Assembly (NCBI GenBank): GCA_963675755.2 | Contig: CAXXMD010000001.1 | Location: forward strand, 127,209 to 191,208 | DNA length: 64,000 nucleotides | Direction of reading: 5' to 3' | From: a bacterium | GTDB taxonomy: Bacteria; Zhuqueibacterota; Zhuqueibacteria; Residuimicrobiales; Krinioviventaceae | In this document: piece after piece, positions 1 to 64,000 of the stretch | Numbering within the stretch: the first letter of the stretch is position 1 | Layout: the number at the start of each line of letters is the position of its first letter | Notes under the pieces: generated by a model | Databases searched by the model: none | The model's input: the letters and a program-made list of their open reading frames with translations, nothing else | Told to the model about the DNA's origin: nothing | Position numbers and translations under genes: made by a program

Positions 1-900
1 CTTGTAGATAAAGTTGTTGAGGCGCTTGATGTAGGTAGTGCTGAAATAATTGTTGATGCCACATTGGGTGATGCCGGATATTTTTTGAAAATTATAGAAA
101 AGATGCCCGAGGCGGGCAAAGTGATCGGGTTTGATCAGGATATTGAAGCTATAAATAGAGTAAAAGCCCGGTTAGGTTCTTTGATAGACAGGTTGATGAT
201 TGTACAGGACAATTTTAGGAATATTGCTCCTGCGCTAAATATGCTTAATGTTGGCAAGGTGGATGGTGTGGTTGCAGATTTGGGCGTTTCCCGGTTGCAG
301 ATTAGTGATCCTGAACGTGGATTTATGTATATGGCTTCCGGTCCCTTAAAGATGACTATGAATCCTGATGCGGGTTTGGATGCTGAGCAGGTAGTGAATA
401 CTTTTGAATTAAGAGAGCTCACCCGGATTTTTAGAGAGTATGGCGAAGAGCGGGAAGCGTTTCGCATTGCAAAAGCAATTATTAGGCATCGTGAAGGCAA
501 AGTGATTAGGACTACTGATGAGTTGCGGAGCGTTATTCAGCGAGTTGTTGGTAGAAAGTATGAGATAAAATCATTTGCGAGGATTTTTCAGGCAATCCGT
601 ATTTATGTGAATGATGAATTGGCAAGTTTGAACGAGTTTCTTCCTGCTGCAACGGATTCGTTAAAAAGCGGTGGAAGGTTGGTTATTGTCAGCTATCACA
701 GTCTTGAGGATCGAATTGTGAAGCAGTTTATTCGTAAACAAGCTGATCCTTGCGAGTGCCCTAAAGAATTGCCGCATTGTGTTTGTGGCAAAAAGCCTGT
801 ATTAAAACCTATTGGTAAATTGCTGAAAGCGGAGGATGCTGAGATAAAATTGAATCCCAGTGCCCGTTCAGCAAGATTGAGAATTGCAGAAAAAGTGTGA
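1..900 (+). CDS. rsmH: 16S rRNA m4C1402 methyltransferase RsmH (MraW), 5' end cut by window edge
   Basis: Frame 1 is open from nt 1 (LVDKVVEALDV..DATLGDAGY). RsmH hallmarks DLGVSRLQISDPERGF and VSYHSLEDRIVK are present. First gene of a dcw cluster. Confidence 0.92.
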   Translation, partial: LVDKVVEALDVGSAEIIVDATLGDAGYFLKIIEKMPEAGKVIGFDQDIEAINRVKARLGSLIDRLMIVQDNFRNIAPALNMLNVGKVDGVVADLGVSRLQISDPERGFMYMASGPLKMTMNPDAGLDAEQVVNTFELRELTRIFREYGEEREAFRIAKAIIRHREGKVIRTTDELRSVIQRVVGRKYEIKSFARIFQAIRIYVNDELASLNEFLPAATDSLKSGGRLVIVSYHSLEDRIVKQFIRKQADPCECPKELPHCVCGKKPVLKPIGKLLKAEDAEIKLNPSARSARLRIAEKV

Positions 901-905
901 GATAG

Positions 906-1217
906 ATGGCTGTTACCATAAAAAATAGTGTCAGGCGTAAAAGGTTGATGAAAAAGTATGTAATACATGCTTTTATTGCTTTTTCCGTCTTTAGCCTGGT
1001 TAAGGTTTGGCAGAATGTAAGTGTGGGACAGTTGAATAGACGTAATGTTAAAATGAGTCGTGAATTACAGCAATTGGAATATGAAAAAGCAGTTTTGACG
1101 GATAAAGTAGAAACATTAACCCACGTTGACCGGATTGAAAGAATTGCCAAAGAAAAGCTGGGTTTTGTGCCTGCTGAAAAGATTAATATGAAATTAAAAG
1201 ATGAAGAAAATAAATAA
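906..1217 (+). CDS. ftsL: cell division protein FtsL
   Basis: 103 aa with one N-terminal TM helix (VIHAFIAFSVFSLV), then a coiled coil ending ..VDRIERIAKEKLGF. Canonical slot between rsmH and ftsI. Confidence 0.7.
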   Translation: MAVTIKNSVRRKRLMKKYVIHAFIAFSVFSLVKVWQNVSVGQLNRRNVKMSRELQQLEYEKAVLTDKVETLTHVDRIERIAKEKLGFVPAEKINMKLKDEENK

Positions 1218-1220
1218 TAT

Positions 1221-3344
1221 ATGAATCGATCCGGTGAAAATTTTTGGAGATATAATTTTTTCCGTTATAGCGCGCTTTTGTTCATGTTTTTGCTCGTTGG
1301 GCGGTTGTTACAGATCCAATTCTCTGAAATGGAGGGTGTGATGGAAAATGTAGAAAATCCATGGACCAAAAAAGTTGTCATTCCGCCGGAACGCGGCAAG
1401 ATTGTAGACAGAAATATTAAATTATTGGCATTTAATATTCCAACAATAAATGTTGTTGCTGATCCGCATATTGTTGGAAATAAACCGGATGTTGCATCTA
1501 AATTGTCTACGGTTTTGGGGGCTACCAAGCGCGAGCTGTTGAAAATGTTGAATGAAAGCGGCAAGTATGTAGTTTTGGCCCGTAAACAACCTTTTGAAGT
1601 AAGAGAGAAAATTGAAAAACTGAATATAGCGGGAGTCAAGTGTGAAATTGCAATGACCCGCAAATATCCTCAAAAAAATATAGCCAGTCAGTTACTGGGA
1701 TTTACAGATGTTGATGGTGTTGGTATTAGTGGTCTTGAAAAATCTTTGGATTATTCATTGCGAGGCGTACCAGGTAAAATGCTGTACCAAAAAACGGCTA
1801 CCAATGATTTCTTTAATCATCCGGATTACCCAATCATTCCGCCGGAAAATGGGCAGGATGTGGTTTTGTCTATAGATTATCGGTATCAGCATATTGCGGA
1901 AGAAGAGTTGTTAGCGACAATTAATACTCACAAGGCAGAAGGCGGTGTAGCCGTAATTATGAATCCCAAGACCGGTGAAGTGCTGGCAATGGCATCGGAA
2001 CCTGGATTTGATCCGAATCATGCAAATCAATATGATGCAAACTGCTGGCGATTACGGGCAATTACCGATGCATTTGAACCCGGCTCTACATTCAAGCTAG
2101 TTTTAATGTCTGCGGTATTGAATGAAGGTTTGCATACACCCGATGATCTCGTGTTCTGTGAAAATGGAAAATATGAATTGATGGATGTGAGGATACCAGA
2201 TACTTCACCACATGCCTGGTTGACATTGCGTGAGGTTTTGGTACACTCTTCTAATATTGGTGTTGCCAAGTTGGCAATGGATATTGATAAACGTACATTG
2301 TACGAGTATGCAAGAGCTTATGGCTTTGGAAATCGTTACGATTTTGATATCATAGGCGAGCGTGAAGGTATTTTAAAGCCAGTTAAAGACTGGTCTGGTG
2401 TTACTCCTGCATTTATGTCAATTGGTCATGAAATTACAGCCACCTCGCTGCAAATGTGCAATATGTTTTGTGCAGTTGCAAATGGTGGGTATTTATTAAA
2501 TCCTTCAATTATTAAAGAAATTCGCAAAGATGGGCAAACACTTGTAAAAACCAAACCCAAAGTGATCCGCAAGGTGATTTCAAGTACAACTGCAGATACT
2601 TTGAAAAATATTATGCGTGATGTGGTAATAAAAGGTACGGGTACCAATGCTCAGATTGCGGGAATGAATATTTGTGGTAAAACCGGTACTGCCCAGATGG
2701 CCTATACCACTGGAAATCGTGTAGGGTATCAAAAGAACAATTATATTGCCAGTTTTGGTGGCTTTTTCCCTGAAGAAGATCCAAAGCTTGTAATTTTTGT
2801 TATGGTTGAAAAACCCCGTGTTGGTTATTATGGTGGAACTATTTCGGCACCATGTTTCAAAAGAATTGCTGAACGTATTATTGATATTGAAGGTCGCGAT
2901 TATTTTATCAAATCTGATGATGATTTGGAAAATAGTAAAAATGACGGACCTGTTATTGTTCCGAATCTGGTAGGAACGCCCAGAGATTATGTAAATGATA
3001 TGGTTGTAGATGAGCATTTTATTGCAAATATATCTGGCTCCGGAGATGTAATTCTCTCTCAGGACCCGAAACCCGGTACAGAGTTTCAAGAAACAAAAGA
3101 GTTGTATCTTTCAGCAACGGATACAAAAGTGCAGGATGATTCAACAGTGCCTGATGTAACCGGTCTTCCATTACGTAACGCACTGAATGTTTTATCTTTA
3201 AAAGGAATATCAGTTGTTGTTGAAGGCTCTGGTAAAGTGGTTAAGCAAATTCCCAAAGCAGGCAGTACATTGAAAAACAAGGAACAAGTTTTACTGCATT
3301 GTGAAACCGCGATAAATTTAAAAGATTTGATTGTAATGAATTAG
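1221..3344 (+). CDS. ftsI: class B penicillin-binding protein / peptidoglycan D,D-transpeptidase FtsI with two C-terminal PASTA-like repeats
   Basis: 707 aa with an N-terminal TM helix. Transpeptidase motifs STFK (EPGSTFKLV), SSN (HSSNIG) and KTGT (CGKTGTA). The C-terminal ~130 aa form two PASTA-like units. Confidence 0.9.
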   Translation: MNRSGENFWRYNFFRYSALLFMFLLVGRLLQIQFSEMEGVMENVENPWTKKVVIPPERGKIVDRNIKLLAFNIPTINVVADPHIVGNKPDVASKLSTVLGATKRELLKMLNESGKYVVLARKQPFEVREKIEKLNIAGVKCEIAMTRKYPQKNIASQLLGFTDVDGVGISGLEKSLDYSLRGVPGKMLYQKTATNDFFNHPDYPIIPPENGQDVVLSIDYRYQHIAEEELLATINTHKAEGGVAVIMNPKTGEVLAMASEPGFDPNHANQYDANCWRLRAITDAFEPGSTFKLVLMSAVLNEGLHTPDDLVFCENGKYELMDVRIPDTSPHAWLTLREVLVHSSNIGVAKLAMDIDKRTLYEYARAYGFGNRYDFDIIGEREGILKPVKDWSGVTPAFMSIGHEITATSLQMCNMFCAVANGGYLLNPSIIKEIRKDGQTLVKTKPKVIRKVISSTTADTLKNIMRDVVIKGTGTNAQIAGMNICGKTGTAQMAYTTGNRVGYQKNNYIASFGGFFPEEDPKLVIFVMVEKPRVGYYGGTISAPCFKRIAERIIDIEGRDYFIKSDDDLENSKNDGPVIVPNLVGTPRDYVNDMVVDEHFIANISGSGDVILSQDPKPGTEFQETKELYLSATDTKVQDDSTVPDVTGLPLRNALNVLSLKGISVVVEGSGKVVKQIPKAGSTLKNKEQVLLHCETAINLKDLIVMN

Positions 3345-3351
3345 GATTAAT

Positions 3352-4416
3352 GTGAGTAACCTGAATCTGACAATTTCTGAAATACTGCAAATTAAAGCAA
3401 TTTCAATTGCCTGGAATGGAAATGTGTCTATCCCTGAGGGTTTTGTTCGACAAATCAGTACTGATTCAAGAAGTCTTGAAAAAGGTGATGTATTTGTTGC
3501 GATTGAAGGTGAACGCTTTGATGGGCATGATTTTGTGAAACAGGCTACAGAAAGTCAGGTTTCTGCTTGTGTTGTTTCCGAGAAATGGTACAGTTTGAAT
3601 TCTAAAGATTTTGACAACTCGGGTTTTCTTGTTGTTCAGGATACTTTGGAAGCATATCAGGAAATTGCACGATTTTATAGAATGAAATTTAATATTCCTG
3701 TTGTGGCAATTACCGGAAGTAGTGGAAAAACCACAACAAAGGAATTTGTTGCGAGTGTATTGTCACAAAAATATAATGTATTGAGCAATATTAAATCTTT
3801 TAATAATCATATTGGTGTTCCGGCAACATTGCTGAACCTGAGACCCGAACATGAAATACTGGTAACAGAGCTGGGAACCAATCATTTTGGTGAATTGGAT
3901 CGTCTCAGCTACCTTGTAGAACCTTCTGTTTGTCTTTTTACCAATATTGGTTATGCGCATTTGGAGTTTTTTAATGATAAGCAGGGTGTAGCCAAGGCGA
4001 AAATGGAAATGCTCAACAGCATGCAATCAGATGGATTGATTATATATAATGCTGATGATCCTGTTCTGGCTGGATTAACCTATCCATCAAATAATTTGAT
4101 GTCATATGGTATAAGCAAAAATGCTAATGTGTCTGGTCAAATTTTGGATTGTGATGCTCTTGCTAAATATAGATTTGATCTTTCCGGTACTTTGGTGCAG
4201 TTGTCCGTACCAGGTAGTCATAATGTTTCAAACGCATTGGCAGCAGCGGCAGTGGCAAAACATTTTAATGTTGAAAACCTCAAGATCAAAGCCGGGATAG
4301 AATCTTTTGATTTTGTTGAAAAACGCATGCATGTGGTTGAGCATGAATCAATGCGAATTATTGATGATACTTATAATTCAAATCCCGTAGCTGTATGGCA
4401 GCAATTGATACATTGA
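3352..4416 (+). CDS. murF: UDP-MurNAc-tripeptide--D-Ala-D-Ala ligase MurF, N-terminal fragment (frame ends just after the DDTYNSNP motif)
   Basis: GTG start. Mur ligase P-loop ITGSSGKTTTKE and MurF-type DDTYNSNP. The ORF stops 10 codons after that motif while the protein continues in another frame. Confidence 0.85.
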   Translation: MSNLNLTISEILQIKAISIAWNGNVSIPEGFVRQISTDSRSLEKGDVFVAIEGERFDGHDFVKQATESQVSACVVSEKWYSLNSKDFDNSGFLVVQDTLEAYQEIARFYRMKFNIPVVAITGSSGKTTTKEFVASVLSQKYNVLSNIKSFNNHIGVPATLLNLRPEHEILVTELGTNHFGELDRLSYLVEPSVCLFTNIGYAHLEFFNDKQGVAKAKMEMLNSMQSDGLIIYNADDPVLAGLTYPSNNLMSYGISKNANVSGQILDCDALAKYRFDLSGTLVQLSVPGSHNVSNALAAAAVAKHFNVENLKIKAGIESFDFVEKRMHVVEHESMRIIDDTYNSNPVAVWQQLIH

Positions 4417-4754
4417 AAGATATGAAAGTCGGATTAAATGGACGGCGTATTGCCATTCTTGCAGATATGAAGGAATTGGGTCAGTTTTCAATTGATGAAC
4501 ATGTGAACATTATCAAATATGCAGGAAGCAAGGATATCGATGCATTATTTCTATTCGGAAGTGAAATGGAAAAAGCTTTCGAATTGGTGGATAAGCATGG
4601 ATTTGATTTTTTAGGCCATTTTCAGGAAAAATCCGGTTTGATTGATACATTAAAACAATATGTGGCTTCTCATGATGTGTTGCTCGTCAAAGGGTCTCGT
4701 TCCATGCATATGGAAGAAATTGTTGAAAATTTAAAATCCATAGAGGAAGTGTAA
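4395..4754 (+). CDS. murF: MurF C-terminal fragment (Mur ligase domain 3), in a different frame from the N-terminal fragment
   Basis: This frame is open from 4377 and reads ..SRSCMAAIDTLKD.., which matches the S-M-x-AA-I/L segment that follows NxNP in MurF. Ends ..LLVKGSRSMHMEEIV and abuts the mraY ATG. Confidence 0.8.
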   Translation: MAAIDTLKDMKVGLNGRRIAILADMKELGQFSIDEHVNIIKYAGSKDIDALFLFGSEMEKAFELVDKHGFDFLGHFQEKSGLIDTLKQYVASHDVLLVKGSRSMHMEEIVENLKSIEEV

Positions 4755-5840
4755 ATGCTGTATTATTTACTAACACCTTTACGCGATCAATTTATTGGCT
4801 TTAATCTGTTCCGGTATATTTCTTTCCGGGCTGCACTAAGTGTGTTCTTTGCATTTCTTATCAGTGTTTTGTTGGGCCCTGTAATTATACGAATGCTGAA
4901 AAAACATCAGATTGGTGAAGAAATAAGAAATGATGGTCCGGAATCTCATTTGAGCAAGCGCGGTACCCCTAGCATGGGTGGTTTGATCATTATTATCAGT
5001 GTGTTAATACCCACATTATTATTTGCCAAATATATGGAAATGTATGTTTGGTTAATTTTGCTGGTAACACTTGTGTTGACCGCAATCGGCTTTATGGATG
5101 ATTATTTAAAAATTGTAAAAAAAGAGCCCAAAGGTTTAATCGCTCGTAAAAAATTACTATTTCAGATTTTACTTGGTCTGGTTGTAGGTGTTCTTTTATA
5201 CTTTTTCCCTCCAGTTGAAAGTGCCAGAACAGTTTCAACAGTACCGTTTTTCAAAGATTACGAGTTTAATTTTGGAATTTTTTATATACCCTTTATTGCA
5301 TTTATTATCACTGCTACATCGAACAGCTCGAACCTTACTGACGGATTAGATGGATTACTCGCAGGCTTGAGTGCTGTGGCGGCTTTAGCATTTGGTGCTA
5401 TTGCCTATGTTTCAGGCCGTGTAGATTTTACGGACTATTTGAACATTATCTATTTACCAGGTGCGGGAGAAATTGCTATTTTTTGTGCGGCTTTGTTTGG
5501 CGCCTGTCTTGGATTCCTCTGGTACAATACGTATCCTGCACAGGTCTTTATGGGCGACACCGGATCTTTGGCGCTAGGCGGTTCCATAGCAGCCATATCA
5601 ATTCTGGTTAAAAAAGAATTCTGGTTGTTGTTCATCTGTGCCATTTTTGTTATCGAGAGCTTGTCTGTAATTATTCAGGTAGCATATTTTAAAAGAACAG
5701 GTAAACGTGTTTTTCGGATGGCGCCCATTCATCATCACTTTGAATTGAAACCTCTGGCAGAACCCAAAGTTGTTGTAAGGTTCTGGATTGTAGGTATATT
5801 GCTGGCATTATTAACACTTGCAACCTTTAAGATAAGATAA
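4755..5840 (+). CDS. mraY: phospho-N-acetylmuramoyl-pentapeptide transferase MraY
   Basis: 361-aa polytopic membrane protein with [24 protein letters not shown] and PIHHHFE motifs. Confidence 0.96.
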
Positions 5841-5848
5841 ATATAGTT

Positions 5849-7105
5849 ATGTTGGATTCGTTTAAAAAAATAGATTTTTCAAGAGTAGATTATATCCTGT
5901 TATCCAGTGTTATGTTTTTACTGGTTTTGGGAGCGGCTATTGTTTTTTCTTCAAGCTCTTATCGTGCTGACCAGTTGACAGGTGATAGCGCATATTATTT
6001 TAAAAACCATATGATCAAGGTTATTATTGGCTTGATATTTTTAGCTGTTTTGATTTTGGTGGATTATAAGGTGTGGCTCAACATATCTCCAATATTGTAT
6101 TTAGGAGCTATAGTTTTGTTGGTTACTCTTTTTCTTCCATTGCCTATCGTAATCAGTAAAAATGAAGCATCTCGATGGTTAGGCTTGGGTCCATTTACAT
6201 TTCAACCCTCTGATTTTGCCAGATATGTTCTTGTTTTCCTGATGGCCAGACTATTGTTTGAAAATAAAGAATACCTTGAAACCTGGAAGGGATTTCTTGC
6301 CCATATATTGGTTGCTGGTGTCATAATTGTGTTGATTGCTGCAGAAAAAGATTTGGGCACGGCTATCATGGTTACCATTATTGTATTTAGCATGTTTTTT
6401 CTCGCTGAAGTAAAATTTATCTATATTTTATCATTGGGAATGACAGCTATTACAGCCGGTTTGGCGTATTTGGTACGTAATCCTTATATGTTAAAACGTG
6501 TTTATTCTTATATCGATGTGTCTATAAATAACAATTTCAGCGACTATCAATTACAACAATCTATAAATGCCTTTCGTTTTGGTGGTATCTTTGGACGTGG
6601 TATTGGTAACAGTATCCAAAAATACGAGTTTTTACCAGAAGCTCATAAAGATTTTATTTTTTCGGTGATTGGTGAAGAATTGGGTATGATTGGCGCTATT
6701 GCTGTTCTGGTTTTGTTTTTTGTTGTTATGTACCGTGGATTTCAAATCGCTAAAACAGCACCCGATGGTTATGGTAGATTACTCGCAGGTGGTATAACCA
6801 TTTGTATTGGATTATATGCTTTTTTCAATGCCGCTGTGACTTTGGCAATTTTACCCACGACGGGTATACCCATGCCATTTATCAGCTATGGTGGTTCAGC
6901 TATGGTAACACACCTTGCCGCTATCGGAGTGTTAATTAATATATCGTCGCAGAGCCGGAAATCGTTTATGAACTATCCGAGCCGATCCACCTATCAAAGC
7001 AGGATCAGCAGGTTGAACGTGAATGCTTCAACAGCAACACCCAAGCCAAGAAAGCGAAAAAAATATAAAAGACGTCCTGCACCACAGTACAAGGTTGGAA
7101 TGTAA
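5849..7105 (+). CDS. ftsW: SEDS-family peptidoglycan glycosyltransferase FtsW
   Basis: Multi-TM protein with PEAHKDFIFSVIGEELG and PTTGIPMPFISYGGS motifs. dcw position. Carries a ~50-aa basic C-terminal tail (PKPRKRKKYKRRP). Confidence 0.9.
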   Translation: MLDSFKKIDFSRVDYILLSSVMFLLVLGAAIVFSSSSYRADQLTGDSAYYFKNHMIKVIIGLIFLAVLILVDYKVWLNISPILYLGAIVLLVTLFLPLPIVISKNEASRWLGLGPFTFQPSDFARYVLVFLMARLLFENKEYLETWKGFLAHILVAGVIIVLIAAEKDLGTAIMVTIIVFSMFFLAEVKFIYILSLGMTAITAGLAYLVRNPYMLKRVYSYIDVSINNNFSDYQLQQSINAFRFGGIFGRGIGNSIQKYEFLPEAHKDFIFSVIGEELGMIGAIAVLVLFFVVMYRGFQIAKTAPDGYGRLLAGGITICIGLYAFFNAAVTLAILPTTGIPMPFISYGGSAMVTHLAAIGVLINISSQSRKSFMNYPSRSTYQSRISRLNVNASTATPKPRKRKKYKRRPAPQYKVGM

Positions 7106-8235
7106 TGAACAATGGCGCTAATAAAAAATCTTTTATTTTTGCCGGTGGTGGAACAGGTGGCCATTTGTATCCTGCTATTGCCATAGGTCAGCGACTGTTA
7201 GAGTTGGAGCCGGAAGCGCAGATACATTTTATTGGTACTGACAAAGGATTGGAAAATAGAGTAATACCGGAAATGGGATATCCGTTACATAAAATTGCAG
7301 TTCGTGGATTTTCCAGAAAGAATTTATTTGCAAATGTTGGCGTCATTATACGGTTAATTTACAGCTTGTTTCAATGTGTTGGCCTTTTAAAGAAAATTAA
7401 ACCTTTGGCAGTAATTGGTACGGGTGGTTATGTAAGCGGTCCCATGTTATTTACAGCTAATTTAATGGGATACCCAACGCTGATACAGGAGCAGAACAGC
7501 TACCCGGGTGTTACTACCCGCTTACTGGCAAAAAAAGTTGAGCAAGTGCATCTAAGTTTTAAAGAGTCATTCAAGTTTTTTAAAAATCAAAAAAATTTGC
7601 ATTTGACCGGTAATCCTGTAAGAAAATTTGATCTGAGCATTGGGCCTGAAAAAGCAAGATCATTCTTTAATTTAGCACCTGAAAAGTTGACTGTATTGAT
7701 TTTTGGTGGTAGTCAGGGTGCTTTGGCAATAAATAAAGCTTTTGCAAATTCAATTGACAGAGTATTGGCTGAAACTGATGCTCAGTTTATTTGGCTCAGT
7801 GGTAAATATAGTTTTGAAATGGCAAAACAAAGTGTAAAGGGACATAAATCCCGAATTTATTTGACAGAATATCTTGATAATATGAATATGGCATATAATG
7901 CATCTGATCTGGCTACAAGTCGTGCGGGAGCTATTGCATTATCTGAATTGGCAATATGTGGTTTGCCATCAATATTAATTCCTTATCCATTTGCGGCAGC
8001 GGATCATCAATCGTTTAATGCACAAACATTTGAAAAAGCCGGTGCAGCACTTGTTCTAACGGAAACAGAGATTGAAAATAATACAGAATTATTTGCAAAT
8101 ACAATAGTTGAATTGATTAATAATAAAGATAAACGTGTAAATATGAGCCAGGCAGCAAAAAAAGTGTCATTTCCGGATTCAGTAGATAAACTGGCAGAAT
8201 CAATTACTTTAATTAGTAAACAAGGAAACAGGTGA
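7105..8235 (+). CDS. murG: UDP-GlcNAc:lipid I N-acetylglucosaminyltransferase MurG
   Basis: N-terminal GGGTGGHLYPA motif, ..IGTGGYVSGP.., ..SRAGAIALSEL... Start overlaps the ftsW stop by 1 nt. Confidence 0.94.
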   Translation: MNNGANKKSFIFAGGGTGGHLYPAIAIGQRLLELEPEAQIHFIGTDKGLENRVIPEMGYPLHKIAVRGFSRKNLFANVGVIIRLIYSLFQCVGLLKKIKPLAVIGTGGYVSGPMLFTANLMGYPTLIQEQNSYPGVTTRLLAKKVEQVHLSFKESFKFFKNQKNLHLTGNPVRKFDLSIGPEKARSFFNLAPEKLTVLIFGGSQGALAINKAFANSIDRVLAETDAQFIWLSGKYSFEMAKQSVKGHKSRIYLTEYLDNMNMAYNASDLATSRAGAIALSELAICGLPSILIPYPFAAADHQSFNAQTFEKAGAALVLTETEIENNTELFANTIVELINNKDKRVNMSQAAKKVSFPDSVDKLAESITLISKQGNR

Positions 8236-8239
8236 TATT

Positions 8240-8962
8240 ATGGATTTTATGTTTCTCGGTAAAAAAGTATTGTTTTTCAGCCTGGCCCTGCTAACCGGTT
8301 TGTTCATTACACAGGCAATTATAGAAGCGCATTCGCCAGAACCCGAAAGTTTTGATGATGTTGTATTGATTGAAAATAATATAGAAACAGTGGAGGAAAA
8401 AGAATCAGTTAATACCCTGATCCGGTCAAGTATTCAGGAATGGGTAGGTGAAACAGATGATAATATGGTATCTATAAATTCACCTGTAATTTCAACCGTT
8501 CTAGAATCAAGAAATGAAAAAGGGACTCCCTTTGCCTATGTTTCTGCTAACAGAATTTATATTGTAGATCAAAAAGGCAAATTGCTGGCCCCGGCTGATT
8601 CGCTTGGATTTCATGATCTACCAGTTATTTCGGGCGATTCTCTAAAAATTTATTCGTCTACTTTAAGACTTGCCGGAAACGGTGTTAATGATGCGTTAAA
8701 TCTGATAAAAAATGCACAAAAACAAGGTACTATTGTATACAGTAATCTTTCGGAAATCAATATTCATCCAAAATTGGGATTGGTTGTATATAGCAATATT
8801 TCCAAAGGATTGCCATTAATTGTAGGAAGTGGAAGCATAGAAAAAAAGATTCGGAACTTGAGATCCTTTATTCAGGAATTTGGAGATTCAAAGTTACTGA
8901 CCCAAACCCGTTATCTGGATTTACGTCTGGATGGACAAATTATTCTTAAAAAACGGGTGTAA
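8240..8962 (+). CDS. ftsQ: FtsQ-like cell division protein (called by position and topology)
   Basis: 240 aa with an N-terminal TM helix (VLFFSLALLTGLFI). Segment ..IYIVDQKGKLLAP..FHDLPVISG.. resembles the POTRA/FtsQ pattern. Located between murG and ftsA. Confidence 0.55.
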   Translation: MDFMFLGKKVLFFSLALLTGLFITQAIIEAHSPEPESFDDVVLIENNIETVEEKESVNTLIRSSIQEWVGETDDNMVSINSPVISTVLESRNEKGTPFAYVSANRIYIVDQKGKLLAPADSLGFHDLPVISGDSLKIYSSTLRLAGNGVNDALNLIKNAQKQGTIVYSNLSEINIHPKLGLVVYSNISKGLPLIVGSGSIEKKIRNLRSFIQEFGDSKLLTQTRYLDLRLDGQIILKKRV

Positions 8963-8999
8963 AAAATCTATGTCAAGAACAACGTAGTGGGGTAACATT

Positions 9000-10244
9000 A
9001 TGGAAGCTATGGATATAATTACCGGTCTTGATATCGGTACAACAAAAATTGGTTGTTTTATAGCAGAAATCAGTCCAACCGGTAGATTGAAAATCATCGG
9101 TGTGAGCACTGTACCTTCTGATGGTTTGCGATATGGAGTAGTCGTTGATATTGATAAAACCGTCGTGTCAATTCGTAATGCCATTAAAAAAGCTGAAGAA
9201 ATGGCAGGCATTGAGGTAGATCTGGTTTTTGCTGGTATTGCGGGAGACCATATTCGCAGTATTAATGGTAGAGGAGTAGTTGCAATATCCGGAGAAAATG
9301 GTGAAGTGTCATCAGATGATGTTCGCCGGGTTATAGACGCTGCAAAAGCAGTTGCGCTGCCTATAGACAGAGAGATAATTCATATTTTGCCGCAAGAATT
9401 TATCGTTGACGATCAGCGTGGTATTCGTGACCCGGTCGGTATGAAAGGTGTTCGCCTTGAAGCCGAAGTTCACATTGTTACCGGTGCTATTGCATCTGCG
9501 CAAAACATTCATCGGTGTATTGAACGCGCGGGCTATGGAGTCGCGGATCTTGTTTTGGAACCGCTGGCATCTAGTTTTTCTGTACTGACTGATGATGAAA
9601 AAGAATTGGGTGTAATTCTTATAGATATTGGCGGCGGTACCAGCGATATAGCCATGTTTTATGAAGGTTGTATACGTCATACCTCTGTTGTGGCTTTAGG
9701 CGGTAGGAATGTAACCAATGACCTTGCAATTGTATTAAGAACACCCCTTGATGCGGCTGAAAAATTAAAAATCAATCATAGCAGTGTGCTTCACGAAGAA
9801 GATGATAAAGACAAAATTGTTGAAGTAGCTGGCGTGAATAACCGTGCACCCCGCAAGATTTCTAAAGGACTGTTGGTTGATATTGTTCAACCTCGTCTGG
9901 TTGAGATTTTGACGCTCTGTTATGAAGAAGTACGCAAGTCAGATTACATTAATTTAATGACCACAGGACTGGTACTTACCGGTGGTGGTTCTATGATACC
10001 AGGAACAGTTGAACTTGCTGAAGATATTTTTAATATGCCTGTTAAAATTGGTATTCCCCAGGGTTTTTCAGGTCTTGTAGAAGAAGCCCAGAATCCCAAG
10101 TTTGCAACAGGTGTGGGACTGGTTCAATATGGCTATTTGCACCACGGAGAAATATTTGAAGCACTGGAAGGTGAAGAAGGAATTTTTGATTCCATTAAAA
10201 AACGTTTTCGTCGCTGGTTCAGTAGTGTAACCACTATGTATTAA
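9000..10244 (+). CDS. ftsA: cell division protein FtsA (actin-like ATPase)
   Basis: LDIGTTKI and IDIGGGTSDIA phosphate-binding motifs, LTGGGS, and a C-terminal amphipathic helix (FDSIKKRFRRWF). Confidence 0.94.
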   Translation: MEAMDIITGLDIGTTKIGCFIAEISPTGRLKIIGVSTVPSDGLRYGVVVDIDKTVVSIRNAIKKAEEMAGIEVDLVFAGIAGDHIRSINGRGVVAISGENGEVSSDDVRRVIDAAKAVALPIDREIIHILPQEFIVDDQRGIRDPVGMKGVRLEAEVHIVTGAIASAQNIHRCIERAGYGVADLVLEPLASSFSVLTDDEKELGVILIDIGGGTSDIAMFYEGCIRHTSVVALGGRNVTNDLAIVLRTPLDAAEKLKINHSSVLHEEDDKDKIVEVAGVNNRAPRKISKGLLVDIVQPRLVEILTLCYEEVRKSDYINLMTTGLVLTGGGSMIPGTVELAEDIFNMPVKIGIPQGFSGLVEEAQNPKFATGVGLVQYGYLHHGEIFEALEGEEGIFDSIKKRFRRWFSSVTTMY

Positions 10245-10258
10245 AATTGAGGTTTATA

Positions 10259-10465
10259 ATGAATTATACAGAATTTGAATCTTTTGAAAATGTAACAATC
10301 CCCATGAGCTTAATTGAAGATACACTCGAGTTGCTATTGAATCCTAAACGAATCATTTCGGATTCAAATGAAATTGTTCTGGATTGGAATAAACGAACAG
10401 AGGTGTATAACCGTTTGTTTGATGTGATGAGAAAATGCAGTAGTACAGAACTCTTGAATAGTTAA
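10259..10465 (+). CDS. small hypothetical protein (68 aa from the ATG; 72 aa if the TTG at 10247 is used) between ftsA and ftsZ
   Basis: Open frame with GAGG (10249-10252) 6 nt upstream of ATG 10259. I recognise no family. Confidence 0.45.
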   Translation: MNYTEFESFENVTIPMSLIEDTLELLLNPKRIISDSNEIVLDWNKRTEVYNRLFDVMRKCSSTELLNS

Positions 10466-10498
10466 TAAATACCCTAATGAAAGAATTTTCGGTTTAGG

Positions 10499-10529
10499 TT
10501 GGTGTTGGGTCCAGCCATGTCCGTATAAT
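10499..10529 (+). promoter_or_regulatory. possible ftsZ-proximal promoter
   Basis: Perfect TATAAT at 10524-10529, 19 nt before the ftsZ ATG. Only a weak -35 (TTGGTG, 10499-10504) at a long 19-nt spacing. Confidence 0.25.
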
Positions 10530-10548
10530 TAAATAAAAGGAGTGGGCT

Positions 10549-11970
10549 ATGAGTAATATGACATTTGATTTTGATGATAGCCGCCAGAATGGCGCTATAC
10601 TTAAAGTTGTTGGTGTTGGAGGTGCCGGAGGTAATGCAATTAACCGTATGATTGCCGAAGGACTTGCAGGTGTAGAGTTTATTGGTATTAATACTGATGA
10701 GCAGGCACTGAACCTTTGTAAAGCACCTGGTAAAGTATATGTTGGTACCAAATCTACACAAGGATTAGGTGCCGGTGCTGATCCTGAAAAAGGAAAGCGT
10801 GCTGTTGAAGAAGACCGTAATGCCGTTTATGACTATCTTTCTGATGCTGATATGGTATTTATTGCTGCAGGAATGGGTGGTGGAACCGGTACTGGCGCTT
10901 CGCCCATTGTTGCTGAAATTGCTAAAGATATTGGTGCTTTAACTGTCGGTATTGTTACAACTCCATTTATTTTTGAAGGTCCCAAACGCATTCAACGTGC
11001 AGAAGAAGGTATCAATGAGTTAAAAGAGCGAGTAGATACCTTGATTGTTATACCGAATCAGCGTTTGCTTACTATTGTTCCTAAAAATACTCCACTTGAT
11101 GCTGGATTTAGATATGCTGATGAGATCCTGTTTAATGCAACAAAAGGTATCTCTGATTTAATTACCATACCTGGTTTGATCAACCTTGACTTTGCCGATG
11201 TTCGTACTATCATGAGTGAAATGGGAGACGCACTGATGGGATGCGGACAAGCCTCTGGTGAAGATCGTGCTAAAATAGCTGCACAGCAGGCAATTAACAG
11301 TCCACTTTTGGAAGATGTTAGTATTTCAGGTGCATTGGGAGTACTTGTAAATATTACCGGTGGATCAGAAATGAGCTTGCATGAAGTGAATGAAGCTGCA
11401 AGTATTATTTCTGAAGAAGCGGGACCAAAAGCGAATGTTATCTTTGGTTCAGTTATCGATAACACATTGGATGAAGAAATCCGGATTACCGTTATCGCAA
11501 CAGGTTTGGCATCACAACGTGGCAAAAAACGATTTAGTATGTATGGTCAATTGAACCGCCCTAAATTTGAAACACACAGTCCATCTGGATCTGAAAATAT
11601 TGATCCTCGCGAGATCCCAGCATATGACAGAATAGAAAAAATTAATGAAAAAATGAATCAGAGTGCCAATATAGATATGCAATCTGTAAACCAGGCCAAA
11701 AAAATGAATCAACCTCGATATGAAGAACCTAAAGCAGAGCCAACCCCTAACCCTGAGCCTCGTTTTGAGCACGTTGATCATACCAGCAATGTAAGTCATG
11801 ACAATGGTTCAAATGGGTATGGAAACTCTTCCAATGGCTCAAATGGTTATGGCAATTCTTCAAACGGTTCAAATGGATATGATAAACCTGCAAATGGATA
11901 TACAAATGATGATTATCAAATCCCGGCATATAAACGTAAAAAATGGAATATGTTTGGTGATTTGGATTAA
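10549..11970 (+). CDS. ftsZ: cell division GTPase FtsZ
   Basis: [11 protein letters not shown] and the tubulin signature [12 protein letters not shown]. Long disordered linker and a C-terminal peptide (QIPAYKRKK). AAAGGAG RBS. Confidence 0.98.
11803..11880 (+). repeat. 30-nt tandem repeat (about 2.6 copies) inside the ftsZ linker, encoding [10 protein letters not shown]
   Basis: aatggttcaaatgggtatggaaactcttcc / aatggctcaaatggttatggcaattcttca / aacggttcaaatggatat. A further NGY follows at 11893-11901. Confidence 0.85.
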
Positions 11971-12052
11971 GTTGAAAACCCCACTCCCATGGCGCTCGAC
12001 ATCCCAACTCGTACAATTGGTATAGCCAATTGTTGAGCGAGCTGCCTATAAA

Positions 12053-12088
12053 ACAAAAAAAGGCCCCAAATTATGGGGCCTTTTTTTT
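12053..12088. terminator. bidirectional intrinsic terminator between convergent ftsZ and rpmB
   Basis: A8-GGCCCCA-AATTA-TGGGGCC-T8: a perfect 7-bp GC-rich stem flanked by an A-tract and a T-tract. Confidence 0.8.
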
Positions 12089-12100
12089 ATTCACTAAAAA

Positions 12101-12128
12101 TGAAAAAAGCTTCTGAAAACAGAAGCTT
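12101..12128 (-). terminator. intrinsic terminator of rpmB
   Basis: 9-bp stem AAGCTTCTG / CAGAAGCTT with a 4-nt loop. On the minus strand it is followed by TTTTTCA. Lies 28 nt downstream of the rpmB stop. Confidence 0.7.
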
Positions 12129-12155
12129 TATAAATAAATAGAAGAAATTTTGGAA

Positions 12156-12347
12156 TTACAGGGCCTTTTCTACTTTACCAGAACGAAGGCAACGTGTGCA
12201 GACATATGCATTTTTAACCGAACCTTCATGGCGAATTCTCAATTTTTTGAGATTTGGCATCCAACGACGTTTCGATAGATTGTGTGCGTGACTAACATTG
12301 TTACCTACTAATGGCCCTTTTCCACATATGCTACATTTCTTTGCCAT
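12156..12347 (-). CDS. rpmB: 50S ribosomal protein L28 (Cys4 zinc-ribbon form)
   Basis: [33 protein letters not shown].. is the classic L28 N-terminus. CxxC...CxxC is present. Confidence 0.93.
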
Positions 12348-12398
12348 TTTTAACTCCTGTATGGAAATTTATTCTATATTTCAACAATAAAGCTTATC

Positions 12399-12427
12399 AA
12401 TATATATAATTAAACCTTTAAAATCAA
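12399..12427 (-). promoter_or_regulatory. sigma70-type promoter of rpmB (TTGATT-17-TATATT)
   Basis: Minus strand reads AACTTGATTTTAAAGGTTTAATTATATATATT. The -35 is at 12422-12427 and the -10 at 12399-12404. Shares ACTTGATTTT with two other promoters in the window. Confidence 0.5.
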
Positions 12428-12551
12428 GTTTTAAATTAAAAATTATAAATATTTGTGCTTTTTCTGTTAATTTTTTGGATTTAAAATCCAATATTGTATT
12501 TAAATATTAAATACATTACATTATTTATTATAATATTTTGAGGTTAGCGGG

Positions 12552-13727
12552 ATGCGTTTCAATATTTCAATCGTTTTAATATTGGTTTTGTCTCTTATTT
12601 CTTTTTCAAATACCAATCCACTTTATGTAAAAACAGACAAGAGTGACTTTGAAAAGAACCCAGCTTTGCTTGAGCGAATTATAGAATCACCACATGGATA
12701 TTTTCGATTTATTAATATTGAATTCAGCCAATTTATTTGTGATACTTTTAAAGATATTATTGAACAAGCTCCTTCTTTAAATCTGCATGGTGACGCCCAT
12801 CTTGAGCAATATGCGGTAACAGACCTGGGTAGAGGATTAACAGACTTTGATGATTCTTCAACAGGTCCCGGAATAATTGATTTAATGCGCTTTATTGTTT
12901 CTCTTCGACTGACTTGTTACCAACTTGGATGGGAAGAAAATACTGACGAGTTGGTTGACGAATTTATTTTGGGTTATATTAACTCGCTTGATAATCCGGA
13001 TTTATTTCCACAGGAACCGGATATTGCAAAACATATTAGAACTAAATTTAAACACGATAGAGAAGCCTATTTTGATTGGATAGACTCTATAATGCTACCC
13101 ATGCCCGAGTCTGAAAAGGACTCGATTATTGTGGCAATGGGTTTTTATGTTGAAACTTCTTTGATGGAAAATCCCGAGTTGAATAGCGATTTTTATAATG
13201 TAATAGATATGGGATATCTTAAAATGGGTATTGGCAGTGCTCTTGATTTAAAGTATGTTGTTCGTGTTAAAGGAAGTACTGATGATCCTGATGACGATAT
13301 TGTACTTGAAATTAAACAGGTAAGAGATTTAACCGGTATAGATTGTATTCAAACCGGCCAAAAGCAGGATCCATTCAGGATACTTGTTGGACAGTCCCGA
13401 ATCGCTTATCAACCATTTCACCATTTGGGTTATTTTCGTTTCAGAAATATGAATTTTTGGGTGCATTCGTGGGTCGATAACTATAAGGAATTATCTATAG
13501 AAAAAAGTTATACGCATCCTTTCGAGTTGAAGCAGGTAGTTTATGATGTAGGTGTTCAATTGGGTAAAGGACATGTTAAACATATTGCTGCCCCTTTTGA
13601 TCTGCATGTAAGGCTTGAACAAATTAATCTTGTTGCTAAAAACAAAGAGAGAATTTTACGCGAAGGCAAAATTCTCTCTCAAAATGTGATACAAGCCTGG
13701 GAATTATTTAAAAAATCTATAGAGTAA
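12552..13727 (+). CDS. secreted hypothetical protein, tentatively DUF2252-like
   Basis: 391 aa with an N-terminal signal-like segment (ISIVLILVLSLISFS). The motif LHGDAHLEQY..TDFDD resembles the DUF2252 GDxHxxN pattern. Family assignment is tentative. Confidence 0.7.
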   Translation: MRFNISIVLILVLSLISFSNTNPLYVKTDKSDFEKNPALLERIIESPHGYFRFINIEFSQFICDTFKDIIEQAPSLNLHGDAHLEQYAVTDLGRGLTDFDDSSTGPGIIDLMRFIVSLRLTCYQLGWEENTDELVDEFILGYINSLDNPDLFPQEPDIAKHIRTKFKHDREAYFDWIDSIMLPMPESEKDSIIVAMGFYVETSLMENPELNSDFYNVIDMGYLKMGIGSALDLKYVVRVKGSTDDPDDDIVLEIKQVRDLTGIDCIQTGQKQDPFRILVGQSRIAYQPFHHLGYFRFRNMNFWVHSWVDNYKELSIEKSYTHPFELKQVVYDVGVQLGKGHVKHIAAPFDLHVRLEQINLVAKNKERILREGKILSQNVIQAWELFKKSIE

Positions 13728-14805
13728 AATTAACTCCTCGTTTTTCTGCAATTTCATCCAATGTTTTAAATACAGTATCTTGAATGGGTATGCCTTTGCT
13801 CATATATTCATCGTGCTTGTCGTATTCTTTTTCACCATGAATATAGATATGAGGTTCGTCTTTGGCTTTTGCCGAATTGGTAATTCTTTCAATCAGATCG
13901 TCCATATTTGCAGTAAATGTATTATAATCAACAAAACAGTCTACATTAATTGCCATAAAAAAGTGACTGACATTGGCAGGTGCGGGCTTGCCATCTTTGG
14001 GTTTGTTGACCAGGTTTGCATAAGCACCACCCGAGAGCACACCACTTAGCACATCAACCAAAACTGCCATGCCATAGCCTTTATAACCGCTGTACAATTC
14101 ACCAGCACCACCTAAAGGAAGTATTCCGCCACCCAATCTTTGCAATACATTGTTTAAGACTGTACCGGGATCAGTCATAACCAGTCCTTCAGTATCTACA
14201 GCCCAACCTTCAGGCATTTGCTTGTGTTCGCGATTATATACTTCGAGTTTTCCTCTGGGAACAACAGATGTTGCCATATCCAGAACAAAGGGGCGTTTAT
14301 TCTTTGTGGGTACTGCAAAACTGATAGGATTGGTACCAATTACCATCTCTTTTCCAAAAGTTGGAACAACCAGTGGAGCCGAGTTGGTCATTGAAATACC
14401 AATCATGTTTTCTTTGAGGATCATCATGCTGTAATAGCCGGCAATTCCGTAATGGTTCGAGTTTTTTACAGTTACCATACCAATGCATGATGTCTTGGCT
14501 TTTTGAATGGCAAGTTTTGTTGCAAAATAACCGTTGAGTTGCCCTAATCCCGCATTGCCTTCAATTGCGGCAGTTACGGGATTTTCTTTAATGATTTCAG
14601 GCTTTGCTTGTGGAAAGATGGTACCGTTTTCCATTCCGTCAACATATCGTTTCAACCTGGCGACACCGTGCGAAGGTATGCCACGAAGATCAGACATAAC
14701 CAGAATGTCAGCACAAACCCCCGCGTCCTGACTTGACAGATTAAATGTTGAAAAGATGTTTTGAGTGAATTCTTTTAGATCTTCAAATTTAACCGTCGGC
14801 ATCAC
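13717..14805 (-). CDS. Ldh_2-family (type 2 malate/L-lactate/sulfolactate) dehydrogenase
   Basis: 362 aa with LRGIPSHGVARL and NSNHYGIAGYY, typical of the Ldh_2 family. The substrate cannot be set from sequence alone. Confidence 0.82.
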   Translation of the reverse strand: MMPTVKFEDLKEFTQNIFSTFNLSSQDAGVCADILVMSDLRGIPSHGVARLKRYVDGMENGTIFPQAKPEIIKENPVTAAIEGNAGLGQLNGYFATKLAIQKAKTSCIGMVTVKNSNHYGIAGYYSMMILKENMIGISMTNSAPLVVPTFGKEMVIGTNPISFAVPTKNKRPFVLDMATSVVPRGKLEVYNREHKQMPEGWAVDTEGLVMTDPGTVLNNVLQRLGGGILPLGGAGELYSGYKGYGMAVLVDVLSGVLSGGAYANLVNKPKDGKPAPANVSHFFMAINVDCFVDYNTFTANMDDLIERITNSAKAKDEPHIYIHGEKEYDKHDEYMSKGIPIQDTVFKTLDEIAEKRGVNFTL

Positions 14806-14828
14806 TACACCTCATATGTTTAATGAAT

Positions 14829-17531
14829 TTATTTTAACATATCACGCAGAACGGTTTGTAAAATACCTCCCTGACGGTAATATGTGATTTCAACAGGTGT
14901 ATCCAGGCGCAGTGTTACAATGAATGATGTTGTTTTACCGGTTTCGTCTACTGCTTTAACAATAATTTCCTGCATGGGTTGTAAATCGTCTGTCAGTTGA
15001 ATGGAATACTGTTCATAACCTGTAAGGCCCAAAGATTTTGCAGAATCGTTTTCTTTGAACTGTAATGGGAGAACTCCCATTCCTACCAGATTACTTCTAT
15101 GGATACGTTCAAAACTTTCAGCAATAACAGTTTTAACTCCCAGCAACAAGGTTCCTTTGGCAGCCCAGTCTCTTGAACTTCCTGTACCATACTCTTTGCC
15201 TGCCAAGACAACCAGGGGAGTGTTTTCTTTTTTGTACATTTCTGCGGCATCATAGATCCACATTTGCGTCTTATCCGGCAAGTGTAATGTTACGCCACCT
15301 TCAGTTCCCGGTGCAAGGAGATTCTTTAAGCGAATGTTGCCAAATGTACCCCGTACCATGATTCTATCATTTCCGCGTCTGGAACCATAAGAGTTGAAAT
15401 CTTTTGGTTCAATTCCCATTGATTTAAGGTATGTGGCAGCCGGACTGTCTTCAGGAATAGCCCCTGCCGGAGAAATGTGGTCTGTTGTTACGGAATCACC
15501 CAATAACGCGAGAACGCGTGCATTGTTGATTGAAGCAATCGGCTCGGGGTTGGGTTGCATATCAATGAAAAAGGGTGGTTCTTGAATATAACTGGAATCT
15601 GCCTGCCATTGATATAATGCTGAGGAGGTAACTGGAATATCGTTCCATTGCGGACTGTATGAATTGACATCTGCATACATCTTTTTGAATACCTCTGCGT
15701 CAGCAGCTTTTGCTACATATGAAAGGATTTCTTTTTGTGTTGGCCAAATGTCTTTGAGATATACGGATTCACCAGAAGATGTTTTACCCAGTGGTTCGTT
15801 TTCAAGATCTACGTCAACTGTGCCGGCAATAGCATATGCAACAACCAACGGAGGAGATGCAAGATAATTTGCTTTCGTATAGGGATTGACCCTGCCTTCA
15901 AAATTACGGTTACCACTTAGAACTGAAGCTGCAACAAGGTCTTGTTCTTTTATAGCAGCTGAAACTGCTTCCGGTAATGGACCGCTATTACCAATACAGG
16001 TTGCACAGCCATATCCTACCGTATGAAAACCAAGCTTTTCGAGATATTCTGTTAGTCCTGCTTTATCCAAATAGTCTGTAACTACTCTTGAACCAGGAGC
16101 CAGGCTGGTTTTAACATAACCCGGTACTTTTAATCCTTTTTCTACTGCTTTTTTTGCCAAAAGGCCAGCACCCAGCATGACTGATGGATTACTGGTATTG
16201 GTACAACTGGTTATGGATGCAATTACTACCGAACCGTGTTTTAACTCATAACCACCATTTATATCAAGTGATGCTTTTCGTGTAAGATCTTTGTCTTCAA
16301 GACTAAATCCACGTTTTTCAGCGGGAGCTGTTAAAATATCTTGAAATGATTTTTTCATATCGGAAAGGTTGATACGATCCTGAGGGCGTTTGGGACCGGC
16401 AAGACTGGGAACAACATCGCCCAAATCCAATTCTATAGTATCTGAGAATTCAGGATCAGGTGTTTGGTCAGTACGGAACAAGCCTTGTTCTTTAGTATAG
16501 CGTTCTACCAGGTCTACTAGATCATCAGAACGTCCTGTACGACGTAAAAAGTTGAGGCTTTCGTTATCCATTGGGAAAAATCCCATGGTTGCACCATACT
16601 CTGGTGCCATATTGGCAATTGTTGCCCGGTCTGGTAAACTCATGCTGCCTACACCCGGACCATAAAATTCTACAAATTTACCGACAACGCCTTTTTGTCT
16701 CAACATTTCTACTACTTTGAGTGCGATATCCGTTGCGGTTGCACCTTGTGGTACTGCACCGGATAGTTTAAAACCAACGACTTGTGGTGCAAGCATATAA
16801 AGAGGTTGACCCAGCATAACCGCTTCTGCTTCAATTCCACCAACACCCCAGCCTACAATACCCAGACCGTTGATCATGGTTGTATGTGAATCGGTTCCTA
16901 CCAGACTGTCCGGATAAACCAGTGTATCACCACCGGATTTGTCTGTAAAAACTCCTCTGGCAAAGTATTCCAGGTTTACCTGGTGGATAATACCCACACC
17001 TGGAGGGACAACACCAAATTTTTTGAATGCCTGTTGACCCCACTTGAGGAATTCGTAACGTTCGTGGTTACGTTTAAATTCTATATCCATATTAAATACG
17101 AGTGAACGTGCTTCGCCAAAACTGTCTATCTGCACAGAATGGTCAATAACCAGATCGCAGGGAATAAGGGGTTCGATTTTTTGGGGATCTCCGCCCAATC
17201 GCTGCATTGCAGAACGCATTGCTGCAAGATCTACCAGAGAGGGGACACCGGTAAAATCCTGTAGAATAACTCTGGCTGGTTTAAAGGGTACTTCTTTTGA
17301 TGATGGGCTGGATGCCTGCCATTGTGCCAGGTTGAGAACATCCTGCTCGTTTATTATGAAATTATCGCAATTGCGTAAGACGGATTCCAGTAATATTTTA
17401 ATACTGAAAGGAAGTTTGGAAACTGCAAGACCACTTTTGCTTTCCAATGCTTGTAACGCGTACATGTACGCGGTGCCCCCGGCTGTTTTAATGGGAGATT
17501 TTGCGTCAAAAGAGTTTTGTTTTAAAGACAT
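14829..17531 (-). CDS. acnA: aconitate hydratase A (AcnA/IRP type)
   Basis: 900 aa with [32 protein letters not shown] and [16 protein letters not shown] motifs. Confidence 0.96.
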
Positions 17532-17547
17532 GTTTAATCTTTCATGT

Positions 17548-18216
17548 TTAAGATTCTAACCAATAAACTGTTAATTTTCGCGGGCCATGTGCGCCCAAAA
17601 TTAATATTTTTTCTATATCTGCTGTACGGCTGGGACCCGTAATAAAAAGCATATTTTTTTTCTTTTCATCCGGGATAATTTCCATAAGTTCGAACATATT
17701 GGCAACAAGCTGATCTGGCTTTACGACCACATAGATGCTGTCCGGTAAATAGTGGGGAAACAAGCTGGGAATGTTGTCAAGCAATACTACCAGCGATGCA
17801 ACATCTGCTATGGCATAATCCACACTTACCAACGATGCTTGCGTATTTGCCAGTGTCGCTTTTCTATCCTGTTCAGGAATGTCAACAGTGTTTAGACATT
17901 GAATATCTGATAGATTTGACATTTGTGAAAAAATGCTATCTGTGCCCATAAATGCGATTGAACTGTTGTTTCCTGCAAGCATGTCTCTATAAAGATGCTC
18001 TACCAGAATTTTTTCACTGGAAACGGTTACAAGCTCTCCTGAAACTGCCTGCAATTCTTTTTCAAACTGTTCTTTAAAGCCTTTATCATCCAGAGGTGTA
18101 ATGGATGTTAATTTGGATTCAATTTCTTTTTCAACATAATCCGGTTTTTCCGGTAAATGGGATGAGGTCTTTACTGCCTTTTTAATGGCATTCAAGATTT
18201 TCTCTCTACTTGGCAT
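17548..18216 (-). CDS. lutC: lactate utilization protein C (LUD/YkgG domain)
   Basis: 222-aa LUD-domain-like protein directly downstream of lutA-lutB. Confidence 0.75.
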
Positions 18217-18260
18217 TATCAGTTTCCAAATTTTAGTTAATAATTCTGAGAATAAACAAT

Positions 18261-18291
18261 GAAAAACACAAAAGGTACTAAACAGGACCTT
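18261..18291 (-). terminator. terminator/attenuator-like hairpin between lutB and lutC
   Basis: Minus strand reads AAGGTCCT-GTTT-AGTACCTT (7 of 8 pairs), followed by TTGTGTTTTTC. Confidence 0.35.
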
Positions 18292-18316
18292 TCGGGTTGA
18301 TTATTTTATTAGTCAG

Positions 18317-19714
18317 TTATTTATTTTTTTTCATTTCTAAAAAGCGTTTTCTGAATCCTTTTTTATCAAATTTACCCAAAGCTCTTTCTCCGGTATATCC
18401 GGGAGCCGGAAACGACTGTCCTTTGGGTAATAGCATTTGAAATTTTCCCGGGAACCAGGTGGCAAATCTATAAAGTTTGGGATGTCTGGCAAGAAATGCC
18501 CAAATGTCCATGCCTATTTTTTCAATTTTCATCGAATATCCCTTTTCCACAACATTGTTTCGCAATTTTAGCAGATGGTGAGGGATATTGATTCTAACCG
18601 GACAGATTTCGTAACATGCTCCACATAAACTGGACAAGTAGGGAGAGTATTTGCCTTCTTTTTCACCGAGATATTGGGGAATCAAAGTAATACCTATGGG
18701 GCCCATATATACCCAACCGTAAGCGTGACCGCCTATTTGTTGATAAATGGGACATACGTTCAGGCATGCACCACATCGAATACAGAAAAGTGTCTCACGA
18801 AGTTCGGGATCAGCGAGCATTTTGGAACGGCCATTGTCCAAGAGAACAATATGCATCTCTTCAGGACCTTCTTTTAATTTTTGAAAAGCAGGTCCGCCAA
18901 CAATATTCACATAAACAGATGCTTTTTGACCTGTTGCGCTTGGACCCAATAGTTTAAGGAATACAGCCAGATCATCCATGTTAGGAATAATCTTTTCAAT
19001 TCCCATAACCGCAATATGTGTTTTGGGAACTCCTACAGTTAGACGGGCATTTGCTTCATTTTCAACGACAACAACCGACCCACTCTCGGCAACTGCAAAG
19101 TTGACACCTGAAATGCCGATATCTGCATTGAGAAATTTCTCTCTTAGGGTGTTTCTGGCTATAGTGAGTAACTCGTTAGGATCTTCAGTGTAATCGATAC
19201 CTAATTTTTCATGAAAAACTTTGCCAATATCCTGACGGTTAAGGTGTAATGCCGGTGCCGTAAGGTGAGAGGGAATTTGTCCCAACAACTGCACAATATA
19301 TTCACCCAAGTCAGTTTCAAGCGTCTCAAGATCATTTTCGATGAGAAAATCATTAAGGTGTAATTCTTCTGTGGTAAGTGATTTTGATTTTACAATGGTC
19401 TTGGCGTGTTTTTCATGAGCAATGTTTAATATAATCTGTCTTGCTTCTTTGGCATTTGCAGCCCAATGTACATGGATTCCATTGGATACACAATTTTTTT
19501 CAAATGTTTCCAGATAGGTATCCAGATGTTCCATAACATCACGTTTAATTGAATGAGCTTTGTAGCGTAATTCTTCCCAATAGGGGATTTGTTCTTTTTT
19601 ATCGTTACGTTTTGCCAACGATGTCTGTGTTGCTTTATCTACAGATGCTCTTAATCGACTGTCTAGCAATGCTTCTTTGACATATGTTTTGGTTTTTGTA
19701 GGAGAAAGATTCAT
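18317..19714 (-). CDS. lutB: lactate utilization iron-sulfur protein LutB
   Basis: 465 aa with a LUD/DUF162-type N-terminal half and two ferredoxin-type clusters (CIRCGACLNVCP, CGACYEICP). Confidence 0.88.
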   Translation of the reverse strand: MNLSPTKTKTYVKEALLDSRLRASVDKATQTSLAKRNDKKEQIPYWEELRYKAHSIKRDVMEHLDTYLETFEKNCVSNGIHVHWAANAKEARQIILNIAHEKHAKTIVKSKSLTTEELHLNDFLIENDLETLETDLGEYIVQLLGQIPSHLTAPALHLNRQDIGKVFHEKLGIDYTEDPNELLTIARNTLREKFLNADIGISGVNFAVAESGSVVVVENEANARLTVGVPKTHIAVMGIEKIIPNMDDLAVFLKLLGPSATGQKASVYVNIVGGPAFQKLKEGPEEMHIVLLDNGRSKMLADPELRETLFCIRCGACLNVCPIYQQIGGHAYGWVYMGPIGITLIPQYLGEKEGKYSPYLSSLCGACYEICPVRINIPHHLLKLRNNVVEKGYSMKIEKIGMDIWAFLARHPKLYRFATWFPGKFQMLLPKGQSFPAPGYTGERALGKFDKKGFRKRFLEMKKNK

Positions 19715-19727
19715 AATAAACCTGCTG

Positions 19728-20453
19728 TTATAAATTCATGCTCTGGGCTAAAATATCTGCAATGTGTATGGCTCTGGCTTTCATATTGTGTTTACGAAGG
19801 TAGCCATCAATATTCATTAAACAACTTGAATCAGTACTGGTAACATAATCTGCACCGCTTTCATCTATGTATTTGCACTTTCTTGCTACCATGGAAATAG
19901 ACATATCTGCATATTTATACGAAAAGGTGCCCCCAAATCCACAACAGGTATCTGATTTTTCCATTTCAATGAAATCAATTCCTTTGATAGATTTTAATAA
20001 CTTGCGGGGTTGTTCCTTGATGCCCAATTCACGAAGAGCATGACAAGAATCGTGATAGGTTACTTTGTGGCTGAATGTGCCATCAACCTTATCCATATTT
20101 ACAACTTTGATTAGAAATTCAGTAAATTCAAAGATTTTACTGCTCAGCTCGTCTCTTGCTGAATGCAATTCCGGATTAATATCAAGTTCATTATAAAATT
20201 TCCTTACCATAGTCACACAGGAACCGGATGGGGAGACAACATATTCTTTGCCCTGAAAGAGTTTAATGAATCTTTCAGCGACAGGTACAACTTGTTTACG
20301 ATATCCGGAATTAAAAGCGGGTTGTCCGCAGCAGGTTTGGTCGTTTACATATTCTATTTCAGCGCCAATGTGCTCAAGAACTTTGACCATAGAAATAGCC
20401 GATTCCGGGTATAAATGTTCGGATAAACATGGAATAAAAAGGGCGACTTTCAT
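19728..20453 (-). CDS. lutA: lactate utilization protein LutA (CCG-domain Fe-S oxidoreductase)
   Basis: Two cysteine-rich CCG motifs (TCCGQPAFNSG, TCCGFGGTFS). Start set at MKVALFIPC (ATG 20453). The upstream 55 codons of the tracked ORF look non-coding. Confidence 0.85.
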   Translation of the reverse strand: MKVALFIPCLSEHLYPESAISMVKVLEHIGAEIEYVNDQTCCGQPAFNSGYRKQVVPVAERFIKLFQGKEYVVSPSGSCVTMVRKFYNELDINPELHSARDELSSKIFEFTEFLIKVVNMDKVDGTFSHKVTYHDSCHALRELGIKEQPRKLLKSIKGIDFIEMEKSDTCCGFGGTFSYKYADMSISMVARKCKYIDESGADYVTSTDSSCLMNIDGYLRKHNMKARAIHIADILAQSMNL

Positions 20454-20692
20454 CAGAATTCTCACTTTAAGTCTTGTAATTGTAATGGTTAAGAACTTGG
20501 TAGAAAAGAACCTATAATTTAAAATAATTAATTTTCCCTGAAAATCAATTAAATAATGTAAATTTGTTTCCAGTTGTATGATTTTGATGTGTACTACAAG
20601 CAGGTTGAGATAAATCAACTCATACGCAACCCAGGGGAAATATGAGCCCCGGTATATATTATATATAATGGCTATTAATTATTTTTTTAATT

Positions 20693-20724
20693 CCATCCGG
20701 CCAGCGTATATTCTGACCGGATGG
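20693..20724 (-). terminator. GC-rich stem-loop 19 nt downstream of the IDH-like gene (no U-tract)
   Basis: CCATCCGGCCAG / CTGACCGGATGG, 11 of 12 pairs with an 8-nt loop. On the minus-strand RNA an A-rich run follows, so this is not a canonical intrinsic terminator. Confidence 0.3.
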
Positions 20725-20742
20725 TTATAATCTTAATTAAAA

Positions 20743-21939
20743 TCAAGCAGTTAATTGTTTGTATTTTTCATCAAGGTCGGGCAGCTGAACCGTTTCCAGA
20801 ATATAATCACAGAATTCTCGTCCGGTTACACCATTGTCACGACCGGTTATGATCATTTTTTTCTCGAATTGCTGGCAAATTTCAAGCGCCTTGCCAAGTT
20901 GATCAGCTTTTTCAATATATCCGATATGTTCAAGCATCATTGCAGCAGCGCGGATCAGACTGGAAGGATCTGCATATTTTCCGCGTCCTTCTTTGATCAT
21001 ACGAGGAGCTGAACCATGAATTGCTTCAAACATTGCATATCGTTTGCCAATATTGGCACTTCCTGCGGTACCAACACCACCCTGGAATTCAGCAGCTTCG
21101 TCAGTTAAAATATCACCATAGAGGTTGGGGAGAACCATGACCTTGAATTGAGTACGACGTTTGGGATCTACCAATTTGGCTGTCATAATATCAATATACC
21201 AACCTTCCCATTTAACATCAGGATAATCTTTAGCAACACGCTCTGCAGTTTCAAGGAAAAGACCGTCTGTTGTTTTTACTACATTTGCTTTGGTTACAAC
21301 GGTAACGTCATTCAGGCCTGTTTTATGTGCATAATCAAACGCCATGCGAATGATACGCTCTGCACCTTGTTTGGTGATAACTTTAAAATCCATAGCCAGA
21401 TCTTCTGTAACCATTAAACCTTTACTACCAAGAACATAGGCACCTTCAGTGTTTTCGCGAAAGAAAGTCCAGTTCAGACCTTCTTTGGGAACTTTGACCG
21501 GGCGAACATTAGCGAACAGATCCAGTTCGCGGCGCATAGCAACATTAGCGCTTTCAATATTGGGGTAGGGGCCACCTTTTTCCGGAGTTGTAGTTGGCGC
21601 TTTAAGAATAACGTGACAAGCTTTGAGTTCTTCCAGAACATCATCCGGAATTGCTTTCATGTGTTCAACACGATTTTCAATGGTCAAACCTTCAATGGGT
21701 GTAAATTCAAGTTTGCCTTTGGCAATTTCATCCTTGAGTAGAATTTCTAAAAGGCGTTGGGTTTCCTGAGAAATGATAGGGCCTATACCATCTCCCCAGC
21801 AAAAACCGATTTTAATTGGAGATAATTTACTATAATCAATCCAGTCTTCAGCTTGTTTCATCTTTTCTATGCGTTCAAGCTGTTCCGCAATCAGTGATCC
21901 TAGATGTTCTTTTGCTTTTTCAATTGCTTTTTCACTCAT
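20743..21939 (-). CDS. icd: isocitrate dehydrogenase-like beta-decarboxylating dehydrogenase (isocitrate/isopropylmalate DH family)
   Basis: 398 aa with FRENTEGAY and NLYGDILTDEAAEFQGGVGTAGSANIG. Context with aconitase and a citrate-synthase-type gene favours isocitrate as substrate. Confidence 0.78.
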   Translation of the reverse strand: MSEKAIEKAKEHLGSLIAEQLERIEKMKQAEDWIDYSKLSPIKIGFCWGDGIGPIISQETQRLLEILLKDEIAKGKLEFTPIEGLTIENRVEHMKAIPDDVLEELKACHVILKAPTTTPEKGGPYPNIESANVAMRRELDLFANVRPVKVPKEGLNWTFFRENTEGAYVLGSKGLMVTEDLAMDFKVITKQGAERIIRMAFDYAHKTGLNDVTVVTKANVVKTTDGLFLETAERVAKDYPDVKWEGWYIDIMTAKLVDPKRRTQFKVMVLPNLYGDILTDEAAEFQGGVGTAGSANIGKRYAMFEAIHGSAPRMIKEGRGKYADPSSLIRAAAMMLEHIGYIEKADQLGKALEICQQFEKKMIITGRDNGVTGREFCDYILETVQLPDLDEKYKQLTA

Positions 21940-21971
21940 AATAACTCCTGTGTTGATTGGGGTCCCATGTT

Positions 21972-22484
21972 TTAATAAACATTTTGGTCATCGGAAAAAT
22001 CTTTGCGATCTTTTTTATATATGTAAAAACGCTCTTTTAAGGTATTTAATTCATTTTGAATATCCAAAGTTTTAGAAACATAATATTTGGCAAAGTTGTC
22101 TCTTGCGACAGCAAATGCCCGATTACATTCCGTTAATAATTCCACCAGTTCTTCAGATAAAGGATAGCAAGTGGTAAGCATACTCCAGAATTCATTCTCA
22201 AATATACGGATAGCTTTTTGAACTTCTTCCAAAGTATAGCCTTCGTTTGAGCGTTTGTTAGCAAGATTTTCCATATATTGAATTAGTGGTTTGTCATCAC
22301 AATCGGCAATTACCTTGAGCATAATATCAAGAAATTCTTCTTCACGTTCCTGATGGCGTTCAAAGTCAATAATCTCATAATGTGATTCTGACATTTTTTG
22401 CAGTTTATTACAAATATTGTTAATCAGATCATCACGATGTTCTTTGATGACACGTTTGAGATTACTGTTTGTGCAGTGTGTCAT
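21972..22484 (-). CDS. hypothetical acidic protein of predicted helical character (170 aa), weakly reminiscent of RsbR-N-type non-haem globin sensor domains
   Basis: ATG 22484 is preceded by AGGAG 11 nt upstream and lies inside the 3' end of the upstream gene (23-nt overlap). I recognise no catalytic motif. Confidence 0.7.
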   Translation of the reverse strand: MTHCTNSNLKRVIKEHRDDLINNICNKLQKMSESHYEIIDFERHQEREEEFLDIMLKVIADCDDKPLIQYMENLANKRSNEGYTLEEVQKAIRIFENEFWSMLTTCYPLSEELVELLTECNRAFAVARDNFAKYYVSKTLDIQNELNTLKERFYIYKKDRKDFSDDQNVY

Positions 22485-24354
22485 GCTTTTTGATTCTCCT
22501 GTTTCTCCGTTTCAGTTGCTCTTCAATTCTGCCAATGATACGCTGCGAATATTTACTATAATCTTTACCCATGCTTTCAGACTCTTTATCCAATCCTTTT
22601 TCTATTGTAGTTATAAAGTCTTCTATGCTTTTTGCGGAAACGGGTTTGGGCTGGTCTGCCCATTTAAATAGCATCGCTTCTATGGGTTCAAAATAGTCTG
22701 GTTTTGGTAACGTGTTGCAAGATTTAAAGGGATATGGATTTAATTCTTGCTGGAATCCCTTTAAGGCCATGATTAATGGTTGATAATCATATTCATAAAA
22801 CAATCTTGAAAATTGGTATTCAATAACGGGAGTCCACTTGTTATCATCTGGTACCGTATGATGTTTGTTTAGCCGTGAAAAATTGAGCCCTGTTTCTTCG
22901 TGATCAATTTCCCGTTGGTGAATACGCATTTCCCTTAATATTCCATTACTGTCTTCACGCAAATCTCCTCCGAGCAAAAGAAGACAAAGGAAAAAGTCCG
23001 GATTATCAATTTCTCTAAATTCTTGATTTGGAGGTAACTGTATACTGAGATGCAGACTGTGCGGCTTGATGTCCAAATATCTTACCGCTAAATCAATCAA
23101 TTGGGACAGTACCCAGGGATCCTGAGTTGCCGGTTTGGATACATCCCCCAGTAATTTATACCTGCCAAATGCCAATTCAAGAAAACCACGGGTTCTGACA
23201 TTTGATGAAGTCAGGAAGCCATGGTCATCAACATGTGCGCCAAGTTTCCACCCTCTGCGCATAATGTCAAATTTATAGAAATAATAAAACGAGTCATAAA
23301 GCGGATCTTCGCCTTCTTTAGAGTTTACCGCTCTATAGCCAATATTGGAAAATTCCAGTTCTGCTCCCAAGGGCAGGTAGCCAATGTGACGATTCTTTTT
23401 GAGCCATTTTACAATCTCATCTGCCTTGACGGGGTCATACAATTCTTCTGCAATGATAATTGCGGCAGCAGCATAATCAGTATATAAAATTTCAGGGTTA
23501 TACCTATCTACTTCCAGATGAGAAATAGCACTGGATAAGTGTTGTTTTTGATTGACCAGCAGTTTAAGCGCCATTGTAGCAGAAAGGGTATGGATATAAA
23601 ATTCATCTGCTACATTTACCTGGCCCCTGTAATCATTCCTGAATTTTTCTTCAAGTTGATTAAAGATCATGAAATTGAGTGCAAGCTTCATGTAATTGTC
23701 TGCATACTTTACCGCTTTTCTATCGGTTTTTAACCAATTCAAGCGGGGTATGCTTGCTTTTTCAATTTCATGTTTGATAATAAATGCAGGGATACCGGTA
23801 TCTTGAAAATATTGGCGTAATATGCTATGAACTTCTTCTGAAAGCAACTCTCTTGTTACTTTGAGTGGAAGAGATTCACGATCATAATTGAGCAGCATAT
23901 CCGCTTTTTGTTCTACATAGCGGTTAACATTGCTTTCAACAAATTCTTCAATACGGTCTCGTTCCTGGAATCCTTTATTGATATAGGGTTTTATGGACCT
24001 GGGCTTGCCAATATAAACGAAAGAATCAATCACTTTATCGTTCACTTGAATCTGTGCCACTTTGCGTTTATATAAACTGCCTTCAGCTTCGTAAGCATCA
24101 AGTTTCTCAAGTATATCAGGTGTTACATTGTACAAAACTCTGCCTTCAATGCTGTACCCCTTCCAGGGAAGAGCAAAGGTAAAGCTGTTTTCCGGTTGAA
24201 CCCGACGGTGATTGAGTAGTAAACCTTTTTCACTCAACAGTTTTGTGCCTGTCAGCAATTCCAGATAATAATCATTATTCAGAGAACCATAAACAAATAC
24301 TTTGTCTATGGTTTCCCAATCGATCTTTGCTGTTTTCTTTTCTTTTGGACTCAC
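22462..24354 (-). CDS. uncharacterised 630-aa fusion protein: N-terminal gamma-glutamyl cyclotransferase (GGCT/AIG2-like) domain plus a large unknown region with possible GS-fold amidoligase motifs
   Basis: GTG start in a GTGA overlap with the upstream stop. Residues ~17-120 read VFVYGSL..GYSIEGRVL..LDAYEAEGSLYKRKV (GGCT pattern). Residues ~326-440 carry LGAELEF, GAHVDDHG..GFLELAF and SLHLS. Confidence 0.85.
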   Translation of the reverse strand: MSPKEKKTAKIDWETIDKVFVYGSLNNDYYLELLTGTKLLSEKGLLLNHRRVQPENSFTFALPWKGYSIEGRVLYNVTPDILEKLDAYEAEGSLYKRKVAQIQVNDKVIDSFVYIGKPRSIKPYINKGFQERDRIEEFVESNVNRYVEQKADMLLNYDRESLPLKVTRELLSEEVHSILRQYFQDTGIPAFIIKHEIEKASIPRLNWLKTDRKAVKYADNYMKLALNFMIFNQLEEKFRNDYRGQVNVADEFYIHTLSATMALKLLVNQKQHLSSAISHLEVDRYNPEILYTDYAAAAIIIAEELYDPVKADEIVKWLKKNRHIGYLPLGAELEFSNIGYRAVNSKEGEDPLYDSFYYFYKFDIMRRGWKLGAHVDDHGFLTSSNVRTRGFLELAFGRYKLLGDVSKPATQDPWVLSQLIDLAVRYLDIKPHSLHLSIQLPPNQEFREIDNPDFFLCLLLLGGDLREDSNGILREMRIHQREIDHEETGLNFSRLNKHHTVPDDNKWTPVIEYQFSRLFYEYDYQPLIMALKGFQQELNPYPFKSCNTLPKPDYFEPIEAMLFKWADQPKPVSAKSIEDFITTIEKGLDKESESMGKDYSKYSQRIIGRIEEQLKRRNRRIKKHDTLHKQ

Positions 24355-25718
24355 TCTACCTTGTCTGCGAAATAGAGTTCAAACTGCTTCATCATTTCTT
24401 CAGGTGAAATTGAAGTCACCCTACCGTTTTCGTATTGTTCTTCAACCCATTCAAATATTTTTGCAACCTGTGGATTTCTCTTGTCAACTGGCGGTAACCC
24501 ACGTTTTTTTAGTTCCCGGTTAACCCAAAAACCCACACCTGCAATTCCTGAACGATTGGTAAGATTTACACCAATAGGACGGTTTAATACTTTATCCGTA
24601 TCAAAAATATTATAAATTTCTTCATTTTTAATCACACCGTCTGCGTGAATTCCTGCCATTGTTACATTAAAGCGTTCACCTACAAAGGGATAGTTGTTAG
24701 GAATTACTGTACCAATTTCTTTGAGGTATTCTGCAATTTCAGTGATCGCAGTAAGATCCATGCCATTGGTGCTTCCCGTAAGTGATGCATACTCTACAGC
24801 CAGCGCTTCTACAGGAGAGTTGCCGGTCCTCTCACCAAATCCAAGAATTGTGCCATTTACACCTGATACACCGGACAACCAGGCCGTAACAGAGTTTGCA
24901 TGAACTTTGTGAAAATCATTGTGGCCATGCCATTCAAGGTTTTCCGAAGTGATGCCAACTTCACGTTGCAGGAAATATGCAATTTTCCGAATGGAACGTG
25001 GAAGCGCAACACCGGGATAAGGGAGGCCATAACCCATAGTATCACATAACCGGATTTTAATTTTTAATCCTGATTTTGCTGAAAAATTCATCAATTCTTC
25101 TGCAAAAGGTACAACCGTACCCCAAAAATCGGCACGGGTAATATCTTCAAAATGGCATCTGATAGCTTCCAAACCGGCATCAGCGGCAGCCTGAACAACA
25201 CCCATAAACGCATCAAGGACCTGGCGACGCGTTTTTTTAAATTTCATAAAAATGTGATAATCTGATATTGATGTCAGCATACCGGTTTCTTTTATGCCTA
25301 CACTTTTAACGAGTTCAAAATCAGCAGGATTTGCGCGGATCCAGGATGTTACCTGTGGAAATTCCAGGCCTTTATTACGCACCTCTTCAAGAATTTCTCT
25401 ATCCATTTCTGAATAGATAAAAAACTCGGATTGCCGTATAACACCGTTTGGCCCGGAAAGTTTGCTTATAAGGTCAAATAGTTTAGATACCTGTTCGGGT
25501 GTATAGGGGGGACGCGCCTGTTGTCCATCTCTAAAAGTTGTATCCGTAATCCAGATATCTTTTGCAGGTTTGGCGTCTACAATTTCACCGTCAAATACGG
25601 TTTTGGGAATCTCGGAATAGGGAAATATATCACGCATCAAATTTGGTTCTTCAACATCGATCAATGGATGTTTTTTTTGTTTTGATAAAATTCTCCAGTC
25701 AGAATTCACTTCAGCCAT
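24351..25718 (-). CDS. HMGL-family acyl-CoA:2-oxoacid condensing enzyme (homocitrate synthase family); Re-citrate synthase proposed from context
   Basis: 455 aa with ITDTTFRDGQQ, WHGHNDFHKVHANSVTA and GFGERTGNSP metal/substrate motifs. No LeuA-type regulatory C-terminal domain. Same operon as IDH and same array as aconitase. AAGGAGGG RBS. Confidence 0.85.
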   Translation of the reverse strand: MAEVNSDWRILSKQKKHPLIDVEEPNLMRDIFPYSEIPKTVFDGEIVDAKPAKDIWITDTTFRDGQQARPPYTPEQVSKLFDLISKLSGPNGVIRQSEFFIYSEMDREILEEVRNKGLEFPQVTSWIRANPADFELVKSVGIKETGMLTSISDYHIFMKFKKTRRQVLDAFMGVVQAAADAGLEAIRCHFEDITRADFWGTVVPFAEELMNFSAKSGLKIKIRLCDTMGYGLPYPGVALPRSIRKIAYFLQREVGITSENLEWHGHNDFHKVHANSVTAWLSGVSGVNGTILGFGERTGNSPVEALAVEYASLTGSTNGMDLTAITEIAEYLKEIGTVIPNNYPFVGERFNVTMAGIHADGVIKNEEIYNIFDTDKVLNRPIGVNLTNRSGIAGVGFWVNRELKKRGLPPVDKRNPQVAKIFEWVEEQYENGRVTSISPEEMMKQFELYFADKVE

Positions 25719-25765
25719 GATCCCTCCTTGTTTGTATGGTTAAAAAATTTTTACTAAATATACGA

Positions 25766-25808
25766 AATCCCTATTATTGCCAGTGGATGGCAATTAAAAC
25801 CAGGGATT
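25766..25808 (-). promoter_or_regulatory. nested inverted repeats between the TPR gene stop and the synthase operon start (terminator and/or operator)
   Basis: Outer arms AATCCCT (25766-25772) / AGGGATT (25802-25808). Inner arms ATTGCCA (25776-25782) / TGGCAAT (25788-25794). Confidence 0.3.
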
Positions 25809-25831
25809 GTCAGAATTGTGAAATTTGAGAG

Positions 25832-26505
25832 TTACGGTTCTTGAACTTCGGTCAGATATTGTAATGCATCAATAATTTTGCTATTATTGGGGCTGAGTTC
25901 GAGACCATGTTTGTATGCGTTAATCGCTTCAGGAATACGTCTAAGACGGTAATAGACGTTTCCAAGATGATAGTATACACGAGAATCTTCACTACCAATC
26001 TTTAATAACTCTTCAAGATGTTCCAAAGCGCAGTGGTAGCATTGTTCTTCAATGCAGGATAGTGCTGCATGATAATGTGCCATGGGAGAATCTGCTTTTT
26101 TCTCAAGCAATGTTTCAAAAGCCTTGCGAGCTTTGTGATATTTGCCAAGATGCCAGTATGTCATGCCCAACCAGTAATATGCCATCAGCATTTCAGGTGC
26201 CAATTCAATTACTTTTTTTAGAGCATTTTTGGCATCCCATAACTTTAATTGGCGATAATGAGATACACCCAGATAGTAATATGCATAAGGGAGTTCGGGA
26301 TTTACTTTTATGGCTTTTTCAAAGACCTCAATAGCAGATGAAATCTTGCCACGCAAATAGTAACCATTTCCCAGCATTAATAAAGATCTTATGTCTTGTT
26401 CGTCAGCTTTGACTGTTTGCTCAAGCTGTTTCATCAATTCATCTAACTGAGATGAATCCATCATGTCCATAGATTCTGGCAGATTAATATCAGATGAAGT
26501 CATAT
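25832..26505 (-). CDS. tetratricopeptide-repeat (TPR) protein
   Basis: Repeated TPR-like A/Y/G pattern (YYYLGVSHY, AYYWLGMTYWHLGKY, YYHLGNVYYRL). Start set at ATG 26505 (MTSSD), with GGGAG 8 nt upstream. Confidence 0.85.
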
Positions 26506-26686
26506 CGAATACTCCCATATATCTTAACAATCCACTGCATAATATAATAATGTGTTTCTGAATTAATGTCAAGTACTATTTGTATTGAAAACAAAATCGA
26601 TAGTTTTATATTGATTTTTAACAGTCAAATGAATACATTTATTGCCAATATTGTTTATATTTTCTTAAAAATTTACAGGATTATTT

Positions 26687-27241
26687 ATGTTTTATAGAGT
26701 TAAAATGTATGTTGTTTTGTTAGCAGGAATTGCTTTTGTCGCAGGATGTGCCTCAGCCCCTAAAACAGTTTCTGTAGTACCTGACGATCAAAAGGCAGAA
26801 AAAGTGGTTATGAATGAAGATTTTAATCCATTAACATTAAACGATTATTCTTTACCTGCTGAAAAAAAGTCTACGGTGACAACGTACAAGTTGGAACAGT
26901 TTATGAAAGAAGATAAAGTAGACTCTTTAAATTCCGACGAGATGGTTCCCGGGTATCGGGTACAGTTGATATCAACCAGATATGAAGCTGAAGCGCGTAC
27001 CGTCAAGCTGGATGCAATGCTTACTTTTAAAGAAAATGTGTATGTAATATTTGATGATCCATATTATAAAATTAGAATAGGGGATTGTCTTACCCGCTTT
27101 GATGCAAACGTATTGCAGGAAGAAGCGGCAGATAAAAATTTTAATGAGGCCTGGGTAGTTAGAACCAATGTATTTCGCTCTCCTGTTTTGCAAAGTGAAG
27201 AAGGCGAGGATAAAGAGGATATAGAAGTTATCGTACCCTGA
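26687..27241 (+). CDS. SPOR-domain lipoprotein
   Basis: Lipobox FVAGC after a hydrophobic leader. C-terminal GYRVQLIST..YYKIRIGD..EAWVV matches the SPOR (septal peptidoglycan-binding) repeat pattern. Confidence 0.82.
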   Translation: MFYRVKMYVVLLAGIAFVAGCASAPKTVSVVPDDQKAEKVVMNEDFNPLTLNDYSLPAEKKSTVTTYKLEQFMKEDKVDSLNSDEMVPGYRVQLISTRYEAEARTVKLDAMLTFKENVYVIFDDPYYKIRIGDCLTRFDANVLQEEAADKNFNEAWVVRTNVFRSPVLQSEEGEDKEDIEVIVP

Positions 27242-27283
27242 CCTGATTACATGCAGTAAACCACATTCTTTATTATATTTCCC

Positions 27284-27312
27284 TTGAAATTTGCGAAAAA
27301 TTTTATTATATT
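27284..27312 (+). promoter_or_regulatory. sigma70-type promoter upstream of yebC-ruvCAB (TTGAAA-17-TATATT)
   Basis: TTGAAA at 27284-27289, a 17-nt spacer, TATATT at 27307-27312, about 100 nt upstream of the yebC ATG. Confidence 0.45.
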
Positions 27313-27409
27313 CAAGGTCACGGATTTTCTGTGTTTAAATTGAATTTATTTGTTAATATGATCGAGTTCCGTGAATTATGTTATTGCGGAGAATAAAACA
27401 GGAGATTTT

Positions 27410-28159
27410 ATGTCAGGACATTCCAAGTGGAGCACCATTAAGCGTAAAAAGGGAAAGGCGGATGCTGAACGAGGCAAGTTGTTTACCCGTCTGATCAAAG
27501 AAATTACCATTGCTGCCCGTCACGGCGGTGGAGATGAAAATGCTAACCCCAGATTGCGTTCTGCCATTCAGGCAGCCAAAGGTGCTAATATGCCATCAGC
27601 CAATATTGATAAAGCAATCAAACGTGGAACCGGAGAATTGCCTGGTGTTAATTACGAAGAATTAACATATGAAGGATATGGTCCCGCAGGTGTTGCTGTT
27701 TATCTTGATGTACTGACGGACAATAAGAACAGAACAGTTGCTGAAATACGTCATTTGTTGACAAAGTATGGTGGCAGTTTGGGTGAAAATGGCAGTGTTG
27801 CATGGATGTTTACCAAAAAAGGTATAATTATAATTGATGAAAATGCAACCACCGAAGATGATTTGATGATGGTTGCTCTGGATGCCGGAGCAGAAGATAT
27901 AGAGCAGGAAGAAGGTGTTTTTCGGGTATATACAGATGTTGCTGCATTAGAAGCGGTAAAATCCGCTCTTGATGAAAACAATATTCCTTATGAAAGTGCA
28001 GAGCTTACAATGGAGCCTGCTAACACTGTCCAGGTGGAAGGAAAATCAGCCGAATCTGTATTAAAACTGATGGATGCTTTAGAAGATCACGATGATGTTC
28101 AGAATCTGTATTCAAACTTTGATATAGATGACAGTGTTATTGAAGCCATGAATTTATAA
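27410..28159 (+). CDS. yebC: YebC/PmpR-family transcriptional/translational regulator
   Basis: MSGHSKWSTIKRKKG.. is the canonical N-terminus. AGGAG RBS at 27399-27403. Start moved downstream from the tracked ORF start. Confidence 0.93.
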   Translation: MSGHSKWSTIKRKKGKADAERGKLFTRLIKEITIAARHGGGDENANPRLRSAIQAAKGANMPSANIDKAIKRGTGELPGVNYEELTYEGYGPAGVAVYLDVLTDNKNRTVAEIRHLLTKYGGSLGENGSVAWMFTKKGIIIIDENATTEDDLMMVALDAGAEDIEQEEGVFRVYTDVAALEAVKSALDENNIPYESAELTMEPANTVQVEGKSAESVLKLMDALEDHDDVQNLYSNFDIDDSVIEAMNL

Positions 28160-28162
28160 ATC

Positions 28163-28642
28163 ATGCGAGTAATGGGAATTGACCCAGGAAGTATAGTTAC
28201 TGGTTATGGTATTGTTGATTTTGATGAGGATGTTCACCTGGTAGAATACGGATGCATTCGATTAAAATCAAAGTCTGAATTTACCAATCGTTTAAAAGAA
28301 ATCTATCTACGTGTTCAAGATCTTTTAAACAAGTATAACCCTGATTGTGTTGCATTTGAAGATATATTTTATGGTCATAATGTGAAATCAGCAATACAAT
28401 TAGGCCATGCGCGAGGAGCTGCTGTTGTGTCGGCGGCAATAGCAGAGTTGCCGGTTTCCTATTACTCACCCCGAGAAGTAAAACAAGCTATTACCGGATA
28501 TGGTGGTGCATCAAAGGAGCAAGTGCAAAAAATGGTACAAAATATTTTGCAGATCGCCGAGCCTATTACGCCCCTTGATGCTTCTGATGCATTAGGCATT
28601 GCAATTTGCCATGCATTCCGTCACAAAAATGATGAATATTGA
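28163..28642 (+). CDS. ruvC: Holliday junction resolvase RuvC
   Basis: MRVMGIDPGS.., ..AFEDIFYG.., ..DASDALGIAICH.. acidic catalytic residues. Confidence 0.94.
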   Translation: MRVMGIDPGSIVTGYGIVDFDEDVHLVEYGCIRLKSKSEFTNRLKEIYLRVQDLLNKYNPDCVAFEDIFYGHNVKSAIQLGHARGAAVVSAAIAELPVSYYSPREVKQAITGYGGASKEQVQKMVQNILQIAEPITPLDASDALGIAICHAFRHKNDEY

Positions 28643-28646
28643 TTCT

Positions 28647-29243
28647 ATGATTTCTTTTATACAAGGCAAGATAGCGGAAAAGTCACCCACTCATATAGTA
28701 ATTGATAAGGGCGGAATTGGCATGCATTTGTTGATTTCTTTGGCAACGTATACAACGTTGGGCGATAAAGGTGATCAGACGCATTTAGAAACGCATTTAC
28801 ACGTAAAAGAAGATTCTTTAACTCTATTTGGATTTGCCACTCGTGATGAACGTGAATTGTTTTTGCATTTGCTCTCTGTGAGTGGAGTAGGACCCAAGTT
28901 AGCAATGGGTATTTTGTCTGGTGCAGAATTAGCAGAATTGTATCACTATATAGCTGAAAGTGATGAAAATGCACTGGTTAAAATTAAGGGTTTGGGAAAA
29001 AAAACAGCACAACGTATTATACTTGATTTGCAACCCGTTGCAAAAAAGAAAACCGGAGAGTTTGATATAGATAGCTCAGCTGTTCGTGTTGCAGATGTTG
29101 GTTTTAAAGATGAAGCTGTTTTAGCATTGTCAGCATTAGGCTATTCGGCAACAGAAGCAGATAAAGCTGTTTCAAAAGCTATCGTTTTGAATCCGGATTG
29201 TGATAATGTTGAAACTTTGATCAGAATAGCATTAAACAGTTAG
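28647..29243 (+). CDS. ruvA: Holliday junction branch migration protein RuvA
   Basis: MISFIQGKI.. N-terminus and HhH motifs (VSGVGPKLA, IKGLGKKTAQRI). Start set at ATG 28647, just after the ruvC stop. Confidence 0.9.
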   Translation: MISFIQGKIAEKSPTHIVIDKGGIGMHLLISLATYTTLGDKGDQTHLETHLHVKEDSLTLFGFATRDERELFLHLLSVSGVGPKLAMGILSGAELAELYHYIAESDENALVKIKGLGKKTAQRIILDLQPVAKKKTGEFDIDSSAVRVADVGFKDEAVLALSALGYSATEADKAVSKAIVLNPDCDNVETLIRIALNS

Positions 29244-29249
29244 GTTGAA

Positions 29250-30278
29250 TTGGACTATAAAGAACGACCAACATACCCCGAGCCGTTAACCGGTGAAGGA
29301 GATATTGATTTAACTCTGCGACCTTTGTCATTACAGGATTTTGTAGGTCAAAGCAAATTAAAATCCAATTTAGAGGTCTTTATCAAGGCTGCAAATGCAC
29401 GCAGTGAACCTCTTGATCATGTGTTGTTTCATGGTCCTCCCGGATTGGGAAAAACTACACTTGCCAATATTATTGCGAACGAGTTGGGAAGTAAGGTCAA
29501 GGTCACTTCTGGGCCAGCTTTGGAGAGACCTGCCGATTTGGCGGGTATTTTGACCAACCTGAAAGAACGTGATGTTTTATTTATAGATGAAATTCACCGT
29601 TTAAATCGTGTAATTGAAGAGTATTTGTATCCAGCTATGGAAGATTTTTCCCTGGATATTATTATAGATAAAGGAGCCAATGCCCGAACAGTTCAGCTAA
29701 AGCTGCCCAGATTTACATTAATAGGGGCAACAACGCGGGCGGGGCTTATAACGTCACCACTCCGGGCAAGGTTTGGTGTTTCGTTTAGACTTGATTTTTA
29801 TCAACCGCTTGATTTGAGTAAAATTGTAAAGCGTTCTGCAAAGATTTTTGAAATGTCTGTTGATGAAGATGCGGCATTAGAAATAGCTGGCCGCTCACGC
29901 GGCACTCCGCGAATTGCTAACCGGTTACTTCGTCGTATAAGAGATTTTGCTCAAATTGAAGGTAAAAATGTTATAGATTTGGAAATTACAAAAGAGGCTT
30001 TGTTGCGTCTAGATGTAGATGAAAAAGGCCTTGACGACATGGATAAGCGTATTATTCTTTCTGTCATTGATAAATTTAATGGCGGTCCGGTTGGACTCAG
30101 TACACTTGCTGTTGCAATAGGTGAGGAAAGTGATACCATAGAAGGTGTATATGAGCCCTATTTAATTCAGAAAGGATTTTTAAATCGAACCCCACGTGGC
30201 AGAACCGCAACAGATATCGCTTATCAACATTTTAATCGAAAGCGCCGGGAGAGCGGTCAACCGGGATTTTTTGATTAA
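29250..30278 (+). CDS. ruvB: Holliday junction ATP-dependent DNA helicase RuvB
   Basis: Walker [10 protein letters not shown], Walker [10 protein letters not shown], sensor GATTRAG. TTG start. Confidence 0.96.
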
Positions 30279-30320
30279 ACAAATGAATTAATTATTAATG
30301 TATATGGAGGTGGCCACATA

Positions 30321-31349
30321 ATGAAGCTATCCGATTTTAAATACAACCTGCCTGAAAAGCTGATTGCGCAGTACCCGGAAGAAAAACGTGACAAAAGTCG
30401 TATGATGGTTGTTGATCGTGAACAAGAATCCTTTGAGGAACATGTATTTAAAGACATTGTCAGTTATATGGAAGAAGGCGATTGTCTTGTATTGAACGAA
30501 ACCAAGGTGTTCCCGGCAAGGTTAGAGGGTACAAAAGACAAAACCGATGCCCGGGTAGAAGTTTTTTTGCTGCGTGAGCTGGAGCAAGGTCTTTGGGAAG
30601 TATTGGTTAAGCCGGCCAGAAAGGTACGTGTTGGAAATCGGTTAAGCATTGGTAAAGAACTGTCTTGTGATGTTATTGATAATACTGTGTCAGGTGGACG
30701 AGTTGTTCGTTTTAATTTTGACGGAGACCTTTACAAAGTAGTTGACCAGATTGGTAAATCACCTTTACCTCCATACATCAAGCGTGAACCTGAACCCATG
30801 GATAAAGACCGCTATCAAACTGTTTATGCACGTGTACGCGGAGCTGTTGCTGCTCCCACCGCTGGTTTACATTTTACCAAAGAGCTGCTAAACAAAATTG
30901 AGAAAAAGGGTGTTAAAATTGTACCCCTGGTATTGCATTTAGGTTTAGGAAGTTTTAGACCTGTTGTGGTTGAAGATCTGGGTCGTCACAAGATGGATTC
31001 AGAGTTTTATGAAATCACCCAGGAAGCAGCTGAAATGATTAATGAGACCAAAGAGAACAAGAAAAAAGTTATTGCAGTTGGCACTAGTGTTGTAAGGGCT
31101 TTGGAAACCAGTGTGACATCTGAAGGTTGGGCAAAGGCGAGTAGTGGATGGACCGACAAGTTTATTTATCCTCCTTATGATTTTAAAATTGTTGACCGGC
31201 TTGTTACCAATTTCCATTTACCAAACTCTACTTTGTTGATGCTGGTTTCTGCGTTTGGTGGAAGAGATTTGGTTTTTAAAGCATACCGAAAAGCAATTCG
31301 GGAAAAATTTCGCTTTTATAGCTATGGCGATGCAATGCTGGTCAAATAA
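30321..31349 (+). CDS. queA: S-adenosylmethionine:tRNA ribosyltransferase-isomerase QueA
   Basis: MKLSDFKYNLPEKLIAQYP.., ..AAPTAGLHFT.., ..FRFYSYGDAMLV. Confidence 0.95.
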   Translation: MKLSDFKYNLPEKLIAQYPEEKRDKSRMMVVDREQESFEEHVFKDIVSYMEEGDCLVLNETKVFPARLEGTKDKTDARVEVFLLRELEQGLWEVLVKPARKVRVGNRLSIGKELSCDVIDNTVSGGRVVRFNFDGDLYKVVDQIGKSPLPPYIKREPEPMDKDRYQTVYARVRGAVAAPTAGLHFTKELLNKIEKKGVKIVPLVLHLGLGSFRPVVVEDLGRHKMDSEFYEITQEAAEMINETKENKKKVIAVGTSVVRALETSVTSEGWAKASSGWTDKFIYPPYDFKIVDRLVTNFHLPNSTLLMLVSAFGGRDLVFKAYRKAIREKFRFYSYGDAMLVK

Positions 31350-31364
31350 TAAAGGTGTGATTCA

Positions 31365-32045
31365 TTGTCCAAGATTGCTGCGATTATAGCTGCTGCTGGA
31401 TCAGGTACGCGAATTGGTGGCCCTGTTAAGAAACAATTTATTTCAATCCATGGAAAACCTCTGCTTCAATATACGCTGGAGGTTTTTCAGCGTTGTACAG
31501 TGATTAATGAGATTGTTGTTGTAGGTCCGACTGAAGGATTTGAAGAATTAAAAGATACAATACAATCTCAATGGAATATATCGAAATTGCGATCAGTTGT
31601 GGTTGGAGGCAATGAACGTTATGTTTCCGTATTGAATGGATTGAACGCAGTCAGTAGTGATGCTGAATGGGTTGCTATTCATGATGGTGTTCGTCCTTTT
31701 GTGAGTGTTGAAAAGATAATCCAAGTCGTTGAGGCTGCTAAATTGAATGGCGCTGCGATTCTTGCAGTTAAGCCAAAAGATACAATAAAAGTGAATCGGG
31801 ATGGTTTTGTAAAAGAGACGTTGGATCGTGATTCATTGGCTTTGGTGCAAACTCCTCAAGTCTTTAGTATTGAGTTGCTGAAAAGGGCCTATGATAAAGC
31901 TATTGCAGAAAATTCATTTGGTACCGATGACGCATATTTGGTTGAACGAATTGGCAACAAGGTTGCCGTTGTTGAAGGTGAGTATTCGAATATAAAGATC
32001 ACTTCTCCGGAAGATCTATTGATAGCAGAAAAATTTATAGGTTAA
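31365..32045 (+). CDS. ispD: 2-C-methyl-D-erythritol 4-phosphate cytidylyltransferase IspD
   Basis: [11 protein letters not shown] nucleotide-binding motif, [20 protein letters not shown] start. Confidence 0.9.
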
Positions 32046-32046
32046 T

Positions 32047-32517
32047 ATGCGTATTGGGCATGGATTTGATGTACATCGGTTAGTACCCGATCGGGATCTG
32101 ATTCTGGGAGGTGTTAATATACCTTTCGAGTTGGGTCTTTTGGGACATTCTGACGCAGATGTGTTATGCCATGCTATTAGTGATGCGTTATTAGGTGCTG
32201 TCGCATTAGGCGATATTGGAAAGCATTTTCCTGATACAGATCCCGAATACAAGGGAGCTTCCAGTATATTCTTGTTGGAGCGTGTTGTGGCCCTGTTGGA
32301 AAAAAGAGGATATACGATAGGAAATGTAGATGCAACTGTTGTTGCTCAGCGTCCCAAATTGGCACCATTCATACATCATATGCGAGAGAATCTTGCAAAT
32401 AGCTTGAAAGTTGATATAGATTATGTTTCCGTCAAGGCCACTACAACAGAAGGTTTGGGATTTACGGGAACCGGAGAAGGAATAGCTGTTCATGCTGTGG
32501 TTTTGATCAATGAATAG
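32047..32517 (+). CDS. ispF: 2-C-methyl-D-erythritol 2,4-cyclodiphosphate synthase IspF
   Basis: [12 protein letters not shown].., [23 protein letters not shown]. Confidence 0.95.
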
Positions 32518-32531
32518 GTAAAGGTAAATTT

Positions 32532-33968
32532 ATGGGATTATATATTTATAATAGTCTGAGTCGTCAAAAAGAAGAATTTGTCCCAATTCAAGAGGGGCGT
32601 GTATCGATGTACGTTTGCGGCCCGACAGTGTATGATTATCCACACATTGGCCATGCAAAAAGTTATGTATCTTTTGATATTGTTGTGCGCTATTTGCGTT
32701 ACCTTGGTTATAATGTACGCTATGTTCAAAATATAACGGACGTGGGGCATCTTTTGGATTCAGGTGAAGACCGGATCTTGAAACGTGCAGAACGTGAAAA
32801 AGTTGAACCCATGGAACTTGTTGAAAAATATACACATGCCTATTTTCAGGCAATGGATGCTTTGAACGTTCTAAGGCCAGATATTTCGCCGCACGCTGCC
32901 GCTCATATACCTGAGCAAATAGAGTTTGTCGAAAAGCTTTTGGAAAAAGGATATGCTTACGAGTCTCAGGGCTCTGTATATTTTGATGTTGAAAAATGGC
33001 CTAATTACGGAAAGCTTTCGGGACGAAAAGTAGAAGATCAACAAGCGGGTGCCAGAGTAGATGTTTTGGATGAAAAGCGAAATCCCGCAGATTTTGCGAT
33101 CTGGAAAAAGGCAGAACCTGAACATATAATGCAGTGGAACAGTCCCTGGAGTAGAGGGTATCCGGGTTGGCATTTGGAATGTTCAGCAATGTCTATGAAA
33201 TATCTGGGTGAAAGTTTAGATATTCATGGAGGAGGTATGGAAAATCAATTTCCTCATCATGAATGTGAGATAGCACAGAGTGAAGCTTTGACCGGAAAGT
33301 CATTTGTTAAATATTGGATGCATAACAATATGGTTATGGTTGATGGTGTGAAAATGAGTAAATCGCTGGGCAATTTCACTACTGTATCTGATGCTTTGAG
33401 CAAGTTTTCGGGACAACAAATCCGATTCTTTGTAATGCAATCTCATTATAGGAGTCCCGTTGATTTTAGTGATATGGCGATAACTGCTGCCGGCCAGGGG
33501 CTTGAAAGGTTGGTCCAAACGGTTAACAATCTTACGGATTATATGGATCGGGTTGTTGACGGCGATGCAAGTGGCGAAATTATAGAAATTGCTGCTGAAT
33601 ATCGTAAGCGATTTGAAGCAGATATGAATGATGATTTTAATACACCCAATGCCATTGGTACCTTGTTTGATTTCAGCAAAGAAATAAACAAGCGAGTGCA
33701 GGAGGGAACCCAGGAGACAAAGCAGAGTTTAATGGTACTCAACGAAACATTTACGGATTTGGCTGAAAATGTTTTAGGTTTATCGTTTGAAAAACAGGAA
33801 TCGGCTGTTGAAGCAGCGCCATTTATAGATTTATTGCTTGAGATTAGAAGAGAATTGCGCGAAAAAAAAGAATGGCAATTGTCTGACCTGATTCGTGACG
33901 AGATGCAAAATAGAGGTGTTTTGATTAAGGATGGTAAAGAAAACACATCCTGGAGCGTAAAAAAGTAA
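32532..33968 (+). CDS. cysS: cysteine--tRNA ligase
   Basis: CGPTVYDYPHIGHAKSY (HIGH), KMSKSLGN, GWHLECS zinc site. Confidence 0.96.
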   Translation: MGLYIYNSLSRQKEEFVPIQEGRVSMYVCGPTVYDYPHIGHAKSYVSFDIVVRYLRYLGYNVRYVQNITDVGHLLDSGEDRILKRAEREKVEPMELVEKYTHAYFQAMDALNVLRPDISPHAAAHIPEQIEFVEKLLEKGYAYESQGSVYFDVEKWPNYGKLSGRKVEDQQAGARVDVLDEKRNPADFAIWKKAEPEHIMQWNSPWSRGYPGWHLECSAMSMKYLGESLDIHGGGMENQFPHHECEIAQSEALTGKSFVKYWMHNNMVMVDGVKMSKSLGNFTTVSDALSKFSGQQIRFFVMQSHYRSPVDFSDMAITAAGQGLERLVQTVNNLTDYMDRVVDGDASGEIIEIAAEYRKRFEADMNDDFNTPNAIGTLFDFSKEINKRVQEGTQETKQSLMVLNETFTDLAENVLGLSFEKQESAVEAAPFIDLLLEIRRELREKKEWQLSDLIRDEMQNRGVLIKDGKENTSWSVKK

Positions 33969-33996
33969 AAAAAACTCATAAAATTAAAAAAAGTAC

Positions 33997-34024
33997 TTGA
34001 TTTTTCAATAAAATGTTCTAAATT
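33997..34024 (+). promoter_or_regulatory. sigma70-type promoter of the tRNA-tuf operon (TTGATT-16-TAAATT)
   Basis: AGTACTTGATTTTTCAATAAAATGTTCTAAATT. The -10 ends 30 nt before tRNA-Thr. Shares the ACTTGATTTT motif. Confidence 0.5.
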
Positions 34025-34054
34025 AAAAGGCTTGTTAGTTCACGACATTTTGCC

Positions 34055-34127
34055 GCCACCATAGCTCAGCAGGTAGAGCGCCTCACTTGTAATGAGGATG
34101 TCGCGGGTTCGATTCCTGCTGGTGGCT
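34055..34127 (+). tRNA. tRNA-Thr (anticodon UGU)
   Basis: Hand-folded cloverleaf: acceptor GCCACCA/TGGTGGC, anticodon arm CCTCA-CTTGTAA-TGAGG, T-arm GCGGG-TTCGATT-CCTGC. 73 nt, no encoded CCA. Confidence 0.95.
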
Positions 34128-34143
34128 CTCAAGTAATGTGAAC

Positions 34144-34225
34144 GGGGAGGTTCCCGAGCGGTCAAAGGGAACAGACTGTAAATCTGTCGGCGGCGCCTTC
34201 GGAGGTTCGAATCCTCCCCTCCCCA
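34144..34225 (+). tRNA. tRNA-Tyr (anticodon GUA), long variable arm
   Basis: Acceptor GGGGAGG/CCTCCCC, anticodon arm ACAGA-CTGTAAA-TCTGT, long variable arm, T-arm GGAGG-TTCGAAT-CCTCC. Confidence 0.95.
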
Positions 34226-34231
34226 CAAAAT

Positions 34232-34282
34232 GATCGGACTCGGAATCTCTACAATCAATTGATGCTGAGCCGATCTTTTTTT
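34232..34282 (+). terminator. terminator-like hairpin plus T7 tract in the tRNA-Tyr/tRNA-Gly spacer
   Basis: GATCGG(A)CTC (34232-34241) pairs with GAGCCGATC (34267-34275) and is followed by TTTTTTT (34276-34282). Large 25-nt loop. Confidence 0.4.
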
Positions 34283-34319
34283 GTAACAGCAGACAGTAGA
34301 GAAGAGAGAACGTTTTTTG

Positions 34320-34393
34320 GCGGGAGTAACTCAGTTGGCTAGAGTCACAGCCTTCCAAGCTGTTGGTCGCGGGTTCGAGTCCCGTCTCCCGCT
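34320..34393 (+). tRNA. tRNA-Gly (anticodon UCC)
   Basis: Acceptor GCGGGAG/CTCCCGC, anticodon arm ACAGC-CTTCCAA-GCTGT, T-arm GCGGG-TTCGAGT-CCCGT. Confidence 0.95.
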
Positions 34394-34403
34394 CGCAAGA
34401 GTT

Positions 34404-34476
34404 GCCCACGTAGCTCAGTCGGTAGAGCACATCCTTGGTAAGGATGAGGTCACCAGTTCAATCCTGGTCGTGGGCT
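34404..34476 (+). tRNA. tRNA-Thr (anticodon GGU)
   Basis: Acceptor GCCCACG/CGTGGGC, anticodon arm CATCC-TTGGTAA-GGATG, T-arm ACCAG-TTCAATC-CTGGT. Confidence 0.95.
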
Positions 34477-34536
34477 CTGCAGTAGGAAACGTTACAAGAA
34501 ATTGGATTGAATTAATTTAGCTCAAAGGAGCAATTT

Positions 34537-35727
34537 ATGGCAAAGGAAAAGTTTGAGCGAACAAAGCCTCATGTGAATATTGGTACAATTGGTCACGTAG
34601 ATCATGGAAAGACCACTTTGACGGCAGCGATTACTCAGACATTGAGCCGTCAGGGACTGGCCCAGGCTAGATCCTATGATGAAATTGACAATGCGCCGGA
34701 AGAAAAGGCACGTGGTTTAACGATTAATGTGCATCATGCTGAATATGAGAGTAAAAATCGTCATTATGCCCACGTAGACTGTCCGGGTCACGCTGACTAT
34801 GTAAAGAATATGGTAACCGGTGCAGCGCAGATGGATGGAGCAATACTGGTAGTTAGCGCGGCAGACGGCCCCATGCCTCAGACTCGTGAGCACGTATTGC
34901 TTGCCCGTCAGGTAAACGTACCTTATTTGGTAGTATTTTTGAACAAGGCAGATCAGGTAGATGATCCTGAGTTGCTTGAGCTTGTAGAGCTTGAAGTACG
35001 TGAATTGTTGAGCCAGTACGAATTCCCAGGCGATGATATTCCAGTAATAACTGGTAGTGCATTGCAGGCTCTTGAGAATCCGGAAGATGATGCAAAGATT
35101 CAACCGATTCTTGACTTGATGGATGCAGTTGATACTTATATTCCAGAACCGGAACGTGATATTGACAAACCCTTCCTGATGCCGGTAGAAGATGTATTCT
35201 CAATTACTGGTCGTGGAACTGTAGCAACCGGTCGTATTGAACGCGGTATTGTTAAAGTACAGGAAGAAGTAGAGATCATTGGTCTTGGTTTGAAGAAAAA
35301 GACAGTATGTACCGGCGTTGAAATGTTCCGTAAGCTTTTGGATCAGGGTGAAGCTGGTGATAATGCAGGTCTGTTGCTTCGTGGTGTTGATAAAGAAGAG
35401 ATCGTTCGCGGTATGGTAATCGCGAAACCAGGCTCAATTACACCTCACAGAAAATTTCAGGGCGAGGTTTACGTACTGAGTAAAGAAGAGGGTGGACGTC
35501 ACACACCATTCTTTAATGGATACCGTCCCCAGTTCTATTTCCGTACCACTGATGTAACTGGTGCAGTAGAACTTCCTGAAGGAACTGAAATGGTAATGCC
35601 CGGCGATAATGTAACTATTACAGGTGAATTGATCACCGATATCGCTATGGAAGAAGGATTGCGTTTTGCTATCCGTGAAGGTGGCCGCACAGTAGGTGCA
35701 GGTGTTGTAACTAAAATTATTGAATAG
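34537..35727 (+). CDS. tuf: elongation factor Tu, copy 1 (tufB-like position after the tRNA cluster)
   Basis: [21 protein letters not shown]. 396 aa, identical in the ORF track to the protein at 50562-51752. Confidence 0.98.
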
Positions 35728-35754
35728 TAACATAAATCTTGTGGATCAATAATA

Positions 35755-35904
35755 ATGAGAGATTTAGTCATATTAGAGTGCACCGAGTGTAAGCAACGCA
35801 ATTACACTACTGATAAAAACAAACGGCTTCATACTGGAAGAATTGAACATAAAAAGTATTGCCGTTGGTGTAACAAGCGAACTGTACATAAAGAAACACG
35901 ATAG
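35755..35904 (+). CDS. rpmG: 50S ribosomal protein L33 (Cys4 form); absent from the ORF track because it is under 60 aa
   Basis: My translation is [49 protein letters not shown], the classic L33. Canonical slot between tuf and tRNA-Trp/secE. Confidence 0.9.
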
Positions 35905-35913
35905 CTTTGGCTT

Positions 35914-35987
35914 AGGCCTGTAGCACAATTGGCTAGTGCACCGGTCTCCAAAACCGGGGGTTGGGGGTTCGAATCCCTCCAGGCCTG
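35914..35987 (+). tRNA. tRNA-Trp (anticodon CCA)
   Basis: Acceptor AGGCCTG/CAGGCCT, anticodon arm CCGGT-CTCCAAA-ACCGG, T-loop TTCGAAT. Confidence 0.95.
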
Positions 35988-36034
35988 CTAAGTAAAGTTT
36001 GCTGTTTTATACTAATTAAAAAAAGAGCGGGAAT

Positions 36035-36217
36035 ATGTTTCAAAAGATTAGTAAATTTCTTAAAGATGTGAATTCAGAAATGTCCAAAGTGAGTTGGCCA
36101 TCCCGCCAGGAATTAAAAGGTTCTACAATTGTAGTGATTGTTGTAACCTTTTTCTTTGCAGCATTTATTTTTCTGATTGATCATGTTTTGTCACGGTTGA
36201 TTAATATTATTTATTAA
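36035..36217 (+). CDS. secE: preprotein translocase subunit SecE
   Basis: 60 aa with ..EMSKVSWPSRQEL.. followed by one TM helix. Upstream of nusG. Confidence 0.88.
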   Translation: MFQKISKFLKDVNSEMSKVSWPSRQELKGSTIVVIVVTFFFAAFIFLIDHVLSRLINIIY

Positions 36218-36270
36218 CCTACTGATAAGAATCAAACGGCTATAAGCAAAAAAAGGATCAGGCTAATATC

Positions 36271-36813
36271 TTGGAAGATCACGACGATTTAAAATGGTAC
36301 GCTATACATGTTTTGTCCGGACATGAAAAGAAGGTAAAATTGTACCTTGAAAATGAAATTCGGCATAACAATCTTGAAGAAAAGATAGAAAAGATCTTGA
36401 TTCCTTCAGAAGAGATTACTGAAATGAAGGATGGAAAGAAGCGTACGCGTACAAAAATTATGTTTCCTGGCTATATGCTGATTAACATGGCGTTTGATAA
36501 AAATACGCGTCACCTTGTACTAAATACGCCAGGTGTTACAAATTTCGTAGGCAAGAAAAATGAGCCTGTAGCATTGCGTCCTGATGAGGTTGACCGGATC
36601 ATTGGAAAGGTTGAAGGAACTGATAAAGATCGTTCACAAGTACCTTTTCATGTTGGAGATCCAATTAAGGTTGTTGACGGACCTTTTACTGATTTCACAG
36701 GTTTTGTTGAAGAAGTCAGTGAAGAAAAAAATAAAGTCAAAGTTATGGTTAGTATATTTGGACGTTCAACTCCTGTTGAACTTGATTTTTTACAAATTGA
36801 ACTGGAATCGTAG
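36271..36813 (+). CDS. nusG: transcription termination/antitermination factor NusG
   Basis: [18 protein letters not shown] domain and a C-terminal KOW ([18 protein letters not shown]). TTG start. Confidence 0.93.
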
Positions 36814-36824
36814 GAAAAGTTATT

Positions 36825-37250
36825 ATGGCAAAGAAAGTAACAGGCTTGATTAAACTTCAAATTCCTGCTGGTAGCGCCAATCCGTCACCCCCTGTGGGTC
36901 CTGCTCTTGGTCAGCATGGCGTAAATATCATGGAATTTTGTAAAGCCTTTAATGCAAAAACCCAGGACCGTCAGGGATTGATTATTCCTGTTGTTATAAC
37001 TGTATATGCAGATCATTCATTTACTTTTATTACAAAGACTCCTCCAGCTGCGGTATTGTTGAAAAAGGCTGCAGGACTGGCAAAAGGTTCCGGTGTGCCA
37101 AACAAAGATAAGGTTGGCAAAGTAACTAGAGATCAGGTTAAAGAAATTGCTGAAACAAAAATGGAAGACCTGAACGCAAATGATGTTGAAATGGCTATGC
37201 GTATGATTGAAGGCACAGCCAGAAGTATGGGAATATTGGTTGAAGGATAA
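36825..37250 (+). CDS. rplK: 50S ribosomal protein L11
   Basis: [35 protein letters not shown]. Confidence 0.97.
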
Positions 37251-37295
37251 ATAGATTGTTCTATTTGTCCAATTTGAAACCGTTTTGGAGATAAA

Positions 37296-37991
37296 ATGAA
37301 ACACAGTAAACGATTCAATGAAGCATTGTCCGGTGTCGATCGTTCTGTACTTTATCCGTTAACTGAAGCTGTAGTTAAACTTAAAAATGCACCATCAGTT
37401 AAGTTTGATGAAAGTGTTGAAATCAGTGTTCGGTTAGGTGTTGATCCTCGTAAAGCGGACCAGATGGTACGCGGCAGTGTAATGCTTCCGAGTGGAACAG
37501 GGAAAAATGTTCGCGTGCTGGTTTTGACAAAAGGTGACAAAGAAAAAGAAGCACAAGAAGCAGGCGCTGACTATGTTGGTGCAGAAGATTTGATCGAAAA
37601 GATACAGGGTGGTTGGTTCGATTTTGATGTAGTTATTGCAACACCTGATATTATGGGACAAGTTGGTAAGCTGGGCCGAGTTTTGGGACCACGTGGTTTA
37701 ATGCCCAATCCCAAAATCGGTACCGTGACATTTGAAGTTGCTAAAGCCGTTGAAGATTCAAAGGCTGGTAAGGTTGATTTTAGGGTAGACAAGTACGGCA
37801 ATGTACACTCGCTGGTTGGTAAAAAATCCTTTAGTGATTCTCAATTGCTTGAAAATATTCGAGCATTTATGGATACAATACAAAGGATGAAACCTTCTAC
37901 CGCAAAAGGCGTTTATATTAAAAATATCACCATATCCAGTACAATGGGTCCCGGTGTTAAAGTTGACAAAAGCACATTAAATGAATCATAG
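37296..37991 (+). CDS. rplA: 50S ribosomal protein L1
   Basis: Conserved L1 sequence ([23 protein letters not shown]..). rplKAJL order. Confidence 0.97.
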
Positions 37992-38026
37992 AACAAGTAT
38001 TTGATTCAAATAGGAAGTGAAATACA

Positions 38027-38545
38027 ATGCCACAGCCAGAAAAAATTTTAAAAGTTGAAGAGCTTAGCGAAACGCTTGGCAATGCAAAAAGCATTTTCAT
38101 GACAGATTTCTCAGGTCTTTCCGTTGAAGATATGACTAAACTAAGACGGGAATTGAGAAAAGTAGATGTCAGCTTTATTGTAGTGAAAAACAAATTGGCT
38201 AAATTGTCTGCTGAAAAAGTTGGTTTGGAAAAAATGAATGATTTTCTAACCGGACCAACTGGACTTGCAATTGCAAATGACGATCCTGTAGCACCGGTGA
38301 GAGTTATTTACAATTTTGCCAAAGACAAGAAAAAGCCAGAAATAAAAGCAGCTGTTCTTGAAGGTCAGTTTTTAGATCAAAAAGCTGCAGAAGAAGTTAG
38401 AAACATACCTACTCGTGAAGAGTTGTTGGCCAAGGTTGTTGGTGGAATTTCATCTCCACTTTACGGATTGGTTGGCGGTTTGAATTCAATGTTGAGCAAG
38501 CTTGTTTATACGCTTGACGCAATTCGAGAAAAAAAAGAAGAATAG
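38027..38545 (+). CDS. rplJ: 50S ribosomal protein L10
   Basis: 172 aa with the L10 pattern (FMTDFSGLSVEDMTKLRRELR). rplKAJL order. Confidence 0.95.
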   Translation: MPQPEKILKVEELSETLGNAKSIFMTDFSGLSVEDMTKLRRELRKVDVSFIVVKNKLAKLSAEKVGLEKMNDFLTGPTGLAIANDDPVAPVRVIYNFAKDKKKPEIKAAVLEGQFLDQKAAEEVRNIPTREELLAKVVGGISSPLYGLVGGLNSMLSKLVYTLDAIREKKEE

Positions 38546-38582
38546 AATAGTATAATAGATTTAACCCTAACGGGAGGACAAA

Positions 38583-39020
38583 ATGCCCGAAAAAGAAGAA
38601 GCCACAGTTGATCAGGAAACTACTGCTGTAGTTACAGATGAAAAAGTAGAAGAGATCATCAAAGCGATTGAAGAAATGAGCGTTCTTCAGTTGTCAAAAC
38701 TTGTTAAAGCTCTTGAAGACAAATTTGGTGTAACTGCTGCAGCTCCTGTTGCTATTGCTGCTGGTCCTGCTGCTGCTGGTCCTGCTGCTGATGCTCCTGC
38801 AGAAGAACAAACCGAATTTGATGTTGTACTGAAATCAGCAGGCTCTAATAAAATCCAGGTAATCAAAGTAGTTCGTGGAATTACAAGCCTTGGTTTAAAA
38901 GAAGCTAAAGACCTTGTTGACGGTGCACCAAGCAATGTAAAAGAACAGGTTTCCAAAGAAGAAGCAGATGATATAAAGGCCAAGTTGGAAGAAGTTGGCG
39001 CTGAAATTGAAATCAAGTAA
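38583..39020 (+). CDS. rplL: 50S ribosomal protein L7/L12 with a ~20-aa acidic N-terminal extension
   Basis: ..[29 protein letters not shown].., an Ala/Pro hinge, and a C-terminal [28 protein letters not shown] 5 nt before the ATG. Confidence 0.95.
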
Positions 39021-39042
39021 TTCTTCAAAATTGCCAAATATT

Positions 39043-39087
39043 AAAAAAAGCCGGGCTAAAGACGTACGTCCTTAGCTCGGTTTTTTT
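39043..39087 (+). terminator. intrinsic terminator/attenuator between rplL and rpoB
   Basis: A7, then a 13-position stem (39051-39063 / 39068-39080, one mismatch and one G-U), then T7. Same position as the known partial terminator of the E. coli rplJL-rpoBC operon. Confidence 0.75.
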
Positions 39088-39107
39088 AAGTATTAAAACA
39101 TATATTT

Positions 39108-42100
39108 TTGAAAGGATGTGATTCTTTGGCCGTTCGTCCAAAAAGAGAAAGAAAGACATTTGCCCAAATCAAGCCGGTCTCAGAGTTACCGGACTTGTTG
39201 GATGTGCAATTGAAATCTTTTCGAGATTTCTTGCAGCATGATGTATCACCGGAACAACGCAAAGATCAGGGATTGCAGGCTGTTTTTACAGGTATTTTTC
39301 CAATTGTAGACAGTCGTGAAAATTTTGAATTAGAGTTTATCGAATACTATATAGATCCCCCAAAATACAATGTTGATGAGTGTCAGGAGAGAGGTACAAC
39401 TTTTTCCGTCGCTTTGAAAGCTAAATTGCGTTTATCCATCAAAGATGAATATGATCAAAATAATCCTCTGGCTAATTCAATTGAGCAGGATGTTTATCTT
39501 GGTAATATTCCTGCTATGACAAACAGAGGTACGTTCATCATAAATGGTGCAGAGCGAATCATTGTTAGTCAATTGCATCGTTCTCCCGGTGTGTTTTTTG
39601 ATGAAATTATCCACCCCAATGGCACAAAGTTGTATTCCGCAAGAATTATCCCACTACGTGGATCCTGGATAGAGTTTACAACAGATATTTACGATCTTAT
39701 GAATGTTTTTATTGATCGTAGAAAAAAATTCCTTGCCACAACCTTGTTACGTGCAATTGGTTATTCTTCTGATCGTGAAATTCTTGAAGCATTTGATTTA
39801 ATACAGACACTTGAAATTGCTAAAATCTCTGATGACGATATTGTTGGAACAAAGGTAATTGATGATGTTATTGATGTTGAAACCGGCGAAGTCATTATAG
39901 ATAAATATGGTGAAATTGAAGAAGATAGAATACAATTGATTAAAGATCTTGGTATTAAATCTGTTGAAGTTTTGAAAACAGACAAGATTTTTGGTCAAGA
40001 TATTGTTAGTAATACATTACAAAAAGATCCTACCAATTCACAAGCTGAAGCATTGGATCTTATTTACAGACAACTTCGTTCAGGTGAACCACCTGATACC
40101 GATACCGCAAAAATGTTGATTGAACGCCTTTTCTTTAATCCAAAACGTTACGAGTTGGGTGAAGTAGGGCGTCATCGTTTGAATCGTAAATTGGGAATTG
40201 ACATTGACGCGGATAACGTTGCCCTTACACGTGAAGATATATTGGGTATTATTGGATACCTGTTGGATTTACGTTTGGGACGTAAAACTGCTGATGATAT
40301 TGACCATTTGGGTAACCGTCGTGTTCGTACAGTAGGTGAACAACTGTCAGCCCAAATGAGTGTAGGTCTTGCCAGAATGGCACGCACCATTAAAGAAAGA
40401 ATGAACCTGCGTGAAAGTGAAAATCCAACTCCACAGGATTTGGTAAATGCAAGAACCATTCTTTCTGTCATTAATACATTTTTCGGTACAAGTCAGTTGT
40501 CGCAATTTATGGATCAAACCAATCCACTTGCAGAGATGACTCATAAACGTCGTCTTTCTGCGTTGGGACCAGGCGGTTTGACTCGTGAGCGTGCGGGCTT
40601 TGAAGTTCGAGATGTTCACTATACTCATTATGGCCGTTTGTGCCCTATTGAAACGCCTGAAGGACCTAATATTGGTTTGATTTCATCGTTAACTACTTTT
40701 TCCCGCATTAACGATTTTGGTTTTCTTGAAGCGCCCTATCGTGTAGTTGAAGATGGAGTTGCTACCAATAAAATCGATTATCTGACTGCAGATGAAGAAG
40801 AAAAGCACATTATTGCTCAGGCAAATGCACCCTTGGATGAAAAAGGTGCTTTTGTTAATGATAAGGTGAAATGTCGTCATCGTGGTGAATTTCCATTATC
40901 TTCCCCAGAAGAAATTAAATATATGGATGTATCACCCAACCAGATAGTTTCAGCAGCAGCCGCTTTGATTCCATTCCTTGAACATGATGATGCAAACCGT
41001 GCATTAATGGGATCAAACATGCAACGTCAGGCAGTACCTTTGCTGGTACCTGAGGCACCTATGGTAGGTACCGGAATGGAAGGAAAGGTTGCCAAAGATT
41101 CACGTGCTGTTATATCATGTGATGTTGATGGTGTTGTTGAATATGTTGATGCTAAAAAGATTGTTATTCGCAAGACTATTAGTAAAGACCAGGTAAATGA
41201 ATTAGATCAGTTGCTTGATTTTGATCAATCTGATTTATATACATACAAGCTGACAAAGTTCAAACGTACCAACCAGGATACATGTATAAACCAAAGACCT
41301 ATTGTTGATTTAGGTCAGGTTGTTAAGAAAGGTGAAGTTATTGCTGATGGTGCTTCTACGGACCATGGTGAACTTGCTTTAGGACGCAACGTTTTGGTTG
41401 CATTTATGCCCTGGAGAGGTTACAACTTTGAGGATGCTATTGTTATTTCTGAACGTGTTGTACGTGATGATGTATATACATCCATTCATATTGAAGAGTT
41501 TGAACTGCAGGTACGAGATACAAAACGTGGCGAAGAAGAACTCACACGTGAAATTCCCAATGTCAGTGAAGAAGCTACCCGAGATCTCGATGAAAATGGT
41601 ATCATCCGGGTTGGTGCTTCAGTACAAGCTGGTGATATTTTAGTTGGTAAAGTTACTCCGAAAGGTGAGACTGATCCTACACCTGAAGAAAAGTTGCTTA
41701 AAGCAATTTTTGGTGAAAAAGCTGGTGATGTGAAAGATGCTTCTTTGAAAGGTTCACCTGGATTAAAAGGTGTAGTAATTGATACCAACTTGTTCTCCAG
41801 AAAGAAAAAAGATTCTGCAACCAAAAAGAAAGACAAAGCTGATCTTGAAGCATTGGATGCTTGGCTTGAAAAATCAAGAAATCAGGCTTATGCTATGCGG
41901 ATTGAAAAACTTTCAGCAGTTTTGTTGTCTAAAACGGTTGATCAAATTCGTGATATTGAATCCGGTAAAGTTATTGTAAAAGCTAATACCGTTTTAAATG
42001 AACGCAATTTGGAAAAAATTGATTTTGATAAAGTTGATTATTCTTATACGCTTACAACAGATGAAGAAACCAACTCTTTGATTAATCAAGTTGTATCTCG

Positions 42101-42950
42101 CTATAAAAAGAAACTCAAAGACATTGATAATGAATATGAACTGAACAAGTTCAAGGTTGTAGTTGGTGATGAATTACCTCCAGGTATCACTCAACTGGCC
42201 AAAGTTTATGTTGCTAAAAAACGTAAACTCATGGTTGGTGATAAAATGGCTGGTCGTCATGGTAACAAGGGTGTTGTTTCGAACATTGTTCCCATGGAAG
42301 ATATGCCCTACCTGCCAGATGGCACTCCAGTGGATATTGTATTGAATCCTCTTGGTGTACCTTCTCGTATGAACTTGGGTCAGATATTGGAAACAAACCT
42401 TGGCTGGGCTGCTGAAAAGCTGGGTTGTAACTTTGCTACACCGGTATTTGATGGTGCTTCACTTCAACAGATTGAAGATAAAATGGTTGAAGCTGGATTG
42501 CCCGCTCATGGTAAAACAAGGTTATTTGACGGAAGATCAGGTGAACCTTTTGATGAAGAAGTTACAGTTGGAAAGATTTATATGCTGAAACTTTCTCACT
42601 TGGTTGAAGACAAGATCCATGCCCGTTCTATTGGACCGTACTCTTTGATTACACAACAACCTCTTGGTGGTAAGGCTCAATTTGGTGGTCAACGTTTTGG
42701 AGAAATGGAAGTCTGGGCGCTCGAAGCTTATGGAGCTGCATACACATTACAAGAAATCTTGACTGTCAAGAGTGATGATGTTCGTGGACGTTCCAAAACT
42801 TATGAAGCCATTGTTAAAGGTGAAAATATTCCTGAACCTGGTTTACCTGAATCATTTAATGTATTGATTCGTGAATTGCAGGGATTGGGATTGGATGTAC
42901 AACTGCTTAATGAAAAACAAAAACCGAAAACAGTTGGTACACAATCATAA
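39108..42950 (+). CDS. rpoB: DNA-directed RNA polymerase subunit beta
   Basis: About 1280 aa with all conserved beta regions (e.g. [53 protein letters not shown]). The start may instead be the in-frame TTG at 39126, which has AAAGGA 9 nt upstream. Confidence 0.97.
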
Positions 42951-43018
42951 TAAAGTAGAAAATGCCGAATTGCCTGCAAAGGTATACCAGGCTCAACAAT
43001 AGAGTTTGGAGGTGAATT

Positions 43019-46000
43019 TTGACATATATGATCGGACAAGAAACTCCGACTAAAAGTACAAAATTTAACGCTATTTATGTGGGATTATCGTCCCCAGACA
43101 AAATTCTGGAACGTTCCCATGGAGAAGTAACCAAACCGGAAACAATAAATTATCGTTCATTCAAACCTGAAAAAGATGGTTTGTTTTGTGAAAAGATTTT
43201 TGGACCGGTTCGTGATTATGAATGTCATTGCGGAAAATACAAACGTATTCGTTATAAAGGTATTGTTTGTGACCGTTGTGGTGTTGAAGTTACAACAAAG
43301 AGTGTACGCCGTGAAAGAATGGGGCATATTCGCCTTGCTGTTCCGGTAGTTCATATTTGGTACTGGAAGTCTCTGCCATCCAAGATCGGTTATGTTCTTG
43401 GTATGAGCATGAAAAACCTGGAACGTGTGATTTATTATGAATCATATGTTGTTATTAATCCGGGAACAAGTGGACTTGCAGAAAAAGATTTGATCAATGA
43501 AGATGAATACCTGAAAATTCTCGAACAGGTCCAGGAAACTGAAGCCGAGTTACCCAATGAAGAGCGTTTCCGCGCTGAAATGGGTGGACAAGCAGTTCTT
43601 GAATTGTTAAAACAGGTAAATGTTGATAAATTATCCAAAGTATTACGTCATGCGGTTAACAATGAAACTTCATTGCAACGTAAGGCTGATGCTTTGAAAC
43701 GACTCAAAGTTGTTGAAGCTTTTAGACGTGCAAATAAAGACCGTGAAAATCGTCCTGAATGGATGATTATGACAATAATTCCGGTTATTCCACCAGAATT
43801 GCGTCCACTAGTACCTCTTGAAGGCGGTCGTTTTGCAACTTCTGATTTGAACGATTTGTATCGTCGTGTAATTATCCGTAATAATCGTTTGAAAAAATTA
43901 CTTGAAATCAAAGCACCTGAAGTTATCCTCCGCAATGAAAAGAGAATGCTTCAGGAAGCAGTTGATTCCTTGTTCGACAATGGACGTAAGTCTGCTGCAG
44001 TTCGCAGTGATGGTAACCGTGCATTAAAGAGTCTGTCTGATATGCTTCGCGGAAAACAGGGAAGATTTCGTCAGAACCTTTTAGGTAAACGTATTGATTA
44101 TTCAGGTCGTTCAGTAATTGTTGTAGGTCCTGAGCTCAAGCTTCATCAATGTGGTTTGCCAAAAGAAATGGCCTTGGAACTTTTCAAGCCCTTTGTAATA
44201 CGTAAACTTGTTGAGCGTGGATTGGTGAAAACCGTAAAAAGCGCTAAAAAACAGGTTGAGCGTAGAGGTGCTGAAGTTTGGGACATTCTTGAAGAGATCA
44301 TTGATGATCATCCAATCATGTTGAACCGCGCCCCGACCCTGCATAGGTTAGGTATTCAAGCATTTCAACCTGTATTGATTGAAGGTAAAGCGATTCAGTT
44401 GCATCCATTAGTATGTTCAGCATTTAATGCTGACTTTGATGGTGACCAGATGGCTGTTCATGTACCTTTATCATTTTTCGCTCAGATTGAAACAAAGATA
44501 TTGATGCTTTCAAGTCACAATATTCTTTCTCCTGCTAACGGTAGACCGCTGGCTATTCCAAGTCAGGATATTGTTTTAGGCATCTATTATTTAACCAAAC
44601 GTCGTAAAGGCGCAATCGGTGAAGATAAAGAATTTTCTTCCACAGAAGAAGTGGTTATTGCCTATAACGACAAACGTGTTGATTTACATGCTAATATTAA
44701 GGTTAGAATAAATGGTAAAATGATCAATACGACTGTTGGTCGTGTGATTTTGAATGATATTTTACCAAAAGATCTCAGATTTGTTAATGAACTTTTGACT
44801 AAAAAAGCTACTGAAGCTTTGATTGCTCGTGCTTATACGCAATTGGGCAACTATCATACAGCTGTACTGCTGGATGATATTAAAGAACTTGGTTTTACTT
44901 TTGCTATGAAATCTGGTTCTAGTATTGGTATCTTTGATGTAATTGTGCCTGATGAAAAAGATCAGCTGTTAGATAAAGCTTTTGGCAATGTTGAAGCTAT
45001 TCAAAAACGATATGAACGTGGTATCATCACTGATGGTGAACGTTACAACCAGATTATCGATATCTGGACACATACTACGAGTGATGTTGCTGAACGAATG
45101 TTTGTACGCCTGAGAAACGACCGTGATGGATTTAATCCAATTTATATGATGGCCGACTCTGGTGCCCGTGGTTCAAAAGAACAGATTCGTCAGCTTGCTG
45201 GTATGCGTGGGTTAATGGCTAAACCACAGAAAAAGATGACCGGTCAGATGGGCGAAATTATTGAAAGTCCTATTACCGCGAACTTTAGAGAAGGATTGAC
45301 AGTACTCGAATACTTTATCTCTACTCACGGTGCTCGTAAAGGTTTGGCTGATACCGCTCTTAAAACTGCTGATGCGGGTTATCTTACTCGTCGTCTTGTT
45401 GACGTTGCCCAGGATGTAATTATTACCATGGTTGACTGTGGTACTATTTTGGGATTACGTGTAGGAGACTTGAAGGAAGGTGAAGAAATTATTGAAACAA
45501 TGCAGGACCGTATAACGGGTCGTGTTGTTGCTGAAGATGTTTTTGATCCTGAATCTGGTGATGTTATTATTGAAGTAGGTAGTCTTATTACCGAAGCCGA
45601 TGCTGAAAAAATTGTAGAATCTGGCATTGAAAATGTAATGATTCGTTCAGTGTTGACTTGTGAAGCGGACCGCGGTGTTTGTGGCAAGTGTTATGGACGT
45701 AACCTTGCCAATGGCAAAATGGTTTCTATTGGTGAAACAGTGGGTGTTATGGCTGCTCAATCAATTGGTGAACCGGGTACACAGCTTACACTTCGTACTT
45801 TCCACATTGGTGGTACGGCATCACGTATTGCTGCACAATCTCAAGTAGCAACCAAAACATCTGGTACGGTTGAATGGGATGGATTAAAGACTGTTCAGCG
45901 TGAAGATGGTGATCTAATCACTCTTGGACGTAATGGCAGAATCAAGATCATGGATGATGATAACCGTGTTCTTGAAAGACTTACCGTTCCATATGGTGCT

Positions 46001-47263
46001 ACACTGCTTGTTGAAAATGGTGACAAGGTAGATAAAGGTAGTGTGATCTTTAAATGGGATCCTTATGCTGCATCTATTTTGACCAACTATGCAGGTACTG
46101 TCAAGTTTAAAGATTTACTTGAAAATGTAACATTCCGCGAAGAGCTTGATGAAACTACCGGAATGAAGCAGCGTGTTATTATTGAAACCCGAAGCCGTAA
46201 CCTGAGTCCTACTGTTCTGGTTGTTGATGGAGACGGTGCAGAATTATCATCATTTGTAATTCCTACAGGATCTTTCTTGCAGGTTGATAACGGTGATGTG
46301 GTGGATGCTGGTGACAGTCTGGTCAAAATACCACGTGAAATTTCTAAAACCCGAGATATTACCGGTGGTTTGCCAAGAGTTGCTGAACTGTTTGAAGCAC
46401 GTAAACCCAAAGAACCCGCAGTTGTAAGTGAAATTGATGGTATTGTTCGCTTTGGCGATATGAAACGCGGTGTTCGTAAAGTGATTGTAACCTCTGAAGA
46501 TGGGCATGAAGAAAAGATCTATCTCATTCCTTACGGTAAACACGTACTGGTTCATGATGGCGATTTTGTACATGCTGGTGAAAAGCTTTCCGAAGGTTCT
46601 ATTGCTCCTCACGATATTCTCGCCATTATGGGTTCAAACAAGGTGCAAGAGTACCTTGTAAATGAAATCCAGGAAGTTTATCGTCTGCAGGGTGTGCGTA
46701 TCAATGATAAGCATATTGAGGTTATTGTACGCCAGATGTTGCAAAAGGTTAAAGTTGAAGATGCTGGTGATACCATGTATCTCGAGGGAGATCAGGTTGA
46801 TCGTCTGGTATTCCTGAAAACGAATGAATATATTCGTAACCATGTAGTAATCACTGAACCTGGTGATTCAAAGTTCTCTGAAGGAGAATTGGTTAAAGTT
46901 GATGAATTTAAAGATACGGTTACAAAGTTCCAGGCAGCAGAAAAGGCTGTTCCGCAGGCGCGTCCAACTCAGCCTGCAACATTCCAACCTCTGTTGTTAG
47001 GTATTACAAAAGCATCTTTGACTACCGAAAGCTTTATTTCAGCAGCATCCTTCCAGGAAACAACCCGTGTATTAACGGATGCTTCAGTTGAAGGAAAGAT
47101 CGATAGCTTGAATGGACTGAAAGAGAATGTAGTTATGGGACATCTGATACCTGCTGGTACAGGTATTGATGAATTCCACAACATTCGGGTAATTGGTCCT
47201 GAATTAGAACTTCCGGATTCATTAGATGTTATGGAATTGGAAGAAAAAGTCTCTGAGGAATAA
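43019..47263 (+). CDS. rpoC: DNA-directed RNA polymerase subunit beta'
   Basis: Zinc motif CHCGKY..CDRCGV and catalytic [15 protein letters not shown] start 6 nt after GGAGG (43008-43012). Confidence 0.97.
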
Positions 47264-47271
47264 AAAAAGAC

Positions 47272-47300
47272 TTGATTTTTGAAAATTAAATTATTATATT
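47272..47300 (+). promoter_or_regulatory. sigma70-type promoter of the str operon (TTGATT-17-TATATT)
   Basis: AGACTTGATTTTTGAAAATTAAATTATTATATT, located between the rpoC stop and rpsL. Shares the ACTTGATTTT motif. Confidence 0.5.
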
Positions 47301-47331
47301 TTTTAGCTATGACGTTTTATAGGAGGTTTTT

Positions 47332-47703
47332 TTGCCAACTCTAAATCAACTGGTAAGAAACGGTAGAAAAAAGATCGTTAAAAAAGGTACTTCTCCTGCG
47401 TTGACTGGTTCTCCGCAACGACGTGGAGTTTGTACTCGTGTTTATACTACAACACCCAAGAAACCAAACTCTGCACTTCGTAAGGTTGCGCGTGTTCGCT
47501 TGACCAATGGTTTTGAGGTAACCGCTTATATTCCTGGTGAAGGTCACAATTTGCAAGAACACTCTATTGTGATGATCCGCGGTGGACGTGTTAAGGATTT
47601 GCCAGGTGTAAGGTATCATATAATTCGTGGTGTGCTGGATACCAGTGGTGTACAGGATCGCAAGCAAAGTCGATCCAAATACGGTACAAAGGTTAAAAAG
47701 TAA
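47332..47703 (+). CDS. rpsL: 30S ribosomal protein S12
   Basis: [30 protein letters not shown] start after AGGAGG. Confidence 0.97.
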
Positions 47704-47722
47704 TTAAAATAGAGTTTGCTGA

Positions 47723-48193
47723 ATGTCTAGAAGAAAAAAAGCTGCAAAAAGAAAAGTATTGCCAGATCCAAAATTCAATAATATTCTTGTAACAAAGTTT
47801 ATTAATGGATTGTTAAAAGGCGGTAAACGCAGTGTAGCAGAAAAGATTTTTTACAATGCGGTTGACATTGTTGCTGAAAAGAGCAATGCAGATGGTCTCG
47901 CTGTTTTTGAAAAAGCAGTAGAGAATGTAAAACCTATACTTGAAGTTCGTTCCCGCCGCGTTGGTGGTGCGACCTATCAGGTTCCTGTAGAAATTCGCGC
48001 TGACAGACGTCAAGCGCTTGCCATCCGTTGGCTAATTAATTATTCAAGCAGCCGTTCAGAAAAAACAATGGCTGAAAAGTTAGCTAATGAATTGTTTTTA
48101 GCTTATAAAGGTGAAGGCGCATCTATTAAAAAGCGTGAAGATACGCACAAGATGGCCGAAGCTAATAGAGCTTTTGCTCATTTTAAATGGTAG
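47723..48193 (+). CDS. rpsG: 30S ribosomal protein S7
   Basis: [18 protein letters not shown].. and a C-terminal ..[10 protein letters not shown]. Confidence 0.97.
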
Positions 48194-48428
48194 TTTGATC
48201 GAGTATAGATTTGCCGGTCTTGCAGTCCAACTCCAATCCAAGTGCTTTACGATTATGGAATTATTCAGGACTGGAAAGTAGTTGCAGAGACTTGGCGTAA
48301 GGTTGTTTTCCCTGTGTAGAATGTTACCACATTCTTTAAATTCAGGTGACAATTTGCTACGTCATGTTTTTGTTAGCTATTGGCATCTGAGGTTAGTTTA
48401 ACCTATATTTAAAGATTGTGGTTTTTTT

Positions 48429-50513
48429 ATGTCTAAAGGTAAAACGTTAGAAAATTTCCGTAATATTGGCATTATGGCCCATATTGATGCGGGAAAAACC
48501 ACAACCACTGAACGGATTTTATACTATACTGGCAAAGTTCATAGAATTGGTGAAGTTGATGATGGTGCTGCAACGATGGATTGGATGCAGCAGGAAAAAG
48601 AAAGAGGTATTACAATTACCTCTGCGGCTATCTCTTGTAGCTGGAAAAAACATCAAATTAACATTATTGACACGCCAGGACATGTCGATTTTACTGCTGA
48701 AGTTGAACGTTCTTTGAGAATACTTGACGGTGCCGTCGCAATTTTTTGTGCTGTCGGTGGCGTTGAACCCCAATCAGAAACTGTTTGGTTGCAAGCTAAC
48801 AAGTACAAGATTCCTCGAATTGCTTATGTTAACAAGATGGATCGTGTTGGTGCTGATTTTTTCAATGTTATTGAAATGATGAAAAGCAGATTATCAGCCG
48901 AACCTATTGTGATACAATTACCAATTGGTGCTGAAAGTGAATTTAAAGGTATTATTGATCTTGTACGAATGAAAGCAGTGGCATATGATGAGGCTTCGTT
49001 TGGTTCCAGTTGGGATGAAGTTGAAATTCCTGCCGACATGATGGAAACCGCTGAAGAATTTCGAACTTTGATGATTGAATCGCTTGCTGATTATGATGAT
49101 AGTATCATGGAAAAATATTTGTCTGGCGATGAAATTCAGGAAAGTGAAATTTTAACTGCTCTTCGAAAAATAACATTGGGTTATAAAGGTGTTCCTGTAT
49201 TATGTGGTTCATCAGTTAAAAATAAAGGTGTACAGCATTTATTGGATGCAATTGTAAACTTTTTACCCAGCCCATTGGATGTTCCTAGTATAATTGGTGT
49301 TAACCCCTATACTAACAAAGAAGAAGAGAGGCATTCAGACGAAGAGGAACCTTTTGCTGCACTCGCATTCAAGATTGCAACTGATCCATATGTAGGACGG
49401 TTGACTTTTATTCGTGTTTATTCTGGAAGTATTGAGGCAGGTAAAGTTGCTTTAAATACTGAATCTGAAAAAAAAGAAAGAATCGGACGAATACTTGTCA
49501 TGTCTTCCAATAAGCGGCAAGATGTTCAAAAAGTTTCGGCTGGTGAAATTGTAGCCATAGTAGGACTAAGAGAAACAAAAACAGGTGATACGCTTTGTGA
49601 TATAAAAAATCCTATTTCTCTAGAGAGAATGAGTTTCCCAGTTCCTGTTATTTCGGTTGCAATTGAACCCAAGTCAAAAGCTGATGAAGAAAAATTGATT
49701 AATTCTTTGAATATGCTTGCTGAAGAAGACCCTACTTTTGAATTTAAGACTGATCCTGAAACTGGTCAAATGGTTATTTCGGGAATGGGTGAGCTTCATC
49801 TTGAAATTTTAACAGACAGATTGTTTCGTGAATTTAAAGTTCAGGCGAATGTTGGTAAAACGCAGGTTGCTTATCGTGAGACAATAACCAAGACTGTTGT
49901 GAGCGAGATCAAGTTTGCACGACAGACCGGTGGTAAGGGACAATTTGCTCATATTGTAGTTGAATTTGAGCCAACCGAACCGGGTGTTCATTTTCAGTTT
50001 GAAAATAAAATTACCGGTGGTGATATACCCAAAGAATTTATAAAACCGGTTTCTGATGGAATTAAAGAATCAATGGTGAGTGGTGTTATTGCAGGTTATC
50101 CTGTGATTGATATAAAAGCTTCATTGATTGATGGTTCTTTTCACGATGTTGACTCTTCCGAATTGTCATTCAAGATCGCAGGATCAATGGCATTGCAGGA
50201 TGCGGTTCGAAATGGAAAATCCATTTTAATGGAACCAATGATGAGTCTCGAGGTTGTAACACCTGAAGAATATTTTGGAACTATTTTAGGTGACCTTGGT
50301 GTGAGAAGAGCAAAGATTGAGGGACATGAAAAAAGACACGGAGCCCAGGTAATTGATGCAATTGTACCTTTGGCGGAAATGTTTGGGTATGCAACTGCCC
50401 TTAGGAACATGTCTCAAGGACGTGCATATTTTACAATGCAATTTTCAAATTATATTAAAGTTAGTGAAGAGGTTGCCAAAAAGCTTCTCGAGAAAATGGG
50501 GCTTGCGGCTTGA
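48429..50513 (+). CDS. fusA: elongation factor G
   Basis: [28 protein letters not shown]. 694 aa. Confidence 0.98.
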
Positions 50514-50561
50514 TTATAGATAAAAATTTATTATAAAATACAAATTTAAGGAGAATTTGTC

Positions 50562-51752
50562 ATGGCAAAGGAAAAGTTTGAGCGAACAAAGCCTCATGTG
50601 AATATTGGTACAATTGGTCACGTAGATCATGGAAAGACCACTTTGACGGCAGCGATTACTCAGACATTGAGCCGTCAGGGACTGGCCCAGGCTAGATCCT
50701 ATGATGAAATTGACAATGCGCCGGAAGAAAAGGCACGTGGTTTAACGATTAATGTGCATCATGCTGAATATGAGAGTAAAAATCGTCATTATGCCCACGT
50801 AGACTGTCCGGGTCACGCTGACTATGTAAAGAATATGGTAACCGGTGCAGCGCAGATGGATGGAGCAATACTGGTAGTGAGCGCGGCAGACGGCCCCATG
50901 CCTCAGACTCGTGAGCACGTATTGCTTGCCCGTCAGGTAAACGTACCTTATTTGGTAGTATTTTTGAACAAGGCAGATCAGGTAGATGATCCTGAGTTGC
51001 TTGAGCTTGTAGAGCTTGAAGTACGTGAATTGTTGAGCCAGTACGAATTCCCAGGCGATGACATTCCAGTAATAACTGGTAGTGCATTGCAGGCTCTTGA
51101 GAATCCGGAAGATGATGCAAAGATTCAACCGATTCTTGACTTGATGGATGCAGTTGATACTTATATTCCAGAACCGGAACGTGATATTGATAAGCCCTTC
51201 CTGATGCCGGTAGAAGATGTATTCTCAATTACTGGTCGTGGAACTGTAGCAACCGGTCGTATTGAACGCGGTATTGTTAAAGTACAGGAAGAAGTAGAGA
51301 TCATTGGTCTTGGTTTGAAGAAAAAGACAGTATGTACTGGCGTTGAAATGTTCCGTAAGCTTTTGGATCAGGGTGAAGCTGGTGATAATGCAGGTCTGTT
51401 GCTTCGTGGTGTTGATAAAGAAGAGATCGTTCGCGGTATGGTAATCGCGAAACCAGGCTCAATTACACCTCACAGAAAATTTCAGGGCGAGGTTTACGTA
51501 CTGAGTAAAGAAGAGGGTGGACGTCACACACCATTCTTTAATGGATACCGTCCCCAGTTCTATTTCCGTACCACTGATGTAACTGGTGCAGTAGAACTTC
51601 CTGAAGGAACTGAAATGGTAATGCCTGGCGATAATGTAACTATTACAGGTGAATTGATCACCGATATCGCTATGGAAGAAGGATTGCGTTTTGCTATCCG
51701 TGAAGGTGGCCGCACAGTAGGTGCCGGTGTTGTAACTAAAATTATTGAATAA
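50562..51752 (+). CDS. tuf: elongation factor Tu, copy 2 (tufA-like position after fusA)
   Basis: Protein identical to copy 1. By eye the DNA differs at about 7 synonymous sites plus the stop codon. Confidence 0.98.
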
Positions 51753-51793
51753 TGAATAGTTATTTTGAAACTATGAGATTTGGAGATAAATAA

Positions 51794-52102
51794 ATGGCGG
51801 GTCAAAAAATTCGCATAAAATTAAAAGCATACGATCATCGTTTGATTGACAAGTCTACAGAGAAAATCATCAAAACTGCAAAACAGACAGGTGCTATGAT
51901 TTCTGGTCCTATTCCACTGCCTACTTGTCGGTCAGTATATACTGTTTTGCGTTCACCTCATGTTGATAAAAAATCACGTGAGCAGTTTGAAACCCGTATC
52001 CACAAACGTCTTGTAGATATTTTAAATTCATCTCCCAAGACAGTGGATGCACTGATGAAGCTGGAGTTACCTGCCGGCGTAGATGTAGAAATTAAAGTGT
52101 GA
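51794..52102 (+). CDS. rpsJ: 30S ribosomal protein S10
   Basis: [30 protein letters not shown]. Confidence 0.97.
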
Positions 52103-52164
52103 TCAAATTAATCAACGTAAATTTGACCTGTAATTGAAAGCTTAACTATTATTTCGGAATATCC

Positions 52165-52785
52165 ATGCAAGCGATAATTGGTAAAAAAATCGGAATGACC
52201 CGGTACTTTGATGAAAAAGGCAACTCAAATGCTGCTACAGTAATTGAAGCGGGTCCCTGTTATGTAACACAGGTAAAGACCAAAGAAACTGACGGATACA
52301 ACTCTGTACAGTTGGGCTTTGGTGAAAAAAAAGAGAAAAATGTTACCAAACCGGTAAAAGGTCACTTTGCAAAAGCCGGTGTTAAACCTGCAAAGATCTT
52401 GAAAGAGATTAGAGACTTTTATAGTGAAGAACCTTTAAAACCGGGCGACGCTATTACAGTAGATACTTTCCAAGAAGGTGATGTAGTAACTGTTACTGGT
52501 TTAAGTAAAGGTAAAGGTTTTGCCGGTGTTATGAAACGCCACAACTTTGGTGGTGGTGAGCAAACACACGGACAAAGTGATCGTTGGCGTGCTCCTGGTT
52601 CAATTGGCCAATCATCTTATCCGTCAAAGGTATTCAAAGGTATACGAATGGCCGGCCGTATGGGTGGTAAGCAAGTTTCTACATTGGGTCTTACTATTTT
52701 AAAAGTAGATCTTGATAATAATTTGCTTATCGTTAAAGGAGCCGTTCCTGGTGCAAATAAGGGAATTGTATTAATTAGAAAGTAA
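52165..52785 (+). CDS. rplC: 50S ribosomal protein L3
   Basis: IGKKIGMTRYFDE..GKGFAGVMKRHNFGGG. Confidence 0.97.
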   Translation: MQAIIGKKIGMTRYFDEKGNSNAATVIEAGPCYVTQVKTKETDGYNSVQLGFGEKKEKNVTKPVKGHFAKAGVKPAKILKEIRDFYSEEPLKPGDAITVDTFQEGDVVTVTGLSKGKGFAGVMKRHNFGGGEQTHGQSDRWRAPGSIGQSSYPSKVFKGIRMAGRMGGKQVSTLGLTILKVDLDNNLLIVKGAVPGANKGIVLIRK

Positions 52786-52790
52786 AGATA

Positions 52791-53420
52791 ATGGAACTTG
52801 AAGTTTACACAAAAGACGGCAGTGCTACCGGCAGAAAAATTGAGGTTTCAGATATAATCTTTAATGCTGAAATTAACGATCATGCGATTTACCTTGATGT
52901 TAAGTCTTATATGACGAACAATCGACAAGGTACGCATGCTACCAAAACTCGCGGACTTGTTTCCGGTGGTGGTCGTAAACCTTGGAAGCAAAAAGGTAGA
53001 GGTACAGCACGTGCCGGTACGTCCCGCTCTCCAATTTGGCGTGGTGGCGGTACGGTACATGGTCCTCAGCCACATCCTTATGTATTTCGTTTACCGCGTA
53101 AGGTGAAAAAACTTGCCAGAATATCAGTACTCTCAGGCAAGAACAGAGATGATCAATTCCGCGTAATTGAAGATTTTAATCTCGATGTAGTAAAAACCAA
53201 AGAAATGTTTAAAGTTCTTACCGGTTTTGGTTTAGAGAGTACAAAAACTCTTGTTCTGTTACCGGAATATAATTCTGACATTTTGTTGGCAAGTCGTAAT
53301 ATCCAAAATCTTCGTGTTTTAACTGCCAAAGATGCATCGACTTATGATTTATTGGATTGCAAAGCGTTACTTGTAATGGAAAGTGCAATCGAAAAACTGG
53401 AAGGTACGTTGTTATCATGA
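52791..53420 (+). CDS. rplD: 50S ribosomal protein L4
   Basis: ..GGGRKPWKQKGRGTARAGTSRSPIWRGGG.. Confidence 0.96.
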   Translation: MELEVYTKDGSATGRKIEVSDIIFNAEINDHAIYLDVKSYMTNNRQGTHATKTRGLVSGGGRKPWKQKGRGTARAGTSRSPIWRGGGTVHGPQPHPYVFRLPRKVKKLARISVLSGKNRDDQFRVIEDFNLDVVKTKEMFKVLTGFGLESTKTLVLLPEYNSDILLASRNIQNLRVLTAKDASTYDLLDCKALLVMESAIEKLEGTLLS

Positions 53421-53725
53421 GAAAAGATCAAGAAATTTTGATAAAGCCCATTTTAACAGAAAAAATGTTAAGGTTGCAAGAAGACCAGGGCAAATATGCG
53501 TTTGTTGTTAACAGTAGCGCAAATAAAATTGAAATTAAACAGGCAGTTCAGAAAAAGTTTGATGTAACAGTAGATTCAGTGTGTACAGTTTTTGTTAAAG
53601 GCAAATCAAAAAAAATGAATACACGTAGAGGAATTACCAGAGGTAATCGCCCGAACTGGAAAAAAGCTATTGTTACTTTGCGGAGTGGTGACTCTATTGA
53701 TTTCTTTGAAGGTACAACAAGCTGA
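53417..53725 (+). CDS. rplW: 50S ribosomal protein L23
   Basis: ILIKPILTEK..ANKIEIKQAV. The ATG at 53417 forms an ATGA overlap with the rplD stop. The tracked ORF start is too far upstream. Confidence 0.95.
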   Translation: MRKDQEILIKPILTEKMLRLQEDQGKYAFVVNSSANKIEIKQAVQKKFDVTVDSVCTVFVKGKSKKMNTRRGITRGNRPNWKKAIVTLRSGDSIDFFEGTTS

Positions 53726-53750
53726 TTTGCTGAATTGGGAGAGTATTTAA

Positions 53751-54572
53751 ATGGCTTTAAAAACATATAAACCTGTTACACCCGGACAGCGATTCAAAAC
53801 GGTAAATTCATTTGATGAAATTACCAGCACTGAAACTGTACGGTCGTTATTGGCCCCGGTTAGAAAAACCGGTGGTCGTAATAATAACGGACGTGTAACA
53901 TCTAGACGTCGTGGAGGCGGCCATAAACGTCAATATCGAATTATCGATTTTAAAAGAGATAAATTAGATATTCCCGCAAAAGTTGCTGCAATCCAATACG
54001 ACCCAAATCGCAGTGCTTTTATAGCATTGTTAAACTATGCAGATGGTGAGAAAAGATATATTCTTGCACCTGTTGGTTTAAAAGTTGACGATCAGATTAT
54101 GTCTGGTGAAAATTCAGAAATTCGTGTTGGTAACGCTATGCCACTTGCCAAGATCCCGATGGGTACTACAATTCATAATATTGAATTGAAAAAAGGTAAA
54201 GGTGGTCAAATTGCACGCGGTGCTGGCGCTTATGCTCAACTAGTAGCAAAAGAGGGTAATTATGCATTATTGAAAATGCCCTCAAGTGAAGTAAGAATGG
54301 TTAGGCTGGAATGTATGGCAACCATCGGTCAGGTTGGCAATACTGACCATATGAACATCAGTATTGGTAAAGCTGGTCGTTCACGTTGGATGGGAAAACG
54401 TCCCAAGGTTCGTGGTGTAGCTATGAACCCGGTAGATCACCCAATGGGTGGTGGTGAAGGGCGTTCTTCTGGAGGTCGTCACCCGTGTACCCCATGGGGT
54501 AAACCGACCAAAGGTTACAAAACCCGTAAAGCTAAACAATCTGATAAATTTATAGTTAAACGACGTAAATAA
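53751..54572 (+). CDS. rplB: 50S ribosomal protein L2
   Basis: ..[19 protein letters not shown].., ..[18 protein letters not shown].. Confidence 0.98.
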
Positions 54573-54584
54573 CAGGAAATCCAG

Positions 54585-54866
54585 ATGGCACGTTCTCTTA
54601 AAAAAGGCCCTTACATAGACGAAAAACTCTTGATCAAAATTGAATCAATGAATTCGTCTAATCAGAAAAAAGTAATTAAAACATGGGCAAGACGTTCAAC
54701 AATTCCGCCGGAATTTATAGGACATACTCTTGCGGTTCATAACGGGAATAAATTTATTCCTGTATATATTTCCGAAAATATGGTAGGTCATAAATTGGGC
54801 GAATTTGCTCCGACCCGTACATATAGAGGACATGTAAATAAAAAAGCAGAAAAATCAAAGCATTAG
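54585..54866 (+). CDS. rpsS: 30S ribosomal protein S19
   Basis: [28 protein letters not shown]. Confidence 0.97.
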
Positions 54867-54898
54867 TCGTTAATACGTAAAGCTTTTGGAGATATTCA

Positions 54899-55240
54899 AT
54901 GGAAGCAAAGGCGATTGCGAAATGGGTTCGCATGTCACCATTCAAGGTTCGGCGCGTAGCCAAATTGATACGCGGAAAGGTTGTTAATGAAGCAATCAAT
55001 ATTCTGCATTTCAATGATACCGCCGCTTCAGAACCGCTTGAAAAAGCAGTTCGATCAGCAGTGGCAAATCTGGTAAACAACCAGGATGCCAAAATTTCGC
55101 CTGAAGATCTTTATATTAAAGAACTCAAGGTAGATGGTGGTTTTCAGTTAAAACGTTTCCGCGCCGCATCAATGGGTCGCGCGTCACGTATCCGTAAGCG
55201 CACCAGTCATATTACAGTTGTTGTAGCCGAACAAGAATAA
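54899..55240 (+). CDS. rplV: 50S ribosomal protein L22
   Basis: [29 protein letters not shown]. Confidence 0.96.
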
Positions 55241-55266
55241 GTAAATTAAGAGATAAGGAGATACAT

Positions 55267-55905
55267 TTGGGACAAAAAACTAACCCAGTCGGTTTCAGAC
55301 TTGGAGTTATCCGCACCTGGGATTCCAAGTGGTTCGATGAAAAGAATTTTGCCCACAAATTAAGTGAAGACTTGATGTTGAGACGCTACGTTCAAAATAG
55401 ATTGCAACGGGCAAGTGTTTCCAAGATTGAAGTTGAACGTACGGCAAAGCAAATTACATTGACCATCCATACTGCACGTCCTGGTATTGTTATTGGACGT
55501 AAAGGTGCAGAAGTGGACAAGCTGAAAGAAGAGTTACAGCGTGTAACCGGTATGGATGTTCAAATTAATATCAATGAAATTAAACGTCCTGAATTAGATG
55601 CTTATTTGGTGGCTACAAATATTGCAAATCAATTGGCCGGTAAAATATCTTTTCGCCGTGCTATGAAAAAAGCCATCATGTCAGCAATGCGAATGGGTGC
55701 TGAAGGTATCCGTATTTGTTGCTCAGGTCGACTTGGTGGTGCAGAAATGGCACGTACCGAACAATATAAAAACGGCCGTATTCCTTTGCACACTCTACGT
55801 GCAGATATAGACTTTGCACGTACAACCGCACATACAACTTATGGCGCCATTGGTGTTAAAGTGTGGATTTGCAAAGGTGAAGTAATTGGTGATGTATCCG
55901 AATGA
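55267..55905 (+). CDS. rpsC: 30S ribosomal protein S3
   Basis: [15 protein letters not shown] domain..[13 protein letters not shown] start. Confidence 0.97.
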
Positions 55906-55926
55906 TTTTAATGGAGCGATAATCCA

Positions 55927-56346
55927 ATGTTAATGCCAAAAAGAATCAAATATAGAAAAGTTCATCGCGGAAATCGTAAGGGTAAGGCTATCCGTGGTTC
56001 TCAGATTTCTTTCGGAAAATATGGTCTGAAAGCAATGGAACCACACTGGATCACAGCCCGTCAGATTGAAGCTGCTCGTATTGCGATGACTCGTTATGTA
56101 AAACGTACTGGTAAAGTATGGATAAGAATATTCCCTGACAAACCTATTACCAAAAAACCTGCAGAAACTCGTATGGGTAAAGGTAAAGGTGCACCGGAAT
56201 ATTGGGTAGCCAATGTAAAACCTGGACGTATTATGTTTGAGCTTGATGGTGTGTCTGAAGAACAGGCACGTGAAGCACTGCGTTTAGCAGCGCACAAGCT
56301 CCCCGTAAAAACAAAATTTGTCATGGTTGCAGAGACTGGAGAATAA
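55927..56346 (+). CDS. rplP: 50S ribosomal protein L16
   Basis: [29 protein letters not shown]. Confidence 0.97.
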
Positions 56347-56350
56347 TGCA

Positions 56351-56542
56351 ATGAAAATTGATGAATTGCGGCAATTATCTGCTGAAGATTTAAAAATTCA
56401 GTTGGAAGATGCGATGGAAGAAATGGAAAACCTGCGTTTTCAACATTCTACCCATCAGCTTGATAATCCACTGTTGATTAGATATAAACGTAAAGAAATT
56501 GCACGTATCAAGACTTTAATTACTGAAAGTTCAAATAATTAA
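56351..56542 (+). CDS. rpmC: 50S ribosomal protein L29
   Basis: MKIDELRQLSAEDLKIQLED..LRFQ. Start set at ATG 56351, just after the rplP stop. Confidence 0.93.
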   Translation: MKIDELRQLSAEDLKIQLEDAMEEMENLRFQHSTHQLDNPLLIRYKRKEIARIKTLITESSNN

Positions 56543-56575
56543 GCCGTTAAAATAAATTTGGCTTGGAGAATTTAA

Positions 56576-56833
56576 GTGGAAGAAAGAAATTTTAGAAAGT
56601 CTATTGTTGGTGTTGTTGCCTCTGATAAGATGGACAAAAGCCGGGTTATTGTTGTTGAGCGCAACATTATGCATCCACTTTACAAGAAATTTGTAAAGAA
56701 AACTTCTAAATTTATGGCTCATGATGAAAACAACGAAAGCCATATTGGTGATACCGTCCGTTTGATGGAAACTCGTCCTTTAAGCAAAAGAAAACGTTGG
56801 CGGTTAGTTGAAATCGTTGAACGTGCCAAATAA
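56576..56833 (+). CDS. rpsQ: 30S ribosomal protein S17
   Basis: ..[32 protein letters not shown]... GTG start after GGAGA. Confidence 0.95.
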
Positions 56834-56872
56834 TTGAATTTAAGCTAAACCGCGTAGAGAAGGATTGCAACA

Positions 56873-57241
56873 ATGATTCAAGAATATAGCAAACTCAATG
56901 TCGCAGACAATACTGGTGCTAAAAAAGTTATGTGCATCAAGGTTTTGGGTGGCAGTAAAAGACGCTATGCAACAGTAGGCGATGTAATCATCGTATCTGT
57001 CAAACAGGCAATGCCTAACGGAACCGTTAAAAAAGGTGATAAAAGTAAAGCGGTTATTGTTCGTACCAAGAAAGAAAATCGCCGTAAAGATGGTTCTTAT
57101 ATCAGGTTTGATGAAAATGCAGCAGTATTGATCAATGATGCTTTGGAACCCAGAGGTAGTCGTATCTTTGGACCAGTTGCTCGTGAATTGCGTGAAAAAG
57201 AATTCATGAAAATCGTATCGTTGGCACCAGAAGTATTGTAA
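56873..57241 (+). CDS. rplN: 50S ribosomal protein L14
   Basis: [28 protein letters not shown].. Confidence 0.97.
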
Positions 57242-57274
57242 TTTGAATAATTTATCAAATAATCGGATAATATC

Positions 57275-57601
57275 ATGCGTGTAAGAAAAAACGATCAAGT
57301 ATTGGTAATAGCTGGAGAACAAAAGGGAACTAAAGGTAAAGTTCTCAAAGTTTACCCAGAGTCCAATAGAATAATTGTTGAAGGTGTTAATTTCATAAAG
57401 AAACATACAAGACCTTCACAACAGAACCCTCAGGGTGGCATTGTTGAAAAAGAAGCACCTATTCATGTGTCAAACGTAATGGTTCTTTGCCCCAAAACCG
57501 GTGTACCAACACGGTTGGGTTCAAATGAGATATTTGATGAGTCACGCAAAAAAAACAAGCGTGTACGCATTTGCAAAAAAAGTGGTGAAATGATCGTTTA
57601 G
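57275..57601 (+). CDS. rplX: 50S ribosomal protein L24
   Basis: [27 protein letters not shown] motif. spc operon order. Confidence 0.95.
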
Positions 57602-57625
57602 GTCAAAATTGGTGGAATAATAATA

Positions 57626-58186
57626 ATGGCAAAACAAGATTACAAACCAAGGTTAATCGACGTCTATAAGAACCAAATTGCAGCTCAGATGCAAAAAAAG
57701 TTCGAGTACGGCAATGTTATGGAAATTCCTAAACTTGAAAAAATAGTACTCAATATGGGTGTAGGCGAAGGTACCGAAAGTGCAAAAAATGTTGATACTG
57801 CAATGGAAGACTTGATCAAAATTGCAGGTCAAAAACCAGTAATTCGTCGTGCCAAGAAATCCATATCAAATTTTAAATTACGCCAGGGCATGCCGGTAGG
57901 CTGCAGTGTAACACTGAGACGTAATCATATGTATGAATTCTTGGACCGTTTAATTTCTGTCGCTATTCCTCGTGTACGTGATTTTCGGGGATTGCCGGTA
58001 AAATTCGATGGACGCGGTAATTATAACATGTCAGTAAAGGAACAATTGGTGTTCCCTGAAATTGATTATGATAAAATTGATAAAATTCGCGGATTTAATA
58101 TTACCATCGTTACAACGGCCAAAACAGATGAAGAAGCATTCGAATTGTTGAGTGCTTTTGGAATGCCGTTTGTTAAAAAGTCTTAA
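57626..58186 (+). CDS. rplE: 50S ribosomal protein L5
   Basis: ..[31 protein letters not shown].. Confidence 0.97.
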
Positions 58187-58202
58187 AAGGTGAGGAGTTA
58201 TC

Positions 58203-58388
58203 TTGGCAAAGAAAGCATTGATCGTTAAGGCAAATAATGAGCCTAAATTTAAAGTCAGGAAATACAATCGCTGTTCCAGATGCGGTCGTCCTCGGGCATA
58301 TTACCGCAAGTTTGGTGTATGTCGTTTATGTTTGCGCGATTTAGCCCTGGAAGGAAAGATTCCTGGCGTTATCAAAGCAAGTTGGTAA
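58203..58388 (+). CDS. rpsN: 30S ribosomal protein S14, type Z (zinc-binding, 61 aa)
   Basis: ..[35 protein letters not shown] start. Confidence 0.95.
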
Positions 58389-58446
58389 TTAATAATTAAA
58401 TCCATTAGTAATTGTTTACGATTAAGGGTTGTTAGGGAGAACTTAA

Positions 58447-58845
58447 ATGTCTAAAACTGATCCCATCGCTGATTATCTGACAAGAATCAGAAATGCGAGT
58501 AGGGCTAAACATCGTAAAGTCGATATTCCGGCTTCGAGCTTGAAAAAACAAATAACAAAAATATTACAAGAAGAAGCCTATATAAAGAATCATTTGATTA
58601 TTGAAGATGGTAAACAGTCCTTAATTCGCATTTATTTGAGATATAATGAAAGTAATGAGCCCATTATCTCGGGTTTGAAGCGAATCAGTAAGCCTGGTTA
58701 TAGAAGATATGTTGGTAAAGATAGAGTGCCACGTGTATTTAATAACCTTGGTGTAGCCATCATGACGACTTCTCATGGTGTAATGACCGGCCAGGAAGCC
58801 CGTAAAAAGGGTATTGGCGGTGAAATTTTATGTTACGTTTGGTAA
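58447..58845 (+). CDS. rpsH: 30S ribosomal protein S8
   Basis: [22 protein letters not shown]. Confidence 0.97.
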
Positions 58846-58866
58846 AACGCTAATTAGGAGATTATT

Positions 58867-59409
58867 GTGTCACGAATTGGAAAACTTCCAATAATAGTTC
58901 CCGAAGATGTGAATGTTACAATCACGGGAAACGCTATCACAGCAAAGGGCCCAAAGGGCGAGTTGTCTGTTGATGTCCATCCGGAAATGATAATTTCATT
59001 TGAAGACGGTCAAATTGCTGTCAAGCGTCCGTCCGACGGAAAAATTCATCGCGAATTACATGGACTTTCACGCTCTTTGGTTAGTAATATTGTTGAAGGT
59101 GTGAAAACCGGTTTTGAAAAGCGCCTGGAAATAGTTGGCGTGGGATACCGTGCAGAGATGAAAGACACCAAACTTATTCTTTCTCTTGGTTTTTCTCACC
59201 AGATCATATTTGTACCCCCTGAAAACATTGAAATTGCTGTTGAAGGAAAAGGAAACAATACGATTATTGTCAAAGGGATTAAGAAAGAACTGGTTGGCCA
59301 GGTTGCTGCAAAGATTCGGTCTTTCAGACCACCCGAACCTTATAAAGGTAAAGGTGTAAGATATGCGAATGAAGTTGTACGTAAAAAAGCTGGTAAGACA
59401 GCAAAATAA
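58867..59409 (+). CDS. rplF: 50S ribosomal protein L6
   Basis: SRIGKLPI.VP..V......GPKGEL..PEPYKGKG. GTG start after AGGAG. Confidence 0.96.
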   Translation: MSRIGKLPIIVPEDVNVTITGNAITAKGPKGELSVDVHPEMIISFEDGQIAVKRPSDGKIHRELHGLSRSLVSNIVEGVKTGFEKRLEIVGVGYRAEMKDTKLILSLGFSHQIIFVPPENIEIAVEGKGNNTIIVKGIKKELVGQVAAKIRSFRPPEPYKGKGVRYANEVVRKKAGKTAK

Positions 59410-59449
59410 ACGTATAATAACCAGATAATTATTAATCAGAGATAAGAAA

Positions 59450-59824
59450 ATGGCAAATAATACTAGTATAAAGAAATTGGCTCGTGAACGTCGCCGCAAA
59501 CACATCCGCAAAAATTTGAGCGGAACAGCTGAAAAACCAAGACTGGTGGTTTTTCGTAGTAATAAGCAGATTTATGGTCAGATCATTGATGATGTAAGTC
59601 GTAGCACTTTGATTTCTGCTTCCAGTCAATCAAAAGAAATTGCTGCAGATGTTCAAAAAGCTAAAAGTAAAACTGAAGTTGCTCAAATTGTAGGTAAATA
59701 TTTGGCTGAACAGGCAGTTCAGAAAAAACTGTCTACGGTTGTTTTTGATCGTGCCGGATATATTTACCATGGCCGTGTTAAAGCTTTTGCAGATGGTGCA
59801 AGAGAAGGCGGATTGAAATTTTAA
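59450..59824 (+). CDS. rplR: 50S ribosomal protein L18
   Basis: ..[44 protein letters not shown]. Confidence 0.96.
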
Positions 59825-59848
59825 GATAATTGAAATTCAAGGTGTAAA

Positions 59849-60397
59849 ATGAAAAATCGCGTGGAAAAAATAAATCCCAACGAATTGGATTTGACTGAAA
59901 AGGTTGTTCATGTTAACCGTGTTGCCAAAGTAGTCAAGGGTGGTCGACGCTTCAGTTTTAACGCTATTGTTGTTGTTGGTGATGGCAATGGACATGTAGG
60001 AATTGGGTTAGGTAAAGCCAACGAGGTTACCGACTGTATTTCTAAAGGTGTTGAAGCTGCCAAAAAGAACCTGAAATCAGTTCCCTTGATTAATGGTACT
60101 ATAACTCATGAAATTGAAGGCAAATACGGTGCAGGTAAAGTATTTTTAAAACCAGCTTCTCCTGGTACAGGTGTAATTGCTGGTGGTCCTGTACGTGCAA
60201 TTATGGAAGCTGTTGGTGTTAAAGATGTTTTAACAAAAAGCCGTGGTTCTGCTAATCCACATAATGTTGTTAAAGCAACAATGAATGCCCTGGAATCATT
60301 AATGGATGTACAATCCATTGCTAGAAAACGCAATATGACTGTTATGCGTGTTTTCAATACCGTACCTAAAGTACAGCCGGTTGAAGAGAGTGAATAA
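59849..60397 (+). CDS. rpsE: 30S ribosomal protein S5
   Basis: ..[36 protein letters not shown].. Confidence 0.97.
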
Positions 60398-60422
60398 GAT
60401 TTAATTTTTGGGAAAAACCAAG

Positions 60423-60614
60423 ATGGCAAAAAAAACAAAAAGAATTAAAATTACTTTGGTACGCAGTACCATTGGCCGACTGAAAAAGCAAAAAGATACA
60501 GCTATTGCTCTTGGCCTAAGTAAGGTAAATAAAACTGTTGAACATGATGATTCACCCGTTATTCGTGGAATGGTGAACCGTATTTCGCATCTTGTTCAGG
60601 TAGAAGAAGTATAA
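60423..60614 (+). CDS. rpmD: 50S ribosomal protein L30
   Basis: [23 protein letters not shown]. Start set at ATG 60423. Confidence 0.93.
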
Positions 60615-60646
60615 ATTATCAATTTGTATAAAGGACTAGCGCGAAA

Positions 60647-61078
60647 ATGGATTTATCAACTTTAACATATGCCCCGGGTTCAAGAAAAAATAGAAAACGC
60701 GTAGGCCGAGGTGGCGCTCACGGTAAAACTTCTTGTCGTGGTCATAATGGTCAGCGGTCCCGTTCCGGCTCTAAAAGACGTTTATGGTTTGAAGGTGGTC
60801 AAATGCCTATCATGCGTCGTTTACCGAAACGTGGTTTTTACAGTTTCACCCGGAAAGATGTGCAAATCGTTAATCTTGCTGATTTGATCAAGATTCAAGC
60901 TGAAGAAATCACTCCTGAAATTTTGTTGGAAAATGGATTGATTCGTAAAATTGATGTTCCTGTTAAAGTATTAGGCGATGGTGAATTGACAGGCAAGATC
61001 TCTGTCACCGCCAACGCTTTTAGCAAATCTGCAAAGGAAAAAATTGAAGCTGCTGGCGGGAGGGCTACAGAATTATGA
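60647..61078 (+). CDS. rplO: 50S ribosomal protein L15
   Basis: ..RVGRGGAHGKTSCRGHNGQRSRSG..FEGGQMP..RRLPKRGF. Confidence 0.96.
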   Translation: MDLSTLTYAPGSRKNRKRVGRGGAHGKTSCRGHNGQRSRSGSKRRLWFEGGQMPIMRRLPKRGFYSFTRKDVQIVNLADLIKIQAEEITPEILLENGLIRKIDVPVKVLGDGELTGKISVTANAFSKSAKEKIEAAGGRATEL

Positions 61079-62409
61079 TGGAAAATGTTAAAAACATTTT
61101 CAAGATTCCGGAACTGCGCAAAAAGATCCTGTTTACTGCCATTATCCTTGTAGTTTATCGTGTTGGTGGTCATATTCCGGTACCCGGTATCAATGCACCT
61201 GCATTATTAGAATATTTCGAGCAGGCACAAAGAGGGCTGTTAGGTTTATACGATCTCTTTGCCGGCGGTGCATTTAAACGCGCTACTATTTTCGCATTGG
61301 GTATTATGCCCTATATTTCCGCATCCATTATTATTCAATTATTGGGTGCCGTTGTTCCTTATTTTCAGAAATTGCAAAAAGAAGGTGAACAGGGACGTAA
61401 GAAAATTACCCAACTCACCCGTTATGGAACTGTTGCTATTTCTGCAATGCAGGGATTCGGTGTGAGTGTTTTCCTCGAATCTATTGGTTATTCACCTGTT
61501 ACCGGTCAATTGGTAGTTCCTATGCCAGGTTTTGGTTTCAGACTTTTAACCATGTTGACACTTGCAAGTGGTACTGTAATCATCATGTGGCTTGGTGAAT
61601 TGATTACTGAACGTGGAATTGGAAATGGTATTTCTTTGATCATCTTTATTGGTATCATTGCTCGTTTCCCCAATTCCATTTTTAATGAAATTCAGTCTGT
61701 CGCAAGCGGTACTCGTCCGTTAATCACAGAACTTGTATTGTGGGCCATTTTCATCATCACAGTTTGGTGTACAGTTGCTTTGACTCAAGGTACCCGCAAG
61801 ATACCTGTGCAATATGCAAAGCGTGTTGTTGGTCGTAAAGTTTATGGTGGACAACGCACACATATTCCTCTTCGTGTGAATACTGCCGGTGTTATGCCCA
61901 TCATTTTCGCCCAATCAATATTGTTTGTACCCCAAACAATTATGCAATTTTTTCCAAACAGTGACTTTGTAGCTTCTATGAATATGCTGTTTGATTATCA
62001 ATCATGGACTTATTGGATTATCTATGGTTTGATGATTGTATTCTTTACTTATTTTTATACTGCAATAGCTTTTAACCCAATTGATGTTGCAGATAATATG
62101 AAAAAACAGGGAGGATTTATTCCCGGTGTTAGACCTGGAAAAAAGACTTCTGAATATATTGATCATATTTTAACAAGAATCACCTTGCCCGGTTCTATTG
62201 CATTGGCTTTGATTGCAATTTTACCTTCTATTGTATCAAAGTTTGGTCATGTTAATTATGACTTTGCCAGCTTTTACGGTGGTACATCATTACTCATCGT
62301 TGTTGGTGTAGCTCTTGATACTCTGCAACAGATTGAATCACATCTGTTGATGCGTCACTATGACGGATTTATGAAAACCGGCAAGATTAAAGGTAGACGT
62401 AGATTCTAA
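61075..62409 (+). CDS. secY: preprotein translocase subunit SecY
   Basis: 444-aa 10-TM protein with ..IFALGIMPYISASII.., ..GELITERGIGNGISLII... Start overlaps the rplO stop (ATGA). Confidence 0.97.
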   Translation: MMENVKNIFKIPELRKKILFTAIILVVYRVGGHIPVPGINAPALLEYFEQAQRGLLGLYDLFAGGAFKRATIFALGIMPYISASIIIQLLGAVVPYFQKLQKEGEQGRKKITQLTRYGTVAISAMQGFGVSVFLESIGYSPVTGQLVVPMPGFGFRLLTMLTLASGTVIIMWLGELITERGIGNGISLIIFIGIIARFPNSIFNEIQSVASGTRPLITELVLWAIFIITVWCTVALTQGTRKIPVQYAKRVVGRKVYGGQRTHIPLRVNTAGVMPIIFAQSILFVPQTIMQFFPNSDFVASMNMLFDYQSWTYWIIYGLMIVFFTYFYTAIAFNPIDVADNMKKQGGFIPGVRPGKKTSEYIDHILTRITLPGSIALALIAILPSIVSKFGHVNYDFASFYGGTSLLIVVGVALDTLQQIESHLLMRHYDGFMKTGKIKGRRRF

Positions 62410-62428
62410 AAAACAGGAAATGACTGGA

Positions 62429-63076
62429 ATGAGAACGATATTTTTAGGTGCACCCGGAACCGGTAAAGGAACCCAGGCATCTGTTTTAGCTGAAAAATAT
62501 TCTATTCCCCAGATTTCTACCGGAGACATCTTGAGACAAGCTGTTAAAGATGGTACAGAACTGGGTAAAAAAGCAAAATCAATTATGGAATCTGGTGGTC
62601 TTGTATCTGATGAAATTATAATTGGATTGATTGAAGAACGTCTGGAACAAGATGATTGTAAGAATGGTTATATTCTGGACGGTTTTCCACGTACTATTGC
62701 TCAAGCCGAAAGTCTTGATGCTTTATTAACCGAAGCAAAACCCATTGAAGCGGTTATTTATTTTGATGTACCGGAAGATGAAATCATTAAAAGATTAACC
62801 AGCCGACGTACTTGTAATAAATGTGGTTACAATTACAACATGATAACTGATCCTCCACCAGCTGATAATGTGTGTAAATTTTGTGGTGGTGAGGTAATAC
62901 AACGTGATGACGATAAAGAAGATACTGTTAGAAATCGTTTGGTTGTATATCATGAAAAAACTGCTCCTTTGAAATCATATTATGAAGAGCAGGGTAAATT
63001 AAAATCTGTAGATGCAAGTCAACAAGTTGATAAAGTACGTGTTGAATTGGTTGACATTTACGAAAATTTGAGATAA
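62429..63076 (+). CDS. adk: adenylate kinase (Cys4 zinc lid)
   Basis: MRTIFLGAPGTGKGTQ P-loop and lid CNKCG..CKFCGG. The ORF is open from ATG 62420, but ATG 62429 has better RBS spacing and a canonical N-terminus. Confidence 0.94.
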   Translation: MRTIFLGAPGTGKGTQASVLAEKYSIPQISTGDILRQAVKDGTELGKKAKSIMESGGLVSDEIIIGLIEERLEQDDCKNGYILDGFPRTIAQAESLDALLTEAKPIEAVIYFDVPEDEIIKRLTSRRTCNKCGYNYNMITDPPPADNVCKFCGGEVIQRDDDKEDTVRNRLVVYHEKTAPLKSYYEEQGKLKSVDASQQVDKVRVELVDIYENLR

Positions 63077-63079
63077 ATT

Positions 63080-63829
63080 ATGATTCATATACGGAGTAAA
63101 CGCGAAATTGATTTATTAAGAGCCAGTGCCAGAATTGTTGCTGAAGCTCTGAAAATGATTGAATCTCGTGTTACTCCCGGTGTTTCAACAGAGGACTTGG
63201 ATAAGGAAATTGAAGATTTTATCCGTTCTAAAAATGCCAGACCCGCATTTAAAGGATTCAACGGTTTTCCTGCAAGTTCCTGTATCTCTATCGATGATCA
63301 AGTTGTACATGGAATACCTGGCAAGCGAATTTTAAAAGAAGGTGAAATAATAAGCATTGATATTGGTGTTGAACTCAATGGTTATTATGGAGATGCTGCT
63401 AAAACATTCCCTGTAGGGCAAATCGATGAAGAAAAAAAGCGGTTGTTAAAAATCACTGAAGAATCACTTTACATTGGAATTGAAGCCGCTATTGAAGGAA
63501 ATCGTCTTTCTGATATAGGCCATGCTATTCAAGCACATGTAGAAAAAGCAGGTTACTCTGTTGTACGTGATCTTGTTGGACATGGAATTGGTACTGAAAT
63601 GTGGGAAGAACCACAGATACCTAACTATGGTGTACCCAATCAGGGACCGCGCTTAAAGTCAGGAATGGTATTCGCTATTGAGCCGATGGTAAATGTTGGT
63701 ACATATGATGTACAAACTGAAGCGGATAACTGGACGATTGTAACTCAAGATGGAAAACCATCGGCACATTTTGAACATGATATTGTGATTAATGATGGTA
63801 AAGCTGAAATATTGAGCGCCGATCTATAA
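63080..63829 (+). CDS. map: type I methionine aminopeptidase
   Basis: ..ISIDIGVELNGYYGDAA.., ..GHGIG.., ..EPM.., ..HFEHD.. metal ligands. Confidence 0.96.
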   Translation: MIHIRSKREIDLLRASARIVAEALKMIESRVTPGVSTEDLDKEIEDFIRSKNARPAFKGFNGFPASSCISIDDQVVHGIPGKRILKEGEIISIDIGVELNGYYGDAAKTFPVGQIDEEKKRLLKITEESLYIGIEAAIEGNRLSDIGHAIQAHVEKAGYSVVRDLVGHGIGTEMWEEPQIPNYGVPNQGPRLKSGMVFAIEPMVNVGTYDVQTEADNWTIVTQDGKPSAHFEHDIVINDGKAEILSADL

Positions 63830-63841
63830 AGGTAATTTTGT

Positions 63842-64000
63842 ATGGCTAAAGAATCAGCAATTAAAATTGATGGAACTATTTTAGAAACTTTACCCAATGC
63901 TACATTTAAAGTAGAATTGGAAAATGGGCATGTAGTATTGGCCCATATCTCTGGTAAAATGAGAATGCATTTTATTAAAATTTTGCCAGGCGATAAAGTG
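63842..64000 (+). CDS. infA: translation initiation factor IF-1, 3' end cut by window edge
   Basis: My translation is [53 protein letters not shown], the classic IF-1 S1 fold. Follows map as in the spc/alpha region. Confidence 0.93.

Follow-up and report, generated by a model that had tools for sequence, protein, structure and literature searches.

[quoted passage not shown] The case for and against a two-activity enzyme, in which the ligase and GGCT domains would act on a shared gamma-glutamyl substrate or pathway, seems to us about evenly balanced. On this reading, ORF630 would be a fused variant of the amidoligase–AIG2 systems already predicted in the literature, with a ligase-like domain that had previously gone unrecognised.

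Organization of the gene cluster

The window analysed here is a whole stretch of 64,000 nt, in which ORF630, a second open reading frame (ORF170), an HMGL-family synthase and an IDH-like gene are all encoded on the minus strand. ORF calling reproduced exactly the coordinates and strand given for the ORFs in an initial annotation. The cluster contains the following features:

26544..26572, minus strand: sigma-70-like promoter match, TTGACA-17-TATTAT, 11/12 (consensus scan only)
25832..26572, minus strand: gene for a TPR protein, located upstream of the synthase (19 related loci have a homologue of it in the cluster)
24351..25718, minus strand: HMGL-family synthase, Re-citrate-synthase-like (Pfam HMGL-like, 103.7 bits)
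22462..24354, minus strand: ORF630, GTG start, 630 aa; GGCT domain, helical region, ligase-like domain and C-terminal helices (ORF call)
21972..22484, minus strand: ORF170, ATG start, 170 aa (ORF call)
20743..21939, minus strand: IDH-like gene, isocitrate/isopropylmalate dehydrogenase family (Pfam Iso_dh, 224.7 bits)
19728-20618, minus strand: LutA, part of the same-strand gene string 13717..20618
18317-19714, minus strand: LutB, part of the same string
17548-18216, minus strand: LutC, part of the same string
14829-17531, minus strand: aconitase, part of the same string
13717-14805, minus strand: Ldh_2-type malate/lactate dehydrogenase, last gene of the string
13645..13680, minus strand: terminator-like hairpin, 15-bp stem and T run (consensus scan only)

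The junctions around ORF630 are overlapping or nearly abutting, and each of the arrangements described earlier was recovered. The GTG start codon of ORF630 (24354-24352) and the TGA stop codon of the synthase (24353-24351) overlap within the sequence GTGA. The overlap of ORF630 with ORF170 is 23 nt long, with an AGGAG (22500-22496) ending 11 nt ahead of the ORF170 ATG (22484), and a gap of 32 nt, containing its own AGGAG, separates the ORF170 stop codon from the IDH ATG. Consensus scanning found no terminator-like sites within the junctions; the only strong minus-strand site is the hairpin just past the last gene of the string. The best minus-strand sigma-70-like match falls at the 5' end of the called TPR ORF, site counts being no higher than in shuffled sequences. 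The gene order of the Lut/aconitase/Ldh_2 string is repeated in related loci (L012, L021, L027 and L032). We infer that ORF630 is co-transcribed with the HMGL-type synthase, IDH and aconitase genes in the window and in related FCB-group lineages, and in both it is probably also translationally coupled with them.

The synthase possesses an HMGL-like domain without a match to LeuA_dimer. It scores below every NCBIfam equivalog cut-off, the best being nifV (139.8 bits compared with 462.9), and is thus a protein lacking a LeuA-type regulatory domain and distinct from the nifV, leuA and cimA equivalogs. Since the operon also holds an aconitase and an IDH, the Re-citrate-synthase label is supported. 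Re-citrate synthases are only ~28% identical to each other and are often misannotated (PMC12016533). The best NCBIfam matches of the IDH-like gene are NADP-IDH models, below cut-off.

Distribution and neighbourhoods of the ORF630 family

ORF630 and ORF170 are not chance ORFs, since both have homologues (470 and 16 respectively). Those of ORF630, collected at E<=1e-3, are nearly all full length and come from many uncultured bacterial phyla, and the family appears housekeeping-like, with one copy per genome in phylogenetically wide MAGs. We surveyed 80 species-level loci of the fusion. In 33/71 loci, down to 37% identity, the gene directly upstream encodes an HMGL synthase, and an IDH or aconitase lies downstream in 25/28 of the HMGL-type loci. 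The previously suggested tie to the synthase and the citrate-to-2-oxoglutarate genes therefore extends to deep divergence.

A second context is found in Lentisphaerota/Victivallales, where glutamate racemase, an ArgA-like GNAT and AccA are encoded next to the fusion. MurI is directly downstream of the fusion in eight PVC-group loci and the ArgA-like GNAT directly upstream in seven. The racemase and the GNAT likewise point to glutamate. Near the fusion, TCA and glutamate genes are lacking in about half of the loci. Neighbours that use or make acetyl-CoA recur, namely the HMGL synthase, AccA, GNAT, ACS and a protein resembling Pta N-terminal domains. No hints of peptide catabolism were seen in the neighbourhoods.

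The N-terminal GGCT/AIG2 domain

A model of ORF630 predicted with AF2 (pLDDT 88.8, pTM 0.89) was combined with profile searches and conservation to divide the protein as follows:

24001..24300, minus strand: GGACT/AIG2-like domain, aa 19-118 (Pfam PF06094, PDB profile, Foldseek)
23392..24000, minus strand: all-helical region, aa 119-321 (DSSP of the AF2 model)
22696..23391, minus strand: beta-rich catalytic-looking domain, aa 322-553 (invariant columns, motif mapping to PMC2588565, fold match)
22465..22695, minus strand: C-terminal helical extension, aa 554-630 (conservation, AF2 model)

The N-terminus of ORF630 is a GGCT/AIG2 domain, as originally proposed from its motifs. Pfam GGACT (PF06094) matches residues 19-118 with 54.5 bits (cut-off 22.8), and all 45 fusion family members carry this match. 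Profile searches of the PDB recovered AIG2-like proteins and GGACT, the matches including 2g0q (1.7e-14), GGACT 3jub and YtfP 1xhs, and Foldseek assigned a probability of 1.0 to 2g0q, 2jqv, the GGCT structures 2i5t/2rbh/3cry and ChaC2. The motif VFVYGSL occupies residues 19-25, its YGSL portion (Y22-L25) being conserved, and LDAYEAEGSLYKRKV occupies residues 85-99. Within the latter, E89 is invariant (45/45 sequences). In the profile–PDB alignment its counterpart in mouse GGACT 1vkb is the Glu of LDDFE, by our count the catalytic Glu82. E89 is thus the presumptive catalytic Glu of the ORF630 domain.

Of the regions that follow, the C-terminal part of the helical region (from ~aa 217) is common to standalone relatives: profile positions 89-95 onward (ORF630 aa ~216-222) align in relatives devoid of GGACT. 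The C-terminal extension contains invariant W565, P569, G587 and E591. Standalone cores adjoin separate GGACT genes in 3/4 informative loci (L092, L093 and L095/L096), so that the two domains co-occur both fused and split. A link between GS-like amidoligase genes and neighbouring AIG2/GGCT genes, which the initial annotation had mentioned, is documented (PMC2588565).

Conserved residues of the core

[quoted passage not shown] The strands form a six-strand saddle sheet of order 231465, in which strands 3 and 6 are followed by conserved helices (PMC2588565). The ORF630 core bears G330-A-E332-L-E334, D376/H378, E393, H432/H435/S437, C457, G462-G463-D464, R474-E475-x-R477, R494/N496, E512 and R517. 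The GGACT and core motifs were located where they had been placed before (in the core LGAELEF at 329-335, WKLGAHVDDHG at 369-379, GFLELAF at 390-396 and SLHLS at 433-437), the sole slip being the length of the DDHG–GFLELAF spacer, 10 residues rather than 12.

In the alignment of 45 fusion sequences, the invariant residues appear to follow the superfamily motifs in order on predicted strands, with departures at the second residue of the strand 4 motif and in the last-strand Ex[RK]x2D. The GhExE motif corresponds to G330-A-E332-L-E334 on predicted strand 329-335; no fusion varies at its G, E and E, and 9/9 standalone relatives checked keep the motif. The acidic residues of strands 2 and 3 are represented by D376 (strand 373-376) and E393 (strand 391-396), both invariant. 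On strand 4, H435 is invariant and the +2 position is Ser in 42/45 fusions, Thr in two and Asn in one, while H-x-N is present in 7/9 standalone relatives. Candidates for the strand 5 and loop arginines are R477 (invariant), R474 (43/45, in a loop or short strand) and R494 (39/45, within F-S-R-L-N on strand 493-499), all three being placed at strand 5 by order only. On the last strand E512 is invariant and the +2 position is Q/T/E/L (K once); Ex[RK]x2D is absent here, an invariant Arg being found at +5 (R517) and no Asp. In the AF2 model, helices 413-427 and 525-537 fall after strand 3 and the last strand, where the superfamily has them, and the number and sequential order of the strands, judged from secondary structure only, fit the six-strand sheet.

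Sequence and fold searches with the core

Pfam, NCBIfam, PHROGs and the PDB returned no match to the ~500-residue core, in agreement with the initial annotation, which had recognised no match to this region as a whole. Neither PF12224 (Amidoligase_2) nor GCS2 was detected by Pfam in the 45 fusions or in 10 remote relatives (the fragment P0170 and nine standalone cores). When 1.84 billion proteins were searched with a profile, all matches stayed inside the family itself, and the ORF630 profile matched only GGCT entries in the PDB. Comparison of the core with Amidoligase_2 by hhalign was not significant (P 0.14-0.16), and comparison with the family of the crAss-like protein gp_13868 gave P 0.25-0.29. 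No solved GS-fold structure was recovered by Foldseek with either model (best McsB, TMq 0.30, prob 0.07); for the core, the PDB entries returned by Foldseek were limited to duplicated alpha/beta sandwiches of a generic kind (tandem KH, Cas6, T-fold and AdoMetDC).

The best BFVD fold match of the core was gp_13868 (Foldseek prob 0.91, E 1.6e-3), with a low TM-score of 0.31 and a query model of pLDDT 72. This phage protein carries GLEFE/YDGN/CEN/HIH/N/IEYR, and its family aligns with Amidoligase_2 (hhalign 87.5%, E 3.6e-6), which identifies it at the sequence level as an Amidoligase_2 relative. The earlier proposal of a GS-like, Amidoligase_2-type core is thus partly supported, by most of the superfamily motifs and by the best fold match, but not by Pfam, HMMER or hhalign, which gave no significance, nor by any solved GS fold or the Ex[RK]x2D motif.

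It is possible, though we think it unlikely, that the core does not have the GS fold and is instead a new alpha/beta fold with a metal-binding, regulatory or scaffolding role, whose acidic/His/Arg pattern arose by convergence. The failure of every direct statistical test against ligase families, the generic PDB matches and the low TM-score of the BFVD match all speak for this view. Against it, five motif positions are colinear and fall on the correct secondary-structure elements, the top viral-model neighbour turned out, without this being known beforehand, to be related to Amidoligase_2, and the partnership with GGCT is that of known amidoligases. If the core were a new fold, GGCT would be the sole catalytic domain of known type in ORF630.

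Proposed function of ORF630

Returning to the two-activity enzyme, we infer a ligase fold and activity for the core, glutamate as its substrate and an amine as its acceptor. The core, a very divergent GS-fold carboxylate–amine ligase nearest to the Amidoligase_2 type, would activate a carboxylate with the help of ATP/Mg2+, probably the one at the gamma position of glutamate, and couple it to an amine. The GGCT/AIG2 domain would later free the amine, the gamma-glutamyl group being cyclised to 5-oxoproline. Both domains might then serve one substrate or pathway, following the logic of a gamma-glutamyl cycle or of ‘tag on, tag off’, with the synthase/IDH/aconitase branch supplying 2-oxoglutarate and glutamate. 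A ligase and a cyclotransferase fused together and acting on the same bond would run a futile cycle unless a step intervenes.

Protecting-group pairs illustrate such a step. In butirosin biosynthesis BtrJ (a ligase of the ATP-grasp fold) is paired with BtrG (a GGCT-type cyclotransferase), and PuuA, a GS-like gamma-glutamylputrescine synthetase, is paired with PuuD. In each case an ATP-dependent ligase adds a gamma-glutamyl group to an amine and the group is later taken off by another enzyme, in the case of BtrG through cyclisation to 5-oxoproline. Because the tag is removed later, a ligase and a cyclotransferase can share a pathway without futility. [quoted passage not shown] However, Pfam, PDB profile and Foldseek comparisons revealed no significant similarity of ORF630 to GCS1/GCS2, the neighbourhoods lack glutathione synthetase and transpeptidase, and to our knowledge the hosts are mostly anaerobes of phyla without established glutathione use.

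A close parallel is found in the amidoligase–AIG2 systems that Iyer, Burroughs and Aravind predicted (PMC2588565), such as the cluster of the gp18 amidoligase and gp22 GGCT in phage LUZ24. Both these Amidoligase_2 (PF12224)/AIG2 pairs and ORF630 combine a domain of carboxylate–amine-ligase type with a GGACT/AIG2 partner; the core is colinear with Amidoligase_2 in GhExE, the acidic strands 2 and 3, H-x-[N/H/S], Arg, N and the final-strand Glu, and the N-domain is 29% identical to gp22 (E 2e-5). In contrast to the pairs, ORF630 is a fusion whose core is undetectable as PF12224, with additional helices on both sides of the catalytic domain (~190 residues before it and ~75 after it) and without the last-strand E-x-R. 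It is also chromosomal, housekeeping-like and sited in a citrate-synthase/IDH operon, whereas the pairs belong to phage or secondary-metabolite clusters.

PafA and Dop are divergent GS-fold enzymes with GhExE that were missed by simple searches and identified by motifs (PMC2588565), and they show that this fold can ligate or hydrolyse. ORF630 matches neither in sequence or fold (PDB profile, Foldseek), and no Pup or proteasome genes are nearby. The two are reported to share fold and motifs while catalysing opposite reactions (PMC7947786), and a GS-like core could by analogy be an amidase or deamidase (as Dop is to PafA), so that ORF630 would trim and then cyclise gamma-glutamyl or peptide compounds in catabolism. 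Two degradative activities in one chain would escape the futile-cycle problem, and the core departs from ligase motifs in having Ser for Asn/His on strand 4 and no Arg/Lys at +2 on strand 6. We nevertheless find this quite unlikely, given that GhExE, both acidic strands and both arginines (the ATP/Mg2+ residues) are invariant, that standalone relatives retain canonical H-x-N and that peptide catabolism is not hinted at by the neighbours.

GGCT-fold domains bind 5-oxoproline as their product. Speculatively, the GGCT-fold domain could instead capture 5-oxoproline and the ATP-using core open the ring to glutamate, a salvage alternative to the PxpABC or OPLAH 5-oxoprolinases. Its siting with genes that supply glutamate (citrate synthase, aconitase, IDH) or use it (MurI, ArgA-like GNAT), and the single-copy distribution of the family, would suit such a role; we know of no GGCT-fold enzyme that runs in reverse, however, and regard salvage as very improbable.

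The known substrate of GGACT is epsilon-(gamma-glutamyl)-lysine. ORF630 might accordingly write and erase gamma-glutamyl groups on protein lysines or polyamines, and thereby regulate the neighbour-encoded Re-citrate synthase, AccA and acetyl-CoA synthetase. A precedent for GS-fold ligation of the Glu gamma-carboxylate to protein lysines is PafA (PMC2588565), and the immediate neighbours repeatedly use or make acetyl-CoA. That theme may reflect plain clustering of central-metabolism genes, and there is neither a Pup-like small protein nor evidence of a target, so that we consider regulation of this kind very unlikely. A related reading, decidedly doubtful though a little less so, places the writer/eraser where acetyl-CoA enters the 2-oxoglutarate/glutamate branch, as a control or accessory step, with ORF170 as a globin-like sensor. 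Here the GS-fold ligase would attach glutamate via its gamma-carboxylate to an amine or protein lysine and the GGACT-type domain would take it off as 5-oxoproline, in a so far unknown step operating in many uncultured anaerobic phyla. If true, this would provide the first physiological role for the amidoligase–AIG2 pairs predicted in 2008.

ORF170

ORF170 is acidic, as noted previously (pI 5.03; 33 D+E compared with 24 K+R). It lies directly downstream of the fusion in 24/73 loci and in 20/32 of the HMGL-type loci, and is missing at ~40% of HMGL-type loci and at all other loci; those of its 16 homologues on long contigs are on contigs size-matched to fusion-bearing ones. ORF170 is a conserved, lineage-restricted partner in HMGL-type loci. 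No PDB match was found, and all its Pfam matches fall below cut-off: Rsbr_N (24.5/27 bits), RsbRD_N (17.6/24.3) and HisK-N-like (17.3/27.8). Because Rsbr_N scores below its cut-off, the original wording ‘only weakly reminiscent’ of RsbR-N was fair. ORF170 resembles RsbR N-terminal non-haem globin sensors in size and apparent all-alpha character and repeatedly gives sub-cut-off matches to Rsbr_N, RsbRD_N, HisK-N-like globin and protoglobin models, but unlike RsbR systems it stands alone, with no STAS domain or stressosome partners. ORF170 is possibly a sensor or regulator, the sensor role being a sub-threshold hint. Among 17 family members, weak matches were to RsbRD_N in six, Rsbr_N in four and HisK-N-like in four, and the family shares the invariant motif ICN-LQK...SHYE...E-HQEREE-F.

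Organization of the locus

ORF630, which codes for a 630-residue fusion of an N-terminal GGACT/AIG2 (GGCT) domain and a ligase-like core of about 500 residues, and ORF170, which codes for a small protein of 170 residues, lie between a Re-citrate-synthase-like gene and an IDH-like gene:

24351-25718, minus strand: HMGL-family synthase gene
22462-24354, minus strand: ORF630, GTG start
21972-22484, minus strand: ORF170
20743-21939, minus strand: Iso_dh-family (IDH-like) gene

The coordinates and orientation of this four-gene layout, as described in the initial annotation, all agree with the sequence. The GTG of ORF630 and the TGA of the synthase share the bases GTGA, the overlap of ORF630 with ORF170 measures 23 nt, an AGGAG ending 11 nt upstream of the ORF170 ATG, and ORF170 is separated from the IDH-like gene by 32 nt, each as originally read. 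A second AGGAG lies inside this 32-nt gap. The motifs quoted for ORF630 are present at residues 19-25, 85-99, 329-335, 369-379, 390-396 and 433-437; the sole inaccuracy of the description was a spacer given as 12 residues, which is actually 10.

In the window these genes belong to a longer string on one strand, in the order TPR, HMGL synthase, ORF630, ORF170, IDH, LutA, LutB, LutC, aconitase and Ldh_2 dehydrogenase. A consensus scan of the string located a single strong terminator-like hairpin, after its last gene, and none at the junctions of interest. The locus is ~97% identical to OY843751.1 (a 6.5-Mb MAG chromosome), and the nearest named relatives of the window are candidate division KSB1. 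The LutA/LutB/LutC genes (lactate-utilisation-type Fe-S oxidoreductase; 17548-20618, minus strand) are inserted between IDH and aconitase, and an Ldh_2-family malate/L-lactate dehydrogenase gene (13717-14805) closes the stretch. The order IDH-LutABC-aconitase-Ldh_2 is repeated in several KSB1 loci (L012, L021, L027 and L032). As called, the LutA frame (19728-20618, minus strand) has a TTG start and a low-complexity 55-residue leader; translation probably begins at the internal Met of 'MKVALFIPC', giving a longer intergenic gap behind the IDH gene.

Distribution of the fusion family

At E<=1e-3 there are 470 homologues of ORF630, almost all 600-655 residues long. For ORF170 there are 16, and those located on long contigs lie on contigs equal in length to ones that bear fusion homologues. 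Both families are deeply conserved, which rules out chance reading frames. The fusion family is chromosomal and single-copy, and occurs in no fewer than 80 species-level genomes that represent over ten phyla, with hosts in KSB1, KSB3, Zixibacteria, Coatesbacteria, Auribacterota, Omnitrophota, Poribacteria, Lentisphaerota, Kiritimatiellota, Planctomycetota and others. One of the genomes with the gene is a MAG labelled Victivallis vadensis, the name of a cultured species. An anti-phage defence system was rejected on the basis of the housekeeping context and the absence of a PADLOC match.

The N-terminal domain is a probable cyclotransferase

The GGCT domain originally recognized at the N-terminus of ORF630 is borne out by profile, structural and residue-level comparisons. 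Residues 19-118 match Pfam GGACT with 54.5 bits (cut-off 22.8), and the match recurs in 45 of 45 aligned relatives. When PDB sequences were searched with the family profile, the AIG2-like proteins 2g0q and 2jqv (about 1e-14), GGACT 1vkb/3jub and YtfP were recovered. The AF2 model of ORF630 is confident (pLDDT 88.8, pTM 0.89), and Foldseek gave a probability of 1.0 between its N-terminal domain and AIG2-like proteins, human GGCT and ChaC2. YGSL is present, and E89, which aligns with the GGACT catalytic Glu, is invariant in all 45 sequences. Since the Pfam match, the GGCT-fold model matches, YGSL and the invariant E89 coincide, this domain is very likely to be an active cyclotransferase. It also shares 29% identity with LUZ24 gp22 (E 2e-5).

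The core forms an isolated family

Residues ~130-630 of ORF630 had no match in Pfam, NCBIfam, PHROGs, PADLOC or PDB sequences. Scans of 45 relatives and 9-10 remote relatives against Pfam, NCBIfam, PHROGs and PADLOC gave GGACT alone, and searches of PDB sequences by phmmer and by profile returned GGCT-fold matches exclusively, with none for the core. When a profile of the core alone was run against 1.84 billion representative proteins, the 144 matches all fell within the family and none led to a named one; they comprise fusions, their fragments and full-length standalone proteins of 420-490 residues that lack GGACT. Since the nine standalone cores examined keep every conserved motif, none of them has a Pfam match and the search stays within the family, the core is, on sequence grounds, an autonomous, small and isolated family.

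In the AF2 model, a helical region (residues 119-321) is followed by a beta-rich domain (322-553) and C-terminal helices. Concentrated on the strands of the beta-rich domain are the invariant polar residues E332, E334, D376, H378, E393, H432 and H435, together with D464, E475, R477, N496, E512 and R517. Weak matches to phrog_23382, a 67-residue phage family, were obtained with 8 of 16 core sequences (best E 0.0017) and cover residues 350-384 of ORF630 (window about 23203-23307), a conserved DP-YD-FYYF-DFD loop that joins strand 1 to strand 2.

Relationship of the core to GS-fold amidoligases

The motifs of the core had been likened to those of glutamine synthetase (GS)-fold amidoligases of the Amidoligase_2 type (PF12224). 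In order to compare the two, an Amidoligase_2 reference set was built outward from phage LUZ24 gp18, a PF12224 member (PMC3890496). Alignment of the core by hhalign with LUZ24 gp18 alone or with 26- and 55-sequence Amidoligase_2 alignments, also with standalone relatives added, was not significant; the profile-profile comparisons gave P 0.14-0.16. The local hhalign matches and a forced alignment gave one colinear register of GxExE, the strand-3 Glu, the His strand, an Arg and the last-strand Glu. Foldseek searches of the PDB with full-length and domain-only models did not find GS-fold proteins; the top TM-score, not meaningful alone, was 0.30 (prob 0.07) for the guanido-kinase McsB, a protein of the same fold class. 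A core outside the GS fold altogether would fit the two null searches and leave the colinear register to coincidence, and we regard it as unlikely.

Published work lists the features that define the carboxylate-amine ligase superfamily (PMC2588565), and most have counterparts in the core.

Features of the carboxylate-amine ligase superfamily and their counterparts in the core

Strand 1, GhExE: G-A-E-L-E, an exact match
Acidic residues in strands 2 and 3: D376 and E393
Strand 4, [HD]x[NH]: partial agreement, with H-x-S in 42 of 45 fusions and the canonical H-x-N in 7 of 9 standalone relatives
Two arginines, in a loop and strand 5: R477/R474 and R494
Helices behind strand 3 and the last strand: residues 413-427 and 525-537
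Strand 6, Ex[RK]x2D: E512 invariant, Arg at +5 and not at +2

In BFVD, a library of viral predicted structures, the top match of the domain model was a 266-residue crAss-like phage protein (prob 0.91, E 1.6e-3; 255 columns, TM 0.31). We identified this protein as cr118_1 gp_13868, which contains the motifs GLEFE, YDGN, CEN, HIH, N and IEYR. A three-sequence profile of its family aligned with Amidoligase_2 over 164 columns spanning all motifs (hhalign 87.5%, E 3.6e-6). By this profile match gp_13868 is a divergent member of the Amidoligase_2 superfamily, so that the nearest structural neighbour of the modelled core in BFVD is a genuine Amidoligase_2 relative. The record of gp_13868 (L100:17390-18190, minus strand; MT774379.1 63389-64189) reads 'hypothetical protein', without Amidoligase_2 annotation; homologues are present in L101 and L102, and those of cr125_1 and cr114_1 have an additional N-terminal region of ~150 residues. 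The rank-3 BFVD match, from Aeromonas phage LAh_8 (208 residues), was set aside as it differs from the LAh_8 amidoligase homologue (446 residues).

Overall, the model and motifs suggest that the core is a probable GS-fold ligase-like domain. It does not qualify formally as a superfamily member, because significant sequence similarity and the strand-6 motif are both lacking.

Fused and split arrangements of core and GGACT

Of the four standalone-core loci whose flanks could be read, three have a separate GGACT-domain gene next to the core. In L093 the core is followed by a GGACT gene with an 8-nt overlap, in L092 it is convergent with a gene for a methyltransferase-GGACT protein, and in L095/L096 it is convergent with a GGACT gene. 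Downstream of the L094 core a 74-residue ORF and then the start of an alpha/beta-hydrolase-like gene are visible; in L103 the sequence ends ~180 nt past the core, with no downstream gene visible. The occurrence of fused and split arrangements in different lineages is strong evidence that core and GGACT act in a common pathway, as judged from gene order. These arrangements mirror published amidoligase-Aig2 neighbourhoods (PMC2588565). A Dop-like amidase in place of a ligase, a reading that the divergent strand 6 would allow, seems distinctly unlikely.

Between the separate GGACT genes and the N-terminal domain of ORF630 the resemblance is confined to family-level motifs, so that these genes were rejected as orthologues of this domain; LUZ24 gp22 is closer to it. 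A 141-residue ORF behind the L093 pair is unrelated to ORF170. In L095 (1005-8413), an acetyl-CoA synthetase gene lies 3 nt upstream of the standalone core and acetate-permease-like genes (DUF4212 and SSF) lie further upstream, all on the same strand; an amidohydrolase gene adjoins the convergent GGACT gene, a setting that has nothing to do with the TCA branch.

Genomic context across phyla

We surveyed 80 species-representative loci by tblastn and clustering of neighbouring ORFs. The link of ORF630 to the synthase and IDH genes, proposed from the window, was kept: the HMGL synthase is directly upstream on the same strand in 33 of the 71 loci whose flanks were long enough, at fusion identities as low as 37%, with synthase/fusion overlaps of 4 nt and 11 nt in individual loci. 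IDH or aconitase lies within 5 kb downstream in 25 of 28 of these HMGL-type loci. The synthase gene is HMGL-like and scores under every NCBIfam equivalog cut-off, and its Re-citrate synthase label rests on gene context. Re-citrate synthases are divergent homocitrate-synthase relatives and often misannotated (PMC12016533). In L006 (12391-13586; KSB1 MAG JAXHMJ010000003.1) the IDH-like gene behind the ORF170 homologue is called as 111- and 287-residue ORFs, which may reflect a frameshift or assembly error.

Lentisphaerota/Victivallales show another conserved context, in which LysM-YkuD and AccA precede the fusion (AccA no more than 1 kb away in 15 loci), with an ArgA-like GNAT as its immediate upstream neighbour in seven loci (NF005840, 153.6 bits against a cut-off of 154) and glutamate racemase directly downstream in eight (TIGR00067, 209 bits against 146.65; median spacing -10 nt). 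In Auribacterota/Omnitrophota the order is PPDK, sigma-70, phosphoribosyltransferase, fusion and HDOD protein. Two themes recur, namely glutamate supply or use and acetyl-CoA enzymes, the latter comprising the synthase, AccA, GNAT, the L095 acetyl-CoA synthetase and a Pta-N-terminal-like protein in L005. In one lineage (L005, 6673-7770, and L033) the gene for this AAA_26 and DRTGG protein immediately precedes the fusion and itself follows two-subunit aconitase-family and fumarase genes. The acetyl-CoA theme would suit a writer/eraser of protein or polyamine gamma-glutamylation with the neighbouring acetyl-CoA enzymes as targets; we consider such a writer/eraser very unlikely.

Proposed function of ORF630

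In the reading that we prefer, the ligase-like core would activate a carboxylate with ATP/Mg2+ and join it to an amine as an amide. Both its GGCT partner and the surrounding genes point to the gamma-carboxylate of glutamate as the probable carboxylate. Afterwards, the GGCT domain would free the amine and 5-oxoproline. Such a fused make-and-break pair would be sensible if an intervening step exists, or if the pair runs a cycle. BtrJ/BtrG and PuuA/PuuD follow a protecting-group logic and provide a model for a step between ligation and release by ORF630. ATP-driven salvage of 5-oxoproline would likewise draw on an ATP-using core and a glutamate context, would run counter to release by the GGCT domain, and has in our view only a slight probability. 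The original proposal is supported in part: its GGCT domain, its motif logic and its operon link are borne out. The ligase assignment and all of the chemistry are inferred.

Re-type citrate synthase feeds glutamate synthesis in anaerobes. Systems of GS-fold amidoligases with AIG2/GGCT proteins were predicted by comparative genomics in 2008 (PMC2588565), and the literature searched gave no substrate, role or characterization for any such pair. New here are a putative ligase-like family too divergent for the curated Pfam, NCBIfam and PHROGs models, which overlook it; its fusion to GGCT; its wide spread over uncultured phyla; the tight coupling to Re-type citrate synthase, IDH and aconitase genes in about half of the genomes; and a dedicated small partner. 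ORF630 therewith offers a concrete, expressible target for a domain pair of long-open function and a metabolic hypothesis for that pair, involving glutamate, 5-oxoproline and gamma-glutamyl amides. The oxidative TCA-branch operon of these organisms gains a previously unrecognised conserved member.

ORF170 and the TPR gene

ORF170 is acidic (pI 5.03), as had been stated. Its family shows 60% mean column identity and an invariant N-terminal motif, ICN-LQK...SHYE...E-HQEREE-F. It had no match in the PDB, and its sole database signals were sub-threshold (Rsbr_N, RsbRD_N, HisK-N-like globin and protoglobin), in line with the weak RsbR-N-type resemblance reported initially. The family lies directly downstream of the fusion in 24 of 73 loci, and in 20 of 32 HMGL-type loci, Zixibacteria and Coatesbacteria included. 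It hardly occurs away from the fusion, and in most cases the synthase is there too; by this distribution it is a dedicated partner within that lineage set. That it is a sensor or regulator is a guess.

The TPR gene (~245 residues; window 25832-26572, minus strand) is a member of conserved clusters in 19 related loci (L012-L090). In KSB1-type loci it precedes the HMGL synthase, in Zixibacteria-type loci it comes after ORF170, and its product may be a further partner of the ORF630 module.
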